Assembly: GCF_002854065.1 (NCBI RefSeq) | Contig: NZ_CP024147.1 | Reading direction: 5' to 3' (one strand) | Length of the DNA stretch: 64,000 nucleotides | From: Escherichia coli | Lineage (GTDB): Bacteria > Pseudomonadota > Gammaproteobacteria > Enterobacterales > Enterobacteriaceae | Part shown: one piece after another, positions 1 to 64,000 of the stretch | Numbering within the stretch: position 1 is the first letter of the stretch | How the letters are laid out: each line of letters opens with the position of its first letter | Position numbers and translations under genes: made by a program | The notes under the pieces: generated by a model | What the model saw: the letters and a program-made list of their open reading frames with translations, nothing else | What the model was told of the DNA's origin: nothing | Databases searched by the model: none

Positions 1-9577: not shown

Positions 9578-10852
9578 TTAACCCAGTAACGTGCGCAAAT
9601 GCGCGGCTACGCTATCCTGCGCAACTGCCGTTTGCTCACCAGAGCGCAAATCCTTCACTACTGCTGTGCCGTTAGCCACTTCAGACTCACCCAGCACCAC
9701 AGCAACGCGGGCACCCCATTTATCAGCACGGGCAAACTGTTTCTTAAAGTTGCCGCCGCCGTGGTTGGTCATCAATTTCACGCCCGGTAATTCATCACGC
9801 AGACGCTCAGCTAATGCCATAGCCGCAGATTGTGTATCAGCACCTGAAGCCACCAAGTATATATCGACAACAGGATCGGCTTTAAATTCCGGATTAACGG
9901 CCTGTACTAACAATACAAGACGTTCGAGGCCCATCGCAAAACCGACAGCCGGTGTTGCACGACCGCCCAGTTGTTCCACAAGACCGTCATAACGACCGCC
10001 TGCACACACGGTGCCCTGGGAGCCGAGACTGTTAGTCACCCACTCGAAAACGGTACGGTTGTAGTAATCCAGACCACGCACCAGACGCTGGTTTACGGTG
10101 TAAGCGATCCCCGCGCTCTCAAGCAGTTTGCACAGACCAGCAAAGTGCTCACGAGATTCCTCGTCCAGATAATCACCTAATGCCGGAGCGTCGTTGAGAA
10201 GCGCCTGCACTTCCGGATTTTTTGAATCCAGCACGCGCAGCGGGTTAGTGTACATGCGGCGTTTGCAGTCTTCGTCCAGCTTTTCTTTATGCTGCTCAAG
10301 GAATGCCACCAGCGCATCGCGGTAATTGGCGCGTGCTTCCAGCGAACCGATAGAATTCAGCTCAAGAGTTACGTGCTCGGAAATACCCAGCGCGCGCCAC
10401 CAGCGGGCGGTGAGCATAATCAGTTCAGCGTCGATATCCGGACCTTGCAGACCGAAAACTTCGCAGCCCAACTGATGGAACTGACGATAACGCCCTTTCT
10501 GCGGACGCTCGTGACGGAACATCGGCCCGATATACCACAGACGCTGTTCCTGATTGTACAGAAGACCATGCTCGATGCCGGCGCGTACACAGCCCGCCGT
10601 CCCTTCAGGGCGCAGAGTCAGGCTGTCGCCATTGCGATCCTCAAAGGTGTACATCTCTTTTTCAACCACGTCGGTGACTTCACCAATCGCACGTTTGAAT
10701 AGCGGGGTCTGCTCTACAATCGGCAAGCGGATTTCACTGTAACCGTAGCTGCCGAGCACGTTTTTCAGTGTGCCTTCAATGCGCTGCCAGATGGCCGTTT
10801 CGCCAGGCAGGTAATCGTTCATGCCGCGAATGGCTTGAATGTTTTTTGCCAC
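9578..10852 (-). CDS. hisS: Histidine--tRNA ligase
   Basis: ORF track 424 aa (first codon GTG); class II aaRS motifs; [18 protein letters not shown].. matches HisRS. Confidence 0.95.
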
Positions 10853-10854
10853 GT

Positions 10855-10950
10855 TTATTCTCTTTCTGAATATAAAAATGAACCCTCAACGCTTCCCTCA
10901 ATGTTTGGGGAGCCATGCGGGTTCAATCATACACGGGAAGCGAGGCGCTT
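10855..10950 (-). ncRNA. sroE: Candidate SroE-type small RNA / structured element in the ispG-hisS spacer
   Basis: 110-bp spacer between ispG stop and hisS start contains a perfect 8-bp-stem hairpin (gggaagcg-cct-cgcttccc on the minus strand) and other structure; an sRNA called SroE is reported at this position in K-12 (recollection). Ends not determinable from sequence. Confidence 0.4.
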
Positions 10951-10962
10951 CCCATCACGTTA

Positions 10963-12081
10963 TTATTTTTCGACCTGCTGAACGTCAATTCGACGCGCTT
11001 CGTCCAGCTGACTGGCTTTCGCACGAATGCGTGCTTCCAGCTGGTCGATCATATCGTTGTTGTCCAGACGGTCTTTGCGCACGCCATCTTCATAGAGGCC
11101 GCTTTTCTTGTTGCCGCCGGTGACGCCGAGTGTAGAAACCAGCGCCTCACCCGGGCCATTCACCACGCAGCCGATAATCGAAACGTCCATCGGAGTGATG
11201 ATATCTTCCAGGCGTTGCTCCAGCGCGTTAACCGTACCGATAACATCAAACTCCTGACGCGAACAGGTCGGACAGGCGATGAAGTTGATACCTCGCGAAC
11301 GGATACGAAGCGATTTCAAAATATCGAAACCGACTTTGATCTCTTCGACCGGATCGGCCGCCAGTGATACGCGCAGCGTGTCGCCGATGCCTTCAGACAG
11401 CAGCAAACCTAAACCAATGGCGGATTTTACTGCCCCGCTGCGCGCGCCACCCGCTTCGGTGATCCCCAGATGCAGCGGCTGATCGATTTGTTTTGCCAGC
11501 AAACGATAAGACTCAACAGCGAGGAAGACGTCAGACGCTTTCACGCTGACTTTGAACTGATCGAAGTTCAGGCGATCGAGATGATCAACATGACGCATGG
11601 CGGATTCCAGCAACGCCTGCGGCGTCGGTTCGCCATACTTTTCTTGCAGATCTTTTTCCAGCGATCCGGCGTTAACGCCAATACGGATCGGAATGTTTTT
11701 ATCGCGCGCACAGTCAACCACCATGCGAATACGCTCTTCATTACCGATATTGCCAGGATTAATACGCAGACAATCGACGCCGTATTCCGCTACTTTCAGC
11801 GCAATGCGATAGTCGAAGTGGATGTCAGCCACCAGCGGCACGTTAACCTGCTGTTTGATGAGTTTGAACGCTTCTGCCGCGTCCATCGTCGGTACAGATA
11901 CACGGACGATATCAGCGCCAACGCGTTCCAGCGCCTTGATTTGATTGACCGTTGCTTCGACGTCTGTCGTACGCGTATTGGTCATGGACTGTACGGCGAT
12001 GGGAGCACCATCGCCAATCGGCACATTCCCAACGTAAATACGTGTTGATTTTCTACGTTGAATTGGAGCCTGGTTATGCAT
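10963..12081 (-). CDS. ispG: 4-hydroxy-3-methylbut-2-enyl diphosphate synthase IspG (GcpE)
   Basis: ORF track 372 aa, [39 protein letters not shown].. ; MEP-pathway enzyme. Confidence 0.95.
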
Positions 12082-12107
12082 GAAAAATCTCCCGCGTTAC
12101 CCGTCTG

Positions 12108-13121
12108 TTACTGCGCCGGTGATTGTTCGGCATTGAGGGTCAGACGCGCAACCTGGTTAGTTCTGATAAAACGACTCAGATCGACAGGTTTCCCTTGATA
12201 CTGGATCTGTACTGCGGCTGGCGCACCAATTTTCAGTTTGTACGGTGCCTGGCCGGTTAAGTTCAAATTACCGTCTTTACGCTGCATACCGCTAAACAAT
12301 TTTTTACCGGTAGCATCAGTGACCTCCAGCCAGCAATCGGCAGTAAAGTTCATCACCAGCGCATTCGGATCAGCCACCGGCGTGGTCACGCCAGCCTGAT
12401 CGGTTGGCAACGGCGCAGCACCATCTGGCGTTGTTGCTGCCGTTGGTGCCGGGGTCGCGGCGGTATCAACATTTGCCTGCGAAGGCGAAACAACCGCATT
12501 CTGTTGCGGATCAACAGCTGGTGCTGGCGCAGTTACGGCAGGTGTTTGCGTGTTGGTTGCGGTAGTATCCACAGACGCTGGCGGCGTGGACGTTGTAGCC
12601 GGGTCTGTAGTTGTCGACGTATTTAACGGAACACTCTGCCCCTGCTCGCTATTACTGCTCAGTTCCGCCGAAGATTGATCGGCCATAGTGGTGATCTCTT
12701 CCTGCTGAGCTTTGTGGTCTTGCCACCACCAGGCACCGCTCAGGCCGATAACCACAAACAACACCAGCCAGGTGAAGGTCATCAGCCAGCCGTCGCGTTT
12801 TTTGCGGCGTTTACCGAGGGAAAAACTCTGCATCGGCGCAACTTTTGCAGCCCGTAGTGGAGCCTGCTTTTCCAGCCCTGGCAGCAGTTCTTCTTCTGGA
12901 ATATGTACCAGACGCGCATAAGAGCGGATATATCCGCGCAGGAATGTTGAAGCAAGATCGGCGGGTGCCTTATCTTCTTCAATGTCGCGTACCGTGGAAA
13001 CCTTCAGGCAAAGTCGCTCGGCAACGGCCTGCTGACTAAGTCCTAGTTGTTCGCGAGCATTACGCAGGCGAGCGCCGGTAGTAAGTGCTTCATTTTGGTC
13101 GTGCGTGGCTTCAGTATTCAT
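12108..13121 (-). CDS. rodZ: Cell-shape determinant RodZ
   Basis: ORF track 337 aa, ATG; N-terminal HTH, one TM segment ([21 protein letters not shown]), Pro/Thr-rich periplasmic linker. Confidence 0.93.
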
Positions 13122-13405
13122 TCGCTGCAGGTACGTTTAAATGAGAATTGAGATGCCGGTGAACCATCATGCTCACCCACACCGCGAAACATCCGTTAAG
13201 TTAACCGTTATCATACAGTATAAGACCGTCTGTGTGCTCGTGACAAAGCCCACATTCACTAAGGCTAACTTACTGTTGCATCGTTACATACTGCCTTAAA
13301 GTCAGCAAAAACGCACCGTTAATATTGACCAGACAATTGCAACTTAATACTTCATTCATAAAACATTACGCCACGGTACATAAAGTAACCGTGGCGTAAT
13401 GGCTA

Positions 13406-14560
13406 TCAGACCGCTTTAATGTCGATGGCTTCACCCTGCATCCGTTTACGCAGGGTACGTTTCGTACGGTCGATAACATCGCCCGCCAACTGACCACAGG
13501 CAGCATCGATATCATCACCACGCGTTTTACGCACAATAGTGGTGAAACCGTAGCTCATCAGCACTTTTGAGAAACGGTCGATACGGCTGTTCGAACTGCG
13601 TCCATACGGTGCGCCCGGGAACGGGTTCCACGGGATCAGGTTGATCTTACACGGCGTATCTTTCAGCAGTTCCGCCAGTTGGTGCGCGTGTTCAGTGCCG
13701 TCGTTAACGTGGTCAAGCATCACGTATTCAATAGTGACTCGGCCCTGATTGGCGTTGGATTTCTCCAGATAACGGCGCACCGCAGCAAGGAACGTTTCGA
13801 TATTGTACTTTTTGTTGATCGGCACAATTTCGTCACGAATTTCGTCGTTCGGCGCGTGCAGGGAAATTGCCAGCGCAACATCGATCATATCGCCCAGTTT
13901 ATCCAGCGCCGGAACTACACCGGAAGTGGAAAGCGTCACGCGACGTTTAGACAGACCAAAACCGAAATCATCAAGCATGATTTCCATCGCCGGAACGACG
14001 TTGTTCAGGTTGAGCAGCGGCTCGCCCATGCCCATCATCACTACGTTAGTGATCGGACGCTGACCGGTGACTTTTGCTGCGCCGACGATTTTCGCCGCAC
14101 GCCACACCTGGCCAATAATTTCCGATACCCGCAGGTTGCGGTTAAAGCCCTGCTGGGCGGTGGAACAGAATTTACACTCCAGCGCACACCCCACCTGCGA
14201 AGAGACGCAGAGCGTAGCGCGGTCGTCTTCCGGGATGTACACCGTTTCGACACGCTGGTCACCCACGGCAATCGCCCATTTAATGGTGCCGTCAGATGAA
14301 CGCTGTTCTTCAACCACTTCCGGTGCGCGGATCTCCGCCACCTCTTTCAGTTTGCCGCGCAACACTTTGTTGATGTCAGTCATCTCATCAAAGTTGTCGC
14401 AGCAATAGTGATACATCCACTTCATCACCTGATCGGCGCGGAAGGGTTTTTCACCTAAATCTTTAAAAAACTCCCGCATCTGCTGACGATTGAGATCCAG
14501 CAGGTTGATTTTTCCATCTTTGGTGGTGACGTTTTCAGGTGTGACTAATTGTTCAGACAT
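13406..14560 (-). CDS. rlmN: 23S rRNA / tRNA adenine-C2 methyltransferase RlmN (radical SAM)
   Basis: ORF track 384 aa, ATG; radical-SAM cysteine motif CALECKFC; strong hairpin (ttacgccacggt..accgtggcgtaa) immediately downstream of the stop. Confidence 0.95.
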
Positions 14561-14709
14561 ATGCTATTCCGGCCTCGTTATTACACGTTATGGCCCCTGG
14601 AGGGTTGAAAAAAGAAACGCCCCGGTGAGCGGCTGCTCGTCCGGGGGCGCTGCATTGTACAAATTCTGGCGCACGGATGCCACGTTTGCACGCGGCATTT
14701 ACGAAATTA

Positions 14710-15141
14710 TTAACGGGTGCGCGGGCACACTTCGCCTTCGCCGAAGAAATAAGCGATTTCGCGAGCGGCAGATTCGACGGAATCAGAACCGTGGGTACCA
14801 TTTTCGGTCAGGCTGTCAGCGTAATCAGCGCGCAGAGTACCGGCCAGTGCGTTTGCCGGATTGGTCGCGCCCAGCAGATCGCGGTGACGCTGAACGGCGT
14901 TTTCACCTTCCAGCACGGAAACCACGATCGGGCCAGAGGTCATGAATTCAACCAGACCATCAAAGAACGGTTTTCCATCGTGTTCAGCATAAAAGCCACG
15001 AGCCTGTTCAACGGTCAGGTGCAGCATTTTGGTGCCGACAATTTTGAACCCTGCAGCTTCAAAGCGCGCAAAGATATTACCAATGACGTTTTTTGCTACC
15101 GCGTTCGGTTTGATAATGGAAAAAGTACGTTCAATAGCCAT
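14710..15141 (-). CDS. ndk: Nucleoside diphosphate kinase
   Basis: ORF track frame 14710-15210; conserved Ndk N-terminus [15 protein letters not shown] begins at the internal ATG (15139-15141), 143 aa. Confidence 0.95.
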
Positions 15142-15288
15142 TTTTACCTCTGTAAAGTATTCGTTGTTGTCTGTACCTGCGTACGAGATGGCGCGGATTA
15201 TAAAGAGCAACAGGGCCGTTGACTATTGATGAAGGTAACATTTTTTTAAAATAAACCTAGTTTAAGCAACAATCAGGGACAAAACAGA

Positions 15289-17601
15289 CTATTGCATGAC
15301 AAATTTCACTGTCGCGATTTGCCCTACGTCATCCATCACCAGCAATTGATAATCACCTTTATCCGTCAAATGCAGGGTCACGTTGCGCCCGCGTTCAGTT
15401 AACGGTTCGCCGTTCAGAAACCACCAGCGTTCACCTGCCCCTCCACTTGATTGCAACGGCAAAGTCGCTTCCGCTGCGCCCGGTAAACGTTTAATAATCT
15501 CGCCATCGCGAACGCCTGTCAGCTGCAGCGGGAGCTGGGCATCGTGACCGTATGGCGGGCAAATTGTCGAGGCCGGTGGTAAGCGCACAGCGCGACGTTC
15601 TGATGCGGGCAACCAGGGTTCCAGCGGTAGCGGCCAGACATTTATCATTTCTTGTCGCGCTTGCGGGCAATCAGCGGCAACACGTTTGCCATTTTCATCC
15701 AGCCAGATGGGGAAACGAATGCCATTAATGCCTTCCTGCTCCGGCAGTAATAGAGTTGGCGGCTGACTCCCGTCCAGCAGCCAGGTTGCCAGGCGGCGGC
15801 GACAGTTACCGTCACCTTCCGGCAAAGACTGTCCGCCCGGCCAGCAAATAACGCCACGAGTGACTGAGTTCGGGCGCGGGTCTTCCGGCAGATTCGCACT
15901 GCGCGACAGTAAAATATTATTAACCTGATTCAACAGCGGTACAGCACTGGCAAAGCCAAACTGACCAACAACCGGCGTGCCATCCGGTCTGCCAGTCCAG
16001 ATCCCAATGACATAGCGAGCATTAACCCCAATCGCCCAGGCGTCACGATAGCCATAGCTGGTGCCCGTTTTCCATGCCAGTGGAGCGACGCGCGGCAAGG
16101 CACCATCCGGCAAGGGTTGCGCTTCATCAGCCATAATCCGGCGAATGATCCACGCAGCCCCCGACGACATTAAAGGCCGTTCAAGCAGCGGATCGTCAGG
16201 CTGTAAGCGCAATTTGCCTGCCTTGCCGTGGCGAGCAAACGCGGTATACGCTGCCGCCATATCTTCCAGTTTTGCACCAGCACCGCCGAGAATGAGCGAA
16301 AGATTGGGCGCAGCGCCGTTGGGCAGATACAACGGCAATCCAACATTGCGTAATTTTGCCGCAAACCGTTTCGGTCCATAGGCTTCCAGCACCTGCACAG
16401 CAGGTAAATTCAGCGAGCGCACCAGCGCCTCGCTCATGCTGATCGGGCCATGAAAACCGCTATCAAAGTTACCTGGTCGATAATCACCGGTGCGCCGGGG
16501 GACGTCTTGCAGCAGTGATGCCGGGTGGATCAAGCCTTCATCCAGCGCCAGACCATAAACAAACGGTTTGAGCACCGATCCTGGCGATCGGATCGCATTG
16601 ACCATATCAACATGACCAAAGCGTGAATCATCGTTGAGATCTACCGATCCCACCCAGCCGCGAACACGCATATCGGTATGATCAACCACGATCATCGCCA
16701 GTGAGCTGCGCGGTGGTAAACGTCCTTTCCAGTTTTGCGCCAGTTCTTCCAGACGTCGTTGAAGACCGGCATCCAGCGTAGTAACGATTTTGTCGCTTTT
16801 GCTTTTACCGAGCATCATGCGCGAAAACAGCGGTGCAAGTTGCGGCATTTGTCGGGGTGCCAGCCAGATGGGTTCTTCCCTTGACTCTTTTACCTGCTCA
16901 CGGGACCACACACCTTGCACGGCCATCCGTTCGAGCACTTTATTACGCGCGGCTTCGGCACGCTCCGGCCAACGATCCGGGCGCAGTCGGCTGGGCGCTT
17001 GCGGTAACACCGCCAGCATTGCCGCCTCGGAATAGCTTAAATTCGCAGGCGACTTTCCGAGATAAGCCCAACTTGCCGCACCGATCCCCTGCAACGTACC
17101 GCCAAACGGAGCGCGGTTAAGATACAAGGTCAGAATTTCACGCTTAGACAGATGCCATTCCAGTTGCAACGCGCGCCAGAGCTGGCGAATTTTGCCGCCA
17201 AATGTTTTGGGGTGAGGATCAAGCAGACGAGCAACCTGCATAGTGAGCGTGCTGCCACCGGAAATAACCCGTCCCGAAGTGAGATCTTGCCATGCTGCGC
17301 GCGCCACCGAGAATGGATTCACCCCCGGATGCTTCCAGAACCAGCGATCTTCATAATTGATCAGCGCTTCAAGGTAACGTGGAGAAACATCTTCGATTGT
17401 TACCGGATAACGCCAGATGCCGTCAGCATCGGCGAAGCGCCAGAGCGGCGTACCATCCTGCGCCACGACCACTCGTGCGGGATTGACTTCATGCAGCGGT
17501 AGAGGCCAGAGTTTATCTGCTCCCCACGCTGCAAGAAAAAGGAGAAATGGCGCAGCTGCCAGCGTTATCCAGCAGCCGCGTTTGGTTAACAAGCGAGGCA
17601 T
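15289..17601 (-). CDS. pbpC: Penicillin-binding protein 1C (bifunctional glycosyltransferase/transpeptidase)
   Basis: ORF track 770 aa, ATG; adjacent (1 bp) to yfhM stop, operonic. Confidence 0.95.
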   Translation of the reverse strand: MPRLLTKRGCWITLAAAPFLLFLAAWGADKLWPLPLHEVNPARVVVAQDGTPLWRFADADGIWRYPVTIEDVSPRYLEALINYEDRWFWKHPGVNPFSVARAAWQDLTSGRVISGGSTLTMQVARLLDPHPKTFGGKIRQLWRALQLEWHLSKREILTLYLNRAPFGGTLQGIGAASWAYLGKSPANLSYSEAAMLAVLPQAPSRLRPDRWPERAEAARNKVLERMAVQGVWSREQVKESREEPIWLAPRQMPQLAPLFSRMMLGKSKSDKIVTTLDAGLQRRLEELAQNWKGRLPPRSSLAMIVVDHTDMRVRGWVGSVDLNDDSRFGHVDMVNAIRSPGSVLKPFVYGLALDEGLIHPASLLQDVPRRTGDYRPGNFDSGFHGPISMSEALVRSLNLPAVQVLEAYGPKRFAAKLRNVGLPLYLPNGAAPNLSLILGGAGAKLEDMAAAYTAFARHGKAGKLRLQPDDPLLERPLMSSGAAWIIRRIMADEAQPLPDGALPRVAPLAWKTGTSYGYRDAWAIGVNARYVIGIWTGRPDGTPVVGQFGFASAVPLLNQVNNILLSRSANLPEDPRPNSVTRGVICWPGGQSLPEGDGNCRRRLATWLLDGSQPPTLLLPEQEGINGIRFPIWLDENGKRVAADCPQARQEMINVWPLPLEPWLPASERRAVRLPPASTICPPYGHDAQLPLQLTGVRDGEIIKRLPGAAEATLPLQSSGGAGERWWFLNGEPLTERGRNVTLHLTDKGDYQLLVMDDVGQIATVKFVMQ

Positions 17602-20600
17602 TTACGGTCTGACAATCAGCAAATCTTCAGCCGCGCCGGTCGCCCGCCATTGGGGAACATACATTGATTCCACCATCGGTTGCGGTACCTGATACGTTCC
17701 CGGCGTCACCGCCCGCGCCAGATACACCAGCGTTACCGGTTGGTATTCATCAACGGCAACCGCCGCCACAAAGCGATCGTCACGGAACTCAATGTGCTTA
17801 GTACTCGCCTGCTGCATCTGGTTCAGTAAGTTCTGCACTTCGCCACCACTTTGCTCCAGGCTGGCGCTACCGTTCGCCAGATTCTGGTTTTCCAGTTCCA
17901 GACCCGCAGGCAGCAGATCCACGACTAACGCATCCGGCACGCTGTTACTGGCTTTTACCTGCAACCAGACCAGCACCAGATCGCCGCTACGTAACGAGTC
18001 CAGCGATTTGCTCTTACCATCAGTACCAAGAATATGACGCTCGATTTGCAGCACATTGTTCGCCGGTAAAGGTGCGGATTGCGGATAACCGCTGGCATCC
18101 ACACGCAGCCATAACGGCTGATCGCCACTGTTGGTCACCTGCAAGGTAGCAAGTTGATCGCTATTCAGATTGCTGTTTTGCGCTTTCTCGCCTGTCAGCG
18201 GCTCAGCTGAGAAAGAGGTTTGCGCCTGCCATTTACCCGGTAAATCCTGAATCGTACGGGCAGCCAGGAACAACGCGTTACTTTCCTGCGTCGATAGCCA
18301 GCGTTCACCAAACGCCTGCTGCGAAAGTGTGTTCAGCAAAGTGTACTGCTCATCGGGTAGCAGTTTATTTTCTTCCAGCAAGGAGAGCATCAACGCGTTG
18401 TCGCGCAGTGGACTACCGTAATCACCCAGCCATATCCGCTCATCACTATTTCTCGGCGTTTTCAGCGCCAGCGCAATCGCTTCTTCACCACGCGTCGCAT
18501 CACCCATGGTTTTCAGCGCAACGCCAAGTTGCAGCAGCGGTAATCCAGACGCAGCATCTGCACGATGCTCCCAGATTTCACGCAGCGCACCCAGTGGTGC
18601 TTTTTGCTGACGGGCCAGCACCAGCGCAGCGTAAGACTGTACGGCGAATTTACTGGCTTTGAGATTATCCGCGTACGGGATCGACATCATGCCTGGATCT
18701 TGTAAATAGCGCAGCAGACGCTCATTACCCCGGTTAATGACGTCTGTCGGCACGCTGTAACCCTGTTCGCCTGCGCGGACCAGGAAATCCATCACGTAAG
18801 CCGTCAGCCAGTACTCTTCGTCACCGTTTTTATCCCACAGCGCAAAGCCGCCGTTATCACGTTGCATTTGCAGCAAACGGGAAATGCCGATATCGACCGA
18901 TGCACGGCGTTTCTCATCACTGTCGCCTTTGATGCCCAACGCCTGCAGTTGGGCTGCGTTGGTATAAAGTGACGGGAACAGGCCGCTGGCGGTTTGCTCA
19001 AGACAGCCGTACGGATACGCTTTTAACTCTTTGATATAACGTGCGATGTTCAGCGGTGGTTTGCCGCTCAACAACAATTGCCCTTCCAGCGTAACAGGCG
19101 AGAAGTTTTGCAATCCATCCGCCGGAATCGCCCATGTCTCACCAGGCTGCAACGCCGTACCGTAATTAACCGTTTGTGCCGGGAACGCTGGACGGACGCC
19201 GATTTTCCACTGCTTATGCTGATCGGCAACGGTTTCACCCGGTAACGCTAACCCGCTAATGGTGGCCTGAATTTCTCCATCGCCATAACCCGGCAATGCT
19301 CGCACCGGGATAAACAGCGTAGTACGCACACCTGGCGCTAATTCAACGGCTGCGGGTGAATCGCTGACCAGTTCAAGCAAACCACTGGCGGTCAGGGCAA
19401 CGTTCAGTTTTTGCGGTTTATCGGTAAGATTAGTGATATCCAGCGTCAGACGCGAGGTATCGCCACTCGCCATAAAGCGCGGCATGTTCAGTTCAGCAAT
19501 CACCGGTGCGGCAACTATCACTTTGCTTTCGTTGCTACCGAAGTCATCTGCCGTCCAGGCTTGCGCCATGACGCGCAATTCACCGTTAAAATCGCCAATC
19601 GGCAGTGTAACCGAGCCTTCGCCCTGTTCGTTGAGCGTTACCGGCAGCGCCTGCTGCGCGACAATATTGACGTGATTGACCGGCGGTTTACCACCACGTT
19701 TCAGCTCATCACCATCGCCACCGAAACGCAGAGCTGCCAGACGCCCCTGACCTTCAATAACCTGACCGTAAATATCGTAAATGTCTGCGCCATAGCGTTT
19801 CTGACCAAAGAACGCCTGCCACGGATCTGGCGTGACGTAGTCAGTAATATTCAGCACACCACTATCAACGGCAGACACCAGCACATTCACCTGTTTAGGC
19901 TTCTCGCCATTTTTAGTGCTGGCTTTAATTTTCACGGTTAATGGTTGATTGGGACGCATTTTTGCTGGTGTTTCCAGCGCCAGATCGAGGCGACGGTTTT
20001 CATCACCAAGCGGCAGATGCAACACACCAACCGCGCGTTTTGGCGTCGCGGAGCGAGATTTATCGCCAGGACGCACCACCAGCGTACTCAAATAAAGATC
20101 ATGACGATTCCAGGTTTTATCGACCGGAATCGTCAGATCCAGCCCTTGAGCCGGAACATCAATCTCTTGCCACCACAGCGGCCCTTCACTGGACTCGACC
20201 ATCGCATAACCTTTACCCGCCGTTGGCGCGGCAATATGCAACTTAATGGTATCGCCAGGGCGATAACTGGCTTTATCCAGTTTCAGCGTGACACGGTCGG
20301 GTCGCACGGCACCGCTTCCGTCGCTGTTGTCCTGCCAGCTATAGCCAGCCCAGAAACGCACACTACTGACCGCTTCATTCGGCGCTTTGACTTCCAGACG
20401 ATAAGCGCCCCACTCTACCGGAAAACTGACCTTGCCGGTTTCGTCCGCTTTCAGATCCAGAGTTTGTTCATTTTCGATCAGATCTTTTTGATCAAACTGT
20501 GACTGCCAGCCTTCATCTTCTGACCAGTTCCAGTAGTAATCGCGGCGTTCGCGAATCAGGCGCACCTGCAAGCCCGACACGGCTTTTTTCACGCCTTGCG

Positions 20601-22563
20601 CATCGCTATAAACGATGTCAAAAGCGGCGTTACTGCCCTCATCAACAATGGGCTGTTTCACCGTGCTGTCAGTGCGATAATCGTAAACCGATTTCGAGGC
20701 GAACTGCGGACGGAGCCCCGGCAATGCATCGGCAGGCCAGATAGCCTGCTCAGCGCGGCGCGTCACCGGGCGACCGCCCGATTCCAGCAAACTGCCCTGG
20801 AAAATAACCTGCAATGGGGAATGCGTTTCCTTCCACTGGCTTTCTGTAGAAACTTCGCCGCGCCCTTTATCGTCCAGCGTCAACTGAACTTCATCCAGCG
20901 TGCGGGAAAGGTTTTCGGCAGCTATATCGCCGAATTCAAAACCAGGTAAGGCTGACACAGCCTCACGCAGTGGGCGCAGGAAAAGTTGCCCTTGCAAAGT
21001 ATTACCATTAGCAGGCGCACCGTACAGGTAGTATCCCACCACGGAGAATTTCACTTCATCATTCGGCGTAAGCGGGGTTTTCTCACCGGTCAGATTCAGC
21101 GCCATACGCTCTGGCATAAAATCTTCGACGTGGAAATCCCACATCCGATACTGGTTATCGCCCGTGTTAGCGCGAATATGCCACATACCGGTTGCCGCAT
21201 TGCTATCGAGTGGCCAGGTAAAGTGGTAGAGGCCATTTTCCGGCTGACTAACGACGCTCCTGAGTACCTGCCCATCGGGTTTAATCACGTCTAACTTGAT
21301 GGGTTGATTGGGCAACGCTTTACCGTCTGCATCACGCAGCAAACCATTGAGGATTACCGTTTCACCCGGGCGATAAAGATCGCGCGGGCCAAACATGAAA
21401 AACTGTTTGCTATAGCCTGGCGCACCTGCAATGTTAAATTCTGCTAAGTCCAGCGCCGGAAGTTTTAAATCGAGTAGCGTTGTCTGACCGTCTTTACGTG
21501 CCAGCAGTAATGCCGCATTTTTATCATTTTCCAGCTGCACATGCCCCTGAGCGTCACTGGTTGCCTGAGTCAGAGTCTGCCCTTTCTCATTTAATAAAGA
21601 GACTTCAATTCCTTGCTGGGCCGCGCCGTTTTCCAGACTTTGGGTAAAGATATCCAGACGATTGTGATAACGGTGAGCTGAAACGCCGATATCACTTAAC
21701 GTAAACAGCGTCGCGGGATTACTGTAATCGTAACGTCCAGCCTGATTCATCACAGCCAGATACACGCCCGCCTGCTGAAGCGGTTTGATATCGCCCAGCG
21801 GCAGCAATAATTTTTCACGGGTGTTACGCGCAGGATTGAGATCAAACCGTCCGGTGTAGACCAGATCCGCCATCTGCAGCAGTTTGTCTGACTGCCAGTT
21901 CGCCAGCGAATTGCGGTATTCCCATTGGCTAATGAATGCTGGCAGAGATTCTGGCTTAACGCGGAAGAAGTTAACATCGACATTATTAACGTTGAGCGCC
22001 ATTACCGGCAGCCCTTCAACGACTTTACCAGGCAGCAGCGAACCACGGCTGGAAAAACCGACACTGGGTTGGATGTCGCGGGTAGTTATAGTTTTTTCGT
22101 AATCTTTACTGAAGGTTGCGTTGTTGAGTGCTTTGACCTCCTTGCCAATTGTAACGATCAAATCACGTTTCGGTTCGAGGTGGCGTAAACGCAGCTCTTT
22201 AAGATTATCTGACAGCTCCCAGGCACCATCCACTTTGCCGCTTTTTTTATCGACGACATGAATAACGCGTGAGAAATCCTGATCCGGGTCGAGAGGGATG
22301 GAGAACGTCAGCACCAGCGTGGCTGCACCATCAAGTTGGACTTCAGAGAGATCCAGCAATGTCAGCGCCTTACCGGCACTCTGTTGTGCCAGTTTTTGTC
22401 GCTCTGGCGCGGAGAGTTTTGCTGAACTCGCGTTTTCTGAAGAGGCCGCTTTAGTAACTTCAGAAGGCGCATCTTTTTTCACCGCTGTTGGCGCGTTATC
22501 GTTGTTGTCGCACCCTGCCAGCGCCAGCATTAGCATGCAGGCGGCTACGCGTAACTTTTTCAT
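17602..22563 (-). CDS. yfhM: Alpha-2-macroglobulin family lipoprotein YfhM
   Basis: ORF track 1653 aa, ATG; lipobox LALAGC; thioester motif CLEQ present (..AYPYGCLEQTASGL..). Confidence 0.95.
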   Translation of the reverse strand: MKKLRVAACMLMLALAGCDNNDNAPTAVKKDAPSEVTKAASSENASSAKLSAPERQKLAQQSAGKALTLLDLSEVQLDGAATLVLTFSIPLDPDQDFSRVIHVVDKKSGKVDGAWELSDNLKELRLRHLEPKRDLIVTIGKEVKALNNATFSKDYEKTITTRDIQPSVGFSSRGSLLPGKVVEGLPVMALNVNNVDVNFFRVKPESLPAFISQWEYRNSLANWQSDKLLQMADLVYTGRFDLNPARNTREKLLLPLGDIKPLQQAGVYLAVMNQAGRYDYSNPATLFTLSDIGVSAHRYHNRLDIFTQSLENGAAQQGIEVSLLNEKGQTLTQATSDAQGHVQLENDKNAALLLARKDGQTTLLDLKLPALDLAEFNIAGAPGYSKQFFMFGPRDLYRPGETVILNGLLRDADGKALPNQPIKLDVIKPDGQVLRSVVSQPENGLYHFTWPLDSNAATGMWHIRANTGDNQYRMWDFHVEDFMPERMALNLTGEKTPLTPNDEVKFSVVGYYLYGAPANGNTLQGQLFLRPLREAVSALPGFEFGDIAAENLSRTLDEVQLTLDDKGRGEVSTESQWKETHSPLQVIFQGSLLESGGRPVTRRAEQAIWPADALPGLRPQFASKSVYDYRTDSTVKQPIVDEGSNAAFDIVYSDAQGVKKAVSGLQVRLIRERRDYYWNWSEDEGWQSQFDQKDLIENEQTLDLKADETGKVSFPVEWGAYRLEVKAPNEAVSSVRFWAGYSWQDNSDGSGAVRPDRVTLKLDKASYRPGDTIKLHIAAPTAGKGYAMVESSEGPLWWQEIDVPAQGLDLTIPVDKTWNRHDLYLSTLVVRPGDKSRSATPKRAVGVLHLPLGDENRRLDLALETPAKMRPNQPLTVKIKASTKNGEKPKQVNVLVSAVDSGVLNITDYVTPDPWQAFFGQKRYGADIYDIYGQVIEGQGRLAALRFGGDGDELKRGGKPPVNHVNIVAQQALPVTLNEQGEGSVTLPIGDFNGELRVMAQAWTADDFGSNESKVIVAAPVIAELNMPRFMASGDTSRLTLDITNLTDKPQKLNVALTASGLLELVSDSPAAVELAPGVRTTLFIPVRALPGYGDGEIQATISGLALPGETVADQHKQWKIGVRPAFPAQTVNYGTALQPGETWAIPADGLQNFSPVTLEGQLLLSGKPPLNIARYIKELKAYPYGCLEQTASGLFPSLYTNAAQLQALGIKGDSDEKRRASVDIGISRLLQMQRDNGGFALWDKNGDEEYWLTAYVMDFLVRAGEQGYSVPTDVINRGNERLLRYLQDPGMMSIPYADNLKASKFAVQSYAALVLARQQKAPLGALREIWEHRADAASGLPLLQLGVALKTMGDATRGEEAIALALKTPRNSDERIWLGDYGSPLRDNALMLSLLEENKLLPDEQYTLLNTLSQQAFGERWLSTQESNALFLAARTIQDLPGKWQAQTSFSAEPLTGEKAQNSNLNSDQLATLQVTNSGDQPLWLRVDASGYPQSAPLPANNVLQIERHILGTDGKSKSLDSLRSGDLVLVWLQVKASNSVPDALVVDLLPAGLELENQNLANGSASLEQSGGEVQNLLNQMQQASTKHIEFRDDRFVAAVAVDEYQPVTLVYLARAVTPGTYQVPQPMVESMYVPQWRATGAAEDLLIVRP

Positions 22564-22769
22564 TTTTCATCCCTGCCACAATGGCCCGTTAGCAACGTCG
22601 AATAATTATTATGCGTGAGAATTTACGTTATGTAATTCAGTATCACGCCCATACAATCCGAATTTTAGTGAGAATTGTGGCTCAGACAGCCAAATCAGCC
22701 TCTTTTGCTTGTCGCTTTTCACTAAACATCCGACAATTTAGCCTAACCCCGGCAAAAATGGAGATGCCT

Positions 22770-23615
22770 ATGTCCACGACATGGTTTGTAGGAGCCGACT
22801 GGCTCGCCGAACATATTGATGACCCGGAAATTCAGATTATCGATGCCCGCATGGCGTCGCCTGGACAGGAAGATCGTAACGTTGCTCAGGAGTATCTGAA
22901 TGGACATATTCCCGGCGCAGTGTTTTTTGATATCGAAGCGCTTTCTGATCACACTTCCCTGCTTCCGCACATGCTGCCGCGCCCGGAAACGTTCGCCGTG
23001 GCGATGCGTGAATTAGGCGTTAACCAGGATAAGCACCTGATTGTCTATGACGAAGGTAATCTTTTCTCAGCCCCACGAGCATGGTGGATGCTGCGCACCT
23101 TTGGTGTAGAGAAAGTGTCGATTCTGGGGGGTGGACTTGCAGGCTGGCAGCGCGATGATCTGTTGTTAGAAGAAGGTGCAGTAGAGCTGCCGGAAGGAGA
23201 GTTTAACGCCGCGTTTAATCCTGAAGCAGTGGTGAAAGTAACCGATGTGTTATTGGCAAGCCATGAAAATACGGCGCAAATTATTGATGCCCGCCCGGCT
23301 GCACGTTTTAACGCAGAAGTTGATGAACCTCGCCCAGGTTTACGTCGCGGACATATTCCCGGTGCATTGAACGTTCCGTGGACGGAACTGGTGCGCGAAG
23401 GCGAACTAAAAACGACCGATGAACTGGATGCGATATTTTTTGGTCGCGGCGTCAGCTATGACAAACCGATTATCGTCAGCTGCGGCTCTGGTGTAACAGC
23501 AGCCGTGGTTTTGTTGGCACTCGCGACGCTGGATGTGCCAAACGTGAAACTGTACGACGGCGCATGGAGTGAATGGGGCGCGCGGGCAGATTTACCGGTT
23601 GAGCCATTGAAATAA
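22770..23615 (+). CDS. sseA: 3-mercaptopyruvate sulfurtransferase SseA (rhodanese)
   Basis: ORF track frame 22611-23615; conserved start MSTTWFVGADW at ATG 22770 (281 aa); catalytic-cysteine loop SCGSGVTAA. Confidence 0.93.
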   Translation: MSTTWFVGADWLAEHIDDPEIQIIDARMASPGQEDRNVAQEYLNGHIPGAVFFDIEALSDHTSLLPHMLPRPETFAVAMRELGVNQDKHLIVYDEGNLFSAPRAWWMLRTFGVEKVSILGGGLAGWQRDDLLLEEGAVELPEGEFNAAFNPEAVVKVTDVLLASHENTAQIIDARPAARFNAEVDEPRPGLRRGHIPGALNVPWTELVREGELKTTDELDAIFFGRGVSYDKPIIVSCGSGVTAAVVLLALATLDVPNVKLYDGAWSEWGARADLPVEPLK

Positions 23616-23629
23616 GCTTTTTACAGGCA

Positions 23630-23731
23630 ATAAAAAACCGCCGAATTTGGCGGTTTTTTATTGCTGGTCTGGTTCGCGGCCTTTCCAGCAGGTTGACTTG
23701 TGTTGCCGGAGCAACGCAGGCACCCCACAGT
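23630..23731 (-). ncRNA. Candidate antisense sRNA of ryfA copy 1 (TimR/RyfB-like)
   Basis: Minus-strand sigma70-like promoter (-35 TTGACA at 23761-23766, 17-bp spacer, -10 GAGTAT at 23738-23743); predicted 5' end carries the reverse complement of caggcaccccacagtg (23717-23732), which recurs at 23879-23894 in the ryfA leader; 3' end at the bidirectional terminator. Ends approximate. Confidence 0.45.
23632..23660. terminator. Bidirectional rho-independent terminator (sseA on plus; candidate antisense sRNA on minus)
   Basis: aaaaaaccgccgaatttggcggtttttta: GC stem aaccgcc/ggcggtt flanked by an A run and a T run. Confidence 0.8.
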
Positions 23732-23865
23732 GTTGAAATACTCTCTTTTATGCCTGGCTGTGTCAAGATAATAAACAGAGTAATTATTCAAACATGAGAG
23801 TATTATTCTTAATGGCCCTTTTCGCCGTCTCGCAAACGGGCGCTGGCTTTAGGAAAGGATGTTCC

Positions 23866-23961
23866 ATGACCGTAAATACAGGCACCCCACAGTGCTTGCT
23901 ATCGCGGCAATATCGCCAGTGGTGCTGTCGTGATGCGGTCTTCGCATGGACCGCACAATGA
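23866..23961 (+). CDS. Leader ORF (31 codons) with strong SD, translationally coupled to the downstream toxin-like ORF
   Basis: AGGAAAGGA 6 nt upstream of ATG; MTVNTGTPQCLLSRQYRQWCCRDAVFAWTAQ; its TGA stop overlaps the ATG of the next ORF (caATGA). Codons 5-10 coincide with the 16-nt antisense target. Coding status is inferred. Confidence 0.4.
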   Translation: MTVNTGTPQCLLSRQYRQWCCRDAVFAWTAQ

Positions 23962-24083
23962 AGATACGGTGCTTCTGTATCGTACTTATTGTTTCTGGTG
24001 CGCTGTTAACCGAGGTAAATAATAACCTGAGTCTCTCCGGCAACAATTTACTGGTGGTTAACAACCTTCAGAACAGCAGGTAA
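23958..24083 (+). CDS. Small hydrophobic toxin-like protein (41 aa), TimP/RyfA-type candidate
   Basis: MKIRCFCIVLIVSGALLTEVNNNLSLSGNNLLVVNNLQNSR; no own SD, start overlaps leader stop; identical amino-acid sequence in copy 2 with a single synonymous difference, whereas flanking DNA differs at many positions. Confidence 0.5.
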   Translation: MKIRCFCIVLIVSGALLTEVNNNLSLSGNNLLVVNNLQNSR

Positions 24084-24113
24084 GCCCGAATGCCGCCCTT
24101 TGGGGCGGCATAT

Positions 24114-24197
24114 TTAGATTATCCGATTCTGTTTAAAGTCACGCAAAAAACCACCCCAGCGACGTTCATAGAATGGCGCAATATGTTCGATATTAAA
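24114..24197 (-). pseudogene. Detached duplicate of the sseB 3' end (last ~25 codons plus stop)
   Basis: Minus-strand translation gives ..IEHIAPFYERRWGGFLRDFKQNRII*, identical to the C-terminus of the intact sseB at 24796-24880; no upstream coding continuation. Confidence 0.65.
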
Positions 24198-24311
24198 ATG
24201 ACCTGGCTTATTAGTCCGAATTCAGACAAATATAAACAAATCCCGCTCAATATTAAAAATACTAACCGGTAAAAGATATTACTTAAACATGTAAATTCAC
24301 TTTCTTTAAGC

Positions 24312-24415
24312 AACAAAAAACCGCCAAAATCAGGCGGTTATTTGTTGCCGGTTTGGTTCGCGGCCTCTCCAGCAGATTGACTTGTGTTGCATGAGCAACG
24401 CAGGTGCTTCACAGC
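24312..24415 (-). ncRNA. Candidate antisense sRNA of ryfA copy 2 (TimR/RyfB-like)
   Basis: Minus-strand promoter -35 TTGACA (24445-24450), 17-bp spacer, -10 GAATAT (24422-24427); 5' region complementary to caggtgcttcacagc (24401-24415), matching the copy-2 leader site caggtgtttcacagc (24560-24574) with one G-U wobble; terminator hairpin at 24318-24345. Confidence 0.45.
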
Positions 24416-24546
24416 AGAGCAATATTCGCCAGCAACTCTCTTTTTGTCAAGCAAAAGAGAGTAATTATTGTTTATTTAGCGTATTATCGACACCGGCCCT
24501 TTCCGCCGTCTCGCAAACGGGCGCTGGCTTTAGGAAAGGATGTTCC

Positions 24547-24642
24547 GTGGCCGTAAATGCAGGTGTTTCACAGCGCTTGCTATCGCGGCAATATCGCCAG
24601 TGGTGCTGTCGTGATGCGGTCTTCGCATGGACCGCACAATGA
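24547..24642 (+). CDS. Leader ORF of copy 2 (GTG start), coupled to the toxin-like ORF
   Basis: Same SD AGGAAAGGA; GTG instead of ATG; five amino-acid differences in the first 10 codons, all inside the antisense target; stop overlaps the next ATG. Confidence 0.35.
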   Translation: MAVNAGVSQRLLSRQYRQWCCRDAVFAWTAQ

Positions 24643-24764
24643 AGATACGGTGCTTTTGTATCGTACTTATTGTTTCTGGTGCGCTGTTAACCGAGGTAAA
24701 TAATAACCTGAGTCTCTCCGGCAACAATTTACTGGTGGTTAACAACCTTCAGAACAGCAGGTAA
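24639..24764 (+). CDS. Small hydrophobic toxin-like protein (41 aa), copy 2
   Basis: Same protein as copy 1 (MKIRCFCIVLIVSGALL..), one synonymous change (TTC to TTT). Confidence 0.5.
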   Translation: MKIRCFCIVLIVSGALLTEVNNNLSLSGNNLLVVNNLQNSR

Positions 24765-24795
24765 GCCCGAATGCCGCCCTTTGGGGCGGCATATT

Positions 24796-25572
24796 TTAGA
24801 TTATCCGGTTCTGTTTAAAGTCACGCAAAAAACCACCCCAACGACGTTCATAGAATGGCGCAATATGTTCGGTAATAAAGTGGCTAATTCCTTTTTCCCC
24901 TTTTTTCACCTGACAAATATCGATTGGTTCATCGCCAGGTAATGTATCGGTCGCTACACTTCCCGCCGCCTGAATAATTTCTTCGATATCACCATCGGCT
25001 TCAATGCCAATAAGTAAATTAGGCTGTGCCTCTTCGTTCTCTTTAATTGAACATATAAAAGCACGCTTCACCGGCTTAATAGTTTTAAATAAGGTGGTGA
25101 GTGAATCAATCATTTGTGCTGGCGGCTCTGCGACTTCCGATAATATTAGCGATTCACCGCCTTCCAGTACTTCCTGGCTACTCAGCGGATTCCCTTCTTC
25201 ACCAATCAACAAACTGATTTCACGCGGCATAAATTCTTTACCGGTTGGCAGTTTGGCATTAAGGAAGAGCGTTTCGCCAAGGGTCATCTCAAACAATGTG
25301 CGAACGGGCATTACTACAAATGCCTGTTCGTCTTCAACCGCCTGTTGAAGTGCTTCTAACGAGGTAAAAAAAGGAATGACGCTGGTGCCGTCTTCTTTTT
25401 CCCAATGCTGTAAATCAAGCGCACTATCTTCAACCACAGCCTCGCCCTGCGCCGCCGTACCAGGCACCCAGACGGTGGATCCCAGTAGAGTACGGAAAAA
25501 GGCCGGGCGGTGCGCCGGTTCGGTTGCTGCTTTTTCCAGCAGGTCTTCAAGTTCGTTTTTTGTTTCGGACAT
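24796..25572 (-). CDS. sseB: Protein SseB (enhanced serine sensitivity)
   Basis: ORF track frame 24796-25581; conserved start MSETKNELEDLLEKAATEP at ATG 25570-25572 (258 aa). Confidence 0.9.
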   Translation of the reverse strand: MSETKNELEDLLEKAATEPAHRPAFFRTLLGSTVWVPGTAAQGEAVVEDSALDLQHWEKEDGTSVIPFFTSLEALQQAVEDEQAFVVMPVRTLFEMTLGETLFLNAKLPTGKEFMPREISLLIGEEGNPLSSQEVLEGGESLILSEVAEPPAQMIDSLTTLFKTIKPVKRAFICSIKENEEAQPNLLIGIEADGDIEEIIQAAGSVATDTLPGDEPIDICQVKKGEKGISHFITEHIAPFYERRWGGFLRDFKQNRII

Positions 25573-25604
25573 AAGAACCACAATTCATTCAACGTTCGGG
25601 GCAC

Positions 25605-25710
<106 letters not shown>

Positions 25711-25714
25711 TAGT

Positions 25715-26998
25715 TTACGCCGTTAACAGATTAGCAATCGTGCGCACACCAAGTCCCGTAGCACCCGCAGACCACTGTTCAACCGGCGCTTTACGGTAAG
25801 TCGCCGAGCAGTCGATATGCAGCCAGCCTTGCTGATAGTTCTCAACAAAGTGCGACAGGAAGCCCGCTGCCGTGCTCGCGCCTGCCGGATACGCCGCGCT
25901 TCCGGTATTGTTCAGTTCGGCAAAGTTAGACGGCAGCTGGCTGCGGTGGAATTCCGCCAGCGGCAGACGCCAGAATGGTTCGTTCTCTTGTGAGGCACTC
26001 GCCAGCAAACGACCGGCAAGCGCATCGTCAAAACTGAACAGCGCGTGATAATCATTACCCAGCGCAGTTTTCGCCGCCCCGGTGAGGGTCGCCGCATCAA
26101 TGATCATTTCCGGTTTCTGCGCACTGGCATCAATCAGACCATCGGCAAGCACCAGGCGCCCTTCGGCATCAGTGTTCATCACTTCAACTTTTTTACCGTT
26201 GCGATAGGTGATGATATCGCCCAGCTTAAACGCATTGCCGCTGATCAGGTTATCCGCACAGCAGAGGAACAGCTTCACGCGCTTGTTCAGTCCGCGCGTA
26301 ATGGCAAATGCCAGCGCCCCGGTAACCGTTGCCGCGCCGCCCATGTCCGACTTCATCGAGTCCATAAACGCAGTCTGTTTGATGCTGTAGCCGCCGGAGT
26401 CAAAAGTGATACCTTTACCTACCAGGCACGCGTACACTGGCGCTTCTTTATCGCCAGTTGGGTTGTAATCCAGCGCCAGCAATACCGGAGAACGTTCTGA
26501 ACCGCGTCCGACGGTGTGCAGCCCCATATAACCTTGCTCACGCAGATCCTCACCTTTGGTGATCCGATAAGTCACACGATCGCCTGCGACGTTGTTGATC
26601 AGATCAACAGCACGCTGTGCCAGTTGCGATGGCCCCAGCTCTTCCGCCGGTGCGTTGATGGTGTCACGCACCCAGTCGATGATCATCAGGCGGTTATCCA
26701 GTTCCTGCCGCTGGGCATCGTCCAGATCCGGCCACTCCACTTTACGCGTGCCTTTCGGGGCTTTGTAACCTTGCCAGAATGCCCAGCAGCGATCCACATC
26801 CCAGCCTTCACCGCTTAGCTGAACATGCTTGATGCCCAGACCGTCAATCTTGCGCGCCGCACGCTGGATCAGCCCCAGATCGTCTGCCCCGTTCAAATGC
26901 AGAGTAATGCCATCATTATTAATGCTGTAAGTTGCTTTTTCTCCCCAGCGCGCGTCGGCAGGTTGGGTAGAGAGGGTAATTTTCATCGCTTCTGTCAT
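25715..26998 (-). CDS. pepB: Peptidase B (leucyl aminopeptidase family)
   Basis: ORF track 427 aa, ATG; M17 aminopeptidase metal-binding signature (NTDAEGRL). Confidence 0.95.
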
Positions 26999-27056
26999 TT
27001 TAGTTATCCTTATTCGTTTAACAGCAAAACGGGCTACCCCCAGGCAGCCCGTTCAT

Positions 27057-27257
27057 TCACTCGGCTTCGTCCAGCCAGACTAACAAAATCGCTTCGAGGA
27101 TTTTCTCGTTGGATGCCTGCGGGTCGTCGTCGAAATCTTCCAGATCGCAAATCCACTGATGCATATCGGTGAATCGAACCGTTTTCGGATCAAGATCGGG
27201 ATACGCATCGTACAGTGCTTCGCCAATTTCGCGGCTATCGGTCCACTTAAGTCCCAT
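27057..27257 (-). CDS. iscX: Fe-S cluster assembly protein IscX
   Basis: ORF track 66 aa, ATG; acidic small protein [21 protein letters not shown].. Confidence 0.93.
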
Positions 27258-27268
27258 ACTAACCTCTG

Positions 27269-27604
27269 TTAATGCTCACGCGCATGGTTGATCGTGTAAC
27301 GCGGGATTTCGACCACTAAATCTTCGTCGGTGACGCGCGCCTGGCAGCTTAAACGGCTTTCCGGCTCCAGTCCCCAGGCTTTGTCCAGCATGTCGTCTTC
27401 CTGCTCTGAGCTTTCTGGAAGCGAGTCAAAACCTTCACGAACGATGCAGTGGCAGGTGGTGCAAGCACAGGATTTTTCACAGGCGTGTTCAATCTCGATA
27501 CCGTTACGCAGAGCTGCGTCGAGAATGGTTTCACCGCTATTAGCTTCCAGAACAGCGCCATCAGGGCAGAGATCCTGATGAGGCAAAATAACAATCTTTG
27601 GCAT
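27269..27604 (-). CDS. fdx: [2Fe-2S] ferredoxin Fdx (isc operon)
   Basis: ORF track 111 aa, ATG; adrenodoxin-type cysteine ligands ([12 protein letters not shown] ... C). Confidence 0.95.
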
Positions 27605-27605
27605 A

Positions 27606-29456
27606 TTAAACCTCGTCCACGGAATGGCCTTTCAGCGCACGACGAACCGACTGGTCCATGCGGCGAGCGGCGAAATCCTGGGTTTGTTTGTCTACGTTTT
27701 TAATCGCTTGTTCGATGGCGTCAACGTCATCGCCCTGCGCCACTTCACTCAGGTGAGCGGCAGCATCGTCAATGACCTGACGTTCTGCGGCGCTTAACAG
27801 CGCGGCATCAGCAGCCAGCGCGCCGTGCAGACTTTCCAGCACACGCGCCGCTTCTACTTTTTGTTCTGCCAGCATTCGGGCTTTTACGTCCTGCTCGGCA
27901 TAGCTCATTGAGTCTTTGATCATCGAAGCGATTTCGCTATCGGTCAGACCGTAAGACGGTTTGACCTGAATAGACGCCTCAACGCCGGTGGATTTCTCCA
28001 TCGCCGTCACGCTCAAAAGACCGTCGGCATCGACCTGGAACGTCACGCGAATATGCGCACCGCCAGCCGGTAGCGCCGGAATACCACGCAGCGCAAAACG
28101 CGCCAGTGAGCGGCAGTCCTGCACCAGTTCGCGCTCACCCTGCATTACATGGATAGACATCGCCGTCTGACCATCTTTAAAGGTGGTGAAATCCTGAGCG
28201 CGGGCCACTGGAATAGTGGTATTACGCGGAATCACTTTCTCCACCAGGCCGCCCATCGTTTCGAGGCCCAGCGACAGTGGGATCACATCAAGCAACAGCA
28301 TTTCGCTGTCTGGCTTGTTACCCACCAGAATATCCGCCTGAATCGCCGCGCCAATAGCGACGACTTTATCCGGGTCGATGGAAGTCAGCGGTGGACGACC
28401 GAAAAATTCGCCTACCCGTTCACGCACCAGCGGCACGCGAGTAGAACCGCCCACCATCACCACTTCCAGCACTTCATCAGCTTCTACACCCGCGTCTTTC
28501 AGCGCGCGACGACAAGCCAATAAGGTTCGTTTTACCAGTGGCGCGATCAGTTCATTGAATTGTTCACGGCTGATTTCGCCCTGCCAGCCCGCAACGTTAA
28601 CGGTCACGGAGTCCGCATCGCTCAGCGCGATTTTGGCTGCAATGGCGGCATCCAGCAGTTCACGCTGAACGCGGTTATCGCTACGATCAGGAATGCCCGC
28701 CTGCTCGCGAATGTAATCCGCCAGCAGATGGTCGAAATCATCGCCGCCGAGCGCGGAATCACCGCCGGTTGCCAGCACTTCAAACACGCCGCGACTTAAG
28801 CGCAGAATGGAAATATCAAACGTCCCGCCACCGAGGTCATAAACGGCGATCACGCCTTCCTGACCGGAATCCAGCCCGTAGGCGATAGCCGCAGCGGTCG
28901 GTTCGTTAAGTAAGCGCAGGACGTGAAGGCCCGCCAGACGCGCCGCGTCTTTGGTGCCCTGACGCTGGGCATCGTCAAAGTACGCCGGAACGGTGATAAC
29001 TACACCATCCAGCTCGCCTGCCAGGGCTTCAGTTGCCCGCGCCGCCAGTGCTTTGAGGATGTCCGCAGAAACGCGCACCGGGTTCAGCAGCCCCGCCGCC
29101 GTTTCAATCATCGGCAGGCCGTTTTCGCTGGCCTGGAATTGATAAGGCAGATGCGGATAGCGTTGCTGGATATCAGCCAGCGAGCGTCCCATCAGGCGTT
29201 TAACAGAACTAATTGTGTTGGCGGTATCGAGCGCTGCATTAGTACGCGCGTCATAACCCACCGAATGCCCTTGCTGTTGATAGTGAACAACAGATGGCAG
29301 CAGGTGACGGCCTTCATGGTCGGCTAACGTTTCGGCCTGACCGCTGCGCACTGTCGCCACCAGCGAGTTGGTTGTGCCCAGGTCAATACCGGCCGCCAGA
29401 CGACGCTGATGCGGCGCAGCACTCAAACCAGGTTCACTAATTTGTAATAAGGCCAT
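27606..29456 (-). CDS. hscA: Fe-S cluster assembly chaperone HscA (Hsp70 family)
   Basis: ORF track frame 27606-29510; conserved start [10 protein letters not shown] at ATG 29454-29456 (616 aa); IDLGTTNS ATPase motif. Confidence 0.95.
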
Positions 29457-29472
29457 GTTTAGCTTCCAGAAA

Positions 29473-29988
29473 TTAAAAATCGAGCAGTTTTTCTTCGAGT
29501 TGTTCGGCACTGCTTCGCAGTTTATCGAGAAAACGCAGCTTACGCACGGTATCCGCCGCCGCGTCCCAGGTCTCGTTGTCTAACTGTTCAACCATCAACT
29601 GATGGCGGGTATCAAACATCTTTTTCACACGTTTGATAAAGCTTTCCAGCCGCGCTTCATCTTTCGCCTGTTCGATCTCGTCCAGCTCTTCGCGCAGCTC
29701 CAACTGTTCCATCAGGAACGCGGTGTCGCGCACAGTATGCTGCTCGCTGGCGAGATCAAAGCCGTGCAAAGAAAGCAAATATTCCGCGCGCATTAACGGA
29801 TGACGCAGCGTTTGCCAGGCCTGGTTAATGGTTGCAGATTGCTGTACGGCGGCGAGTTGTTCCGCCTGGCTTCCGCTGGCGAATTTATCAGGATGATACT
29901 GACGTTGTAGATCCTGAAAACGCAGGCTCAGCGCCTGGGTATCGAGTTGATAACGGGCAGGCAAGCCAAAGAGGGTGAAGTAATCCAT
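29473..29988 (-). CDS. hscB: Fe-S cluster co-chaperone HscB (J-domain)
   Basis: ORF track 171 aa, ATG; HPD motif (QRQYHPDKF). Confidence 0.95.
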
Positions 29989-30083
29989 AACATTCTCAGG
30001 GCTGCGATCCGCCGCGATAACGGCGAATCAGGTAAAACAAACCCCACGCGCAGGCGACCACGGTGGGGTTATCGGTATGCGCA

Positions 30084-30407
30084 TCAAACGTGGAAGCTTT
30101 CGCCGCAACCACACTCATCTTTAACGTTCGGGTTGGTGAATTTAAACCCTTCGTTCAGGCCTTCTTTTACGAAGTCCAGCTGCGTACCGTCCAGAAATTG
30201 CAGGCTTTTGCCATCGACCACGACTTTCACGCCTTTGTCTTCAAACACGATGTCTTCCGGCGTCGGTTCGTCAACAAATTCCAGTACATAAGCCATACCT
30301 GAACATCCGGAGGTTCTCACGCCCAGACGCAGGCCAAACCCTTTGCCGCGGTTAGCCAGAAAGGTATTTACTCGCGCTGCTGCACTGTCGCTCAGTGTAA
30401 TCGACAT
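30084..30407 (-). CDS. iscA: Fe-S cluster insertion protein IscA
   Basis: ORF track frame 30084-30413 opens on TTG; conserved [13 protein letters not shown] begins at ATG 30405-30407 (107 aa); C-terminal CGCGESF motif. Confidence 0.93.
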
Positions 30408-30423
30408 AACCAAACCTCAACTC

Positions 30424-30810
30424 TTATTTTGCTTCACGTTTGCTTTTATAGTCCGCAATGGCGGCTTTGATCGCGTCTTCTGCCAGAATAGAACAGTGAA
30501 TTTTCACCGGCGGCAGTTCAAGTTCTTCAGCAATATCGGTGTTTTTGATCGCCTGCGCTTCGTCGAGAGACTTCCCTTTCACCCATTCGGTGACCAGGGA
30601 GCTGGAAGCGATAGCGGAACCGCAGCCGTAAGTTTTAAAACGCGCGTCTTCAATGATACCTTCATCGTTGACTTTAATCTGCAACTTCATCACGTCGCCA
30701 CAGGCCGGTGCACCCACCATGCCGCTGCCGATGTTCTCGTCGTTGTTGTCAAAGGAACCCACGTTACGCGGATTCTCGTAATGGTCGATAACTTTTTCGC
30801 TGTAAGCCAT
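30424..30810 (-). CDS. iscU: Fe-S cluster scaffold IscU
   Basis: ORF track 128 aa, ATG; conserved cluster-ligand cysteines and LPPVK motif. Confidence 0.96.
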   Translation of the reverse strand: MAYSEKVIDHYENPRNVGSFDNNDENIGSGMVGAPACGDVMKLQIKVNDEGIIEDARFKTYGCGSAIASSSLVTEWVKGKSLDEAQAIKNTDIAEELELPPVKIHCSILAEDAIKAAIADYKSKREAK

Positions 30811-30837
30811 TATAAATTCTCCTGATTCCGATACCGA

Positions 30838-32052
30838 TTAATGATGAGCCCATTCGATGCTGTTCAGATCCACGCCCTGCTTGTACATTTCCCACAGCGG
30901 AGAAAGGTCACGCAGACGACCGATGGATTTACGAACTAACTCGATGGTGTAGTCGATCTCTTCTTCAGTAGTAAAACGACCTAAAGAGAAACGGATAGAG
31001 CTATGTGCCAGCTCGTCGTTCAGCCCCAGCGCGCGCAGCACGTAGGACGGTTCGAGGCTTGCTGACGTACAGGCGGAACCGGAAGAAACCGCGAGGTCTT
31101 TCAGCGCCATAATCAGCGACTCACCTTCAACGTAGTTGAAGCTGACGTTGAGAATGTTCGGCGCACCGTGTTCCAGGTCACCGTTCAGGTAAACTTCTTC
31201 GATATCTTTGATGCCGTTCCACAGACGGTTACGCAGGCCGCGCAGACGTTCCATCTCGGTCGCCATCTCTTCTTTTGCGATGCGATAGGCTTCGCCCATT
31301 CCGACGATCTGGTGAACAGGCAGAGTGCCGGAACGCATACCGCGCTCGTGACCACCGCCGTGCATTTGCGCTTCGATGCGTACGCGCGGTTTACGACGCA
31401 CATACAGCGCACCGATACCTTTCGGGCCATAGATTTTGTGACCGGAGAAAGACATCAGGTCAACTTTCAACTGGCTCAGGTCGATAGGCAGTTTGCCCAC
31501 GCTCTGGGTTGCATCAACGTGATAGATAATGCCACGAGCACGGCACATTTCGCCGATAGCCGCGATATCCTGCACCACGCCGATTTCGTTATTTACGTGC
31601 ATGATGGAAACAAGGATGGTGTCGTCACGCATCGCTGCTTCAAGTTCTTTCAGGTCGATAATGCCGTTACGCTGCGGTGCCAGGTAGGTGACTTCGAAAC
31701 CTTCGCGCTCCAGCTGACGGCAGGTATCCAGTACCGCTTTATGTTCGGTTTTGCTGGTGATGATGTGCTTGCCTTTTTTCTGATAAAAGTTGGCTGCACC
31801 TTTGATCGCCAGGTTGTCAGATTCGGTTGCACCAGAGGTAAAGACGATTTCACGCGGATCAGCGCCGACCAGATCGGCAATCTGATTACGGGCGATATCT
31901 ACCGCTTCTTCAGCCTGCCAGCCGAAACGGTGAGAACGGGAGGCCGGGTTACCAAAGGTTCCGTCCATCGTCATAAACTGCATCATTTTCTCGGCAACAC
32001 GCGGGTCCACCGGCGTGGTTGCGGAGTAGTCGAGATAAATCGGTAATTTCAT
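30838..32052 (-). CDS. iscS: Cysteine desulfurase IscS
   Basis: ORF track frame 30838-32076; conserved start [16 protein letters not shown] at ATG 32050-32052 (404 aa); PLP lysine motif SFSGHK; active-site SSGSACTS. Confidence 0.95.
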
Positions 32053-32163
32053 TGCTCTATAAACTCCGTACATCACTCAATGCAAGGAACCAGGCTACCG
32101 GCTGGATGTACGACCGTGTTTACGGAGTATTTAGCACTCCGGCCTGATTCTGAATTCTTTTTA

Positions 32164-32652
32164 TTAAGCGCGTAACTTAACGTCGATCGCGTCTTGTGTG
32201 CGGGTGCGTGGCGCGTCGTGAGTATGCTGACGTCCAGACACATCCAGCACTTCCTGGTTATTAACCAGTTCGCCTAAAGTAATGTTGTTGAGAAAACCGG
32301 TGAGACGGTCGCTCAAATCACGCCACAGCGCGTGGGTCAGGCATTTATCGCCGCCCTGGCAGCCGCCTTTACCCTGACAACGGGTGGCATCTACAGATTC
32401 GTCAACGGCGCTAATCACTTCGCCAACGGCGATGCTGCTGGCATCTTTGCCTAACAGATAACCACCGCCTGGTCCACGTACGCTGGAAACCAGACCATTT
32501 TTACGCAGACGGGAAAACAGTTGTTCCAGATAAGAAAGGGAAATTCCCTGACGTTCGGAAATATCAGCCAACGGTACCGGGCCCGCTTCAGAGTTGAGCG
32601 CAACGTCAAGCATTGCGGTCACGGCATAGCGCCCTTTAGATGTCAGTCTCAT
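32164..32652 (-). CDS. iscR: Fe-S cluster regulator IscR (Rrf2 family)
   Basis: ORF track 162 aa, ATG; Rrf2 HTH and cluster-ligand cysteines ([13 protein letters not shown]). Confidence 0.95.
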
Positions 32653-32735
32653 GTCTTACTTCACCTCAAACTCGCCCCTGCCCGGGGTTTTTTATTGTAA
32701 AAGTGGGGGTATTGCATAGCAGGGTCAAGTCTGAC

Positions 32736-32787
32736 ATTCCCGAGTAAATTGGTCAACTATTTACTTGACTGATTTAGTCGGGTATTT
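32736..32787 (-). promoter_or_regulatory. iscR promoter region with two IscR type-1 operator-like sites
   Basis: Minus-strand reads ..AAATACCCGACTAAATCAGTCAAGTAAATAGTTGACCAATTTACTCGGGAAT.., matching my recollection of the two IscR sites upstream of iscR; not verified by search. Confidence 0.55.
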
Positions 32788-32827
32788 AACCTTCAGTGCC
32801 ATTTTTTTATCGTGGCGTTTGTACCTG

Positions 32828-32916
32828 TTGTCGGATGCGGTGTGAACACCTTATCCGACCTGGGATTCCGTGCACTTACAGGCCTGATAAGACGCGTTAA
32901 GCATCGCATCAGGCAA
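32828..32916. repeat. REP/BIME palindromic units
   Basis: gtcggatgcggtgtgaacaccttatccgacc and acaggcctgataagacgcgttaagcatcgcatcaggca between trmJ stop and the iscR promoter. Confidence 0.75.
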
Positions 32917-32922
32917 CCACTG

Positions 32923-33663
32923 TTATTCGGCCTTATTACCTTTATTCTGCTGCTCTATAGAAGCCAGAATCCCGCGCAGGATATTCAATTCCTGGCTTTC
33001 CGGGCGCGCACGGGTAAACAGACGGCGCAATTTATTCATCACCTGCCCCGGATGGTTTTCACGGATAAAACCGGTTGCCAGCAGCGTTTGTTCCAGATGA
33101 CCATAAAAACGCTCCAGATCATCGGCCAGCGGATACGGCGTCTCTTCATGCTCGACCTGCTCGCCATTTTCCTGAGTTGCCAGCCAGGCCATACGCACTT
33201 CATAGGCAATAACCTGAACCGCCATCGCCAGGTTCAGCGAGCTGTATTCCGGGTTTGCCGCAATCGCGACATGATAATGACACTTCTGCAACTCTTCATT
33301 GGTCAGGCCGACACGTTCGCGACCAAACACCAGCGCCACCGGGGTATTTGCCGCTTCAGCGACGCTTTTCAGACCGCATTCGCGCGGGTCGAGCATCGGC
33401 CACGGCAGCGTGCGGGAACGTGCGCTGGTGCCCACCACCAGGCTACAACCGGCTAACGCTTCGTCGAGCGTATCGACGATGTGAGCATTACCAATCACAT
33501 CGCTGGCCCCCGCCGCCAGGGCAATCGCCTGGGAGTCAGGTTTCACCAGTGGATTAACCAGCCACAGATTGGTTAATCCCATTGTTTTCATGGCACGGGC
33601 AACAGAACCCATATTGCCGGTGTGTGACGTCTCCACCAGCACAATTCGAATATTTTGCAGCAT
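32923..33663 (-). CDS. trmJ: tRNA (cytidine/uridine-2'-O)-methyltransferase TrmJ
   Basis: ORF track 246 aa, ATG; SpoU-class methyltransferase. Confidence 0.93.
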
Positions 33664-33781
33664 TGTCTTTCTTCGTCTAAAGATTATTCGCGCATCTTAT
33701 CATAAAACGAAGACAGATGCCGATCTCGCTGCTATACTCTGCGCCGTTTTCCCGTTCTTTAACATCCAGTGAGAGAGACCG

Positions 33782-34585
33782 ATGCATCCGATGCTGAACA
33801 TCGCCGTGCGCGCAGCGCGCAAGGCGGGTAATTTAATTGCCAAAAACTATGAAACCCCGGACGCTGTAGAAGCGAGCCAGAAAGGCAGTAACGATTTCGT
33901 GACCAACGTAGATAAAGCTGCCGAAGCGGTGATTATCGACACGATTCGTAAATCTTACCCACAGCACACCATCATCACCGAAGAAAGCGGTGAACTTGAA
34001 GGTACTGATCAGGATGTTCAATGGGTTATCGATCCACTGGATGGCACTACCAACTTTATCAAACGTCTGCCGCACTTCGCGGTATCTATCGCCGTTCGTA
34101 TCAAAGGCCGCACCGAAGTTGCTGTGGTATACGATCCTATGCGTAACGAACTGTTCACCGCCACTCGCGGTCAGGGAGCACAGCTGAACGGCTACCGTCT
34201 GCGCGGCAGCACCGCTCGCGATCTCGACGGTACTATTCTGGCGACCGGCTTCCCGTTCAAAGCAAAACAGTACGCCACTACCTACATCAACATCGTCGGC
34301 AAACTGTTCAACGAATGTGCAGACTTCCGTCGTACCGGTTCTGCGGCGCTGGATCTGGCTTACGTCGCTGCGGGTCGTGTTGACGGTTTCTTTGAAATCG
34401 GTCTGCGCCCGTGGGACTTCGCTGCAGGCGAGCTGCTGGTTCGTGAAGCGGGCGGCATCGTCAGCGACTTCACCGGTGGTCATAACTATATGCTGACCGG
34501 TAACATCGTTGCTGGTAACCCGCGTGTTGTTAAAGCCATGCTGGCGAACATGCGTGACGAGTTAAGCGACGCTCTGAAGCGTTAA
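33782..34585 (+). CDS. suhB: Inositol monophosphatase family protein SuhB
   Basis: ORF track 267 aa, ATG; IMPase motifs (WVIDPLDGTTNF). Confidence 0.95.
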   Translation: MHPMLNIAVRAARKAGNLIAKNYETPDAVEASQKGSNDFVTNVDKAAEAVIIDTIRKSYPQHTIITEESGELEGTDQDVQWVIDPLDGTTNFIKRLPHFAVSIAVRIKGRTEVAVVYDPMRNELFTATRGQGAQLNGYRLRGSTARDLDGTILATGFPFKAKQYATTYINIVGKLFNECADFRRTGSAALDLAYVAAGRVDGFFEIGLRPWDFAAGELLVREAGGIVSDFTGGHNYMLTGNIVAGNPRVVKAMLANMRDELSDALKR

Positions 34586-34729
34586 TGACTCAGGCGGGTG
34601 ATATCACTCACCCGCCCTCGCCTTTCAGGCGCTATTCCGAAATACTTCCTCACCGCTTTACTTTCTTTCGTCACTCTCCCACCATCTTTCCCCGATTAAT
34701 GGATGATAAAGAAGTCGCAAGGAAAGGTT

Positions 34730-35584
34730 ATGGCACTGCCAGTGAACAAACGCGTTCCCAAAATTCTGTTTATTCTCTTTGTTGTTGCCTTCTGCGTTTA
34801 TTTAGTGCCGCGCGTTGCCATCAACTTCTTCTATTATCCTGACGATAAAATTTACGGTCCCGACCCCTGGTCGGCGGAATCCGTCGAATTTACGGCTAAG
34901 GACGGTACTCGTCTGCAAGGCTGGTTTATCCCTTCTTCGACGGGCCCTGCTGACAACGCCATCGCAACCATCATTCATGCTCACGGCAATGCCGGAAATA
35001 TGTCCGCCCACTGGCCGCTGGTCAGTTGGTTACCCGAGCGTAATTTCAACGTTTTTATGTTTGATTATCGCGGTTTTGGTAAATCAAAAGGCACGCCGTC
35101 CCAGGCCGGATTGCTGGACGATACGCAAAGCGCCATCAATGTGGTGCGCCATCGCAGTGATGTAAACCCACAACGGCTGGTGCTGTTCGGGCAGAGTATT
35201 GGCGGGGCGAATATTCTTGCTGTTATTGGTCAGGGTGATCGTGAAGGCATACGTGCGGTGATCCTCGACTCCACATTTGCCTCTTATGCAACCATCGCCA
35301 ACCAGATGATCCCCGGCAGTGGCTACTTACTTGATGAGAGTTACAGCGGCGAAAATTACATCGCCAGCGTCAGCCCGATCCCGCTTTTACTCATTCACGG
35401 TAAAGCTGATCACGTTATCCCATGGCAGCACAGCGAAAAGTTGTATAGCCTGGCAAAAGAGCCAAAACGGTTGATCCTAATCCCGGATGGCGAACACATT
35501 GATGCTTTTTCCGATCGTCACGGCGATGTTTATCGCGAACAGATGGTGGACTTTATCCTTAGCGCGTTGAATCCGCAGAACTAA
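34730..35584 (+). CDS. yfhR: Alpha/beta-hydrolase family protein YfhR
   Basis: ORF track frame 34703-35584; start at ATG 34730 preceded by AGGAAAGG SD (284 aa); N-terminal TM helix; nucleophile elbow GQSIGG. Confidence 0.88.
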   Translation: MALPVNKRVPKILFILFVVAFCVYLVPRVAINFFYYPDDKIYGPDPWSAESVEFTAKDGTRLQGWFIPSSTGPADNAIATIIHAHGNAGNMSAHWPLVSWLPERNFNVFMFDYRGFGKSKGTPSQAGLLDDTQSAINVVRHRSDVNPQRLVLFGQSIGGANILAVIGQGDREGIRAVILDSTFASYATIANQMIPGSGYLLDESYSGENYIASVSPIPLLLIHGKADHVIPWQHSEKLYSLAKEPKRLILIPDGEHIDAFSDRHGDVYREQMVDFILSALNPQN

Positions 35585-35774
35585 CCCATGATCGCTAGCA
35601 CGATAATCATTCACAAAACCACCTTAAGACATGCTAACCCACTGGTCAGAACAGTTTAAGATGAGAAAAATTCTGTGACGCTTGCCAACATTTCTGATGA
35701 TTAGCATTCCCTTCGCCATTTCCCTGAGCAAACTTTAGCTATTCTTATCAATTATGCTTATGGGAGATCTACAG

Positions 35775-37055
35775 ATGATGCCTACGCTTGCTCCACCATC
35801 TGTCCTTTCGGCTCCCCAGCGCCGCTGCCAGATCTTGCTGACGCTCTTTCAGCCGGGGTTGACCGCCACCATGGCAACCTTCAGCGAGCTTAATGGTGTG
35901 GATGATGATATTGCCAGTCTTGATATCAGCGAAACAGGACGGGAGATCCTGCGCTATCATCAACTCACACTGACGACTGGTTATGACGGTAGCTACCGGG
36001 TTGAAGGTACAGTGCTTAACCAACGTTTGTGTTTATTTCACTGGCTACGACGTGGTTTCCGTCTGTGTCCGTCATTTATTACCAGCCAATTCACCCCCGC
36101 CCTGAAGAGTGAACTGAAGCGGCGCGGAATTGCGCGTAACTTTTACGACGATACCAATCTACAAGCGTTAGTGAATCTCTGCTCCCGACGGCTGCAAAAA
36201 CGCTTTGAATCGCGCGATATTCATTTCCTGTGTCTGTATCTGCAATATTGTTTGCTGCAGCACCACGCTGGAATTACGCCTCAGTTTAATCCGCTCCAAC
36301 GTCGCTGGGCGGAATCCTGCCTTGAATTTCAGGTAGCACAGGAAATTGGACGCCACTGGCAGCGTCGGGCGCTCCAGCCTGTACCACCTGATGAGCCACT
36401 GTTTATGGCACTACTTTTTTCCATGTTGCGGGTTCCCGATCCCTTGCGGGATGCGCATCAGCGGGACAGACAATTGCGTCAGTCTATCAAACGTCTGGTA
36501 AACCATTTTCGTGAGCTGGGAAATGTTCGTTTTTATGATGAACAGGGGTTATGTGATCAGCTTTATACCCACCTCGCCCAGGCGTTAAATCGCAGTTTGT
36601 TTGCCATCGGTATTGATAATACCCTACCGGAAGAGTTCGCCAGACTGTATCCACGCCTGGTACGCACCACCCGCGCGGCGCTGGCCGGATTTGAAAGTGA
36701 ATACGGCGTCCATCTTTCTGATGAGGAAAGTGGTCTGGTCGCGGTGATTTTCGGTGCCTGGCTAATGCAGGAAAACGATCTGCATGAAAAACAGATTATT
36801 CTACTGACCGGGAATGATAGCGAGCGAGAAGCGCAGATTGAGCAGCAGTTACGCGAATTAACGTTACTGCCGCTCAACATTAAACATATGTCGGTAAAGG
36901 CATTTTTGCAGACAGGCGCTCCGCGTGGCGCGGCACTGATTATTGCTCCTTATACCATGCCGTTACCGCTCTTTTCACCACCGCTGATCTATACGGACCT
37001 GACACTGACAACACATCAACAGGAGCAGATCCGCAAAATGCTCGAATCAGCATGA
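35775..37055 (+). CDS. csiE: Stationary-phase inducible protein CsiE
   Basis: ORF track frame 35754-37055; conserved start MMPTLAPPSV at ATG 35775 (426 aa, from memory); 3' end overlaps convergent hcaT by 9 bp. Confidence 0.85.
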   Translation: MMPTLAPPSVLSAPQRRCQILLTLFQPGLTATMATFSELNGVDDDIASLDISETGREILRYHQLTLTTGYDGSYRVEGTVLNQRLCLFHWLRRGFRLCPSFITSQFTPALKSELKRRGIARNFYDDTNLQALVNLCSRRLQKRFESRDIHFLCLYLQYCLLQHHAGITPQFNPLQRRWAESCLEFQVAQEIGRHWQRRALQPVPPDEPLFMALLFSMLRVPDPLRDAHQRDRQLRQSIKRLVNHFRELGNVRFYDEQGLCDQLYTHLAQALNRSLFAIGIDNTLPEEFARLYPRLVRTTRAALAGFESEYGVHLSDEESGLVAVIFGAWLMQENDLHEKQIILLTGNDSEREAQIEQQLRELTLLPLNIKHMSVKAFLQTGAPRGAALIIAPYTMPLPLFSPPLIYTDLTLTTHQQEQIRKMLESA

Positions 37056-38186
37056 GGGAACAACTTTCGGGCGCAAAAACATTGCCGGAAACGCCACCAG
37101 CGCCATCACCCAGAACACGCCGTGGCCCAGATATTGATACAGGAAACCGGCGAAAACGGTCATGATAGCGATACTGCCGCCCATCGCGACGGCAGAGTAA
37201 ACCGCCTGTAAACGGATGACTTCGCTACCCTGGCGAGCGGCAATATAGCGCATGGCGGCCAGGTGGCAGACCGTGAAGGTGCCGCAATGCAGAATTTGCA
37301 CCACTATCAACCACGGCAACGCCGTAGTTGCTCCCATAATGCCCCAGCGCACTACGCCGCAAATCGCCGAGATCAACAGCATATCGCGTGCACTACAACG
37401 GCGGAAAAGTTTATTACTCAGTGCAAAGATAATGACTTCCGCCACCACGCCCAGCGACCACAAATACCCCACCGCCGAGGCCGAGTAGCCAGCTGCCTGC
37501 CAGTAAATGGCGCTAAAACCGTAATAGGCCGCATGCGCCCCCTGCAATAAACAAACGCAGGCCAGAAAGCGCCAGTTCTGGCGAACCAGCGCCAACCACG
37601 CTGACCAACCGGTGCTCTCCTGTTGGCGGCTTGCCCCTTGTGGCTGAATCGTCGGACGGATGAGAAAGCCGAGCAGCATGGATGCCACGCCCAACGTCAA
37701 CAGCACGAGGATCACCCGATAATCAAACATAGTGACCAGTTTGCCCGTCAGCGCCGAGCCAATGACAAACGCCACCGAGCCCCACAGTCGCACTTTGCCG
37801 TAATCAAGCGGGAACTGCTTTTGCCACGTATTCGCCAGTGCATCGGTCAACGGTACCAGCGGTGAGAAAAAGAGGTTAAAGCCAATCATCACCAGCATCA
37901 GCCACGCTACGTGCGCCCCCGCCCAGAAGGCGACAGCAAAGATAAGTGTCAGCACTGCCAGCACGCGCAAGGCGGAAATCAGGCGGGAAGGATCGCTGAC
38001 GCGGGGCGCGATGAGCAAACTCCCGAGAAAACGGGCAACCAGACCTGCCCCCAATAACAGGCCGATGGTTTCTGGCGTTAAACCAATCCCTTTAAGCCAG
38101 ACGCTCCAGAAAGGTAGAAAAATGCCGTAACTAAAAAAGTATGTGAAATAGCCGAGCGCCAACCAGCGCGTGGATTGCAAAACCAT
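37047..38186 (-). CDS. hcaT: MFS transporter HcaT (putative 3-phenylpropionate transporter)
   Basis: ORF track 379 aa, ATG; 12 predicted TM helices. Confidence 0.93.
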   Translation of the reverse strand: MVLQSTRWLALGYFTYFFSYGIFLPFWSVWLKGIGLTPETIGLLLGAGLVARFLGSLLIAPRVSDPSRLISALRVLAVLTLIFAVAFWAGAHVAWLMLVMIGFNLFFSPLVPLTDALANTWQKQFPLDYGKVRLWGSVAFVIGSALTGKLVTMFDYRVILVLLTLGVASMLLGFLIRPTIQPQGASRQQESTGWSAWLALVRQNWRFLACVCLLQGAHAAYYGFSAIYWQAAGYSASAVGYLWSLGVVAEVIIFALSNKLFRRCSARDMLLISAICGVVRWGIMGATTALPWLIVVQILHCGTFTVCHLAAMRYIAARQGSEVIRLQAVYSAVAMGGSIAIMTVFAGFLYQYLGHGVFWVMALVAFPAMFLRPKVVPSC

Positions 38187-38345
38187 GAGTCCCTCCCGTC
38201 AGGAGGCGTTAGTCTGGAGTTAATCGAATGTTGGTGCAAGTTGAAAAATAAGAATATTCGAGCCTGCTTCCCGATGTCTGTAACGCCAGTTCACAAGCAC
38301 TCAAAAACTGCGATCCGTGACGCATGTTGCAAAGATAATGTGTAA

Positions 38346-39236
38346 TTATGCCGTTACGCTTGCCAAACGTTCCTGCACAATGGCGATGAAATCGCGTAAT
38401 GCCGGCTTCATCTCCCCTTTCTTCCACGCCATCAGTAAAGCAATGGAAGGCACATTTCCGGCAATGGGACGAAAAACAACCTGCCCGGTATTAAAATTAT
38501 TCATATAACCGGGTATCAAAGTGACGCCCAGCCCCATGCCCACCAGATTCATGGTCACCAGAATATTCGTTGCCACCTGGACGATATTTGGCTGGCTATT
38601 TTCTTGCGCAAACCACGCTTTAACGATCGGCGCAAGCGAACCGGAATACGCCGGATCGGTACTGACGAAATTCACGCCATCCAGTTGCGCGGCGGTGATC
38701 TCTTTTTCATGTGCTAAAGGGTGATCAACCGGTAACACCACCACTAATGGTTCGTCAAAAAGCTCCAGATAATCAATCTCCGGGCTATAAACAGGATGGC
38801 GCATTAAGCCGACGTCGAGTTCACCACGGCGAATTTTTTCCTCCTGTTGCGTGGTGATTAAACTCACCAGCTCAATCAAGGTGTCTGGCTGTCTGAGACG
38901 AAACATCGGTAATACTTTTGGCAGTAAATTCACTTCCGCCGATGGCACAAAGCCAATGGTTAATTGTCTGTCTTCCTGAACAATTTTCCGCGCCCGTAAT
39001 TTGGCATTTTCCGCTTGTTCGAGGATTGCCAGCGCGTCCTGGAGAAAACATTCTCCCGCCGCCGTCAACGCGACTTTGCGCTTATCCCTCACCAGTAACG
39101 GAACACCGACACAGTTTTCAAGATCGCGGATCTGGCTGCTTAACGAAGGCTGTGAGGTATGCAGTTTTTCCGCCGCACGGGTAAAGTTCAGTGCCTGCGC
39201 CACTGCGACGAAATAGCGTAAATGCCGTAGTTCCAT
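38346..39236 (-). CDS. hcaR: LysR-family transcriptional activator HcaR
   Basis: ORF track frame 38346-39329; conserved start MELRHLRYFVAVAQ at ATG 39234-39236 (296 aa); divergent from hcaE. Confidence 0.93.
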   Translation of the reverse strand: MELRHLRYFVAVAQALNFTRAAEKLHTSQPSLSSQIRDLENCVGVPLLVRDKRKVALTAAGECFLQDALAILEQAENAKLRARKIVQEDRQLTIGFVPSAEVNLLPKVLPMFRLRQPDTLIELVSLITTQQEEKIRRGELDVGLMRHPVYSPEIDYLELFDEPLVVVLPVDHPLAHEKEITAAQLDGVNFVSTDPAYSGSLAPIVKAWFAQENSQPNIVQVATNILVTMNLVGMGLGVTLIPGYMNNFNTGQVVFRPIAGNVPSIALLMAWKKGEMKPALRDFIAIVQERLASVTA

Positions 39237-39335
39237 CACCTTCCCCTTGTTATCGAAAAAACGTCTCAGCTGGTAGAAATTAACTATTTCACATATTAGC
39301 AACCAACCAGCAACATCCTTATGGCACAAAAATAG

Positions 39336-41247
<1,912 letters not shown>

Positions 41248-41248
<1 letters not shown>

Positions 41249-41568
41249 TGAATCGAATTTATGCGTGTCCCGTTGCGGATGTGCCGGAGGGTGAGGCTCT
41301 CCGGATCGATACCTCGCCCGTCATCGCCCTGTTCAACGTTGGCGGCGAGTTTTATGCCATTAACGATCGTTGCAGCCATGGTAATGCGTCGATGTCAGAA
41401 GGGTATCTGGAAGATGACGCCACGGTGGAGTGCCCGCTACACGCCGCCAGTTTTTGCCTGAAAACGGGGAAAGCGTTATGCCTGCCCGCCACCGATCCGC
41501 TCACCACTTATCCAGTACACGTTGAAGGTGGTGACATTTTCATCGACTTACCGGAGGCGCAGCCATGA
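41248..41568 (+). CDS. hcaC: 3-phenylpropionate dioxygenase Rieske ferredoxin
   Basis: ORF track 106 aa; Rieske motif CSHGN..CPLHAA. Confidence 0.95.
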
Positions 41569-42377
41569 GCGATCTGCATAACGAGTCCATTTTTATTACC
41601 GGCGGCGGATCGGGATTAGGGCTGGCGCTGGTCGAGCGATTTATCGAAGAAGGCGCGCAGGTTGCCACGCTGGAACTGTCGGCGGCGAAAGTCGCCAGTC
41701 TGCGTCAGCGATTTGGTGAACATATTCTGGCGGTGGAAGGCAACGTGACCTGTTATGCCGATTATCAACGCGCGGTCGATCAGATCCTGACTCGTTCCGG
41801 CAAGCTGGATTGTTTTATCGGCAATGCGGGCATCTGGGATCACAATGCCTCACTGGTTAATACTCCCGCAGAGACGCTCGAAACCGGCTTCCACGAGCTG
41901 TTTAACGTCAACGTACTCGGTTACCTGCTGGGTGCAAAAGCCTGCGCTCCGGCGTTAATCGCCGGTGAAGGCAGCATGATTTTCACACTATCAAATGCCG
42001 CCTGGTATCCCGGCGGCGGTGGCCCGCTGTACACCGCCAGTAAACATGCCGCAACCGGACTTATTCGCCAACTGGCTTATGAACTGGCACCGAAAGTGCG
42101 GGTGAATGGCGTCGGCCCGTGTGGTATGGCCAGCGACCTGCGCGGCCCACAGGCGCTCGGGCAAAGTGAAACCTCAATAATGCAGTCTCTGACGCCGGAG
42201 AAAATTGCCGCCATTTTACCGCTGCAATTTTTCCCGCAACCGGCGGATTTTACGGGTCCGTATGTGATGTTGGCATCGCGGCGCAATAATCGCGCATTAA
42301 GCGGTGTGATGATCAACGCTGATGCGGGTTTAGCGATTCGCGGCATTCGCCACGTAGCGGCTGGGCTGGATCTTTAA
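41565..42377 (+). CDS. hcaB: cis-dihydrodiol dehydrogenase (short-chain dehydrogenase family)
   Basis: ORF track 270 aa; TGGGSGLG cofactor motif; overlaps hcaC by 4 bp. Confidence 0.95.
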
Positions 42378-43589
<1,212 letters not shown>

Positions 43590-43685
43590 CCAGGATAATT
43601 AGCGAATATCTCAACGCCTGGGGCGTGGCGAGGTACCAGAGTGTGTATTACGTTTAAATCACATTATCTTGCAAAGGGATTGGTT

Positions 43686-44108
43686 ATGAACTCACTACGT
43701 TATTTTGATTTTGGTGCTGCCCGCCCCGTTTTGTTATTAATTGCCCGTATCGCCGTGGTCCTAATTTTCATTATTTTTGGTTTTCCCAAAATGATGGGCT
43801 TTGACGGTACGGTCCAATATATGGCCTCGCTGGGCGCACCGATGCCGATGCTGGCAGCGATTATTGCGGTAGTTATGGAAGTGCCCGCCGCGATATTAAT
43901 CGTGCTTGGCTTTTTCACCCGTCCGCTGGCGGTACTGTTTATTTTCTACACGCTGGGTACGGCGGTGATTGGTCACCATTACTGGGATATGACCGGCGAT
44001 GCCGTCGGGCCAAATATGATTAATTTCTGGAAGAATGTCAGTATCGCTGGCGCGTTCTTGCTATTGGCAATTACCGGGCCGGGGGCAATTTCTCTCGATC
44101 GCCGTTAG
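43686..44108 (+). CDS. yphA: DoxX-family inner membrane protein YphA
   Basis: ORF track frame 43641-44108; conserved start [12 protein letters not shown] at ATG 43686 (140 aa); four TM segments. Confidence 0.88.
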
Positions 44109-44113
44109 GAAAG

Positions 44114-44147
44114 ATGCCGGATGCGGCGTGAACGCCTTATCCGGCAT
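44114..44147. repeat. REP palindromic unit
   Basis: atgccggatgcggcgtgaacgccttatccggcat between the convergent yphA and yphB. Confidence 0.75.
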
Positions 44148-44155
44148 TTTATAAA

Positions 44156-45028
44156 TTACAGCCACTCTACCCGCAACGACATCTCTGAGGTTGTTGATTC
44201 CCCCGGCGCAAGCGCAATGAGGTCCCCCCCTTCCGGGCGATGATGGTCATCCGGCGCATGGCTCATCGGCTCCAGACAGAAGAAATCAAACGCATATCCT
44301 TTATCAAACGCCGGGTCGGAAACAAAGATGAAATAACACGGTGCGGGTGGCGTCGTTTCTATGATGATGGCATAACCCTCCTGCGGCTGCTCGATGCGGG
44401 CCTGACCATTCCATCCGGCAAAACCATTGTTCACCCACTGGCGCGGCAACGGCGCGAGCTGGTTAAAATCCAATTCTTGCGGTAGCTGCTCGCAAAACTC
44501 ACCCGCCAGCCACTGCTCCCGCTCCAGCCAGTAACCGCTCGCCTGTGCCTGAATCCGCGTTTGCGGCGACAACGGAAAATAAGGATGCCAGCCGGTACCA
44601 AATGGCAGCGTCTCTGCCCCTTGATTGGTGACAGAGAGCGTCACCGTCAGCGTATCCGCCGTTAAATGAAACGCCTGACTTACCTGATAGTGATAGACAC
44701 CGCTGCGATGTTCATACACCAGACACAAACTATCATCGCTGTGCGAGACACATTGCCACTGCCCCAGCCAGCCGTCGCCGTGCAGATAGTGCTCATCCCA
44801 TTCAACATTCGGTTGCAGTTGATACTCACGCCCCTGCCAGACAAAACGGTTACCGCTCACCCGGTTTGCAAATGGCACCAGCGGAAAACAAGAGGCATCG
44901 GTTGCCACACCGCTTTTTTTACCAGGACGTAAGAGCGGCGTCGTATCGCGCCAGAAGCCTTCGATTACGCCGCCCTGGTCAGAAACGCCCAGCTTTAGCG
45001 ACCCGTGGGATAAGGTATAGATGGTCAT
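44156..45028 (-). CDS. yphB: Aldose 1-epimerase-family protein YphB
   Basis: ORF track 290 aa, ATG; family call by recognition of the K-12 sequence. Confidence 0.88.
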   Translation of the reverse strand: MTIYTLSHGSLKLGVSDQGGVIEGFWRDTTPLLRPGKKSGVATDASCFPLVPFANRVSGNRFVWQGREYQLQPNVEWDEHYLHGDGWLGQWQCVSHSDDSLCLVYEHRSGVYHYQVSQAFHLTADTLTVTLSVTNQGAETLPFGTGWHPYFPLSPQTRIQAQASGYWLEREQWLAGEFCEQLPQELDFNQLAPLPRQWVNNGFAGWNGQARIEQPQEGYAIIIETTPPAPCYFIFVSDPAFDKGYAFDFFCLEPMSHAPDDHHRPEGGDLIALAPGESTTSEMSLRVEWL

Positions 45029-45039
45029 CCGCTAACTCC

Positions 45040-46101
45040 TTAATCCGGGAAGTTAATCACAACTTTCCCGCATTTGCCGCTCGCCATCAGCGCATAGGCA
45101 TCACCTGCCTGTTCCAGCGAGAAGCGATGGGTAATGGCGTTACGCGGCCACAGCTTCCAGTCAGTCAAATCGTGGGCGCATTTTTCCATATGGAACAGAC
45201 TGGTCACCCAGGAGCCAATAATCCGCCGTTGATGGTGCATCAGATCGGCGCTGACCTCGAATTCCACTTTTCCGGTTTCACCAATGTAAACCACCCGCCC
45301 CCAGTCAGCAGTGGATTGCAGTGCCAGCAAGCGACCTGCGGCATTACCGGAACAATCGAGCGCAACATCCGCGCCACCGTGGGTAAGTTCAGCAATTATC
45401 TGCGGCAGACCTTCGGTGGTCGCTAAATAACCGTGATCCATCACCCCTAACTGTTTTGCCATCGCCAGACGTTCCGGCAGCATATCAACGCCGATGATCC
45501 GTTTTGCACCGCGACCTTTCGCCAGCATCATCGCCATCATGCCGACCGGCCCCAGACCGACCACCAGCACGTTATCGCTGCCGGAAACTTCGCCGCGCAA
45601 AATCCCTTCATAGGCCGTGCCAACGCCGCAACTGATAAACGCACCATCTTCGTAGCTCAGCGCATCCGGCAGGAGGATCAGATCTTTTTCTTCCGCCAGC
45701 AGATATTCGGCATGACCGCCGTCACGCTGCCAGCCGTAAGCCGCTTTTCCTTTGCCAGTACAAGAGATAGGAAAGCCGCGGCGGCAGTTCGGGCAAAAAC
45801 CACAGCCAGAAATGTGATACACCAGCACGCGATCACCCTCTTTAAAATGGCGGCAGCCTTGCCCCATCGCCACAATCTGCCCGCACGGTTCATGACCGTT
45901 GATAAATCCCTGGTACAACGGTTTATCGGGTGCCGCCGCCGTAGCGCGGTGCTGGTGGTAGATATAGTGGACATCGCTTCCGCAAATTCCGGAGGATTTC
46001 ATTTTGATCAGTACCTGGTTAATCCCCGGCGTCGGCACTGCAACTTCCCGCAGATCGACGGTCGAATTTCCTGGTAAATAAGCTGCCAGCATCGTTTTCA
46101 T
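45040..46101 (-). CDS. yphC: Zinc-dependent alcohol/polyol dehydrogenase-family protein YphC
   Basis: ORF track frame 45040-46134; likely start MKTMLAAYL at ATG 46099-46101 (353 aa); zinc-ligand motifs GHEPCG and CGFCPNC. Confidence 0.88.
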   Translation of the reverse strand: MKTMLAAYLPGNSTVDLREVAVPTPGINQVLIKMKSSGICGSDVHYIYHQHRATAAAPDKPLYQGFINGHEPCGQIVAMGQGCRHFKEGDRVLVYHISGCGFCPNCRRGFPISCTGKGKAAYGWQRDGGHAEYLLAEEKDLILLPDALSYEDGAFISCGVGTAYEGILRGEVSGSDNVLVVGLGPVGMMAMMLAKGRGAKRIIGVDMLPERLAMAKQLGVMDHGYLATTEGLPQIIAELTHGGADVALDCSGNAAGRLLALQSTADWGRVVYIGETGKVEFEVSADLMHHQRRIIGSWVTSLFHMEKCAHDLTDWKLWPRNAITHRFSLEQAGDAYALMASGKCGKVVINFPD

Positions 46102-46166
46102 AAATCCCTCATTAACAATACGATTAATTTTCATCCCTGCCGCACCCGCGCCAGGGGCGTTAAGGT

Positions 46167-47165
46167 TTAGCGTTTCGCTTTACTGCTACGCTGGGTCAGC
46201 AAGATATTCGCCAGCACCGCCACCACGATGATGACGCCGCGCACCACCTGCTGGAAAAAGGAGTTAATCCCGAGCAGCACCAGACCGTTACCGATTAGCG
46301 TAATCACCAGTACGCCAAGCAGCGTACCGAACAACGAGCCGCGACCACCGGAAAGCGCCGTACCGCCGACCACGACCGCGGCGATGACGTCAAACTCCAG
46401 ACCGTTTGCGGCACCTGCGTTACCGGAACCGAGGCGCGCCGCCAACAAAATGCCGGTCACCGCCGCTAATAATCCCGAAAGGGTAAAGATAAGAATGCGT
46501 ACCCGACGAACGTTAATACCGCACAACTGCGCCGCCGTGGCATTACCGCCAACGGCAAAAACCGAGCGCCCGAAGGCGGTTTTGCGGCTAATGAACACAA
46601 ACAGCGCAAACAGCACCATCATGATCAGCGCGGATACCGGCACACCGAGAAATTGTCCGCCCAGCCAGTCCAGCACCTCGTTTTCGTCAATCGGCACTGG
46701 CAGGGCGTTGGTCATAAACAAGCCCATTCCGCGCAGGGCGCTCCACAGCCCCAGCGTGGCCACGAAACTTGGCACGTTAAACACGCCACGCAGCACCCCG
46801 GCGAGCGTTCCCATCAGCGCGCCTAACAGCAACACCAGCAGACAAGCAATCGCCAACGGAACTTCAAATTGCAGCAAAAATGCCAGGCACACCGAGACAA
46901 AAGCCACCATCGGCCCAACGCTGACATCAATTTCACCGGAGATAATAATCAGCGTCATCGCCCAGGCGGCAATCCCAATGGTGGCGGCATCGCGCAGCAC
47001 GTTCATCTGGTTATTCAATGAGATAAAGCCAGGCGCGTTCAGGGAGAAGACCAGATAAAGAATGGCAATCACCACCAGCAAACCGATCTCATTAATATGG
47101 CGACTGACAAATTGTTTGAGCGAGACGCTCTTGCCCTGCGGCAATGGTAATGACGAAGCAGACAT
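46167..47165 (-). CDS. yphD: Sugar ABC transporter permease YphD
   Basis: ORF track 332 aa, ATG; ribose/xylose-type permease with multiple TM helices. Confidence 0.9.
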   Translation of the reverse strand: MSASSLPLPQGKSVSLKQFVSRHINEIGLLVVIAILYLVFSLNAPGFISLNNQMNVLRDAATIGIAAWAMTLIIISGEIDVSVGPMVAFVSVCLAFLLQFEVPLAIACLLVLLLGALMGTLAGVLRGVFNVPSFVATLGLWSALRGMGLFMTNALPVPIDENEVLDWLGGQFLGVPVSALIMMVLFALFVFISRKTAFGRSVFAVGGNATAAQLCGINVRRVRILIFTLSGLLAAVTGILLAARLGSGNAGAANGLEFDVIAAVVVGGTALSGGRGSLFGTLLGVLVITLIGNGLVLLGINSFFQQVVRGVIIVVAVLANILLTQRSSKAKR

Positions 47166-47189
47166 CTTCAGGTTCCTCGGTAAAATTCA

Positions 47190-48701
47190 TCAGTGCACAG
47201 ACAGAATGGCGGACATCAGCTCATCCACATTGACCGGAGCGTGAAACTCCTGCGAGAACGTGCCGTGCTGTAATAACAGGATGCGGTCACACACCAACGG
47301 CAACTCCTCCACTTCACTGGAGATAAACACCACGCTTTTTCCTTCGGCAGCCAGCTCACGGACAATACGGTAAATCTGCTGTTTGGCTTCGATATCGACG
47401 CCGCGCGTTGGCTCGTCGAGCAACAAAATCTGGCTGGCGGCATAGACCCAACGACCGATCACTACTTTTTGCTGATTGCCGCCAGAAAGCGTGCCGATGG
47501 GCGTTTCGCTACTGGCGGCCTTGACCGTCATCCGCTGCATCACTTCTTCGGTCAGGCGGCGGATGGTGGACCATTGCAGCACTCCGTTGGCGCTGATTTT
47601 TTGCCGATTGGTCAGCACTGTATTTTCGTCAACGCCCAACCAGGGAATGATCCCCGCTTCTTTGCGGTTTTCTGGCGTATAGCCAATGCCGCGTTTCAGC
47701 ATGTCGCCGTAATCGGGGCGCGTGATTTTCTCGCCGTTGATAACAATTTCGCCCTGTTCATACGTCTCCAGCCCAACAATCGCCTTCAGCAATTCACTGC
47801 GCCCTGCCCCCAGCAGACCAGCAATGCCGAGCACTTCGCCACGACGTAGCGTAAAGCTGATATCCTCCAGCTTGGGCTTATGGCGTAACGCACGGACTTC
47901 CAGCACGGCCTGATCCACAATTTCCTGAGGTGCAACCGGCGCAATATCAACGTGATCGCGCCCTAGCATTAGCGACACAATATGATGCGTGGAAGTGTTT
48001 TCGAGCATCACATCGCCAGCCACCTGCCCGTCGCGCATAACGGTGGCACAGGAGGCAATGCGGCGAATTTCTTCCATCCGGTGGCTGACATAAATCACCG
48101 CCACGCCCAGTGCTGACATCTTTTTCACCGCTCTGATCACCAGTTCAACTTCCGCACTCGCAAGCGAACTGGTAGGTTCATCAAGAATGACCACGCGCGG
48201 CTCGCCCTTCATCACCCGCGCAATTTCCACCAGCTGCTTATGCGCCGGGCTTAGTGTTGAAACAAGTTGTTCAGGACTAACGTCAACGCCCAGCGCCTGT
48301 AAGCAACGTTGGGCATCCTGCGCCATTTGCAGGTAATCAATCATGCCGTTGCGGCGGGGCCACTGACCGAGGCAGAGGTTTTCCGCCACCGTCAGCCCTT
48401 CCACCAGACTTAACTCCTGATAAACCGCGCGTACCCCCAGTTCAGCGGCACGGCGAGTCAGCGTAGCTTCGTCACCTTCCAGTCGCGTCTCGCCAATCCA
48501 GATTTCACCGCTATCCGGACGTTCACTGCCGGTAAGCATTCGAATGAGGGTCGATTTGCCCGCGCCGTTTTTGCCTAACAGCGCACGAACCTCGCCTTTA
48601 TTGAGCGTGAAGTTAACGTTATCCAACGCAACGACGCCGGGATAACGCTTATTTCCTGCCACCACTTTTGCTACCGGGACTGCCTCTGTTGCCGTGAACA
48701 T
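47190..48701 (-). CDS. yphE: Sugar ABC transporter ATP-binding protein YphE (two nucleotide-binding domains)
   Basis: ORF track 503 aa, ATG; Walker A GKNGAGKST, signature LSGGNQQK, second NBD present. Confidence 0.92.
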   Translation of the reverse strand: MFTATEAVPVAKVVAGNKRYPGVVALDNVNFTLNKGEVRALLGKNGAGKSTLIRMLTGSERPDSGEIWIGETRLEGDEATLTRRAAELGVRAVYQELSLVEGLTVAENLCLGQWPRRNGMIDYLQMAQDAQRCLQALGVDVSPEQLVSTLSPAHKQLVEIARVMKGEPRVVILDEPTSSLASAEVELVIRAVKKMSALGVAVIYVSHRMEEIRRIASCATVMRDGQVAGDVMLENTSTHHIVSLMLGRDHVDIAPVAPQEIVDQAVLEVRALRHKPKLEDISFTLRRGEVLGIAGLLGAGRSELLKAIVGLETYEQGEIVINGEKITRPDYGDMLKRGIGYTPENRKEAGIIPWLGVDENTVLTNRQKISANGVLQWSTIRRLTEEVMQRMTVKAASSETPIGTLSGGNQQKVVIGRWVYAASQILLLDEPTRGVDIEAKQQIYRIVRELAAEGKSVVFISSEVEELPLVCDRILLLQHGTFSQEFHAPVNVDELMSAILSVH

Positions 48702-48723
48702 AGGGACCTCTGCGAATCAGCGA

Positions 48724-49707
48724 TTAGGGCAGACCATCAACGTGCGTTGCCAGCCACTGTTTACCGTCTTCCGTTTTGGTATAGAGATCGATAGGCACCT
48801 GAATCACTTTTTCACCGTCGGCTTGTTTATTGATAACCTTCAATGTTTGCGCGAAAACAGCATTGCCCATTTTCTTACCGGAAATATCCACTACCGCTTT
48901 CAGCACCTGATTGTTTTCCAGCTCCTGAGCAATTTCGGTTGTCATATCCGAACCGAAAACAGCAATTTTTCCGGCCTGATTTTGATTACGTACCGCTTTT
49001 ACCGCGCCGAGTGTCGCACCGCCCGATTCCCCCATAATGGCGTTGAGATCCGGCGTGGAGATAATCAGTTTTTCACCAACGGAAATCGCTTTATCTAAAA
49101 CAGTCCCTTCCTGATTAGCGACAATTTGCGCGCCGGGAACGCGGGATTTTAATACTTCTTCAAATCCTTTACGTCGCTGCACACAAACTTCAAAGGCTTC
49201 GCAATTGATGACGGCAATTTTCGGCTGGTCAATTTTATTGGCAATAAAATAATCGGCGGCAGCGTTACCCAGTTTTTTACCAAATTCCAGCGGGTCACCC
49301 ACCAGATACGCCGAGACATATTTATCGACCCCCTTTTGATTAATACAGGTGTTGTAGCAAATCACCGGAATACCCGCTTCACTGGCGCGACGAACGGTAC
49401 GGCTACTGCCATTTTCAGACACTGCCGATAAAATAATAGCATCGACATTACGCGCCACGAGGGTATCAACAAAGGTACTTTCTTTCGAAATATCACCCTG
49501 GGCGTTAGTTTCAATTAACTGTACCTGTACTGAAGAATCTTTTGCCGCATCCTGAACGCCCTGACGCACTCCAGCGTAATATCCCTGAGTATCAAGGTAT
49601 ATTGCGCCAATGGTCATTTCTTTATCCGCAGCTCTGGCAAATAGTGCGCTACCTAATAGCGTAGCCATTAATAATAGATTACGGGTTGTTCTCATTTTTT
49701 TAGGCAT
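48724..49707 (-). CDS. yphF: Periplasmic sugar-binding protein YphF
   Basis: ORF track 327 aa, ATG; signal peptide MPKKMRTTRNLLLMATLLGSALFARA; type-I periplasmic binding fold. Confidence 0.9.
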   Translation of the reverse strand: MPKKMRTTRNLLLMATLLGSALFARAADKEMTIGAIYLDTQGYYAGVRQGVQDAAKDSSVQVQLIETNAQGDISKESTFVDTLVARNVDAIILSAVSENGSSRTVRRASEAGIPVICYNTCINQKGVDKYVSAYLVGDPLEFGKKLGNAAADYFIANKIDQPKIAVINCEAFEVCVQRRKGFEEVLKSRVPGAQIVANQEGTVLDKAISVGEKLIISTPDLNAIMGESGGATLGAVKAVRNQNQAGKIAVFGSDMTTEIAQELENNQVLKAVVDISGKKMGNAVFAQTLKVINKQADGEKVIQVPIDLYTKTEDGKQWLATHVDGLP

Positions 49708-49803
49708 AGAGCCTCCTGTAGGGTTTTTATTAACAACGGCTTATTCTAATTATTTTGTGATGAGCGGCAGCGCGTGCCGCTCAAATATTACAGTTAATAG
49801 GGT

Positions 49804-52800
49804 TTAGTGAACGTAGTTAAAAATAAAAGGCATCACGGTGGTGAATAATGCCGCTTTCGGCCAGGCCGGATTAATCGCCGTCAATTCAGCGCGAGCAGAT
49901 TCGTATTGCGCAATCTCGCCTAATCCCGCGGCCGCCAGCATCGCCACCATCAGGCATTTTTCTTTATGCTGCTGTTGTAAATCGCCATACAGCGACAACA
50001 AGTCAGGCTGCGAGACGGCAAAGAAATCCGCTTCGATACTGGTTTTCGCCATCTCTTGCGCCCACTGTTTCATTTCACTAAACAGTTGCTGTGCGGTGTG
50101 TTGTTCGCCCAGTAATCGCAGCGCCATTCCTTGCCAGAAGAGGTAATCAACCGGCTGATCGTTGTAATAGCTGTGGATGTTAATGGTGCGATCGCCGGTC
50201 GCCGCCAGATGTAAACAGCGCGTCGCTTCAGTTTCATCGCCCTGGGCTTTGGCGCATATCGCCTGCCAGAACCAGATGTCGTTATCAGTTTGCCCCGGTA
50301 AACGGCCTTCGCTTAAATTCTCCGGATAATGCAGCGCGGCATGAAGCAGTTCGCTGGCCTGCTGCGGCTCTCTGGCATCAAGATGCTGCCAGGCGCGTAA
50401 TAACTGGTTGAGGATAAACTGACTGGTGACCTTCCCTTCCCCGCCTTCCCACGGGTGGAATTTGCGCGTGGCGAGAATGTCCGCCGCTTTGTCTGCCTGC
50501 CCCGTGAGATGCCACAAATTGAGCAGTTCTGCGGTCATGTCGTCGCGTTTCAGCGCAATTTCCAGATTATTTTCCAGACGCGCCAGTCGTTTCTCCGGTG
50601 TGGTTCCACTTAGCTTATCAAGCAAATCCCGTTCGAAAAGCAGACGTGCATCCTGCGGCGCAAGCTGATAAGCATTATCAAGATAACGCGCGGCCAGCTC
50701 ATAATCGTGTTGCTTATTCCACGCATGGATCGCTAACCCGCGCCAGCCGTCGGCAAACTCCGGCGACATCTCTACGCAACGTTGCCATAAGGCAATGGCT
50801 TCGTTGTAGCTACGTTTGTTGTAGTAGAAGCAGGCCAGTAAATGGCGAGCAAACCAGCACTCTTCAATACTCTCCAGCGCCGCCACTTCTTCCAGCGTAT
50901 TCGGGAAACGGACAAACTGCGGGAAGACATCAATGGCTTTTGCGACCAGTTCGCCACGTTCGGCTTTCGGCAGCAAGCTGGCTTGCAGGTAAAGCGGCAG
51001 CGTGCGCTGGCAGTCCAGTGCGTTCAGCATCTCTGCCGCGAGGGTGGGCATTCCCCAGTTAATCAGTTGCCCGGCAGTCATCAGGGCGTTAACGTCGCGT
51101 CCCTGACACAGACCGCGCCACTGCGCGAGAGCTGATTCGCTACGACCATCGAACCAGTTCAGCCACCACAGAGTGGCGTTCAGCGGATGATCGCGCAGCA
51201 GTTTCTCGCGCTGCAAACGCGCGTTGTCCTGACGACCACTTAACACCAGCAGCAGATTATGCAGGCAAAGCACTTCCTGATTGGTTGGGCAGGCGCGAAG
51301 ACTTTGTTGGCAAAAATCCAGACCCGCGTCGAAGTTACCATTACGCGCCGCCAGTCGTGTCAGACCATAATAGCCTCCGGCTTTACTGTTGCCGCTCCAG
51401 ACCGCACGCCAGAAATCCTCTTCGGCTTGTTGATATTGTCCCTGACGTTCGTAAGCACTGGCGCGAATCAAACTGGCCTGTCCGCACTGCGGATTTTTGT
51501 TCAGCGCATGTGCGCGTTTCAGCGCCTGAGTGGCATACGCCACCGCTTGCGGGAAATCTGCGCGGTTATACTCCAGCATCGCCAGCGCCAGATTACAGCG
51601 GTAATCCAGCGGATCCAGCGCCACGCCGCGCAGGTAGTAATCGAACGGTGAACGGCTAGCGTGATGATATTGCTCCAGATGCTGACCGATAAACCAGGCT
51701 TCATCTGTACTGGTAATGTCTTGTGCTGCCAGTGGCGCTTTGGCGACGTCCGGCAACGGCAACTCTTGCGGCTGATGTTCCTGATAACTCAGTACAATAT
51801 TGCCGTCGGCATCGGAGAGCTCAATGGTCAGCCTTTCAGGATTGATACCGTGCAACACGCCCTGGATGGCGGTCGCAGGCATCAGTGCCACGGCATCATC
51901 AAGTAACGCGTTGCATTTGCCGATTTCGCGGATCGCCAGGCGGTATCCGTTCAACGGAGAGATGGCATACAACCCCCACTCAATCCCCCGCTCACTACGC
52001 TGGAGTTTTATCACCGCATCGCGGGAGGCATTTTGCACCATGCCCAAAGAATGATAAGGCAGGAAATACTGCTCAAAACGCTTCTCTTCGTAAGCATCAA
52101 GCCAGGTAAAATCGGGCTGGTTATCGGCAAAAATACCGGTCATCAGTTCGATATACGGGCCGTTATTATCAGTTAGGCTCTTATCCCACGCCTGGCCAAA
52201 TTCACTGTGTCCCCAGCTCCACTGCTTTTTACCTGGCGCAATATGGTGGTTGGCAACGTGTAGCAAACCGCCATCTTCATCGTGACACCACGCGCCAACA
52301 AAATCGTACTGTGATTTTTCAGCCATATATGAGGTTGGAACGGGCACATTTTTATAGCGAGAAATGTCCACTCCAGCGGAGTAGTCCACTTTGTAGTAAG
52401 TGCCGGTGGCGATAGGGAAAGCGGAGACGGCCCGTTTGCCGTGATCAAACACCGCCGTTACATCCGGCGGGAAGACGCTCTGATGCCCTTCCCCCCCTTT
52501 CACTGCCGGGTTGGCCCACCACAAGAAATGACGCGGCGTGGCGTTGCCGTTATAGACGCGGCTGGCGATTTCCAGCGCCGCCCGGTCAGGGCGCAGGGTG
52601 AAACCTGTCATCACCTGTAAACCATGCATCGGCTCCGTTTCGCCTACCCACACCGTCTGTGCGCCGTCTTCATGGGCTTCGAGGGTGAAATCAACGGGCA
52701 TAAAGGTGGTCGGGCGATGGTGTTGCGGCCAGTTAAACTCAATCCCGCCGGAGATCCACGGTCCCAGCAGCCCCACCAGCGCAGGTTTAATGACTTCATT

Positions 52801-53085
52801 GTGATAGACAAAATCGCGCTGTTTCACTTTATCCCATGCGCGATGCACCCGACCGCCCAATTCCGGCAGGATCATCACTTTGATGTAGTCGTTTTCCAGC
52901 CACACCGCCTGCCAGGATTTCAGGGTTTTCTGCTCGCTCAGCGTATCGGTCACGCCGTAGGGATAAACCGCGCCGGACGATCCCTGATAAACGCGATTTT
53001 CCAGGAACATGGGATGTATATCCTGCGGCCCGGTTTCATAGGTCGGGATCTCAACGCGCTCTTGCCACACTTTTACTGGAGTCAT
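49804..53085 (-). CDS. yphG: Large cytoplasmic TPR-repeat protein YphG
   Basis: ORF track frame 49804-53178 opens on TTG (1124 codons); first ATG (53083-53085) has a GAGGG SD and gives 1093 aa starting MTPVKVWQER; K-12 annotation may use the longer form (uncertain). C-terminal half is rich in TPR-like helical repeats. Confidence 0.8.
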   Translation of the reverse strand: MTPVKVWQERVEIPTYETGPQDIHPMFLENRVYQGSSGAVYPYGVTDTLSEQKTLKSWQAVWLENDYIKVMILPELGGRVHRAWDKVKQRDFVYHNEVIKPALVGLLGPWISGGIEFNWPQHHRPTTFMPVDFTLEAHEDGAQTVWVGETEPMHGLQVMTGFTLRPDRAALEIASRVYNGNATPRHFLWWANPAVKGGEGHQSVFPPDVTAVFDHGKRAVSAFPIATGTYYKVDYSAGVDISRYKNVPVPTSYMAEKSQYDFVGAWCHDEDGGLLHVANHHIAPGKKQWSWGHSEFGQAWDKSLTDNNGPYIELMTGIFADNQPDFTWLDAYEEKRFEQYFLPYHSLGMVQNASRDAVIKLQRSERGIEWGLYAISPLNGYRLAIREIGKCNALLDDAVALMPATAIQGVLHGINPERLTIELSDADGNIVLSYQEHQPQELPLPDVAKAPLAAQDITSTDEAWFIGQHLEQYHHASRSPFDYYLRGVALDPLDYRCNLALAMLEYNRADFPQAVAYATQALKRAHALNKNPQCGQASLIRASAYERQGQYQQAEEDFWRAVWSGNSKAGGYYGLTRLAARNGNFDAGLDFCQQSLRACPTNQEVLCLHNLLLVLSGRQDNARLQREKLLRDHPLNATLWWLNWFDGRSESALAQWRGLCQGRDVNALMTAGQLINWGMPTLAAEMLNALDCQRTLPLYLQASLLPKAERGELVAKAIDVFPQFVRFPNTLEEVAALESIEECWFARHLLACFYYNKRSYNEAIALWQRCVEMSPEFADGWRGLAIHAWNKQHDYELAARYLDNAYQLAPQDARLLFERDLLDKLSGTTPEKRLARLENNLEIALKRDDMTAELLNLWHLTGQADKAADILATRKFHPWEGGEGKVTSQFILNQLLRAWQHLDAREPQQASELLHAALHYPENLSEGRLPGQTDNDIWFWQAICAKAQGDETEATRCLHLAATGDRTINIHSYYNDQPVDYLFWQGMALRLLGEQHTAQQLFSEMKQWAQEMAKTSIEADFFAVSQPDLLSLYGDLQQQHKEKCLMVAMLAAAGLGEIAQYESARAELTAINPAWPKAALFTTVMPFIFNYVH

Positions 53086-53202
53086 GGTGCCCTCAATATT
53101 AACAAGACATACTGAATTAAAAGATTTGTGGCAGTGTATTGAACAATCTGGCAATGTTTTCGCGGAATAATCACGCAATTAACTAAACAAGGTTTAGTGA
53201 AG

Positions 53203-54396
53203 ATGAGAGCCTGCATTAACAATCAACAGATTCGCCACCATAACAAATGCGTGATTCTGGAACTGCTGTACCGGCAAAAGCGCGCCAATAAATCAACGCT
53301 GGCCCGGCTGGCGCAAATTTCGATTCCGGCAGTCAGTAATATTTTGCAGGAACTGGAAAGCGAAAAACGGGTGGTGAATATCGACGATGAAAGCCAGACG
53401 CGCGGGCATAGTAGCGGTACATGGCTGATTGCGCCGGAAGGTGACTGGACGCTGTGTCTGAACGTGACGCCCACCAGTATTGAGTGTCAGGTTGCTAATG
53501 CTTGTTTAAGTCCGAAAGGTGAATTTGAGTATTTACAGATTGATGCACCGACGCCGCAGGCGCTGCTGTCCGAAATCGAAAAATGCTGGCATCGCCACCG
53601 TGAATTGTGGCCGGACCGCACCATCAATCTGGCGCTGGCAATCCACGGTCAGGTTGATCCTGTGACCGGAGTGTCGCAAACCATGCCGCAAGCGCCCTGG
53701 ACAACGCCGGTTGAGGTGAAGTATCTGCTGGAAGAGAAGCTCGGCATTCGGGTGATGGTCGATAATGACTGCGTGATGCTGGCGCTGGCGGAAAAATGGC
53801 AAAATAATTCGCAGGAACGGGATTTCTGCGTGATCAACGTTGATTACGGCATTGGCTCGTCGTTCGTGATTAACGAGCAAATTTATCGCGGCAGTTTGTA
53901 TGGTAGCGGACAGATTGGTCACACCATCGTTAATCCGGATGGCGTCGTCTGCGACTGTGGACGTTACGGCTGCCTGGAAACCGTCGCCTCGTTAAGTGCA
54001 TTAAAAAAACAGGCGCGGGTATGGCTAAAATCACAACCGGTTAATACTCAGCTTGATCCTGAAAAACTGACAACCGCGCAGTTAATCGCTGCCTGGCAGA
54101 GTGGAGAACCGTGGATCACCAGCTGGGTTGACCGCAGTGCCAATGCCATTGGTTTGAGTCTGTATAACTTCCTCAACATCCTCAATATTAATCAGATTTG
54201 GGTGTACGGTCGCAGTTGTGCCTTTGGTGAGAACTGGCTTAATACTATTATTCGCCAGACAGGATTTAACCCGTTCGACCGCGACGAAGGACCGAGCGTG
54301 AAAGCGACGCAAATTGGCTTCGGGCAATTAAGCCGCGCACAACAGGTGCTGGGAATTGGCTATTTGTATGTTGAGGCGCAGTTACGACAGATTTGA
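53203..54396 (+). CDS. yphH: ROK-family (NagC/Mlc-like) transcriptional regulator YphH
   Basis: ORF track frame 53197-54396 opens on GTG; first ATG at 53203 (397 aa); N-terminal HTH; ROK zinc motif CDCGRYGCLE. Confidence 0.88.
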   Translation: MRACINNQQIRHHNKCVILELLYRQKRANKSTLARLAQISIPAVSNILQELESEKRVVNIDDESQTRGHSSGTWLIAPEGDWTLCLNVTPTSIECQVANACLSPKGEFEYLQIDAPTPQALLSEIEKCWHRHRELWPDRTINLALAIHGQVDPVTGVSQTMPQAPWTTPVEVKYLLEEKLGIRVMVDNDCVMLALAEKWQNNSQERDFCVINVDYGIGSSFVINEQIYRGSLYGSGQIGHTIVNPDGVVCDCGRYGCLETVASLSALKKQARVWLKSQPVNTQLDPEKLTTAQLIAAWQSGEPWITSWVDRSANAIGLSLYNFLNILNINQIWVYGRSCAFGENWLNTIIRQTGFNPFDRDEGPSVKATQIGFGQLSRAQQVLGIGYLYVEAQLRQI

Positions 54397-54412
54397 TGGC
54401 GCGATAACGTAG

Positions 54413-54440
54413 AAAGGCTTCCCGAAGGAAGCCTTTTTCA
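54413..54440. terminator. Bidirectional terminator between convergent yphH and glyA
   Basis: aaggcttcc-cgaa-ggaagcctt followed by ttttca. Confidence 0.75.
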
Positions 54441-54458
54441 ACAGATTAACCGTTTCGC

Positions 54459-55712
54459 TTATGCGTAAACCGGGTAACGTGCGCAGATGTCGAGAACTTT
54501 ACCTTTGATACGCTCGATAACGGCTTCATCATTGATGCTGTCCAGCACGTCACACATCCAGCCAGCCAGTTCTTTCGCTTCTGCTTCTTTGAAGCCGCGA
54601 CGCGTAATCGCCGGAGTACCCACGCGAATACCGGAGGTCACAAACGGGCTCTTCGGATCGTTCGGTACGCTGTTTTTGTTGACGGTGATGTTAGCACGGC
54701 CCAGAGCGGCGTCTGCTTCTTTACCGGTCAGGTTTTTATCTACCAGATCAACCAGGAACAGATGGTTATCAGTACCGCCGGAAACCACTTTGTAGCCGCG
54801 TTCCAGGAACACTTCTACCATCGCTTTAGCGTTTTTAGCGACCTGCTGCTGGTAAGTTTTGAACTCAGGCTCCATCGCTTCTTTCAGAGCAACCGCTTTA
54901 CCGGCGATTACGTGCATCAACGGACCGCCCTGACCACCAGGGAAAACGGCAGAGTTCAGTTTTTTGTACAGCTCTTCGCTACCACCTTTCGCCAGGATCA
55001 GGCCGCCGCGCGGACCCGCCAGGGTTTTGTGAGTGGTGGTAGTAACAACGTGAGCATGAGGAACCGGGTTCGGGTAGACGCCAGCAGCAACCAGGCCCGC
55101 AACGTGCGCCATATCAACGAACAGGTAAGCGCCGATGCTGTCAGCGATTTCACGCATTTTCGCCCAGTCCACCACGCCGGAATATGCAGAGAAGCCACCG
55201 ATAATCATTTTCGGTTTGTGTTCTTTGGCTTGTTTTTCCAGATCGGCGTAGTCGATATGACCGGTAGCATCAATACCGTAAGGAACGATGTTGTACAGTT
55301 TACCGGAGAAGTTAACCGGAGAACCGTGAGTCAGGTGACCGCCATGCGCCAGGTTCATACCCAGAACGGTATCACCTGGTTCCAGCAGCGCGGTGTAGAC
55401 CGCAAAGTTAGCCTGGGAGCCGGAGTGCGGCTGGACGTTAGCGTAGTCAGCGCCGAACAGTTCTTTCGCACGATCGATCGCCAGTTGTTCAACGATATCA
55501 ACATACTCGCAACCGCCGTAGTAGCGTTTGCCCGGATAACCTTCAGCATATTTGTTGGTCAGCTGAGAACCCTGCGCCTGCATTACGCGCGGGCTGGTGT
55601 AGTTTTCGGAGGCGATCAGTTCGATGTGCTCTTCCTGACGTACTTTTTCCTGCTCCATAGCCTGCCACAGTTCGGCATCATAATCGGCAATGTTCATTTC
55701 ACGCTTTAACAT
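54459..55712 (-). CDS. glyA: Serine hydroxymethyltransferase
   Basis: ORF track frame 54459-55718; conserved start [12 protein letters not shown] at ATG 55710-55712 (417 aa); PLP site ..TTTTHKTL... Confidence 0.96.
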
Positions 55713-55990
55713 CCGCATCTCCTGACTCAGCTAACAATAAAATTTTTGGCCTTTATAGGCGGTCCTGTTGGACAACGGCGAACAGTATAACCGAATCATT
55801 GTGCGATAACAGGTCTTGACAAAGGAATTTACGCAAACGATTACCTTCAGGCTACGCAAGGCTTTGGAGAATAAAGAGCTTGCAACCGGAAACGGATTTC
55901 TTTTCAGGTTTGTGATGCAAATTTTTCACTTCATCACATTCTTTCTGAAAAACACCAAAGAACCATTTACATTGCAGGGCTATTTTTTAT

Positions 55991-56013
55991 AAGATGCATT
56001 TGAGATACATCAA
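55991..56013 (+). promoter_or_regulatory. NsrR operator-like inverted repeat in the hmp promoter
   Basis: aagatgcatttgagatacatcaa, an AT-rich inverted repeat (AAGATGCATTT / inverse) 27 bp upstream of the hmp ATG; matches my recollection of the NsrR site at hmp. Confidence 0.55.
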
Positions 56014-56039
56014 TTAAGATGCAAAAAAAGGAAGACCAT

Positions 56040-57230
56040 ATGCTTGACGCTCAAACCATCGCTACAGTAAAAGCCACCATCCCTTTACTGGTGGAAACGG
56101 GGCCAAAGTTAACCGCCCATTTCTACGACCGTATGTTTACTCATAACCCAGAACTCAAAGAAATTTTTAACATGAGTAACCAGCGTAATGGCGATCAACG
56201 TGAAGCCCTGTTTAACGCTATTGCCGCCTACGCCAGTAATATTGAAAACCTGCCTGCGCTGCTGCCAGCGGTAGAAAAAATCGCGCAGAAGCACACCAGT
56301 TTCCAGATCAAACCGGAACAGTACAACATCGTCGGTGAACACCTGTTGGCAACGCTGGACGAAATGTTCAGCCCGGGGCAGGAAGTGCTGGACGCGTGGG
56401 GTAAAGCCTATGGTGTACTGGCTAATGTATTTATCAATCGCGAGGCGGAAATCTATAACGAAAACGCCAGCAAAGCCGGTGGTTGGGAAGGTACTCGCGA
56501 TTTCCGCATTGTGGCTAAAACACCGCGCAGCGCGCTTATCACCAGCTTCGAACTGGAGCCGGTCGACGGTGGCGCAGTGGCAGAATACCGTCCGGGGCAA
56601 TATCTCGGCGTCTGGCTGAAGCCGGAAGGTTTCCCGCATCAGGAAATTCGTCAGTACTCTTTGACTCGCAAACCGGATGGCAAAGGCTATCGTATTGCGG
56701 TGAAACGCGAAGAGGGTGGGCAGGTATCCAACTGGTTGCACAATCACGCCAATGTTGGCGATGTCGTGAAACTGGTCGCTCCGGCAGGTGATTTCTTTAT
56801 GGCTGTCGCAGATGACACACCAGTGACGTTAATCTCTGCCGGTGTTGGTCAAACGCCAATGCTGGCAATGCTCGACACGCTGGCAAAAGCAGGCCACACA
56901 GCACAAGTGAACTGGTTCCATGCGGCAGAAAATGGCGATGTTCACGCCTTTGCCGATGAAGTTAAGGAACTGGGGCAGTCACTGCCGCGCTTTACCGCGC
57001 ACACCTGGTATCGTCAGCCGAGCGAAGCCGATCGCGCTAAAGGTCAGTTTGATAGCGAAGGTCTGATGGATTTGAGCAAACTGGAAGGTGCGTTCAGCGA
57101 TCCGACAATGCAGTTCTATCTCTGCGGCCCGGTTGGCTTCATGCAGTTTGCCGCGAAACAGTTAGTGGATCTGGGCGTGAAGCAGGAAAACATTCATTAC
57201 GAATGCTTTGGCCCGCATAAGGTGCTGTGA
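56040..57230 (+). CDS. hmp: Flavohemoglobin (nitric oxide dioxygenase)
   Basis: ORF track frame 56019-57230; conserved start [15 protein letters not shown] at ATG 56040 (396 aa) with AAGGAAG SD; globin plus FAD/NAD reductase domains. Confidence 0.96.
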
Positions 57231-57274
57231 TTTGATGTTGCCGGATGGAAACATCCGGCAACCCTTGACGCGGT

Positions 57275-57649
<375 letters not shown>

Positions 57650-57673
57650 CTAAACGTAACACATAACGCCAAT

Positions 57674-59008
57674 TCATTCCTTGAAATCGTTTGCATCCAG
57701 CTCGTGTCGGGAAAGCAGTTTATAAAATTCTGTCCGGTTGCGCCCCGCCATTCTCGCCGCGTGGGTGACGTTGCCTTTGGTAATTTGCAGCAGCTTACGC
57801 AAATAGTTGAGTTCAAACTGATTACGTGCCTCAACAAAGGTTGGCAGCGCCGTGTTTTCGCCCTCCAGCGCCTGCTCTACTAATGCATCACTAATCACCG
57901 GAGATGAGGTCAGCGCCACGCACTGTTCAATCACGTTGACCAACTGGCGCACATTACCCGGCCAGCTCGCGGTCATCAGGCGTTTCATCGCATCGGTAGA
58001 GAACGCGCGGACAAACGGTTTATGTCGCTCTGCCGCCTGGCGCAACAGGTGATTTGCCAGTAGCGGAATGTCTTCTGTGCGCTCCGCCAGTGCCGGAATT
58101 TTCAGGCTGACAACGTTGAGGCGGTAATAGAGATCTTCGCGGAATTCCCCGCGCGCCATCGCTTTTGGCAGATCACGGTGAGTGGCAGAAATAATCCGCA
58201 CATTGATATCAATATCGTGGTTACTGCCCAACGGGCGCACTTTACGCTCCTGCAACACGCGCAACAGTTTGACCTGCAACGGCGCAGGCATATCGCCAAT
58301 CTCATCGAGAAATAGCGTTCCGCCTTCCGCCGCCTGGAATAAACCTTCGCGATTGCTGACAGCGCCAGTAAACGCGCCACGCGCATGACCAAACAGCTCC
58401 GACTCCAGCAATTGCTCGGGCAATGCACCACAGTTAATAGCAATAAATGGTTTGCTATTGCGCGGGCTGGCGTTGTGGATAGCCTGGGCGAAAATCTCTT
58501 TCCCGGTGCCGCTCTGGCCATTAATCAAAACGCTGACGTCTGATTGCGCCACCAGCCGCGCCTGTTCCAGCAAACGCAGCATCAGCGGGCTGCGGGTGAC
58601 AATCGCCTCGCGCCAGCGTTCGTCGGTGGCTGGCGCGGATTGTTCCAGCGCATCATCAATTGCCTGATATAGCGCGTCTTTATCGACAGGCTTGGTGAGG
58701 AAACTAAAAACGCCCTGCTGTGTTGCAGCAACGGCATCAGGAATAGAACCATGCGCGGTAAGAATAATTACCGGCATTCCCGGCTGCACTTTCTGGATTT
58801 CAGCAAACAGCTGCATACCGTCCATTTCATCCATCCGCAGGTCGCTGATAACTAAATCTACTTTTTCGCGATTCAGTACCCGTAATCCTTCAGCGCCACT
58901 TTCCGCCGTGACCACACTGTAGCCTTCGCTGGTCAGGCGCAGGCCAAGCAGTTTCAGCAATCCCGGATCGTCATCGACCAATAATAAATGCGCAGGTTTA
59001 TGGCTCAT
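57674..59008 (-). CDS. glrR: Sigma54-dependent two-component response regulator GlrR
   Basis: ORF track frame 57674-59110; conserved start MSHKPAHLLLVDDDPG at ATG 59006-59008 (444 aa); receiver domain, AAA+ sigma54-activation domain (GQSGTGKE, GAFTGA), C-terminal HTH. Confidence 0.93.
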   Translation of the reverse strand: MSHKPAHLLLVDDDPGLLKLLGLRLTSEGYSVVTAESGAEGLRVLNREKVDLVISDLRMDEMDGMQLFAEIQKVQPGMPVIILTAHGSIPDAVAATQQGVFSFLTKPVDKDALYQAIDDALEQSAPATDERWREAIVTRSPLMLRLLEQARLVAQSDVSVLINGQSGTGKEIFAQAIHNASPRNSKPFIAINCGALPEQLLESELFGHARGAFTGAVSNREGLFQAAEGGTLFLDEIGDMPAPLQVKLLRVLQERKVRPLGSNHDIDINVRIISATHRDLPKAMARGEFREDLYYRLNVVSLKIPALAERTEDIPLLANHLLRQAAERHKPFVRAFSTDAMKRLMTASWPGNVRQLVNVIEQCVALTSSPVISDALVEQALEGENTALPTFVEARNQFELNYLRKLLQITKGNVTHAARMAGRNRTEFYKLLSRHELDANDFKE

Positions 59009-59711
59009 CAGGAGTGACCTCATGGGTGGATGGCGCGGGCTTTTCACCCTCGTGCGGCGTATCCGGCGAGAAATTTCCAGCCGGTTTGCGGGTCGAGAGC
59101 TGGCGTTCAATATCAGTCAGGTTTTCCAGCTTGCGGGTGGTGAGTTCCAGTTGCTGCTGTAGAACGTGATGTTGCTGGCGCAATATATCCAGCTCGCTGT
59201 CGCTGGACTGCTGGAGTTTACTGTAGCGTTGGCGCTCTTCCGCCAGTTGCAGTTGCAGCGCCTGACCGTCGCGCCAGAGTTGATACAGTGGGCGAACCTG
59301 TGCCGGGATCTCGGTACTTAACGCTTCAATACGCGCGACCAGCTGGCGGCGCTCATATGGCGTAATTTTGGCGTCGGCGAGCAAAATCCCTTGTTTAAAG
59401 GTATTTTGCCAGCTGCCGTCGTCATATTGGCGAGCTTGCTGACGCGACTGCGCAGGCATTAAACGATCAGCACAATCCATCGCCCGCAGCCAGTAAAGCG
59501 GATTGGTTTCGGTTGATTTACCTTGCAGCGCCCAGATGTCGCTACATTCAGTAGAAAGATAGTCAGCCAGTTGATAAACCGGAATTTTTTCTTCTGCTGG
59601 CGTATCAATGGCTGGCTTATTGTGATTCTGCACGCAACCTAGCAATGCCAGACATGGCAGCCCTGCCAGCCACAGCCGTCGGGGCAATAATCGTTGAAAA
59701 ATGTGTCGCAT
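58998..59711 (-). CDS. qseG: Outer-membrane lipoprotein QseG
   Basis: ORF track frame 58998-59717; start MRHIFQRLLPRR at ATG 59709-59711 (237 aa); lipobox LALLGC; 3' end overlaps the glrR start by 11 bp. Confidence 0.88.
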   Translation of the reverse strand: MRHIFQRLLPRRLWLAGLPCLALLGCVQNHNKPAIDTPAEEKIPVYQLADYLSTECSDIWALQGKSTETNPLYWLRAMDCADRLMPAQSRQQARQYDDGSWQNTFKQGILLADAKITPYERRQLVARIEALSTEIPAQVRPLYQLWRDGQALQLQLAEERQRYSKLQQSSDSELDILRQQHHVLQQQLELTTRKLENLTDIERQLSTRKPAGNFSPDTPHEGEKPAPSTHEVTPDEP

Positions 59712-59875
59712 ATTCACCAGACTTAAAGCCTATCCCAGTGGGCGTAATTGTTGCAGACAGTTTGGACATGGACAGCGCGGAGAAACCGGAGCGTACATGT
59801 CGTACGTGAGGATTTCGAGCACTGCCCGGGGCCGAACTGACAAATAAAATAGCCTGATGGGATAGGCTGTTAGCA

Positions 59876-61303
59876 TTATTTCGTGTTTTTCGACGACGGT
59901 AATTCAATGCGGAAACAAACGTCTTGCCCGCTCTCGTCGACCAGATACAGTTCCCCTTGCATACGGCGAATACAATCCCTGGCAATGCTTAATCCCAGAC
60001 CGCTGCCCTTCACCGCCCCTTTTCGCTGGTGGCTTCCCTGAAAAAAGGGTTCGAAGATCATGGCGCGTTCCTCTTGCGGAATGGGCGTGCCTGTATTGAT
60101 GACATCAATATAAACCCGCGCACCATGTAAACTGCTGCGAAGGCAAATGTTACCGGATTCAGCCCCGTAGTGCACCGCATTGGAGTAAAGATTATCCAGT
60201 ACGCTCATCAGCAGCATTGGCTCCGCCAGGCAAGCTGTTGCTTTGAGATCGACGTCGGTATGCATCATTTTAGCCCGTGCGGGCAGGCTATGAGCAGAAA
60301 CTACTGTCTCCACCAGCGGTGCTAACTCAACATTATCTAGTTCCACCGCACTGTCCGCCTGTTTACGGTTGTAATCAAGCAGTTGTTCGATCAGTTTTTG
60401 CAAATTGCGGCTGCTGCTATCAAGAATGCTCACCACCTCTTTTTGCTCTGGCGTAAGCGGCCCGACAACCTGATCAGCCAGTAATTCAGTGCCCTCGCGC
60501 ATACTCGCCAGTGGCGTTTTTAATTCATGAGATAAATGTCTTAAAAATTGATGGCGTTGGGATTCCAGCCATGACAGGCGCTCACTTAACCAAAGAATAC
60601 GTTGCCCAACCGAGCGTAACTCGCTCGGTCCACTGAACGAAACGCTATTGCCCAGAGAACGCCCTTCCCCCAACCGATTGATCATCCGTTCAATATTTTT
60701 CACCGGCCCGATAATCATCCGCGTGAAAAGCAGTACCATTACCAGACTCACCAGAAATAGCACCAGCGATTGCCAACCAAAATATTGCCCACGTTCGGCG
60801 ATTTCACGCTGAAGTTGCTGCCCACGAGAGAACACTACTGTGCGCGTGGCCTGTACCATTTCGGTATTGGCACTGGCAAAGGCTTCCAGACGCGCGGCAG
60901 CAGCAGCATCGGGACCACTGTTGTTGCACTGAAGTTGGGCCAGATTGTTCAAGTCCTGACGCAATGCCTGGTAAAGTTTATTGTCTGGCAGTACGCCTGC
61001 GTGGGCATCGAGCATTTCGCTGTAACGCTTGCGCTGGCTTTGATAAACCTTCGCAAGCGTAGGGTCATCCAGCACGCAATACTGACGGTAGCTACGCTCC
61101 ATCTCCAGCGCCGCGTTGGTCATTGCTTCGCTGCGCCGGGCATCGATAAGCGTGGTGCGGTTGACCAGCGCCGCCTGGTCGCTAAGCGCATTCAGGCTTT
61201 GCCAGGCTTGCCATGCCAGCACCAACAGGGGCAGCAGAATCAGCAAAAATGCCAGCATTACCAGTTGTCGTAATGAGCGGGGAAAAACGGGCCAGCGTTT
61301 CAA
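59876..61303 (-). CDS. glrK: Sensor histidine kinase GlrK (QseE)
   Basis: ORF track frame 59876-61366 would run through the glmY terminator; conserved N-terminus (M)KRWPVFPRSLRQLV begins at a TTG codon (61301-61303), giving 475 aa; HAMP region and HELKTP phospho-acceptor box. Confidence 0.85.
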   Translation of the reverse strand: MKRWPVFPRSLRQLVMLAFLLILLPLLVLAWQAWQSLNALSDQAALVNRTTLIDARRSEAMTNAALEMERSYRQYCVLDDPTLAKVYQSQRKRYSEMLDAHAGVLPDNKLYQALRQDLNNLAQLQCNNSGPDAAAAARLEAFASANTEMVQATRTVVFSRGQQLQREIAERGQYFGWQSLVLFLVSLVMVLLFTRMIIGPVKNIERMINRLGEGRSLGNSVSFSGPSELRSVGQRILWLSERLSWLESQRHQFLRHLSHELKTPLASMREGTELLADQVVGPLTPEQKEVVSILDSSSRNLQKLIEQLLDYNRKQADSAVELDNVELAPLVETVVSAHSLPARAKMMHTDVDLKATACLAEPMLLMSVLDNLYSNAVHYGAESGNICLRSSLHGARVYIDVINTGTPIPQEERAMIFEPFFQGSHQRKGAVKGSGLGLSIARDCIRRMQGELYLVDESGQDVCFRIELPSSKNTK

Positions 61304-61360
61304 GGTGTTACTCTCGTCAGACGCGAATAGCCTGATGCTAACCGAGGGGAAGTTCAGATA

Positions 61361-61545
61361 CAACAAAGCCGGGAATTACCCGGCTTTGTTATGGAATAAG
61401 GCGGTGCCTAACTCGACGTTTCGCCCGATGGTTGATATAGCTACGCTGATATCAGAAGTTGGACGGCAGGCACCTTGTTGTGCGTCATTCGAATTTTATG
61501 TAGCACGTCCCGAAGGGGCTGACATAAGTCGGTGAATGAGCCACT
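61361..61545 (-). ncRNA. glmY: Small RNA GlmY
   Basis: Minus-strand sequence AGTGGCTCATTCACCGACTTATGTCAGCCCCTTCGGGACGTGC...AAAGCCGGGTAATTCCCGGCTTTGTTG matches my recollection of GlmY (about 184 nt); terminator hairpin at 61365-61387 plus U-rich tail; sits 58 bp upstream of glrK. Confidence 0.85.
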
Positions 61546-61555
61546 GGTTACTATT

Positions 61556-61573
61556 ATGCAGTAACTGTGCCAA
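61556..61573 (-). promoter_or_regulatory. Sigma54 (-24/-12) promoter of glmY
   Basis: Minus strand reads TGGCAC-agtta-CTGCA with the GC element 12 nt upstream of the GlmY 5' end; overlapping cataat could serve as a sigma70 -10. Confidence 0.8.
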
Positions 61574-61661
61574 TAAAGAAAATAGTTTGGTAACGTACTG
61601 ATTATACGCTGCTTTGAGGGGTTTATGGCTTCTTCGCTATTTGAATGTAAATCAGCCAGTG

Positions 61662-61679
61662 TGTCGCTAAAAAGAGACA
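61662..61679 (-). promoter_or_regulatory. GlrR binding site (TGTC-N10-GACA), distal to glmY promoter: site 1 of 3
   Basis: tgtcgctaaaaagagaca. Confidence 0.7.
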
Positions 61680-61724
61680 ACTTAAGATAAACTTATTAGA
61701 TAACATTAAAATCAATGAGTTAAA

Positions 61725-61742
61725 TGTCACCAAAAAGCGACA
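61725..61742 (-). promoter_or_regulatory. GlrR binding site (TGTC-N10-GACA): site 2 of 3
   Basis: tgtcaccaaaaagcgaca. Confidence 0.7.
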
Positions 61743-61757
61743 CAGCAAACCACCCAT

Positions 61758-61775
61758 TGTCGTGATTTACAGACA
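61758..61775 (-). promoter_or_regulatory. GlrR binding site (TGTC-N10-GACA): site 3 of 3
   Basis: tgtcgtgatttacagaca; abuts the purL terminator. Confidence 0.7.
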
Positions 61776-61803
61776 CAAAAAAGCTCCCTGAGTTGGGAGC
61801 TTA
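61776..61803 (-). terminator. Rho-independent terminator of purL
   Basis: aagctccc-tgagtt-gggagctt preceded on the plus strand by aaaaa (T run on the minus strand). Confidence 0.75.
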
Positions 61804-61822
61804 TAATAGCGGTTGGTATTTA

Positions 61823-61855
61823 ATGCCGGATGCGGCGTGAATGCCTCATCCGGGC
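61823..61855. repeat. REP palindromic unit
   Basis: atgccggatgcggcgtgaatgcctcatccgggc just downstream of the purL stop. Confidence 0.75.
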
Positions 61856-61878
61856 TGCAAAACCAATGGGCTGACGAC

Positions 61879-64000
61879 TTACCCCAACTGCTTACGTGCA
61901 TTGCGGAAAATGCGCATCCATGGACCATCCTCGCCCCAGTTTTCCGGATGCCAGGAGTTGCTGACAGTACGGAAAACACGTTCCGGGTGCGGCATCATAA
62001 TGGTAACTCGACCACTTTCAGTCGTGACTGCCGTAATACCATTCGGAGAACCGTTCGGGTTAGCCGGGTAGGTTTCAGTGACCTTGCCGAAGTTATCGAC
62101 ATAGCGCAGTGCCACCAGCCCTTTACTTTCCAGCGCCGCCAGATGCGCCGCATCACGCACTTCCACGCGCCCTTCACCATGAGAGACAGCAATCGGCATT
62201 TGCGAGCCCACCATCCCCTGCAACAGCAGCGACGGGCTTTGGGTCACTTCAACCAGGCTGAAACGCGCTTCAAAGCGATCGGAGGTATTGCGCACAAAAC
62301 GTGGCCACAACTCACTACCTGGGATCAGTTCACGCAGATTAGACATCATCTGGCAACCGTTACATACCCCCAGCGCCAGCGTTTGCGGACGGTGGAAGAA
62401 GGTTGCAAACTCATCGCGTACACGGTCATTGAACAGGATAGACTTCGCCCAACCTTCACCGGCACCCAGCACATCACCGTAGGAGAAACCACCGCACGCG
62501 ACCAGGGCGTGGAAATCCTCCAGTCCCGTGCGTCCAGTCAGCAGGTCGCTCATATGCACATCGATAGCATCAAAGCCCGCACGGTGGAAAGCTGCCGCCA
62601 TTTCAACATGCGAGTTCACGCCCTGCTCACGCAGTACGGCAACTTTCGGACGTGCGCCAGTGGCAATATACGGTGCTGCCACATCTTCGTTGATATCGAA
62701 CGACAGTTTTACATTCAGGCCCGGATCGGCGTCGTTTGATTTCGCCTGATGCTCCTGATCGGCACACTCCGGGTTGTCACGCAGGCGCTGCATCTGCCAG
62801 GTAGTTTCTGCCCACCAGACACGCAACGTAGTGCGGCTTTCGCTGAATACAGTCTGCCCATTGGCGGTAATCACAAAACGGTCACCGGAAACCGCCTGCC
62901 CAACATAATGGACGCAATCCGCAAGCCCATGCTGTGCCAGTACGGATTCGACCGCTTCACGGTCAGCGGCACGAACCTGAATCACCGCACCCAGTTCTTC
63001 GTTAAACAACGCCGCCAGGCGATCGTCACCCAGAGTGGCTATATCCGCGTCAATGCCGCAATGACCAGCAAAGGCCATTTCCGCCAGCGTTACCAGCAGG
63101 CCGCCATCAGAGCGGTCGTGATACGCCAGCAGCTTACGCTGTGCAACCAGCGCCTGAATCGCGTCATAGAAGCCTTTCAGTTGCGCGACATCGCGTACAT
63201 CTGCCGGTTTGTCGCCAAGCTGACGATAAACCTGCGCCAGCGCCGTTGCGCCCAGCGCGTTATTGCCTTTGCCCAAATCAATCAGCAGCAGTGCGTTATC
63301 TTCGGTAGAAAGCTGCGGCGTGATGGTGTGACGTACATCTTCCACGCGGGCAAATGCAGAAATCACCAGCGACAGCGGCGACGTCATTTCGCGCTCTTCG
63401 TTACCTTCCTGCCAGCGGGTTTTCATCGACATAGAGTCTTTACCCACCGGGATCGTCAGGCCCAGCGCCGGACAAAGCTCTTCGCCCACGGCTTTAACGG
63501 CTTCATACAGGCCCGCATCTTCACCAGGGTGGCCTGCCGCCGCCATCCAGTTGGCGGAAAGTTTAATGCGTTTGATATCGCCAATCTGTGTTGCGGCAAT
63601 ATTGGTTAACGCTTCACCGACCGCCAGACGGGCAGAGGCGGCGAAATCCAGCAGCGCAACCGGCGCACGCTCGCCAATCGCCATCGCTTCACCGTAGTAG
63701 CTGTCGAGGCTGGCGGTAGTGACAGCGCAGTTAGCGACCGGCACCTGCCACGGCCCCACCATCTGATCGCGCGCCACCATGCCGGTTACGCTGCGGTCAC
63801 CGATGGTCACCAGGAAAGTTTTCTCCGCCACGGTCGGCAGATGCAGTACGCGTTTCACCGCGTCTGCAATGGTGATCCCTTCACGGACCAGCGCATCGCC
63901 CTTCGCTTTCAGCGTTTGTACATCGCGGGTCATCTTCGGCGTTTTACCAAGCAGGACGTCCAGCGGCAGATCGATCGGCTGATTATCAAAATGACGATCG
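61879..64000 (-). CDS. purL: Phosphoribosylformylglycinamidine synthase PurL, C-terminal ~707 codons (glutaminase domain); gene continues past window end
   Basis: ORF track 61879-63933 starts at an internal Met; the frame stays open to the window edge; glutamine amidotransferase catalytic region (..[13 protein letters not shown]..). Confidence 0.93.

Follow-up and report, generated by a model that had tools for sequence, protein, structure and literature searches.

The DNA analysed here (the window, 64,000 nucleotides) comes from Escherichia coli O157:H7 and contains the divergent genes yphG and yphH. The yphG coding sequence (49804..53085, minus strand; exact RefSeq/PGAP coordinates) encodes a protein of 1093 aa with a DUF5107 domain and TPR repeats, and yphH (53203..54396, plus strand; RefSeq annotation) encodes a ROK-family, NagC/Mlc-like regulator of 397 aa. 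Both begin at the first ATG of their frames (cat at 53083-53085 on the minus strand for yphG, ATG at 53203-53205 for yphH), leaving a gap of 117 bp (53086-53202). The longest open frames reach further upstream: that of yphG (49804..53178, minus strand) opens on TTG (caa, 53176-53178) immediately after an in-frame TAA (53181-53179), and that of yphH (53197..54396, plus strand) opens on GTG, which reduces the gap to 18 bp (53179-53196). A preliminary description of the locus had reported both pairs of starts, both spacers and a GAGGG Shine-Dalgarno before ATG 53085, all with correct coordinates and codons, and had preferred the ATG/ATG pair, a reading strongly backed by annotation and comparative sequence. 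Both upstream extensions are unremarkable. The 31 codons added to yphG would be stop-free by chance with a probability of (61/64)^31 = 0.23 under uniform codon frequencies, or in about one gene in 4-5, and the extension of yphH upstream of its ATG amounts to 2 codons only (V-K-M).

The ATG starts are already known, in that current databases use them. In E. coli K-12 MG1655 (RefSeq NC_000913.3), yphG measures 3282 nt and yphH 1194 nt; PGAP gives the same lengths in O157 PV15-279, MGY and AR62.2, and UniProt YPHG_ECOLI is the 1093-aa K-12 protein. Both RefSeq proteins (NP_417044.4 for YphG, and NP_417045.4) are short forms in their fourth version, which is consistent with a past revision, and b2549 was listed as 3282 nt already in a 2012 supplementary table (Kim 2012). 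In a collection of 15 billion proteins, the 1124-aa form of K-12 YphG occurred in a single GenBank record (EFI89599.1) and the O157 long form was absent. The earlier suggestion that databases might list YphG in its long form is thus essentially outdated. Searchable supplements yielded no experimental start-site evidence for either gene (transcription start, N-terminal peptide or initiation ribosome profiling): by gene name, b-number and coordinate prefix, those of Nakahigashi 2016 (translation starts), Ettwiller 2016 and Yan 2018 had no entry for this locus, and the transcription-start supplements of Kim 2012 matched only in the gene-length table. For yphG, yphH, the yph operon and DUF5107, published work likewise gave neither functional nor start-site data; YphH figures there only as a ROK repressor that is uncharacterised. 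Expression of the two genes in standard media is probably nil.

The 117-bp spacer is conserved non-coding control DNA, with a length of 109-119 bp in 18 species. In a spread sample of E. coli, 34 of 40 records were 100% identical across 53070-53215, and most E. coli genomes were 95-99% identical over the surrounding 901 bp. The spacer contains both Shine-Dalgarno sites and, immediately before the yphH ATG, a 23-bp pseudo-palindrome, and would also include weak promoters. No sigma-70 consensus promoter (9 or more of the 12 positions of TTGACA/TATAAT at 16-18-bp spacing) was found in 52900-53400, and a relaxed scan of the spacer gave low-confidence candidates only, partly conserved. For yphH, the candidate occupies 53140..53168 on the plus strand, with a putative -35 TGAACA (53140-53145), 17 bp and a degenerate -10 CGGAAT (53163-53168); in five relatives, the element aligned to it (TGGACA, 17 bp, CACAAT) reaches 8-9 of 12. 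For yphG, a similarly tentative -10, TACACT (53133..53138, minus strand; TAnACT in relatives), lies within a conserved cAGTnTA block with no recognisable -35, and passes the relaxed scan in 4 species only. Downstream of the yphH candidate, a near-invariant box, TCACGCAAT (53171..53179, plus strand), is conserved in 18 of 18 species from Escherichia to Aeromonas and is possibly the yphH promoter or start-site region. A terminator scan at the spacer gave no match. Two elements picked out by eye were rejected: a sigma-54-like TGGCA(A/C)-N5-T(C/T)GC at about 53149-53163, whose spacing and GG are not kept in R1(2018), ENT03, Budvicia or Aeromonas, and a CRP site near TCACG (53171-53175), which has no acceptable left half-site in any species.

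The pseudo-palindrome, here O(H), lies at 53179..53201 and reads TTAACTAAAC-AAG-GTTTAGTGAA, covering the yphH Shine-Dalgarno, including the GTG of the longest yphH frame and adjoining TTG 53178. It is conserved in 18 species; the consensus TACAGTAAACGAGGTTTAGTGAA, also written TACAGTAAAC-GAG-GTTTAGTGAA, is symmetric at 16 of 20 arm positions and holds from Escherichia to Aeromonas. We scanned the 64-kb window and about 7 kb per species (18 genomes, local loci) with a matrix built from yphH-proximal sites only, revealing a second strong copy, O(F) (TACAGTTAATAGGGTTTAGTGAA, 49789..49811), at the yphG/yphF junction; this copy takes in bases of the yphG stop codon and is centred 93 bp before the yphF ATG. 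O(F) was the top match in the whole window (32.5 bits; next unrelated match, 13.2). Its position also carries a site in E. albertii, R1(2018) and Budvicia diplopodorum, with a weak one in BIGb0383. The matrix further detected copies in Enterobacter sp. ENT03 and Citrobacter sp. FP75, where an MFS_2 sugar transporter gene beside yphH has the motif centred 123 bp before its ATG. A weak and doubtful third copy may be present at 53095..53117, adjoining the yphG Shine-Dalgarno at a distance of 84-85 bp from O(H). In 13 of 18 species the strongest secondary match falls here with equal spacing, but the E. coli sequence scores poorly, ranking 6175 of 127,956 when the window was scanned.

The 23-bp motif is probably the operator of YphH, which is predicted from sequence to bind it and would either repress or activate from there. 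We lean, by a modest degree, towards a carbohydrate-linked YphH regulon built around YphG, with the operator at the yphH start, at the yphG/yphF junction and, elsewhere, at an MFS sugar transporter gene. It is unlikely that the conserved block of 23-33 nt upstream of yphH is no protein operator and works as RNA within the yphH leader (forming a hairpin that hides the Shine-Dalgarno) or is just the core promoter. The position of the block does suit a leader or a transcription start, and in E. coli, E. albertii and ENT03 it can fold into a hairpin whose stem has 7-10 bp and whose loop and stem include the Shine-Dalgarno. As a conserved structure, however, this hairpin was rejected: its folding energy is no better than that of shuffled sequences (z=0.15), the arms change without compensation in other genera, and an Rfam scan of 52900-53400 gave no match. 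The motif also recurs upstream of yphF and of the MFS transporter gene, where it would not belong to a yphH leader.

YphH matches Pfam ROK (PF00480; E=1.1e-32), placing it among the ROK regulators, and its N-terminal wHTH gives weak MarR/HTH_24 matches (residues 18-56) below the curated cut-offs; the Mlc profile aligns over residues 10-336 with 108.6 bits, well short of the 530 required by its equivalog cut-off. The pair very probably combines a catabolic/transport operon on the yphG side with the gene of a ROK-family regulator. NagC and Mlc operators are AT-rich with a CG-rich centre. The candidate YphH operator, a pseudo-palindrome of 23 bp, has the length of these operators, but its core, AGTAAAC-N3-GTTTAGT, is not known to resemble them in sequence, and it is not classed here as a NagC/Mlc site. 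PMC4288165 counts YphH, itself uncharacterised, as a third ROK repressor in E. coli, and gives its group RG, GK or GP in place of the conserved GR linker motif. NagC operators are defined to positions +/-11, and those of nagE and nagB act together through cooperative binding with DNA looping (PMC4288165). Like NagC at the divergent nagE-nagBACD genes, yphH adjoins sugar genes presumably under its control, with more than one candidate site in the cluster; unlike NagC, the strong yphH- and yphF-proximal sites lie 3.4 kb apart, and the partner spaced at 85 bp is weak. The arrangement also resembles the Thermotogae ROK regulons inferred by comparative genomics (Kazanov et al., as cited in PMC4288165), in that a regulator-adjacent palindrome recurs across species upstream of linked sugar transport or catabolic genes; the YphH motif is predicted here from sequence alone, at local loci of 18 genomes. 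The transporters that it precedes are non-orthologous, being the ABC system YphFED in E. coli and MFS_2 in ENT03 and FP75.

Conservation around the yphH start points to ATG 53203, which is present in 17 of 18 species and replaced at the same place by GTG in Budvicia aquatica. Across the 18 species, a purine-rich Shine-Dalgarno (GGAG, GAGG or AAGG) is followed by TTTAGT(G/A)AA and then ATG, so that in relatives GGAG stands 9 nt before the ATG. In the window, the Shine-Dalgarno is AAGG (53189..53192, plus strand; GGAG/GAGG in relatives), with a pairing energy of -3.3 kcal/mol and, in the duplex calculation, a spacer of 8 nt to ATG 53203 versus 2 nt to GTG 53197. The rejected GTG (53197..53199, plus strand) falls in the right arm of the conserved palindrome. 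Four of the 8 non-Escherichia relatives in the alignment (RIT691, BIGb0383 and both Budvicia species) have lost 1 nt at 53200, which shifts the GTG out of frame, and in R1(2018) and ENT03 it has become GTT or GTA. That Escherichia yphH is translated partly or wholly from this GTG, giving a protein with two extra residues (MKMRAC...), is very improbable: E. coli and E. albertii do have the codon in frame, with the AAGG upstream of it as of the ATG, but its spacing from the Shine-Dalgarno is only 2 nt against 8 nt for the ATG, most relatives lack the codon or its frame while keeping the ATG, its presence is accounted for by the palindrome arm, and all annotations use the ATG. Translation of yphH from ATG 53203 is therefore strongly supported by the comparative record.

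For yphG, an alignment of orthologue N termini had been proposed as a check, and it bore out the first ATG: similarity begins at residues 1-7 of short YphG in 80 homologous loci from Proteobacteria, Bacteroidota and Bacillota, with the conserved motif VKVWxExxxIPTY just after its onset, an upstream stop within 10 codons of the start in most of these loci, and an N-terminal extension matching long YphG in none of the 80. YphG belongs to Pfam DUF5107 (PF17128; E=1.5e-55; 188.8 bits, with the gathering score at 24.4), and the match spans residues 39-324 in short-form numbering and 70-355 in long-form numbering. The ATG is kept in 18 of 18 loci with a divergent yphH, and CAT 53083-53085 is invariant in a 10-sequence alignment of the closest relatives. 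On the minus strand, ccctc at 53090..53094 reads GAGGG, the yphG Shine-Dalgarno, followed by CACC (4 nt) and the ATG; CCCTC is conserved in the closest relatives, and other genera carry an equivalent CTCC or CCTC box in the same place. Pairing with the 16S rRNA tail reaches -6.1 kcal/mol before ATG 53085 versus +1.0 kcal/mol before TTG 53178, a duplex energy that reveals no ribosome-binding site for the TTG.

The 31-codon stretch itself (53086..53178, minus strand) is non-coding control DNA. Its frame is interrupted by stops in BIGb0383, ENT03 and both Budvicia species, lacks any start codon in R1(2018), and is shifted among near relatives by 1-2-nt indels at about 53088 and 53118-53119, so an open frame with a start codon is not maintained across these orthologues. 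Variable sites fall on its three codon positions as 13/14/10 (p=0.7), against 22/12/69 in the yphG coding sequence (p=2e-12) and 25/17/89 in that of yphH (p=3e-16); the third-position bias of coding-type substitution is thus missing from the extension and present in both coding flanks. In AR62.2, an IS1 lies inside the stretch, yet yphG is still annotated there at 3282 nt. A genuine long YphG of 1124 aa, started at TTG 53178 with a 31-residue N-terminal extension, is the least probable of the readings and in practice refuted by the comparative data: its frame is open from 53178, the corresponding frame in E. albertii and RIT691 is likewise open and has an NTG at the matching position, and the one GenBank record carries the 1124-aa form, but against these stand the missing Shine-Dalgarno, the disrupted frames, the lack of a codon-position signature, the absence of the extension from homologues, a DUF5107 domain that starts about 35 residues after Met32, the IS1 insertion and the short form in all curated databases. 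Translation of yphG from ATG 53085, with TTG 53178 not used, is likewise strongly supported.

Together, these results make it very probable that yphG and yphH are an ordinary divergent pair with first-ATG starts, separated by 117 bp of control DNA that most likely contains a YphH operator. TTG 53178 and GTG 53197 would then be merely the first NTG codons after chance in-frame stops. There is no live start ambiguity at this pair, only a longest-ORF artefact. The preliminary description had reached the ATG/ATG pair by arguing that 18 bp is too short for two divergent promoters; that conclusion stands, but the argument by itself is not decisive, because promoters can sit within the coding sequence of a neighbouring gene, and the ATG/ATG conclusion rests on conservation instead. 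The pair shows no difference from longest-ORF over-extensions corrected in curated K-12 annotation (RefSeq NC_000913.3, UniProt, PGAP): as in those cases, an upstream in-frame NTG without a Shine-Dalgarno or conservation produces a spurious N-terminal extension, and the real start is a conserved ATG with a Shine-Dalgarno.

The start-codon question carries little weight in itself, with comparative evidence independently confirming the curated ATG starts, and longest-ORF calls are unsuitable for this locus. If the operator reading is true, the rejected TTG and GTG 'starts' mark the edges of a real element. This by-product is of modest value: for yphG, yphH and yphBCDEF, which are unstudied E. 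coli genes, a testable sequence with two to three predicted sites may offer a route to the YphH regulon and its inducing sugar.

The yphG and yphH genes are divergently oriented, and the frame of each can be read from two starts. The minus-strand ORF (49804..53178) opens with TTG 53178, directly after an in-frame TAA, and the plus-strand ORF (53197..54396) opens with GTG 53197, leaving 18 bp between them; the first ATGs, at 53085 (minus strand, reading TTGAGGGCACCATG) and 53203 (plus strand), are 117 bp apart. The preliminary description preferred the two ATGs and the 117-bp spacer, and in this it was right, with annotation and comparative evidence in agreement and every coordinate matching the sequence and the ORF list. 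These starts are already standard annotation and nothing new: PGAP begins yphG and yphH exactly at both ATGs in O157:H7 PV15-279 and the K-12 derivative MGY, as does the curated reference NC_000913.3 (yphG, NP_417044.4, 3282 nt, 1093 aa; yphH, NP_417045.4, 1194 nt, 397 aa), and as early as 2012 a supplementary table had b2549 at 3282 nt and b2550 at 1194 nt. By exact-sequence look-up, the name YPHG_ECOLI belongs to the 1093-aa K-12 protein, a 1124-aa K-12 form occurs in a single GenBank record (EFI89599.1) and the O157 long form is absent from the protein collection. The concern that database entries may carry the long YphG is therefore largely obsolete. The start-site papers and supplements searched contained no data on transcription starts, translation starts or peptides for either gene.

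The window is 100% identical to E. coli O157:H7, and the locus was found in 5425 of 5426 complete E. coli genomes. Scanning one genome per species yielded 80 loci encoding YphG relatives, at which each match was extended upstream in frame. Whatever the phylum, similarity sets in at residues 1-7 of the short form, shortly before a conserved VKVWxExxxIPTY, with a start codon within a few codons of this onset and, in most loci, an in-frame stop no more than 10 codons upstream; these homologue N termini bear out the short start. Upstream of the match start, a subset of the Bacteroidota DUF5107 homologues (loci L026, L036, L045, L056, L060, L077 and L083) has a short conserved N-terminal extension of its own, M-E-K-I-T-A-Y-L-I-x-S-T-V-N/E, which the enterobacterial proteins lack.

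The region matching the 31-codon E. coli extension (53086-53178) is not kept among the closest relatives: in Enterobacter sp. BIGb0383 a 1-nt insertion lies beside the ATG and stops occur in the region, R1(2018) lacks a start codon there, and stops interrupt it in ENT03 and both Budvicia species, with 1-2-nt deletions at 53118-53119 in Budvicia as well. These relatives all have the CAT at 53083-53085, and the CCCTC Shine-Dalgarno is likewise conserved. Counted by codon position across eight close relatives, variable sites number 22/12/69 (p=2e-12) and 25/17/89 (p=3e-16) within codons 2-100 of yphG and yphH, respectively, versus 13/14/10 (p=0.7) in the extension. The 16S rRNA tail pairs at -6.1 kcal/mol before ATG 53085 and at +1.0 kcal/mol before TTG 53178, and the Pfam DUF5107 domain begins about 35 residues past Met32. 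The long YphG is rejected on homologue N termini, stops and indels, codon-position pattern, pairing energy and domain onset taken together. In E. coli SCPM-O-B-8794 (L005 2379-4811), the yphG frame has a premature stop at about codon 810, reflecting either a natural pseudogene or an assembly error.

The two candidate yphH starts lie only two codons apart (V-K-M), and comparative sequence evidence places the start at ATG 53203. A divergent yphH orthologue is kept at 18 of the 80 loci, and 17 of these 18 species share the ATG, Budvicia aquatica having GTG at the same position. Among the eight non-Escherichia relatives aligned at the DNA level, four have lost 1 nt at 53200, which puts GTG 53197 out of frame, and R1(2018) and ENT03 have GTT or GTA in its place. 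Ahead of the ATG the species share a purine-rich Shine-Dalgarno (GGAG, GAGG or AAGG) and then TTTAGT(G/A)AA; by duplex calculation, the E. coli Shine-Dalgarno is spaced 8 nt from the ATG versus 2 nt from the GTG. Escherichia could conceivably make minor use of the GTG, which would add only two residues.

The spacer itself does not behave as neutral sequence: 18 species from Escherichia to Aeromonas keep it at 109-119 bp, and 34 of 40 E. coli genomes sampled for spread are 100% identical over 53070-53215, against just 95-99% for most E. coli genomes across the 901 bp around it. Most conserved are TCACGCAAT (53171-53179), near-invariant from Escherichia to Aeromonas, and the 23-bp pseudo-palindrome just downstream; the box is possibly the yphH start-site or discriminator region, or the site of another protein. 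A consensus promoter scan found none in the spacer, and a relaxed, conservation-aware scan gave two weak, low-confidence candidates: TGAACA, 17 bp, CGGAAT for yphH (53140-53168, plus strand), which in five relatives takes the better form TGGACA, 17 bp, CACAAT, and a TAnACT -10 without a -35 for yphG (53138-53133, minus strand). Both would tentatively put transcription starts inside the stretch read as coding by the long yphG frame. A sigma-54-like TGGCAA-TGTTT-TCGC (53149-53163, plus strand) is unconserved beyond the Escherichia clade, with TTGC instead in one E. coli strain, and is probably due to chance. The locus had no Rfam match and no significant RNA structure.

Insertions also occur here. 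E. coli AR62.2 (L084 2288-2985) has an IS1 in the spacer, within the rejected extension, with yphG annotated at full short length. In XJ5.2 (L085 2289-2986), an IS1 lies directly between a 5'-truncated yphH and hcaD, and the yphA-yphG genes are missing from this location, which fits an IS1-associated deletion. The yphG and yphF leaders share TTGTTAATA (53095-53103 and 49728-49736, minus strand) shortly upstream of their Shine-Dalgarno sites, and the yphG block is strongly conserved among close relatives.

The palindrome, TTAACTAAAC-AAG-GTTTAGTGAA in E. coli (53179-53201), precedes yphH as a conserved element in 18 species, with the consensus TACAGTAAACGAGGTTTAGTGAA (TACAGTAAAC-GAG-GTTTAGTGAA arms), and ends 0-5 nt before the yphH ATG. 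The apparent alternative starts fall at this element: GTG 53197 is part of its right arm, and TTG 53178 lies one base beyond its left edge. With a position matrix built from the 18 yphH-proximal copies only, the top match in the 64-kb window was 49789-49811 (TACAGTTAATAGGGTTTAGTGAA; 32.5 bits, versus 13.2 bits for the next unrelated match), which overlaps the yphG stop codon and whose center lies 93 bp ahead of the yphF ATG. Outside the motif, the DNA flanking one copy matches that flanking the other only at scattered bases, so the pair does not look like part of a longer duplication. This junction site scores 30.6 in E. albertii, 25.3 in R1(2018) and 19.3 in Budvicia diplopodorum, and is weak in BIGb0383 (12.6). 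Nearby, between yphG and yphF, 49762-49782 forms a perfect 8-bp GC-rich stem-loop (GAGCGGCA-GCGCG-TGCCGCTC) that may be a REP-like or mRNA-stabilizing element; a canonical terminator is ruled out by the missing T-run on either strand.

Immediately past yphH in two other genera, in Enterobacter sp. ENT03 and Citrobacter sp. FP75, there is an MFS_2 sugar transporter gene, and further copies of about 21 bits (L009:1488-1510 and L018:1625-1647) are centered 123 bp before its ATG. A palindrome of operator length, beside a ROK gene and upstream of non-orthologous transporter genes across genera, is the classic signature of a local regulator's operator, and we infer that YphH likely binds it as its operator. 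NagC/Mlc operators, delimited at positions +/-11 (PMC4288165), have the same 23-bp length. A possible third copy, weak and with a poor score in E. coli, adjoins the Shine-Dalgarno of yphG; in 13 of 18 species it is 84-85 bp away from the yphH-proximal site. NagC-like looping is therefore only a possibility. YphH has been described only as an uncharacterized ROK/NagC-family factor (PMC4288165, PMC9308461), and its candidate operator is a separate, modestly interesting lead.

Follow-up and report, generated by a model that had tools for sequence, protein, structure and literature searches.

The 327-bp spacer between glyA and hmp (55713..56039 of the window, by which we mean the whole 64,000-nucleotide stretch of DNA analysed) is, in our firm view, a control region shared by these two divergent genes, with NsrR and FNR sites at the hmp promoter, tandem MetR sites, and a PurR operator on the glyA side. 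The sequences, positions, conservation and matrix significance behind this view were computed here, and the in vivo occupancy by NsrR and PurR and the existence of two MetR sites are taken from the literature. The palindrome just upstream of hmp is the published NsrR site at the hmp promoter, and the elements are already known and of an ordinary kind. A sequence-only reading of the same DNA had accurately taken this palindrome for an NsrR operator, and the analysis adds window coordinates for each regulatory element of the spacer.

The flanking genes are defined by their reading frames. The glyA coding sequence (serine hydroxymethyltransferase) occupies 54459..55712 on the minus strand; the mechanical open reading frame runs to 55718, but the annotated minus-strand ATG lies at 55712, where the protein start MLKREMN... 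matches K-12 b2551 and the RefSeq annotation. The hmp coding sequence (NO dioxygenase, or flavohaemoglobin; K-12 b2552) occupies 56040..57230 on the plus strand and starts from an internal ATG at 56040 of its open reading frame. With these two starts, both with K-12 equivalents, the length and divergent arrangement of the spacer are as originally read. Hmp is the main aerobic NO-detoxifying enzyme in enteric bacteria.

The spacer is 100% identical, base for base, to 2685508..2685834 of K-12 MG1655, and the wider 2772-bp block from glyA to hmp, including both coding sequences, shows 19 differences from K-12; the window is E. coli, though not K-12 itself. Of 5426 complete E. coli genomes, 5425 matched a 551-bp query over the spacer, 5390 of them with at least 99% identity, and the annotation there reads 'glyA | hmpA: NO-inducible flavohemoprotein'. 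No known RNA element came up when 55300-56500 was scanned against Rfam, the sole hit being an insignificant one to mir-67 (E 0.86), and a CRP consensus scan of the spacer gave poor matches only (3/10 mismatches). A 58-codon open reading frame at 55816..55992 was rejected as spurious, since it crosses regulatory sites and poorly conserved stretches.

The string that had been flagged as an NsrR-type palindrome, aagatgcatttgagatacatcaa (equal to AAGATGCATTTGAGATACATCAA), lies at 55991..56013 and ends 27 nt before the hmp ATG. It is an imperfect inverted repeat of 11-1-11 type, AAGATGCATTT-G-AGATACATCAA. The NsrR operator of hmp in E. coli and Salmonella was reportedly described by Rodionov in 2005, by Bodenmiller and Spiro in 2006 and by Partridge in 2009. 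For strain CFT073, 27 NsrR sites of the 11-1-11 type have been tabulated, among them a ChIP-seq-positive hmp entry, TTGATGTATCTCAAATGCATCTT (PMC5320621 Table 4), which when reverse-complemented gives exactly the window 23-mer; the two are the same element, with no sequence difference. In the same study the NsrR ChIP-seq peak is centred 34 bp upstream of hmp, and two 11-mers are named at this peak: AAGATGCATTT, 44 bp from hmp, and AAGATGCAAAA, 19 bp from it. These map to 55991-56001 and 56016-56026 of the window.

To score the site without circularity we used a symmetrised matrix built from 25 distinct published CFT073 sites with hmp left out. On this matrix the hmp 23-mer scores 17.2 bits and ranks second among the 63,978 positions of the window (18.1 bits when the window supplies the background and the pseudocount is altered slightly). 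Of 5000 shuffles of the AT-rich spacer that preserved its dinucleotides, 13 produced a match this strong, as did 8 of 200 shuffles of the full 64 kb. The repeat is self-complementary at only 7 of the 11 arm positions, which is why an inverted-repeat finder (seed 6, minimum length 8) did not report the operator and why matrices were needed.

The two arms differ greatly in quality. The left half-site, AAGATGCATTT (55991..56001, plus strand), scores 16.0 bits, the best 11-mer half-site among 127,980 positions on both strands of the window, and has a mean conservation of 0.96. The right half-site, TTGATGTATCT (56003..56013, minus strand), has a conservation of 0.76 and falls outside the eight best half-site matches in the spacer, which go down to 5.0 bits; judged by the matrix, the right arm in E. 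coli is a poor NsrR half-site. The second 11-mer of the published ChIP-seq table, AAGATGCAAAA (56016..56026, plus strand), is an extra NsrR-like half-site with a score of 7.95 bits; it is specific to Escherichia, with a conservation of 0.44. We also note a 9-bp direct repeat, TAAGATGCA, at 55990 and 56015 (55990..56023, with a 25-bp period), which is without a copy in other genera and which yields both this extra half-site and a second TAAGAT hexamer.

The operators of ytfE and hcp share with hmp the 11-1-11 architecture and the left-arm consensus AAGATGCATTT. Scored by the same matrix, the ytfE operator is a perfect palindrome of 32 bits and that of hcp reaches 27.6 bits; unlike these two, hmp has a degenerate right arm, palindromic at 7/11 positions, that carries an FNR box.

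The top NsrR 23-mer of the window is found elsewhere, in the pbpC-ndk spacer just upstream of ndk (AACATTTTTTTAAAATAAACCTA, 15237..15259, 19.4 bits). In nitrate-grown cells of the CFT073 study ndk ranked second among the induced genes, at 201-fold, and neither ndk nor pbpC appears in the NsrR ChIP-seq tables (PMC5320621). This match is probably an AT-rich coincidence, and its concurrence with the induction of ndk is unexplained.

The operator had also been said to overlap the hmp promoter. A promoter scan returned a sole promoter-like match on the hmp side, TTTACA at 55966..55971 and TAAGAT at 55990..55995 on the plus strand, separated by an 18-bp spacer (alternative -10 hexamer TATAAG, 55988-93). 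Conservation across 79 species is 1.00 for the predicted -35 and 0.99 for the predicted -10 hexamer, and the operator starts within the latter, so the predicted overlap involves hexamers that are 99-100% conserved. On the strength of this consensus match and its conservation, the overlap of operator and promoter is itself a prediction. The hmp transcription start would lie at about 56002 if the FNR site is centred at +5.5, as it is described to be. One E. coli start-site table lists no forward-strand start for hmp (PMC4681348 supplement), as expected for a repressed gene.

In the hmp leader, a Shine-Dalgarno sequence, AGGAAG, can be read at 56029..56034 on the plus strand (mean conservation 0.87 for the overlapping 56028-56034). 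Between the extra NsrR half-site and this sequence is a run of A residues (56023..56029), which is A7 here and in K-12 and A8 in strain EC21Z-097. Over an 86-bp segment around the run, identity is between 95 and 99% in 1788 of 5418 E. coli genomes, of which EC21Z-097 was the one inspected.

Conservation was evaluated across the Enterobacteriaceae. A scan of species-representative genomes with the Hmp protein gave 80 loci from this family, with 81-99% protein identity. The divergent glyA-hmp arrangement is present in 79 of 81 loci (K-12 and the 80 fetched), the other two covering only about 20 bp upstream of hmp, and the comparison set consists of 79 spacers: that of the window and those of 78 fetched loci with the divergent arrangement. 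Spacer lengths range from 272 to 346 bp across the divergent loci, and the mean identity to the E. coli base over the whole spacer is 0.75. In all 79 spacers it is the orthologous site that matches the NsrR matrix best; it lies 40-61 nt before the ATG and scores 17.2-30.5 bits (median 26.0). For the best non-overlapping second match, the median is 6.4 and the maximum 9.8 bits. The identification of the palindrome as an NsrR operator thus stands, on an exact published ChIP-seq site, a score of 17-18 bits and its recurrence in 79/79 spacers, with one addition that the sequence-only reading lacked: the right arm doubles as an FNR box.

This box, TTGAG-ATAC-ATCAA (TTGAGATACATCAA, 56000..56013), consists of the right arm and three bases of the left arm, and is one mismatch from TTGATNNNNATCAA. 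It invites the view, originally held from the 1990s to 2002, that the palindrome is primarily an FNR operator and that its likeness to an NsrR site is secondary. The near-consensus match speaks for this view, as do the FNR-dependent expression of hmp and the in vitro FNR binding at hmp that are reported in the literature. Across the window, however, the pattern TTGAT-N4-ATCAA is not significant (4 found against 2.4 expected), and the box is not conserved across the orthologous promoters. Among the 77 of 79 spacers in which it could be scored, it has at most one mismatch only in 5 Escherichia and 6 Citrobacter, and decays to 2-8 mismatches in the other 66, while the NsrR match rises to 20-30 bits. 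Rodionov et al. (PMC1274295) likewise remarked that the NsrR site is widespread, while conservation of the FNR site is limited to close relatives. Myers et al. (PMC3688515) report FNR-dependent expression and a predicted FNR site for hmp, yet no FNR ChIP-seq peak, even though the site passes their FNR matrix threshold; they suggest that such silent sites are masked by other proteins. An NsrR ChIP-seq peak does exist at hmp (PMC5320621). Reviews describe NsrR as a strong repressor and name it the major regulator of hmp, and full derepression by NO is said to persist in an fnr mutant and to be lost in an nsrR mutant. We therefore regard a primarily FNR operator as very improbable. The functions of NsrR and FNR are not exclusive, and it is only the reading of FNR instead of NsrR that we reject.

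Still less probable is a chance near-palindrome in AT-rich DNA, the conservation of which would reflect just the core promoter and leader of hmp. The arms are palindromic at only 7/11 positions, the left one overlaps the -10 hexamer, so that its conservation is inseparable from that of the hexamer, and the higher score (19.4 bits) of the unrelated AT-rich 23-mer upstream of ndk demonstrates that false-looking matrix matches do occur. However, a composition-matched shuffle attains the score of the hmp site in only 13/5000 cases, and in vivo NsrR occupancy has been published (PMC5320621). The right arm, moreover, which is downstream of the predicted hexamers, varies across the 79 species but among NsrR-compatible versions only, in 79/79. 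Least credible of all is a Fur box conferring iron- and NO-dependent control. The literature describes Fur as a weak hmp repressor, but the early claim was retracted and the later effect called weak; within the spacer no match to the 19-bp Fur consensus has fewer than 8 mismatches, and none of the four best lies at the palindrome.

With the palindrome assigned to NsrR, we turn to the remainder of the spacer, where MetR and PurR sites had been expected on the glyA side but not located with confidence. MetR was tested by consensus and tandem spacing in place of a matrix. Site A, proximal to hmp, is TGAAAAATTTGCA (55916..55928, minus strand; TGCAAATTTTTCA on the plus strand), with one mismatch to TGAANNNNNTTCA and a conservation of 0.87; site B, proximal to glyA, is TGAAAAGAAATCC (55894..55906, minus strand; GGATTTCTTTTCA on the plus strand), with two mismatches and a conservation of 0.96. 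Single matches with at most one mismatch are uninformative window-wide (30 found, 28 expected). The two sites are exactly 22 bp apart, the sole such pair in the 64 kb with 0.45 expected, and this spacing is retained in 65 of 79 spacers, so the tandem-consensus match is significant and yields a candidate pair for the expected sites. Taking the hmp start near 56002, site A is centred at about -145 from glyA and -80 from hmp, and site B at about -123 and -102 respectively.

DNase I footprints of MetR in this spacer were reportedly obtained by Lorenz and Stauffer in 1995 and by Membrillo-Hernandez in 1998. Two sites with the MetR consensus TGAAnnTnnTTCA have been reported in the hmp-glyA region, where MetR with homocysteine activates glyA and represses hmp (PMC5002191); from their sequence we infer that 55894-906 and 55916-28 are these two sites. 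In the metE-metR spacer of K-12 the second MetR site, TGAATAATTTGCG, sits 21 bp from a perfect TGAAAGTCCTTCA, and site A is identical to this second site at 11 of 13 positions. Both spacers thus contain a tandem TGAA-N5-TTCA-like pair about two helical turns apart, with a better distal and a degenerate proximal member. Unlike the pair at metE-metR, that at glyA-hmp is far upstream of glyA (about -123/-145), away from the -35 region, and has two divergent target genes, metR not being one of them. Site A is also bracketed by a 7-bp perfect inverted repeat, TGTGATG ... CATCACA (55911..55938); its CATCACA right arm is not conserved outside Escherichia, and its spacing does not fit CRP.

The glyA-side PurR operator was located at 55831..55846 on the minus strand, where the window is the exact reverse complement of the published motif AGGTAATCGTTTGCGT. 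This motif belongs to a glyA ChIP-chip region bound by PurR both with and without adenine, and its coordinates, 2,683,648-663 (Cho et al., PMC3159470 Table 1), served to calibrate the conversion of published positions (window = U00096.2 - 2,627,817). It is the one match with at most 3 mismatches to the PurR consensus ACGCAAACGTTTGCGT in the 64 kb. Using a matrix built from the other 27 motifs of PMC3159470, with glyA left out, it scores 21.8 bits, which is the top of the window by about 9 bits, exceeds the training median of 20.4 and was reached in none of 5000 shuffles. Matrix scans thus gave significant matches for both NsrR and PurR. At least 90% of the 79 species retain one half of the box, ACGCAAACG.

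Counted from the glyA start, the box runs from -54 to -69, with its centre at -61.5. With the PurR operators of the pur regulon (ACGNAAACGTTTGCNT) it shares the 16-bp box and ChIP-chip occupancy, with a score above the published-site median. It lies upstream of the -35 region, whereas in 14 of 32 promoter regions the PurR site is between -35 and -10 (PMC3159470). The next-best distinct PurR-like site of the window is TTGAAATCGTTTGCAT (57681..57696, 12.4 bits), upstream of glnB and between two published glnB starts at window positions 57647 and 57709 (PMC4681348); glnB is a known PurR target that was missed by the ChIP-chip study (PMC3159470).

The glyA positions are counted from a published transcription start, a reverse-strand class I start at 2,683,594 (U00096.2) that overlaps RegulonDB (PMC4681348 supplement) and converts to 55777 on the minus strand, giving a leader of 65 nt. 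The -10 hexamer TATACT (55784..55789, minus strand) is 7 nt upstream of this start, and at least 90% of species retain ACAGTATAAC. A consensus scan had picked a different promoter, TTGTCA and AATGAT separated by 16 bp, which we rejected because its -10 hexamer is poorly conserved (0.71) and the published start fits TATACT. Both the -35 region of the TATACT promoter and the scan-picked TTGTCA are contained in a near-invariant block, GATAACAGGTCTTGACAAAG (55805..55824, -28 to -47 of glyA), which is at least 90% conserved across the 79 species. Its conservation extends past the need of a -35 hexamer, and the role of the block beyond the -35 is unexplained; these 20 bp also carry a perfect TTGACA on the strand in the hmp direction. 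At the downstream end of the leader, a Shine-Dalgarno sequence, AGGAG, can be read at 55719..55723 on the minus strand, in a block (55713-55735) that is at least 85% conserved at every position.

Taken together, the positions suggest how the spacer might operate. Holo-NsrR, an Rrf2-family iron-sulfur repressor, would sit on its operator from about -12 to +12 and block RNA polymerase at the sigma-70 promoter of hmp; steric occlusion as the mechanism of repression is what we infer from this geometry. NO would damage the iron-sulfur cluster, so that NsrR leaves the DNA and hmp is transcribed, a release through cluster damage that is described in the literature. The FNR box in the right arm would provide a second, anaerobic and NO-sensitive repressor input, while the tandem MetR sites would couple glyA and hmp to homocysteine and the PurR operator would give purine repression of glyA.

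What appears mildly new is the comparison of operators between genera: the Escherichia operator is, by matrix score, the weakest NsrR match of the 79 and among the closest to the FNR consensus, and it is accompanied by a putative lineage-specific third half-site. Specifically, the lowest NsrR score in the set (17.2 against a median of 26 bits) belongs to the four sequences with the 23-mer of E. coli. Other genera have versions of the right arm nearer to the consensus, e.g., AAATACATCTT; the Enterobacter/Klebsiella version of the operator is AAGATGCATTTAAAATACATCAT, and AAGATGCATTTAAAATACATCTT is a near-perfect palindrome. The bases that lower the Escherichia score include the terminal AA, which complete the ATCAA of the FNR box, and this suggests a lineage-specific trade in which the NsrR match may have been given up for an FNR box in Escherichia. 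It is possible, if on balance doubtful, that the Escherichia right arm was remodelled into a composite NsrR/FNR site, GAGATACATCAA (in most genera AAAATACATCAT or ...CTT), at a cost of about 9 bits of NsrR match, and that the TAAGATGCA repeat added a third, lineage-specific NsrR half-site beside the ribosome-binding site.

The low rank of the Escherichia operator adds only a little, and Rodionov et al. (2005) had anticipated part of it. Tight control of Hmp by NsrR is important when the bacteria have to survive in macrophages or the urinary tract. If the changes in the right arm and the third half-site do have a function, NsrR would hold hmp less tightly in E. coli than in other enterobacteria, and NsrR and FNR would be rivals for a single site; the silence of the FNR box in FNR ChIP-seq could be explained in this way.

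Follow-up and report, generated by a model that had tools for sequence, protein, structure and literature searches.

Blattner and co-workers in 1997 and Bachellier and co-workers in 1996 and 1999 are said to have described RSA as a palindromic intergenic repeat of 152 bp, with six copies in Escherichia coli K-12. Tourist-like MITEs and the IS5 family exhibit target duplications of 3 bp (TWA/TNA) or 4 bp (YTAR). With regard to effects on RNA, the ERICs found in Yersinia operons give the upstream and downstream transcripts different stabilities, and Correia hairpins are substrates of RNase III (review PMC2229807). The REP hairpin inside GlnZ of K-12 is heavily cleaved by RNase III (bioRxiv 10.1101/2022.04.01.486790).

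The genes qseE-qseG-qseF(-glnB) have been described as one operon, with a weak sigma-70 promoter located 25 bp upstream of qseE (PMC3903284; PMC6075780). This operon is very weakly expressed, its downstream genes rely on the promoter upstream of qseE, and QseG is limiting for QseE/QseF signalling (PMC6075780). A discoordinate level of the two proteins, with more QseG than QseE, has been seen in Salmonella too (PMC12691602). Earlier work on the operon considered that the qseE-qseG intergenic region might contain an internal promoter, and the repeat located there went unrecognised. In the window, by which we mean the whole 64,000-nucleotide stretch of E. coli DNA that was analysed, the insertion between glrK (qseE) and qseG is an old, fixed copy of an already known kind of enterobacterial palindromic repeat. 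E. coli differs from Salmonella, Citrobacter and E. albertii exactly at this junction, and qseEGF constructs, deletions and cross-species comparisons should account for the element.

Inverted repeat and fold at the glrK-qseG junction

The glrK stop codon and the qseG start codon both lie on the minus strand, according to the ORF list and the K-12 annotation, and the features between them are collected in Table 1. The terminal cores AGCCTATCCCA and TGGGATAGGCT are exact inverted copies of 11 nt, and 2 of 1000 dinucleotide-preserving shuffles of 59712-59878 contained a perfect inverted repeat of this length or longer. When extended to 59722-59737 and 59858-59873, the arms comprise 16 nt each with 88% complementarity and 120 nt between them (repeat finder). 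The triplets at 59723-59725 and 59870-59872 are direct, not inverted, repeats. The element is short and non-coding and has terminal inverted repeats, which are perfect over 11 nt here and over 16 nt in the family consensus (CTAAGAGCCTATCCCA...TGGGATAGGCTCTTAG). The open reading frames that overlap it, 59617-59985 (122 aa), 59701-59847 and 59730-59876 (48 aa each), are mechanical calls that are not conserved.

The minus, transcribed strand of 59705-59885 folds with -59.6 kcal/mol, compared with -43.8 ± 4.0 kcal/mol for shuffles (z = -3.97), and none of the 200 shuffles folded as well. The long hairpin spans 152 of the 164 spacer bases between glrK and qseG.

A sequence-only reading of this stretch had assigned the flanking genes to glrK and qseG, correctly so, and had pointed to two inverted copies about 120 bp apart. 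The first, agcctatccc, lies exactly at 59727-59736 as noted. The second, gggataggct, is present, but its true position is 59859-59868, which is 4 nt to the right of the 'about 59855-59864' given for it. The same reading had placed the whole spacer within a potential long stem; nearly the whole spacer indeed lies in one imperfect stem, which is backed by covariation in the family, and the RNA folding proposed as a check returned a single long hairpin with the z value given above.

Table 1 Features of the glrK-qseG junction (positions in the window)
Feature	Position	Strand	Basis or remark
Full repeat unit, 152 bp, including the flanking C-TWA-G motifs	59722..59873		Covariance model R1, end to end
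Inserted DNA proper, 144 bp between the duplicated triplets	59726..59869		Filled vs empty sites, E. albertii L016, L015
Left target-site duplication, TTA on + / TAA on coding strand	59723..59725		Once in empty sites
Right target-site duplication, TTA on +	59870..59872		3 nt from glrK stop codon
Left terminal inverted repeat core AGCCTATCCCA	59727..59737		Outer helix of consensus hairpin
Right terminal inverted repeat core TGGGATAGGCT	59858..59868		Outer helix of consensus hairpin
Apical hairpin GCGTAC-ATGTC-GTACGT	59791..59807		Helix 7, alignment columns 71-76 with 82-87
Most conserved family block ACAAATAAAATAGC	59840..59853		Invariant or nearly so in 13/13 aligned copies
Small terminal hairpin AGCCT-ATCCCATC-AGGCT, then ATTTTATTTG	59841..59868	-	Weakly terminator-like, just past glrK stop
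glrK (qseE) stop codon TAA	59876..59878	-	ORF list, K-12 annotation
qseG Shine-Dalgarno GGTGA (59717-59713) and ATG (59711-59709)	59709..59717	-	Left unchanged by the insertion
Element ends GAGCCTATCCCA			
Terminal 20-25 nt of the element: GAGCCTATCCCAGTAGGCGTAATTG			

Dispersed copies, insertion history and target site

In a blastn search with the 167-nt spacer, all but one of 5426 complete E. coli genomes (5425) gave matches, at a median of five places per genome (range 1-8), and both K-12 MG1655 (NZ_CP032667.1) and C600 exhibit six. In a plasmid collection, 140 plasmid or chromid records matched with 72-89% identity, adjoining unrelated genes, and these records belong to Pantoea, Klebsiella, Citrobacter, Salmonella, Enterobacter, Serratia and Yersinia. 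Five distinct loci are occupied in E. coli, namely glrK-qseG, which is the only one located among the six places of K-12, rlmL-ycbX, glnA-glnL and pyrH-frr in strains other than K-12, and hemE-nfi in strain E166. Further copies are found between malF and malG in Pantoea, at the end of an RND permease gene on Klebsiella, Citrobacter and Enterobacter plasmids, and upstream of yjdI in K. aerogenes. In the glnA-glnL (GlnZ) region, the O111/STEC-type insertion is a family member, and the insertion in GlnZ of K-12 is a REP. One species (L063) has a family copy immediately upstream of glrK, in the position that the operon promoter has in E. coli.

All trimmed copies are 146-153 bp long, and the window copy, of 152 bp, aligns over its full length with 12 others of 146-153 bp. 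A covariance model, R1, was built from these 13 copies. In the 64-kb window it has a single match, at 59722-59873 (178.8 bits, E = 2.5e-44), and it recovers the copy of L093, which was outside its training set, at 170 bits. The ACAAATAAAATAGC block is kept even in copies whose terminal arms differ. In the RNAalifold consensus, the whole unit forms a single long, imperfect hairpin with 44 pairs. Standard pairs occupy 93.5% of the cells, compared with 22-40% when the partners are slid by 1-3 columns, and 15 pairs are double-changed, compared with 5.7 ± 1.7 in shuffles (0 of 500 reach 15) and 1-5 with slid partners. The outer helix covaries most, with double (compensatory) changes in 9 of its 15 pairs, and the inner helices covary also. 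The covariation of the outer helix could partly result from both ends matching one transposase, and not from a function of the hairpin. Both orientations of the copies fold about equally (-54 to -75 kcal/mol), independently of the direction of transcription, and strand-specific RNA selection was rejected on this basis. The orientation relative to the flanking genes is mixed, with three copies one way and five the other.

The history of the junction was followed in 80 orthologous loci anchored on GlrK, with one genome per species. Only E. coli (L013) and two lineages of Escherichia sp. (L014, L058) have a glrK-qseG spacer of 164-165 nt. Some 75 further enterobacterial species, among them E. albertii, Salmonella arizonae and diarizonae, Citrobacter, Enterobacter, Kosakonia and Buttiauxella, have spacers that do not exceed about 50 nt and commonly measure 17-22 nt, or a 4-nt overlap of the two genes, the exception being a separate insertion in Citrobacter amalonaticus. 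Conservation of the repeat across strains and related genomes, which the sequence-only reading had proposed as a check, is thus seen on one side only. The repeat is kept in 5425 of 5426 complete E. coli genomes, because the insertion is ancestral to the species, but E. albertii, Salmonella, Citrobacter, Enterobacter and about 70 other species are without it at this junction, because the element is an insertion. Sequenced relatives of the Salmonella in which QseG reportedly exceeds QseE are without the insertion.

The empty site reads ...AAATAATGC-TAA-GTCTGGTGAATATG (E. albertii L016, L015; core GC-TAA-GTCTGG), and the filled site reads ...AAATAATG(C/T)-TAA-GAGCCTATCCC...GGGAAAGGCTC-TAA-GTCTGGTGAATATG (core G(C/T)-TAA-GAGCC...GGCTC-TAA-GTCTGG). 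The difference between the spacers of 164 and 17 nt, which is 147, equals 144 inserted plus 3 duplicated nucleotides. GTCTGGTGAATATG, which comprises the 14 nt before the qseG ATG, is identical in filled and empty alleles. The ancestral junction was thus tight, with TAA-TGC-TAA-GTCTGGTGAATATG and 17 nt from stop to start. The element integrated at the second TAA and duplicated it, so that the glrK stop codon and the 14-nt ribosome-binding region of qseG were both kept.

Target duplication, in each case of TAA/TTA, is documented by three independent pairs of filled and empty sites, namely glrK-qseG, the glrK stop of C. amalonaticus and hemE-nfi. C. amalonaticus S646 (L024) exhibits a separate related copy, in the opposite orientation and with extra internal sequence. 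This copy occupies the glrK stop codon itself, 13 nt upstream of the insertion site in E. coli, has (C)TAA flanks and alters the last residues of GlrK. The hemE-nfi site is polymorphic within E. coli: K-12 is empty, with a 9-nt spacer (...CTCC-TTA-GCGG), and E166 is filled (...CTCC-TTA-GAGCCTGGTCC...GGACCAGGCTC-TTA-GCGG). This TTA corresponds to the stop codon of hemE on the coding strand, where the target reads CGC-TAA-GGAGTGATTATG. A TWA duplication flanks the copies in L003, L004, L005, L024 and L093. Outside the three filled/empty pairs, the triplets on the two sides of a copy are either directly repeated (TTA/TTA or TAA/TAA) or one base apart. As the target C-TWA-G is nearly palindromic, the length of the duplication is ambiguous between 3 and 5 bp. 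Read on the coding strand, a typical target consists of a TAA stop codon and, directly after it, the G of the Shine-Dalgarno sequence of the next gene.

On the sequence evidence, the junction hairpin is a mobile-repeat insertion that occurred in an ancestor of E. coli, and not a structure that evolved at the locus. The terminal repeats and the target duplication suggest that it was mobilised by a transposase. The insertion polymorphism (hemE-nfi in E166 and K-12) and the dispersed copies, at 1-8 places per genome, fit a MITE. The sequence-only reading had implied that the junction possesses a hairpin of its own that tunes the operon. This part is not supported, as what folds here is a dispersed mobile repeat that inserted at the junction, its body forming the hairpin; the presence of a striking stem in a virulence operon is therefore not evidence of designed regulation.

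Transcription and possible functions of the hairpin

Since qseE-qseG-qseF(-glnB) is described as one operon, the element should be part of the qseEGF mRNA. It would thus be transcribed within the qseE-qseG-qseF-glnB message and probably form there a hairpin of about 44 bp, with -56 to -66 kcal/mol. Alleles that differ by up to 10% keep the hairpin within this range in transcript orientation. The insertion widens the gap between the cistrons about tenfold, from 17 to 164 nt, which probably ended any coupling by termination and reinitiation. By analogy with other palindromic repeats, the double-stranded module could serve as a barrier to 3' exonucleases or as a substrate of RNase III. In the Term-seq tables of Adams 2021, the only 3' end near glrK is that of GlmY, and none is given at K-12 2,689,4xx-7xx on either strand, the operon being very weakly expressed. 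Among the sites listed in the RNase III table of Gordon 2017, one is inside the glrK coding sequence and none is in the spacer. Because of the very weak expression of the operon, such missing 3' ends and cleavage sites mean little.

The hairpin may have been exapted as an intercistronic RNA module, which would set the expression of qseE relative to that of qseG-qseF by being processed by RNase III or RNase E, or by blocking 3' exonucleases so that the mRNA segments on its two sides decay with different half-lives. This possibility deserves consideration, but we regard it as unlikely. The copy is fixed, being present in 5425 of 5426 genomes, but any old insertion that is unable to excise is expected to be fixed. 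The hairpin is retained in alleles differing by up to 10%, and in the orthologous copies the paired columns vary about half as often as the unpaired ones (11/88 vs 16/67). However, compensatory double changes are absent among these orthologous copies, and their divergence is close to neutral, the rate between Escherichia lineages falling between those of third codon positions and of whole genes. In transcript orientation, 39 of the 44 pairs of the window copy are standard and five are A-C mismatches, whereas all 44 are standard on the plus strand. The transcript-stability effects of Yersinia ERICs and the cleavage of Correia and K-12 GlnZ REP hairpins by RNase III (PMC2229807; bioRxiv 10.1101/2022.04.01.486790) are precedents for such a module, but an excess of QseG over QseE is also reported in Salmonella (PMC12691602). 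Finally, filled and empty alleles exhibit no consistent difference in the predicted accessibility of the qseG ribosome-binding site. Its Shine-Dalgarno sequence has a mean unpaired probability of 0.27-0.57 where the site is filled and of 0.44-0.45 where it is naturally empty, and in-silico excision gives 0.44. Occlusion of the ribosome-binding site was rejected, as there is no consistent effect.

Three other activities can be imagined for the element. The AGCCT...AGGCT hairpin followed by AUUUUAUUUG, just past the glrK stop, could act as an intrinsic terminator or attenuator and lower the expression of qseG-qseF. A consensus scan flags this site (coding-strand 59868-59851 plus tail; five pairs, of which three are G-C). 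Nevertheless, the stem has only five pairs with an 8-nt loop and competes with the far more stable long hairpin, and three terminator-like sites are found in the region, two of them on the other strand, compared with 0.9 ± 1.0 in shuffles. Moreover, the Term-seq tables give no 3' end upstream of qseG or at K-12 2,689,4xx-7xx, and expression of the genes further downstream relies on the qseE promoter region (PMC6075780). We consider a terminator very unlikely.

Alternatively, a promoter within the element could drive qseG-qseF-glnB independently of qseE. The copy of L063, directly upstream of glrK, does occupy the position of the E. coli operon promoter, but the consensus scan detected no sigma-70-like promoter site on the coding strand in 59400-60100, and family copies are found in both orientations relative to the downstream genes. 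We consider an internal promoter highly improbable.

A cis-antisense sRNA could also be transcribed from the plus strand, starting from the promoter-like site at 59663-59691, comprising the hairpin and ending in the T-rich tail at 59874-59895. This would be in line with the better pairing of the window copy on the plus strand (44/44 standard consensus pairs vs 39/44 on the operon strand), with the upstream promoter-like site, which matches 9 of 12 consensus positions, and with the terminator-like stem and T-run that follow. However, one such promoter-like site is the level expected by chance (0.7 ± 0.9), and the Term-seq tables give no mapped 3' end on either strand. The wobble asymmetry of the window copy results from 4-5 substitutions and is not observed in K-12 or L013. 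An antisense sRNA is thus extremely unlikely.

Overall, the junction is probably best explained by an old, fixed insertion of a mobile repeat that persists as a tolerated passenger. The element is most likely not a purpose-built regulator, and its effect on the QseE:QseG ratio would be modest at most. The passenger reading is an argument from absence, and the retention across E. coli and the lower variation of the paired columns are compatible with some selection.

It is unlikely, in our opinion, that the insertion was co-opted in E. coli, with the hairpin of about 44 bp setting the QseE:QseG ratio by means of RNase III/E or an exonuclease block, and that, in a related manner, the family targets C-TAA-G junctions and is a recurrent source of intercistronic and 3'-UTR RNA structure. 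As QseG is limiting for QseE/QseF signalling, co-option would imply that the set-point of this virulence-linked three-component system in E. coli, EHEC included, differs from that in Salmonella and E. albertii, which keep a junction of 17-22 nt. Examples of recurrent structure would be the three hits in the glmY-glrK-qseG region, in three lineages, hemE-nfi, malF-malG and the O111-type GlnZ.

Whether as a passenger or not, the element may be tolerated in tight operon junctions because duplication of TAA recreates the stop codon on the upstream side as well as the ribosome-binding context on the downstream side. C-TAA-G combines a stop codon with the G that opens the following Shine-Dalgarno sequence and, if it is targeted, the element could enter tight junctions harmlessly. 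The TAA duplication at such stop/Shine-Dalgarno junctions would explain how elements of this kind settle inside operons without harm.

Comparison with known repeat families

We take the glrK-qseG element to be a copy of the RSA family, as the length, palindromic shape, dispersal and K-12 copy number reported for RSA fit. Membership in this family is very likely, judged by a comparison that covers these four features. RSA (also 'BEE95'; Bachellier and Hofnung 1996) shares with the element the 152-bp unit, the palindrome, the intergenic dispersal, the occurrence in several genera and the six K-12 copies, and no feature was found that differs from the length and copy number reported for RSA or from its other traits. 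The title of the BEE95/RSA reference mentions 'dispersed enterobacterial intergenic elements'.

Current resources do not name the element at this site. NC_000913.3 is without a repeat annotation at the glrK-qseG site, and in Rfam 15 no family reaches its gathering threshold, the sole hit in the element being sX9 at 59741-59807 (31.4 bits vs a threshold of 44, E = 0.007). The same search found GlmY nearby, as expected. A systematic survey of E. coli stem-loop repeat families did not recover the element, and recent MITE reviews do not list the family.

An assignment to ERIC/IRU, REP/BIME or RU-3 instead of RSA is almost certainly wrong. On first impression, the central GGAGCGTACA...GTACGTGAGG resembles the ERIC core, but the best ungapped match to the ERIC PCR primers (ERIC1R/ERIC2 sites) is 14/22. 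The true ERIC of the narS insertion (L012) and the true REP of K-12 GlnZ (L011) neither align with the element nor score with R1 at E <= 1. The unit of 150-153 bp also differs from the 127 bp of ERIC, the approximately 35 bp of REP and the 103 bp of RU-3. ERIC identity was thus rejected on the primer mismatch, the missing alignment with the narS ERIC and the missing R1 cross-match. REP/BIME was rejected since 59712-59878 contains no G+C-rich unit of 35-40 bp of the GCCGGATGCGGCG...CGCATCCGGC type and the K-12 GlnZ REP is unrelated. RU-3 (Delihas 2007) was rejected as a name, because its published sequence is a pair of REP units. In E. coli narS, a true ERIC forms the '170-nt insertion'.

Beyond sequence identity, several of these systems resemble the element in architecture. 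ERIC/IRU is likewise an imperfect palindrome that forms one long stem-loop, is intergenic or intercistronic and co-transcribed, and resembles MITEs in its terminal repeats and in duplicating its target. It differs in belonging to another sequence family, in its length (127 vs 152 bp) and in its target, which is TA for ERIC and TWA/CTWAG for the element, and the copy number of the element in E. coli is much lower than that of ERIC. REP/BIME is similar in that a stable, repeat-derived hairpin is embedded in a transcript, as in K-12 GlnZ, but REPs belong to another family, are about 35 bp long and G+C-rich, and occur in hundreds per genome. The Correia/NEMIS elements of Neisseria are also non-autonomous units of 100-155 bp that have terminal inverted repeats, duplicate their target and are often co-transcribed with neighbouring genes as a hairpin. 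In contrast, their sequence and host are unrelated, they number hundreds per genome, they duplicate TA, and they exhibit Correia promoters and an IHF site, none of which were found in the element. Judged by its architecture, the element is MITE-like, i.e. non-autonomous and palindromic, with about 144 bp plus a duplicated TWA triplet. With Tourist-like MITEs and the IS5 family it shares the short length, the terminal inverted repeats and the duplication of TWA (TAA/TTA) within C-TWA-G, a likeness that concerns the target site.

Insertions around glmY, glrK and qseG

In Citrobacter amalonaticus S646, the glrK-qseG junction carries a second, independent insertion of the repeat family found in the E. 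coli spacer (Table). This copy lies in reverse orientation relative to the E. coli one, contains about 60 nt of additional internal sequence and has (C)TAA on its flanks. It sits precisely on the stop codon of glrK, which places it 13 nt upstream of the insertion in E. coli, and it replaces the C-terminal residues of GlrK (...SKTNPVHQA*). The site is empty in L027 and L029, two further C. amalonaticus genomes. A third hit of the family in this neighbourhood, a full-length copy in 'Citrobacter sp. 18056', follows the glmY terminator and ends about 25 nt upstream of the start codon of glrK. The position that it occupies corresponds, in E. coli, to the promoter and transcription start of qseEGF.

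Table. Coordinates of repeat-family copies and other features
Feature	Locus	Position	Strand	Remarks
GlmY sRNA gene	window	61398-61545	-	Rfam RF00128, 147 bits
naRNA4, weak Rfam match	window	61798-61855	-	23 bits, E = 0.68; glmY-purL intergenic region
sX9 (Xanthomonas sRNA), sub-threshold Rfam match	window	59741-59807	-	31.4 bits, gathering score 44; E = 0.007
Marginal match to R1, the repeat-family covariance model	window	53291-53414	+	16.3 bits, E = 0.23
Copy, C. amalonaticus S646	L024	4418-4629		orthologous to window ~59870-59885
Full-length copy, 'Citrobacter sp. 18056'	L063	2822-2974		159 bits
Copy, E. coli E166 hemE-nfi junction	L093	701-852
Empty hemE-nfi junction, K-12	L094	1282-1290		9-nt spacer
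Copy at RND efflux permease gene	L003	1496-1648		~60 related plasmids, Klebsiella/Citrobacter/Enterobacter
Left TAA of duplication, Pantoea malF	L010	1483-1485
Copy, STEC639 glnA-glnL (O111/STEC-type)	L006	1482-1631
'170-nt insertion' enlarging E. coli NarS	L012	2338-2521		K-12 narS
Insertion in K-12 GlnZ	L011	3429-3622		K-12 glnZ

Polymorphism and overlap with gene ends

The hemE-nfi copy is polymorphic in E. coli: K-12 lacks it, while strains that have 7 copies of the repeat carry it, which suggests that the family was mobile after the species diversified. The insertion point is again a stop codon, that of hemE, and the TTA duplication is perfect. In Pantoea, the left TAA of the duplication is the stop codon of malF. 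On L003 and the related plasmids, the RND efflux permease gene ends inside the repeat; the annotated coding sequence continues into the element for about 16 nt and terminates at a TAG within the terminal repeat.

The window copy and neighbouring matches

E. coli O157:H7 genomes carry a spacer 100% identical to that of the window. Read as RNA from the + strand, this allele forms standard pairs at all 44 positions of the consensus hairpin; in the operon transcript, 39 of the 44 are standard, as five G-U wobbles become A-C mismatches. The K-12 allele and that of L013, another E. coli ortholog, do not share this asymmetry, and the substitutions are too few for interpretation. The sX9 match covers the central part of the element and could reflect either chance or descent of sX9 from a related repeat.

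Elsewhere in the window, the GlmY gene occupies its expected place immediately upstream of glrK. The naRNA4 match is probably an ordinary REP element. The naRNA4 family consists of REP-derived nucleoid-associated RNAs. The marginal R1 match is probably noise, although it may be what is left of a degraded family member.

Insertions in GlnZ and NarS

The O111-type glnA 3'UTR/GlnZ has been defined by a '98-nt insertion' between AGGUUCAAA direct repeats (PMC9731577), and this insertion is a member of the repeat family of the glrK-qseG spacer. According to the description in PMC9731577, the short O157-type 3'UTR would retain ~37 nt from the right end of the element (ATGGCAAATAAAATAGCCTGATGGGACTGGTTTTTAG); it therefore looks like a deletion between these 9-nt repeats and not the ancestral state. 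A query with the glnA 3'UTR junction matched 3830 genomes, O111-type and O157-type not being separated. A typical ERIC element (CCCAGGAGCTTACTAAAGTAAGTGACTGGGGTGAA) makes up the insertion enlarging NarS, and a typical REP the one in K-12 GlnZ. Thus, 3'UTR-derived sRNAs or operon junctions of E. coli have been remodelled by three different repeat families.

Follow-up and report, generated by a model that had tools for sequence, protein, structure and literature searches.

A TTG codon is the most likely translation start of the sensor kinase gene glrK (qseE) downstream of glmY in Escherichia coli

Background

At which codon does translation of glrK (qseE) begin? The question arises in the window (the whole stretch of E. 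coli DNA that was analysed, 64,000 nucleotides long), where the genes follow each other in the order purL - glmY - glrK - qseG - glrR, with purL upstream and qseG and glrR downstream. On the minus strand, which is the glrK/qseE strand, the mechanically called ORF spans 61366..59876(-) and contains 496 codons. A codon-by-codon listing of this frame, together with the annotated coding sequence, gives the following starts and boundaries:

61366-61364 (-): TTG, codon 1 of the mechanical ORF, in the 3' arm of the GlmY terminator hairpin
61363-61361 (-): TTG, codon 2 of the mechanical ORF, also in the 3' arm of the hairpin
61304..61366 (-): the 21-codon "extension" of the mechanical ORF, read here as non-coding (end of the glmY terminator, qseE promoter and 25-nt 5' UTR)
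61303-61301 (-): TTG, codon 22 of the mechanical ORF, the most likely glrK/qseE start codon; the RefSeq CDS starts map here
61258-61256 (-): ATG, codon 37 of the mechanical ORF (hereafter ATG37) and Met16 of GlrK, 15 codons past the TTG; rival start that yields the 460-aa form "ORF_f460"
59876..61303 (-): glrK/qseE CDS, 475 aa plus a TAA stop; extent as in the RefSeq CDS of two E. coli loci (L002 and L003), length as in K-12 b2556

The TTG at 61303-61301 is immediately followed by KRWPVFPRSLRQLV. These positions are read straight from the letters, and chance plays no part in them. Two plus-strand mechanical ORFs (61116..61535 and 61213..61335), antisense to glmY and glrK, were discarded as being without any support.

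Annotation of the glrK start in databases

The start of the RefSeq qseE/glrK CDS was mapped to window position 61303 in 4/4 annotated E. coli records inspected, among them that of K-12 MG1655 b2556 (NP_417051.2, 2689671..2691098, 475 aa). Three of the four records give a protein of 475 aa and one strain has 474 aa, with one alanine fewer. The K-12 gene (b2556) lies at the same locus as that of the window and has the same gene order, start codon position and upstream 30 nt, and the window GlrK differs at 3/475 residues from the K-12-type sequence of strain 8FA (L002; coordinates match MG1655). The window belongs to another E. coli strain, and none of the differences from K-12 affects the start codon. 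In strain CUWW06 the 601 queried bases are 100% identical to the window and GlrK is one alanine shorter. This 601-nt junction matches 5425/5426 complete E. coli genomes at ≥95% identity, and a qseE annotation was found at the junction in all cases among the matches listed.

An exact-sequence look-up revealed three N-terminal versions of the protein in public collections, with 460, 475 and 496 aa. The 475-aa form corresponds to UniProt GLRK_ECOLI and to a RefSeq MULTISPECIES protein. The 460-aa form, which starts at ATG37, is widespread in automatic gene calls (at least 1000 contigs) and appears as "ORF_f460 [K-12 MG1655]" and as "Sensor histidine kinase GlrK"; this counts in favour of ATG37, whereas in the curated databases it has given way to 475 aa. 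NP_417051 stands at version ".2", which would fit a revision from ORF_f460. The 496-aa form is the "putative sensor-like histidine kinase YfhK" of some GenBank records (22 contigs). The longest-ORF rule leads to 496 aa and the choice of the first in-frame ATG after the TTG leads to 460 aa, which is a warning about databases, since both versions are most likely wrong.

Neither glrK, qseE, b2556 nor yfhK is listed in the TRAINSPOTTER N-terminomics supplements, and a literature search on glrK or qseE together with TTG returned nothing relevant.

The glmY-glrK junction

The region upstream of the TTG was analysed for transcription signals, and the following features were placed on it:

61398..61545 (-): Rfam-covered 148-nt portion of the glmY sRNA (RF00128 GlmY_tke1, 147.1 bits versus a gathering score of 33, E = 5e-34, full model 1-163)
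61362..61390 (-): GlmY intrinsic terminator hairpin, with a 12-bp stem (arms 61390-61379 and 61373-61362) and a 5-nt loop (61378-61374)
61358..61363 (-): TTGTAT, putative -35 hexamer of the qseEGF sigma-70 promoter, placed by means of the TSS cited in PMC6075780; it shares 2 nt with the end of the terminator stem
61335..61340 (-): TAGCAT, putative -10 hexamer of the same promoter, located 6 nt before the putative TSS and separated from the -35 hexamer by a 17-nt spacer
61328 (-): A, putative start of qseE transcription, 25 nt before the TTG, placed from the same cited TSS

The terminator hairpin comes right after the Rfam GlmY match and has a predicted dG of -23.4 kcal/mol (RNA fold). Full-length GlmY, which is 184 nt long, would end at about 61362. 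Across Escherichia and Citrobacter the stems are kept and the loop varies, and both TTGTAT and TAGCAT are invariant in 19 aligned sequences from Escherichia, Citrobacter and Intestinirhabdus. A consensus terminator scan did not call the glmY terminator, owing to its interrupted T run, and a consensus promoter scan did not call the qseEGF promoter. The glmY terminator and the qseE promoter are real yet non-consensus.

[quoted passage not shown] The residue numbers used in that paper "according to EcoCyc" (F19, L21, I22, L23 and L24 in TM1, S58 and H259) match only the 475-aa form, and its fusion end at -480 equals -238 of glmY, the standard fragment end of that laboratory. Since the numbering follows the 475-aa form, the cited TSS would correspond to A61328. 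The window has TTGTAT, the 17-nt spacer, TAGCAT, the 6-nt gap and an A exactly where the published junction leads one to expect them. The TSS and the missing read-through are taken from the literature, and the present analysis itself established the coordinates, how the start is annotated, its conservation pattern and the fit to the published numbering.

An mRNA with its 5' end at 61328, as the cited TSS indicates, would begin 38 nt downstream of the first codon of the long ORF. Such a TSS, together with the virtual lack of glmY read-through, would remove the 21-codon extension from the message. Between 61327 and 61304 the frame reads TTC GCG TCT GAC GAG AGT AAC ACC, with no ATG, GTG or TTG, so that, going by the TSS given in the literature, no in-frame start codon precedes the TTG at 61303-61301 on the mRNA.

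These data bear directly on the longest version of the protein. Initiation at the TTG 61366-61364 (or 61363-61361) would require glmY read-through transcripts; it would produce a protein of 496 (or 495) aa and yield peptides from MLYLNFPSVSIR... In E. coli and Citrobacter the frame does stay open over the 21 upstream codons, and the YfhK records carry this version. However, both TTG codons precede the cited TSS at 61328, and read-through from glmY is reported to be virtually absent. Both codons are also buried in the 3' arm of the -23.4 kcal/mol hairpin (61373-61362), in agreement with the sequence-only reading, which had warned that the longer ORF would open inside the GlmY terminator. Besides, an in-frame stop is present ≤21 codons upstream of the TTG at 61303-61301 in 51/97 of the species loci described below. 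The chance that the 496-aa start is the one used can be regarded as negligible.

The arrangement found in E. coli is not universal, since in Proteus mirabilis glmY has no terminator and glmY-qseEGF forms one operon without an intergenic promoter (PMC8745638).

Conservation of the TTG codon

For the comparison between species, a GlmY-derived pattern was scanned against one genome per species, which gave 120 loci, and GlrK was located just downstream by tblastn with the 475-aa protein in 101 junctions. Besides the window and three loci from RefSeq E. coli records, these comprise 97 species loci, to which the counts given out of 97 refer; the counts do not represent independent events because the species are phylogenetically related.

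The tblastn alignments begin at query residue 1 in all but two loci, both from Mangrovibacter, and the motif FPRSLRQLV is nearly invariant across about 100 enterobacterial loci. The codon aligned to the proposed start is TTG in 90/97 loci, GTG in 4/97 and CTG in 1/97. In the remaining two, those of Mangrovibacter, the aligned codon is TTA or CTA and an ATG stands directly in front of it. ATG never occupies the TTG-aligned position itself in the 97 loci. In 24/97 loci an in-frame stop lies upstream with no other possible start between it and the aligned codon, and in several Enterobacter, Lelliottia and Kluyvera this stop is as near as 4-5 codons upstream.

Column entropies calculated by codon position were 0.39/0.20/1.04 downstream of the TTG versus 1.22/1.34/1.16 upstream of it, and 0.26/0/0 for the start-aligned codon itself. 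The three-base periodicity therefore sets in at the TTG, and the 21-codon extension shows none. The two invariant leucines encoded a few codons downstream use 4-6 different codons each. That the TTG is held while these leucine codons vary is the pattern of a start codon, not of a leucine codon.

In comparisons of E. coli with Citrobacter and other Escherichia, the amino-acid identity of the extension is about the same as its nucleotide identity, whereas in the coding region amino-acid identity is clearly higher. The conserved blocks of this stretch fall on the terminator stem, the -35 and -10 hexamers and the GAGAG element, which explains their conservation and counts against the 496-aa version. 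Judged by its pattern of substitution, the 21-codon extension is evolving like non-coding DNA.

The comparison also bears on ATG37. Were translation to start there, the product would be the 460-aa protein of the original ORF_f460 call and KRWPVFPRSLRQLV would belong to the untranslated leader. ATG is the most efficient start codon, which is a point for ATG37, and an ATG is present at +15/+16 in 78/97 species. However, in the other 19/97 loci the methionine is replaced by Thr, Val, Ile or Leu, and the next ATG, located at +38 to +60, would delete TM1 if it served as the start. In addition, the 15 codons in front of ATG37 show coding periodicity, with near-invariant first and second codon positions. 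For these reasons, and for those derived from the protein and from the ribosome binding site below, initiation solely at ATG37 has a very slim chance of being correct.

The use of both the TTG and ATG37, giving isoforms of 475 and 460 aa, would agree with the retention of ATG37 in 78/97 species, and a retapamulin profiling preprint reports that E. coli has internal starts. Nevertheless, Met16 is located at the start of TM1, so that the conservation of the ATG is explained by the protein sequence; no SD-like element precedes ATG37, and the ATG is missing in 19 species. A dual start is accordingly improbable, with a slim chance at best.

The orthologue alignment thus bears out what the sequence-only reading had proposed: the conserved GlrK N-terminus begins at Leu22 of the long ORF, that is, at the TTG, both in the codon table and in the tblastn alignments, and it is kept from the TTG onward. 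The next in-frame ATG lies 15 codons further in, as had been indicated, and the residues that it would remove are conserved in about 100 enterobacterial loci. Annotation, published residue numbering, cited TSS and comparative data agree on the TTG as the most likely start of glrK. This start is already known, being that of the current curated annotation (RefSeq, UniProt and the laboratory studying the gene), and nothing new is added to it in this respect.

The N-terminus of GlrK

GlrK has the architecture of a sensor histidine kinase, with a predicted TM1, a periplasmic domain, TM2, HAMP, HisKA and HATPase_c. A Pfam search with the 496-aa ORF located HAMP at residues 213-265 (25.1 bits versus a cut-off of 25), HisKA at 271-337 and HATPase_c at 383-491. 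In NCBIfam no QseE/GlrK-specific model matched, and the library seems to lack one; the best models (CreC, CpxA and others) scored far below their cut-offs.

The Kyte-Doolittle hydropathy profile has a peak at residues 13-32, which would correspond to TM1. The GlrK N-terminus, MKRWPVFPRSLR, carries four positive charges before TM1, with K2, R3, R9 and R12 ahead of the peak. Positive charges in this position agree with the positive-inside rule. They fit an N-terminus that stays in the cytoplasm ahead of the periplasmic domain reported in PMC6075780, from which TM2 and the GlrK/QseE topology were also taken. A protein initiated at ATG37 would lose all four of the N-terminal positive charges that flank TM1.

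Shine-Dalgarno sequences of the candidate starts

Upstream of the TTG one candidate ribosome binding element was identified:

61311..61315 (-): weak Shine-Dalgarno-like GAGAG, 7 nt upstream of the TTG; duplex with the 16S 3' end of -3.4 kcal/mol

The GAGA block at -12 to -9 is kept in most loci. The duplex energy itself lies within the background range, since 43% of random 20-nt windows score -3.0 kcal/mol or better. ATG37 has the weakest anti-SD duplex of the four candidates (-2.8 kcal/mol, with zero spacing), which speaks against it. Nonetheless, SD strength was rejected as a discriminator, because all four candidate starts are weak (-2.8 to -3.9 kcal/mol) and within the background range.

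Proposed initiation of glrK translation and its consequences

Taking these results together, glrK (qseE) is very probably translated from the TTG at 61303-61301(-), where ribosomes would initiate the synthesis of a 475-aa sensor kinase, MKRWPVFPRSLRQLV... According to this model, and to the TSS given in the literature, the mRNA would begin at A61328 from a weak sigma-70 promoter situated right behind the glmY terminator and slightly overlapping it. Its 25-nt 5' UTR would carry the weak SD-like GAGAG and translation would begin at the near-cognate TTG. The upstream 21 codons would then represent the 3' arm of the terminator, the promoter and the leader, all of them non-coding.

TTG is a near-cognate start codon that is read by fMet-tRNA and is usually tied to lower translation efficiency. 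Reportedly, about 3% of E. coli genes start at TTG. In glrK the TTG pairs with low expression of the kinase; what sets it apart is that it is held as TTG or GTG across about 100 Enterobacterales species. QseE was too scarce to be detected in a global proteomics study, as mentioned in PMC6075780. A weak promoter, a weak SD and a weak start codon would fit this very low abundance of the kinase, and the low copy number may bear on the QseE/QseG/QseF stoichiometry. Apart from this, the correct start settles how residues are numbered, how tagged or deletion constructs are designed and where terminator, promoter and CDS meet, which amounts to little beyond annotation hygiene.

Upstream ATG codons in other lineages

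An in-frame ATG was observed three codons upstream of the TTG in 34/97 loci, as in gagATGatttcgTTG, which encodes M-I-S-L-K-R-W. These loci belong to Yersiniaceae, Pectobacteriaceae and some Enterobacteriaceae; among the genera represented are Yersinia, Serratia, Pectobacterium, Dickeya, Brenneria, Cedecea and Buttiauxella. Examples from Yersinia, Pectobacterium and Cedecea were examined, and in these an AGGU is located 5-7 nt ahead of the upstream ATG. An extended SD, GAGAUGAU, was considered for the TTG of the species with an upstream ATG and was rejected, because it was unsupported by the duplex calculation and the better-spaced AGGU would serve the ATG. At the place homologous to the upstream ATG, E. 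coli, Citrobacter and Enterobacter read gagAGT.

From its sequence context, the upstream ATG is probably the start in the lineages that carry it three codons upstream, and the E. coli clade, which appears to have lost this ATG, would depend on the TTG. Even so, 33/34 of the loci with an upstream ATG retain the TTG; in the 63 loci without one, the start-aligned codon is TTG in 57/63 and GTG in 4, the other 2 being those of Mangrovibacter. The preservation of the TTG beside an upstream ATG may reflect a dual start in those lineages or some other constraint at the nucleotide level. One tentative explanation, possible though on balance doubtful, is that the weak TTG is a selected and ancient feature of the GlmY/GlrK module, which would either cap the abundance of the kinase or act as a second start in the upstream-ATG lineages, the ATG having been lost (ATG to AGT) in the E. 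coli clade. Within the M-I-S group, the third codon positions are the sole variation between the upstream ATG and the TTG.

Start site of GlrK

The K-12 GlrK (QseE) protein is present in public databases with three different N-terminal versions, all of them encoded within positions 59876-61366 of the minus strand, and automatic gene calls are divided between the ATG and the TTG starts.

N-terminal versions of the K-12 protein in public databases
460 aa: labelled 'ORF_f460', on at least 1000 contigs
475 aa: the form in UniProt and RefSeq, on at least 1000 contigs
496 aa: labelled 'YfhK', on 22 contigs

The codons preceding the conserved TTG were compared with those of other enterobacterial glmY-glrK junctions.

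61304-61315, minus strand: region compared with loci L117, L098, L024, L040 and others

An in-frame ATG was found three codons 5' of the conserved TTG (gagATGatttcgTTG) in 34 of the 97 species loci, in the genera Yersinia, Serratia, Pectobacterium, Dickeya, Brenneria, Cedecea and Buttiauxella, whereas E. coli, Citrobacter and Enterobacter have gagAGT at the homologous site. In the examples of Yersinia, Pectobacterium and Cedecea that were inspected, an AGGU motif was located 5-7 nt ahead of the upstream ATG. This looks like a three-codon shift of the start site, although the TTG was retained as TTG in 33 of these 34 loci.

Farther into the protein, the periplasmic domain contains a five-alanine run (GPDAAAAARLE; about 60893-60907, minus strand). 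This run is one residue shorter in strain CUWW06 (L001, positions 1280-2704), giving a protein of 474 aa, and the 601-nt glmY-glrK junction of this strain is 100% identical to that of the window. The difference is a 3-nt length polymorphism in a repeat of GCN codons.

Putative qseE promoter and hairpins around glmY

61335-61363, minus strand: hexamers TTGTAT and TAGCAT of the putative qseE promoter
61781-61802, minus strand: terminator-like hairpin, AAGCTCCC...GGGAGCTT, followed by TTTTTG

No variation was observed in the hexamers of the putative qseE promoter among 19 Escherichia, Citrobacter and Intestinirhabdus sequences. The last bases of the glmY terminator stem fall within the putative -35, and the consensus scan made no call for either this promoter or this terminator. 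In the terminator region aligned with 61362-61390, the stem is altered on both arms in Intestinirhabdus alba (L100) with respect to E. coli, changes that look compensatory when aligned, and the bases of the loop vary freely among Citrobacter. The hairpin at 61781-61802 separates purL from the sequence upstream of glmY and is presumably the purL terminator.

Second matches to the GlmY-derived pattern

Two matches each to a 17-base pattern derived from GlmY were observed in Serratia and Brenneria genomes (L021/L022, L054/L055, L074/L075, L081/L082, L097/L098 and L087/L088), with glrK adjoining only one member of each pair. The other member may be a glmZ that is more GlmY-like in these two genera. 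Unrelated phyla also gave a few matches (among them Microbacterium and Planctomycetota), which look like chance occurrences.

Follow-up and report, generated by a model that had tools for sequence, protein, structure and literature searches.

Organization of the purL-glmY-glrK segment

The window analyzed here, a 64-kb (64,000-nucleotide) stretch of Escherichia coli DNA, contains the intergenic segment between purL and glrK, all elements of which belong to the minus strand. The gene order purL-glmY-glrK-qseG-glrR is shared by the window and K-12. The 3' part of purL, encoding phosphoribosylformylglycinamidine synthase (61879-64000, minus strand, from the ORF list), is cut by the window end, with its stop codon at 61879-61881 on the same strand; strain CUWW06 and K-12 both have purL annotated at the corresponding position. 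Of 5426 complete E. coli genomes, 5425 have a match to positions 61250-61900 (651 bases); that of strain CUWW06 shows 100% identity to the window across this interval.

Downstream of glmY lies glrK (qseE, yfhK; 59876-61303, minus strand; b2556 in K-12, also annotated by PGAP), a TTG-initiated gene for a sensor histidine kinase of 475 aa, in which an N-terminal membrane-anchored sensor part is followed by HAMP, HisKA and HATPase_c domains (Pfam). Over its first 150 residues, the product is about 98% identical to K-12 GlrK. No NCBIfam match above cut-off was obtained for GlrK/QseE, the best models (CreC, CpxA) scoring below their own cut-offs, and the assignment of the gene as glrK is made from its near-identity to the K-12 and PGAP genes. 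Next come qseG (yfhG; 58998-59711, minus strand), encoding a lipoprotein without which GlrK/GlrR are not active (358.8 bits with NCBIfam equivalog NF007997, whose cut-off is 234; also annotated in K-12), and glrR (qseF, yfhA; 57674-59008, minus strand), encoding a sigma54-dependent response regulator (980.4 bits with NCBIfam equivalog NF011695, whose cut-off is 763). GlrR combines a receiver domain with a Sigma54_activat domain (E = 1.4e-73) and an HTH_8 segment (16.9 bits, below the Pfam cut-off of 22), and is encoded 2.3 kb downstream of the glmY promoter within the same window.

The region is almost certainly the E. coli purL-glmY-glrK segment with its known glmY control system, and nothing that contradicts this reading was found in the window sequence. 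An earlier note, made from the letters of the DNA, had described 61361-61803 as a complete glmY control region adjoining glrK, and each element that it listed lies at the coordinates it gave, on the minus strand, which it had left unstated. Two parts of that description need amending. The range does hold the glmY control region, but its last 23 bases (61781-61803) belong to the purL terminator, and the list is not complete, since two IHF sites and an overlapping sigma70 promoter were omitted. The note had also called the loop in which GlrK/GlrR activate glmY known and not novel, in agreement with the published E. coli control elements (PMC3045617); the control region as a whole is already known, and none of its parts is new.

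Between the purL stop codon and the purL terminator lies an imperfect palindrome, GCCGGATGCGGCGTGAATGCCTCATCCGGGC (61825-61855), which is REP-like as judged by the REP consensus. In the alignment, this element is 18 bp longer in the window than in K-12. Of 5426 complete E. coli genomes, 1872 have the full-length allele, with at least 80% of the query covered; in the remaining genomes among the matches listed, only the first 46 bases of the query align. This length polymorphism adjoins the glmY upstream activating region. The purL intrinsic terminator itself (61777-61802, minus strand), identified by a terminator scan and from the sequence, consists of the stem-loop AAGCTCCC-AACTCA-GGGAGCTT (61802-61781) and a T-tail; it abuts the distal GlrR site, ABS1, ending one base before it.

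The GlmY small RNA and its terminator

The earlier note had read GlmY from the sequence, and an Rfam covariance search bears this out. RF00128 (GlmY_tke1) matches 61545-61398 on the minus strand over the full model (1-163 of 163) with 147.1 bits, against a gathering score of 33, and E = 1.1e-33; it is the sole Rfam match within 55000-64000. The matched stretch accounts for 148 of the 184 nt of GlmY and presumably corresponds to a processed form. The full-length sRNA gene (glmY, 61362-61545, minus strand) was delimited by alignment with the K-12 ncRNA b4441, also of 184 nt, which places its ends at 61545 and 61362.

Structurally, the 184 nt folded alone give -64.2 kcal/mol (z = -5.5 relative to shuffles) and a three-part fold. 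The minimum-energy fold reproduces the Rfam stems and adds a 12-bp terminator hairpin, AACAAAGCCGGG-UAAUU-CCCGGCUUUGUU (61362-61390, minus strand), identical in K-12. A single base distinguishes this GlmY from that of K-12 (61492, nt 54, U instead of A), and by the Rfam structure line it falls in an unpaired stretch.

GlmY belongs to Rfam clan CL00011 together with GlmZ (RF00083), its base-pairing homologue with a homologous fold. In cmscan clan competition, only the best family is kept where clan matches overlap, and GlmY, not its clan partner GlmZ, was retained as the best model. Position agrees with this choice: GlmZ is encoded elsewhere, whereas the window locus adjoins glrK and is not at the glmZ position. 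The two genes also differ in their promoters, glmZ having the same sigma54/GlrR/IHF architecture in many Enterobacterales but, in Escherichia, nothing other than a sigma70 promoter (PMC3045617). K-12 GlmY is reported to bind RapZ, protect GlmZ and raise glmS expression (PMC4152352, PMC7073468). The window GlmY, one unpaired base apart, would probably serve as the same RapZ-binding, GlmZ-sparing RNA.

A sigma54 promoter with an overlapping sigma70 promoter

The sigma54 promoter of glmY, TGGCAC-AGTTA-CTGCA (TGGCACAGTTACTGCA; 61557-61572, minus strand), was located by a pattern search and coincides with a ChIP-seq site. Read from 61572 to 61557, it is the only TGGCAC-N6-TGCA match in 64 kb. At least one such match arises by chance in 20 of 100 shuffles, and a single match is weak evidence when taken alone. 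The assignment is secured by placement, because the GG (-26/-25) and GC (-14/-13) dinucleotides stand at the right distance from the first GlmY base (+1 = 61545). Relative to TGGCAC-N5-TTGCW, the motif shows one departure, a C for T before GCA. Furthermore, its 17-mer TTGGCACAGTTACTGCA is identical to the confirmed sigma54 ChIP-seq site OS24 upstream of glmY, for which GlrR is named as the activator (PMC4591121). The TGGCAC-N5-CTGCA promoter proposed in the earlier note is thus confirmed by position, by its distance to +1 and by identity with the ChIP-seq site.

A weak sigma70 promoter with a TG-extended -10 box, TGCATAAT (61553-61560, minus strand), is also readable in the sequence. Its -10 hexamer CATAAT overlaps the sigma54 -12 element, as published for glmY (PMC3045617). 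A generic scan of 61200-61950 found no sigma70 promoter and picked up neither that of glmY nor that of glrK; the glmY promoter was missed because it has no good -35. The silence of the scan fits the published weakness of both promoters and leaves their hexamers without scan support.

GlrR and IHF sites upstream of glmY

A pattern search finds TGTC-N10-GACA exactly three times in the 64-kb window, against 0.65 expected; a count of three or more occurs in 4 of 100 shuffles, making the whole-window count of three borderline. All three sites lie inside 114 bp, however, an arrangement with a chance probability of roughly 4e-7. The case for the GlrR sites and the sigma54 motif is carried by clustering, position and conservation, not by motif counts.

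The distal GlrR/QseF site, ABS1 (TGTCTGTAAATCACGACA on the minus strand; 61758-61775, -213 to -230), is the same in K-12. ABS2 (TGTCGCTTTTTGGTGACA on the minus strand; 61725-61742, -180 to -197) has the same half-sites as in K-12 and differs at 2 spacer bases, and the proximal site, ABS3 (TGTCTCTTTTTAGCGACA on the minus strand), occupies 61662-61679 (-117 to -134). These TGTC-N10-GACA sites are published as the GlrR elements of E. coli glmY, with ABS2 and ABS3 essential for the sigma54 promoter and ABS1 dispensable and less conserved (PMC3045617). The three boxes named in the earlier note are therefore the published control elements. Their description there as 'evenly phased' holds for helical phase but not for spacing: the centers of ABS1 and ABS2 are 33 bp apart and those of ABS2 and ABS3 63 bp, about 3 and 6 helical turns.

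Two IHF sites, one on each side of ABS3, complete the region, and both match the consensus WATCARNNNNTTR perfectly in a pattern search. The first, AATCAATGAGTTA (61710-61722, plus strand), lies between ABS2 and ABS3, and the second, AATCAGTACGTTA (61591-61603, minus strand, -46 to -58), between ABS3 and the promoter. In K-12, two IHF-like elements flank ABS3, and the sigma54 promoter requires both IHF and site 1; gel shifts and lacZ fusions in K-12 showed that GlrR and IHF bind and that transcription depends on them (PMC3045617). In the window, the GlrR and IHF sites are predicted from motif identity with K-12.

Conservation of the control region

The window closely follows K-12 glmY (b4441; Reichenbach et al. 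2009; Gopel et al. 2011, PMC3045617), which has the same sigma54 17-mer, the same -10 CATAAT, GlrR sites likewise at -134, -197 and -230, two IHF sites and the same terminator; K-12 glrK is likewise TTG-initiated after a 58-nt spacer. In the alignment, the sigma54 motif, the -10 box, the TGTC/GACA half-sites, the IHF sites, the terminator and the 58-nt spacer are unchanged, and about a dozen substitutions fall in non-motif DNA between sites. As judged by this alignment, no difference between the window and K-12 touches a defined element. The same contrast holds within the species: in 5362 of 5425 E. coli genomes, GlmY and the core promoter show 99% identity or more, whereas the whole 651 bp (61250-61900) reach that identity in only 34 genomes, and variation is therefore confined to non-motif DNA.

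Across the order, 95 loci with the GlmY pattern were collected from other Enterobacterales, 92 of them with glrK and 89 with enough upstream sequence; counted over segments, 92 of 98 have glrK on the downstream side of the GlmY pattern. The sigma54 motif is present in 88 of the 89 external loci, and three GlrR sites, each with at most one mismatch, in 80 of 89. In these 80 loci, ABS1-ABS2 spacing is always 32 or 33 bp, and ABS2 and ABS3 are 63 bp apart in 76 of them and 64 bp apart in the other 4. Nearly all related loci have a site at the ABS2 position, most have an IHF site at the -177 offset (equivalent to 61710-61722), and many have one at -58. The distance from ABS3 to the start steps between genera, with values of 134, about 151 and 161. 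The presence, position and conservation of every element are thereby established for this locus. Motif cores and their spacing are fixed over about 90 species and the DNA between sites is free to vary within E. coli, as would be expected of a looping enhancer, which is a known point.

Other sigma54 promoters, such as glnHp2 and the NifA-dependent nifH promoter, likewise combine activator sites more than 100 bp upstream with an intervening IHF bend and a GG-N10-GC core. In comparison with these, glmY is peculiar in that a sigma70 promoter with the identical start base overlaps its sigma54 promoter exactly, a feature already published.

The spacer between the GlmY terminator and glrK (61304-61361 in the window) is 58 nt in Escherichia and Citrobacter and several hundred nt in Serratia, Yersinia, Pectobacterium and some Klebsiella or Enterobacter.

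Probable separate transcription of glmY and glrK

From the GlmY 3' end (61362) to the glrK TTG codon (61303) there are 58 intervening nucleotides, the distance that the earlier note had given for the terminator; K-12 has the same gap, between the glmY end at 2691157 and the glrK start at 2691098. Transcription of qseE/glrK is reported to start 25 bp upstream of the start codon (PMC6075780). Transferred to the window, this start is at about 61328, and the weak sigma70 promoter of glrK-qseG-glrR would occupy 61328-61363 (minus strand). Its candidate hexamers are TAGCAT at 61340-61335 (-10) and TTGTAT at 61363-61358 (-35), the latter overlapping the GlmY terminator tail. Both are below the scan threshold, which would fit the low promoter activity reported for K-12 (PMC6075780).

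A promoter in the spacer would make glmY and glrK-qseG-glrR separate transcription units. Alternatively, the four genes could form one operon here through read-through of the terminator, with positive autoregulation as a consequence. The glmY-glrK gene order, kept in 92 of 98 segments, speaks for such an arrangement, and in enterohaemorrhagic E. coli glmY and qseEGF are reportedly described as one operon. Because operon reports exist for that pathogen and for Proteus mirabilis, the independence of glmY and glrK is not universal. The Proteus mirabilis case is one of glmY-qseEGF co-transcription (PMC8745638). In K-12, however, lacZ fusions with or without the whole glmY locus show the same low activity, deletion of qseF or qseG leaves that activity unchanged, and RT-PCR detects virtually no read-through of the GlmY terminator (PMC6075780). 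The terminator hairpin comprises 12 base pairs, and the window is identical to K-12 in both terminator and spacer. A glmY-glrK operon in this strain is accordingly improbable, and was rejected on the K-12 fusions, the RT-PCR result and the identical terminator.

The glrK start codon

Translation of glrK starts at TTG 61303. K-12 b2556 (475 aa, 1428 nt) and the PGAP qseE of CUWW06 both start at the base homologous to 61303, and a Shine-Dalgarno-like GAGAG lies 7 nt upstream of the codon. Of 92 Enterobacterales loci, 84 have TTG and 6 have GTG at the homologous start codon, and a GAGA motif 7-9 bases upstream is conserved. The CUWW06 qseE is one codon shorter than the window glrK (1425 versus 1428 nt), and the window thus stems from another strain closely related to CUWW06.

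The mechanical ORF list instead opens glrK at TTG 61366, and a start there or at TTG 61363 would give a protein of 495-496 aa whose first codons overlap the GlmY terminator. The frame is indeed open for 24 codons upstream of 61303, with two TTG codons, and it is also open in Citrobacter and other close relatives. Elsewhere, the extension breaks down. Kluyvera, Klebsiella, Kosakonia and others have a stop codon in this frame 3-11 codons before the homologous start. The interval separating the glrK start codon from the end of the GlmY search pattern ranges from 96 to 524 nt, and in 92 of 92 loci the tblastn similarity to GlrK sets in exactly at residue 1. TTG 61366 lacks a ribosome-binding motif and sits within the 3' arm of the GlmY terminator stem and its tail. 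It lies 63 nt upstream of 61303 and therefore, with transcription starting 25 bp upstream of the start codon (PMC6075780), is not on the glrK mRNA. Given in addition that 61303 is the annotated start in both K-12 and PGAP, the extended start is highly improbable, and the 496-aa ORF from TTG 61366 was rejected, its extension not being conserved in other genera. The earlier note was right to call this start wrong: the K-12 and PGAP starts, the published transcription start, the TTG or GTG codon in 90 of 92 loci and the unconserved extension all point the same way.

The start codon of glrK is the most surprising feature to emerge from the comparison. In the Escherichia, Citrobacter, Klebsiella and Kluyvera groups, glrK has no ATG alternative. 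It is possible, though rather doubtful, that the TTG/GTG start and the weak promoter in the 58-nt spacer form a selected throttle that keeps GlrK scarce relative to GlrR and QseG, in which case it would be QseG that determines how strongly the system responds. The Serratia, Yersinia and Pectobacterium group has an ATG three codons upstream of the homologous start that may be the real glrK start, and such a throttle would for this reason be less general.

The 79-aa open reading frame and annotation of the locus

The 79-aa ORF at 61441-61680 starts at a TTG that overlaps ABS3 at -135 and stops at GlmY nt 103-105. The frame, which runs across the promoter and the RNA gene, is open by chance. There is next to no prospect that it encodes a real small protein and makes the locus dual-function, for although the frame is open in the window, CUWW06 and K-12, its boundaries are kept only in these three, its start is 135 nt upstream of the GlmY transcription start and so outside the transcript, it has no Pfam or NCBIfam match, no CDS is annotated at its position in K-12 or PGAP genomes, and sequence conservation beneath it follows the promoter, the protein-binding sites and the RNA stems. 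At the same place, four other Escherichia genomes have 25-26 aa and a fifth 51 aa, and over 89 species the median length of the longest sense ORF overlapping the GlmY 5' half is 50 aa, with no consistent boundaries or frame. The earlier note had dismissed the ORF as an artefact, a judgement with which the start outside the transcript, the lack of a family match and the broken frame in other Escherichia agree.

The locus is useful mainly as quality control, with two ORF-calling artefacts corrected: the mechanical ORF list gives glrK 21 extra codons that run into the GlmY terminator, and it invents the 79-aa ORF. Such errors come easily at glmY because most RefSeq E. coli records have no feature there.

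Under the GlmY match (61362-61580), none of the six PGAP-annotated genomes among the matches listed has any feature; the K-12 record annotates ncRNA b4441 for glmY. It seems that GlmY is routinely left unannotated in RefSeq E. coli records.

Proposed regulatory circuit

The elements described above fit a mechanism worked out in K-12 (PMC3045617, PMC6075780, PMC4152352, PMC7073468). There is strong reason to expect that the K-12 findings on binding, activation, the IHF requirement, transcription starts and the decoy mechanism apply to this strain, because the sequence from -88 (61633) through the first glrK bases differs from K-12 by 1 base.

In such a circuit, GlrK would phosphorylate GlrR, with QseG required, and phosphorylated GlrR (QseF) would bind the three TGTC-N10-GACA palindromes at -117 to -230. 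IHF, bending the DNA at the two sites flanking ABS3, would allow GlrR to contact sigma54 RNA polymerase at TGGCAC-N5-CTGCA and the promoter to open. The weak and exactly overlapping sigma70 promoter (TG-CATAAT) would supply basal transcription from the same start base. The resulting GlmY, with its 184 nt and strong terminal hairpin, would act as a decoy for the adaptor protein RapZ. Once GlmY had sequestered RapZ, GlmZ would be spared from RNase E cleavage and would activate glmS translation when glucosamine-6-phosphate is scarce. The glrK-qseG-glrR genes would be transcribed separately, from the weak sigma70 promoter in the 58-nt spacer.

Other RNA elements in the window

Beyond the glmY locus, the window holds two tandem copies of the ryfA RNA (23812-24116 and 24493-24797) flanking an IS128 RNA match (24147-24357); ryfA is annotated in other records as the small toxin gene timP. 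The two copies are 98% identical, their differences lying mainly in the first 85 bases. Only 5600 places match ryfA in 5425 E. coli genomes, which makes two copies the less common state. The other Rfam matches above the gathering score are the ES036 (CssrF) sRNA (2351-2393), the sroE RNA (10872-10963) and the iscR stability element (32054-32163), all expected in this part of the E. coli chromosome.
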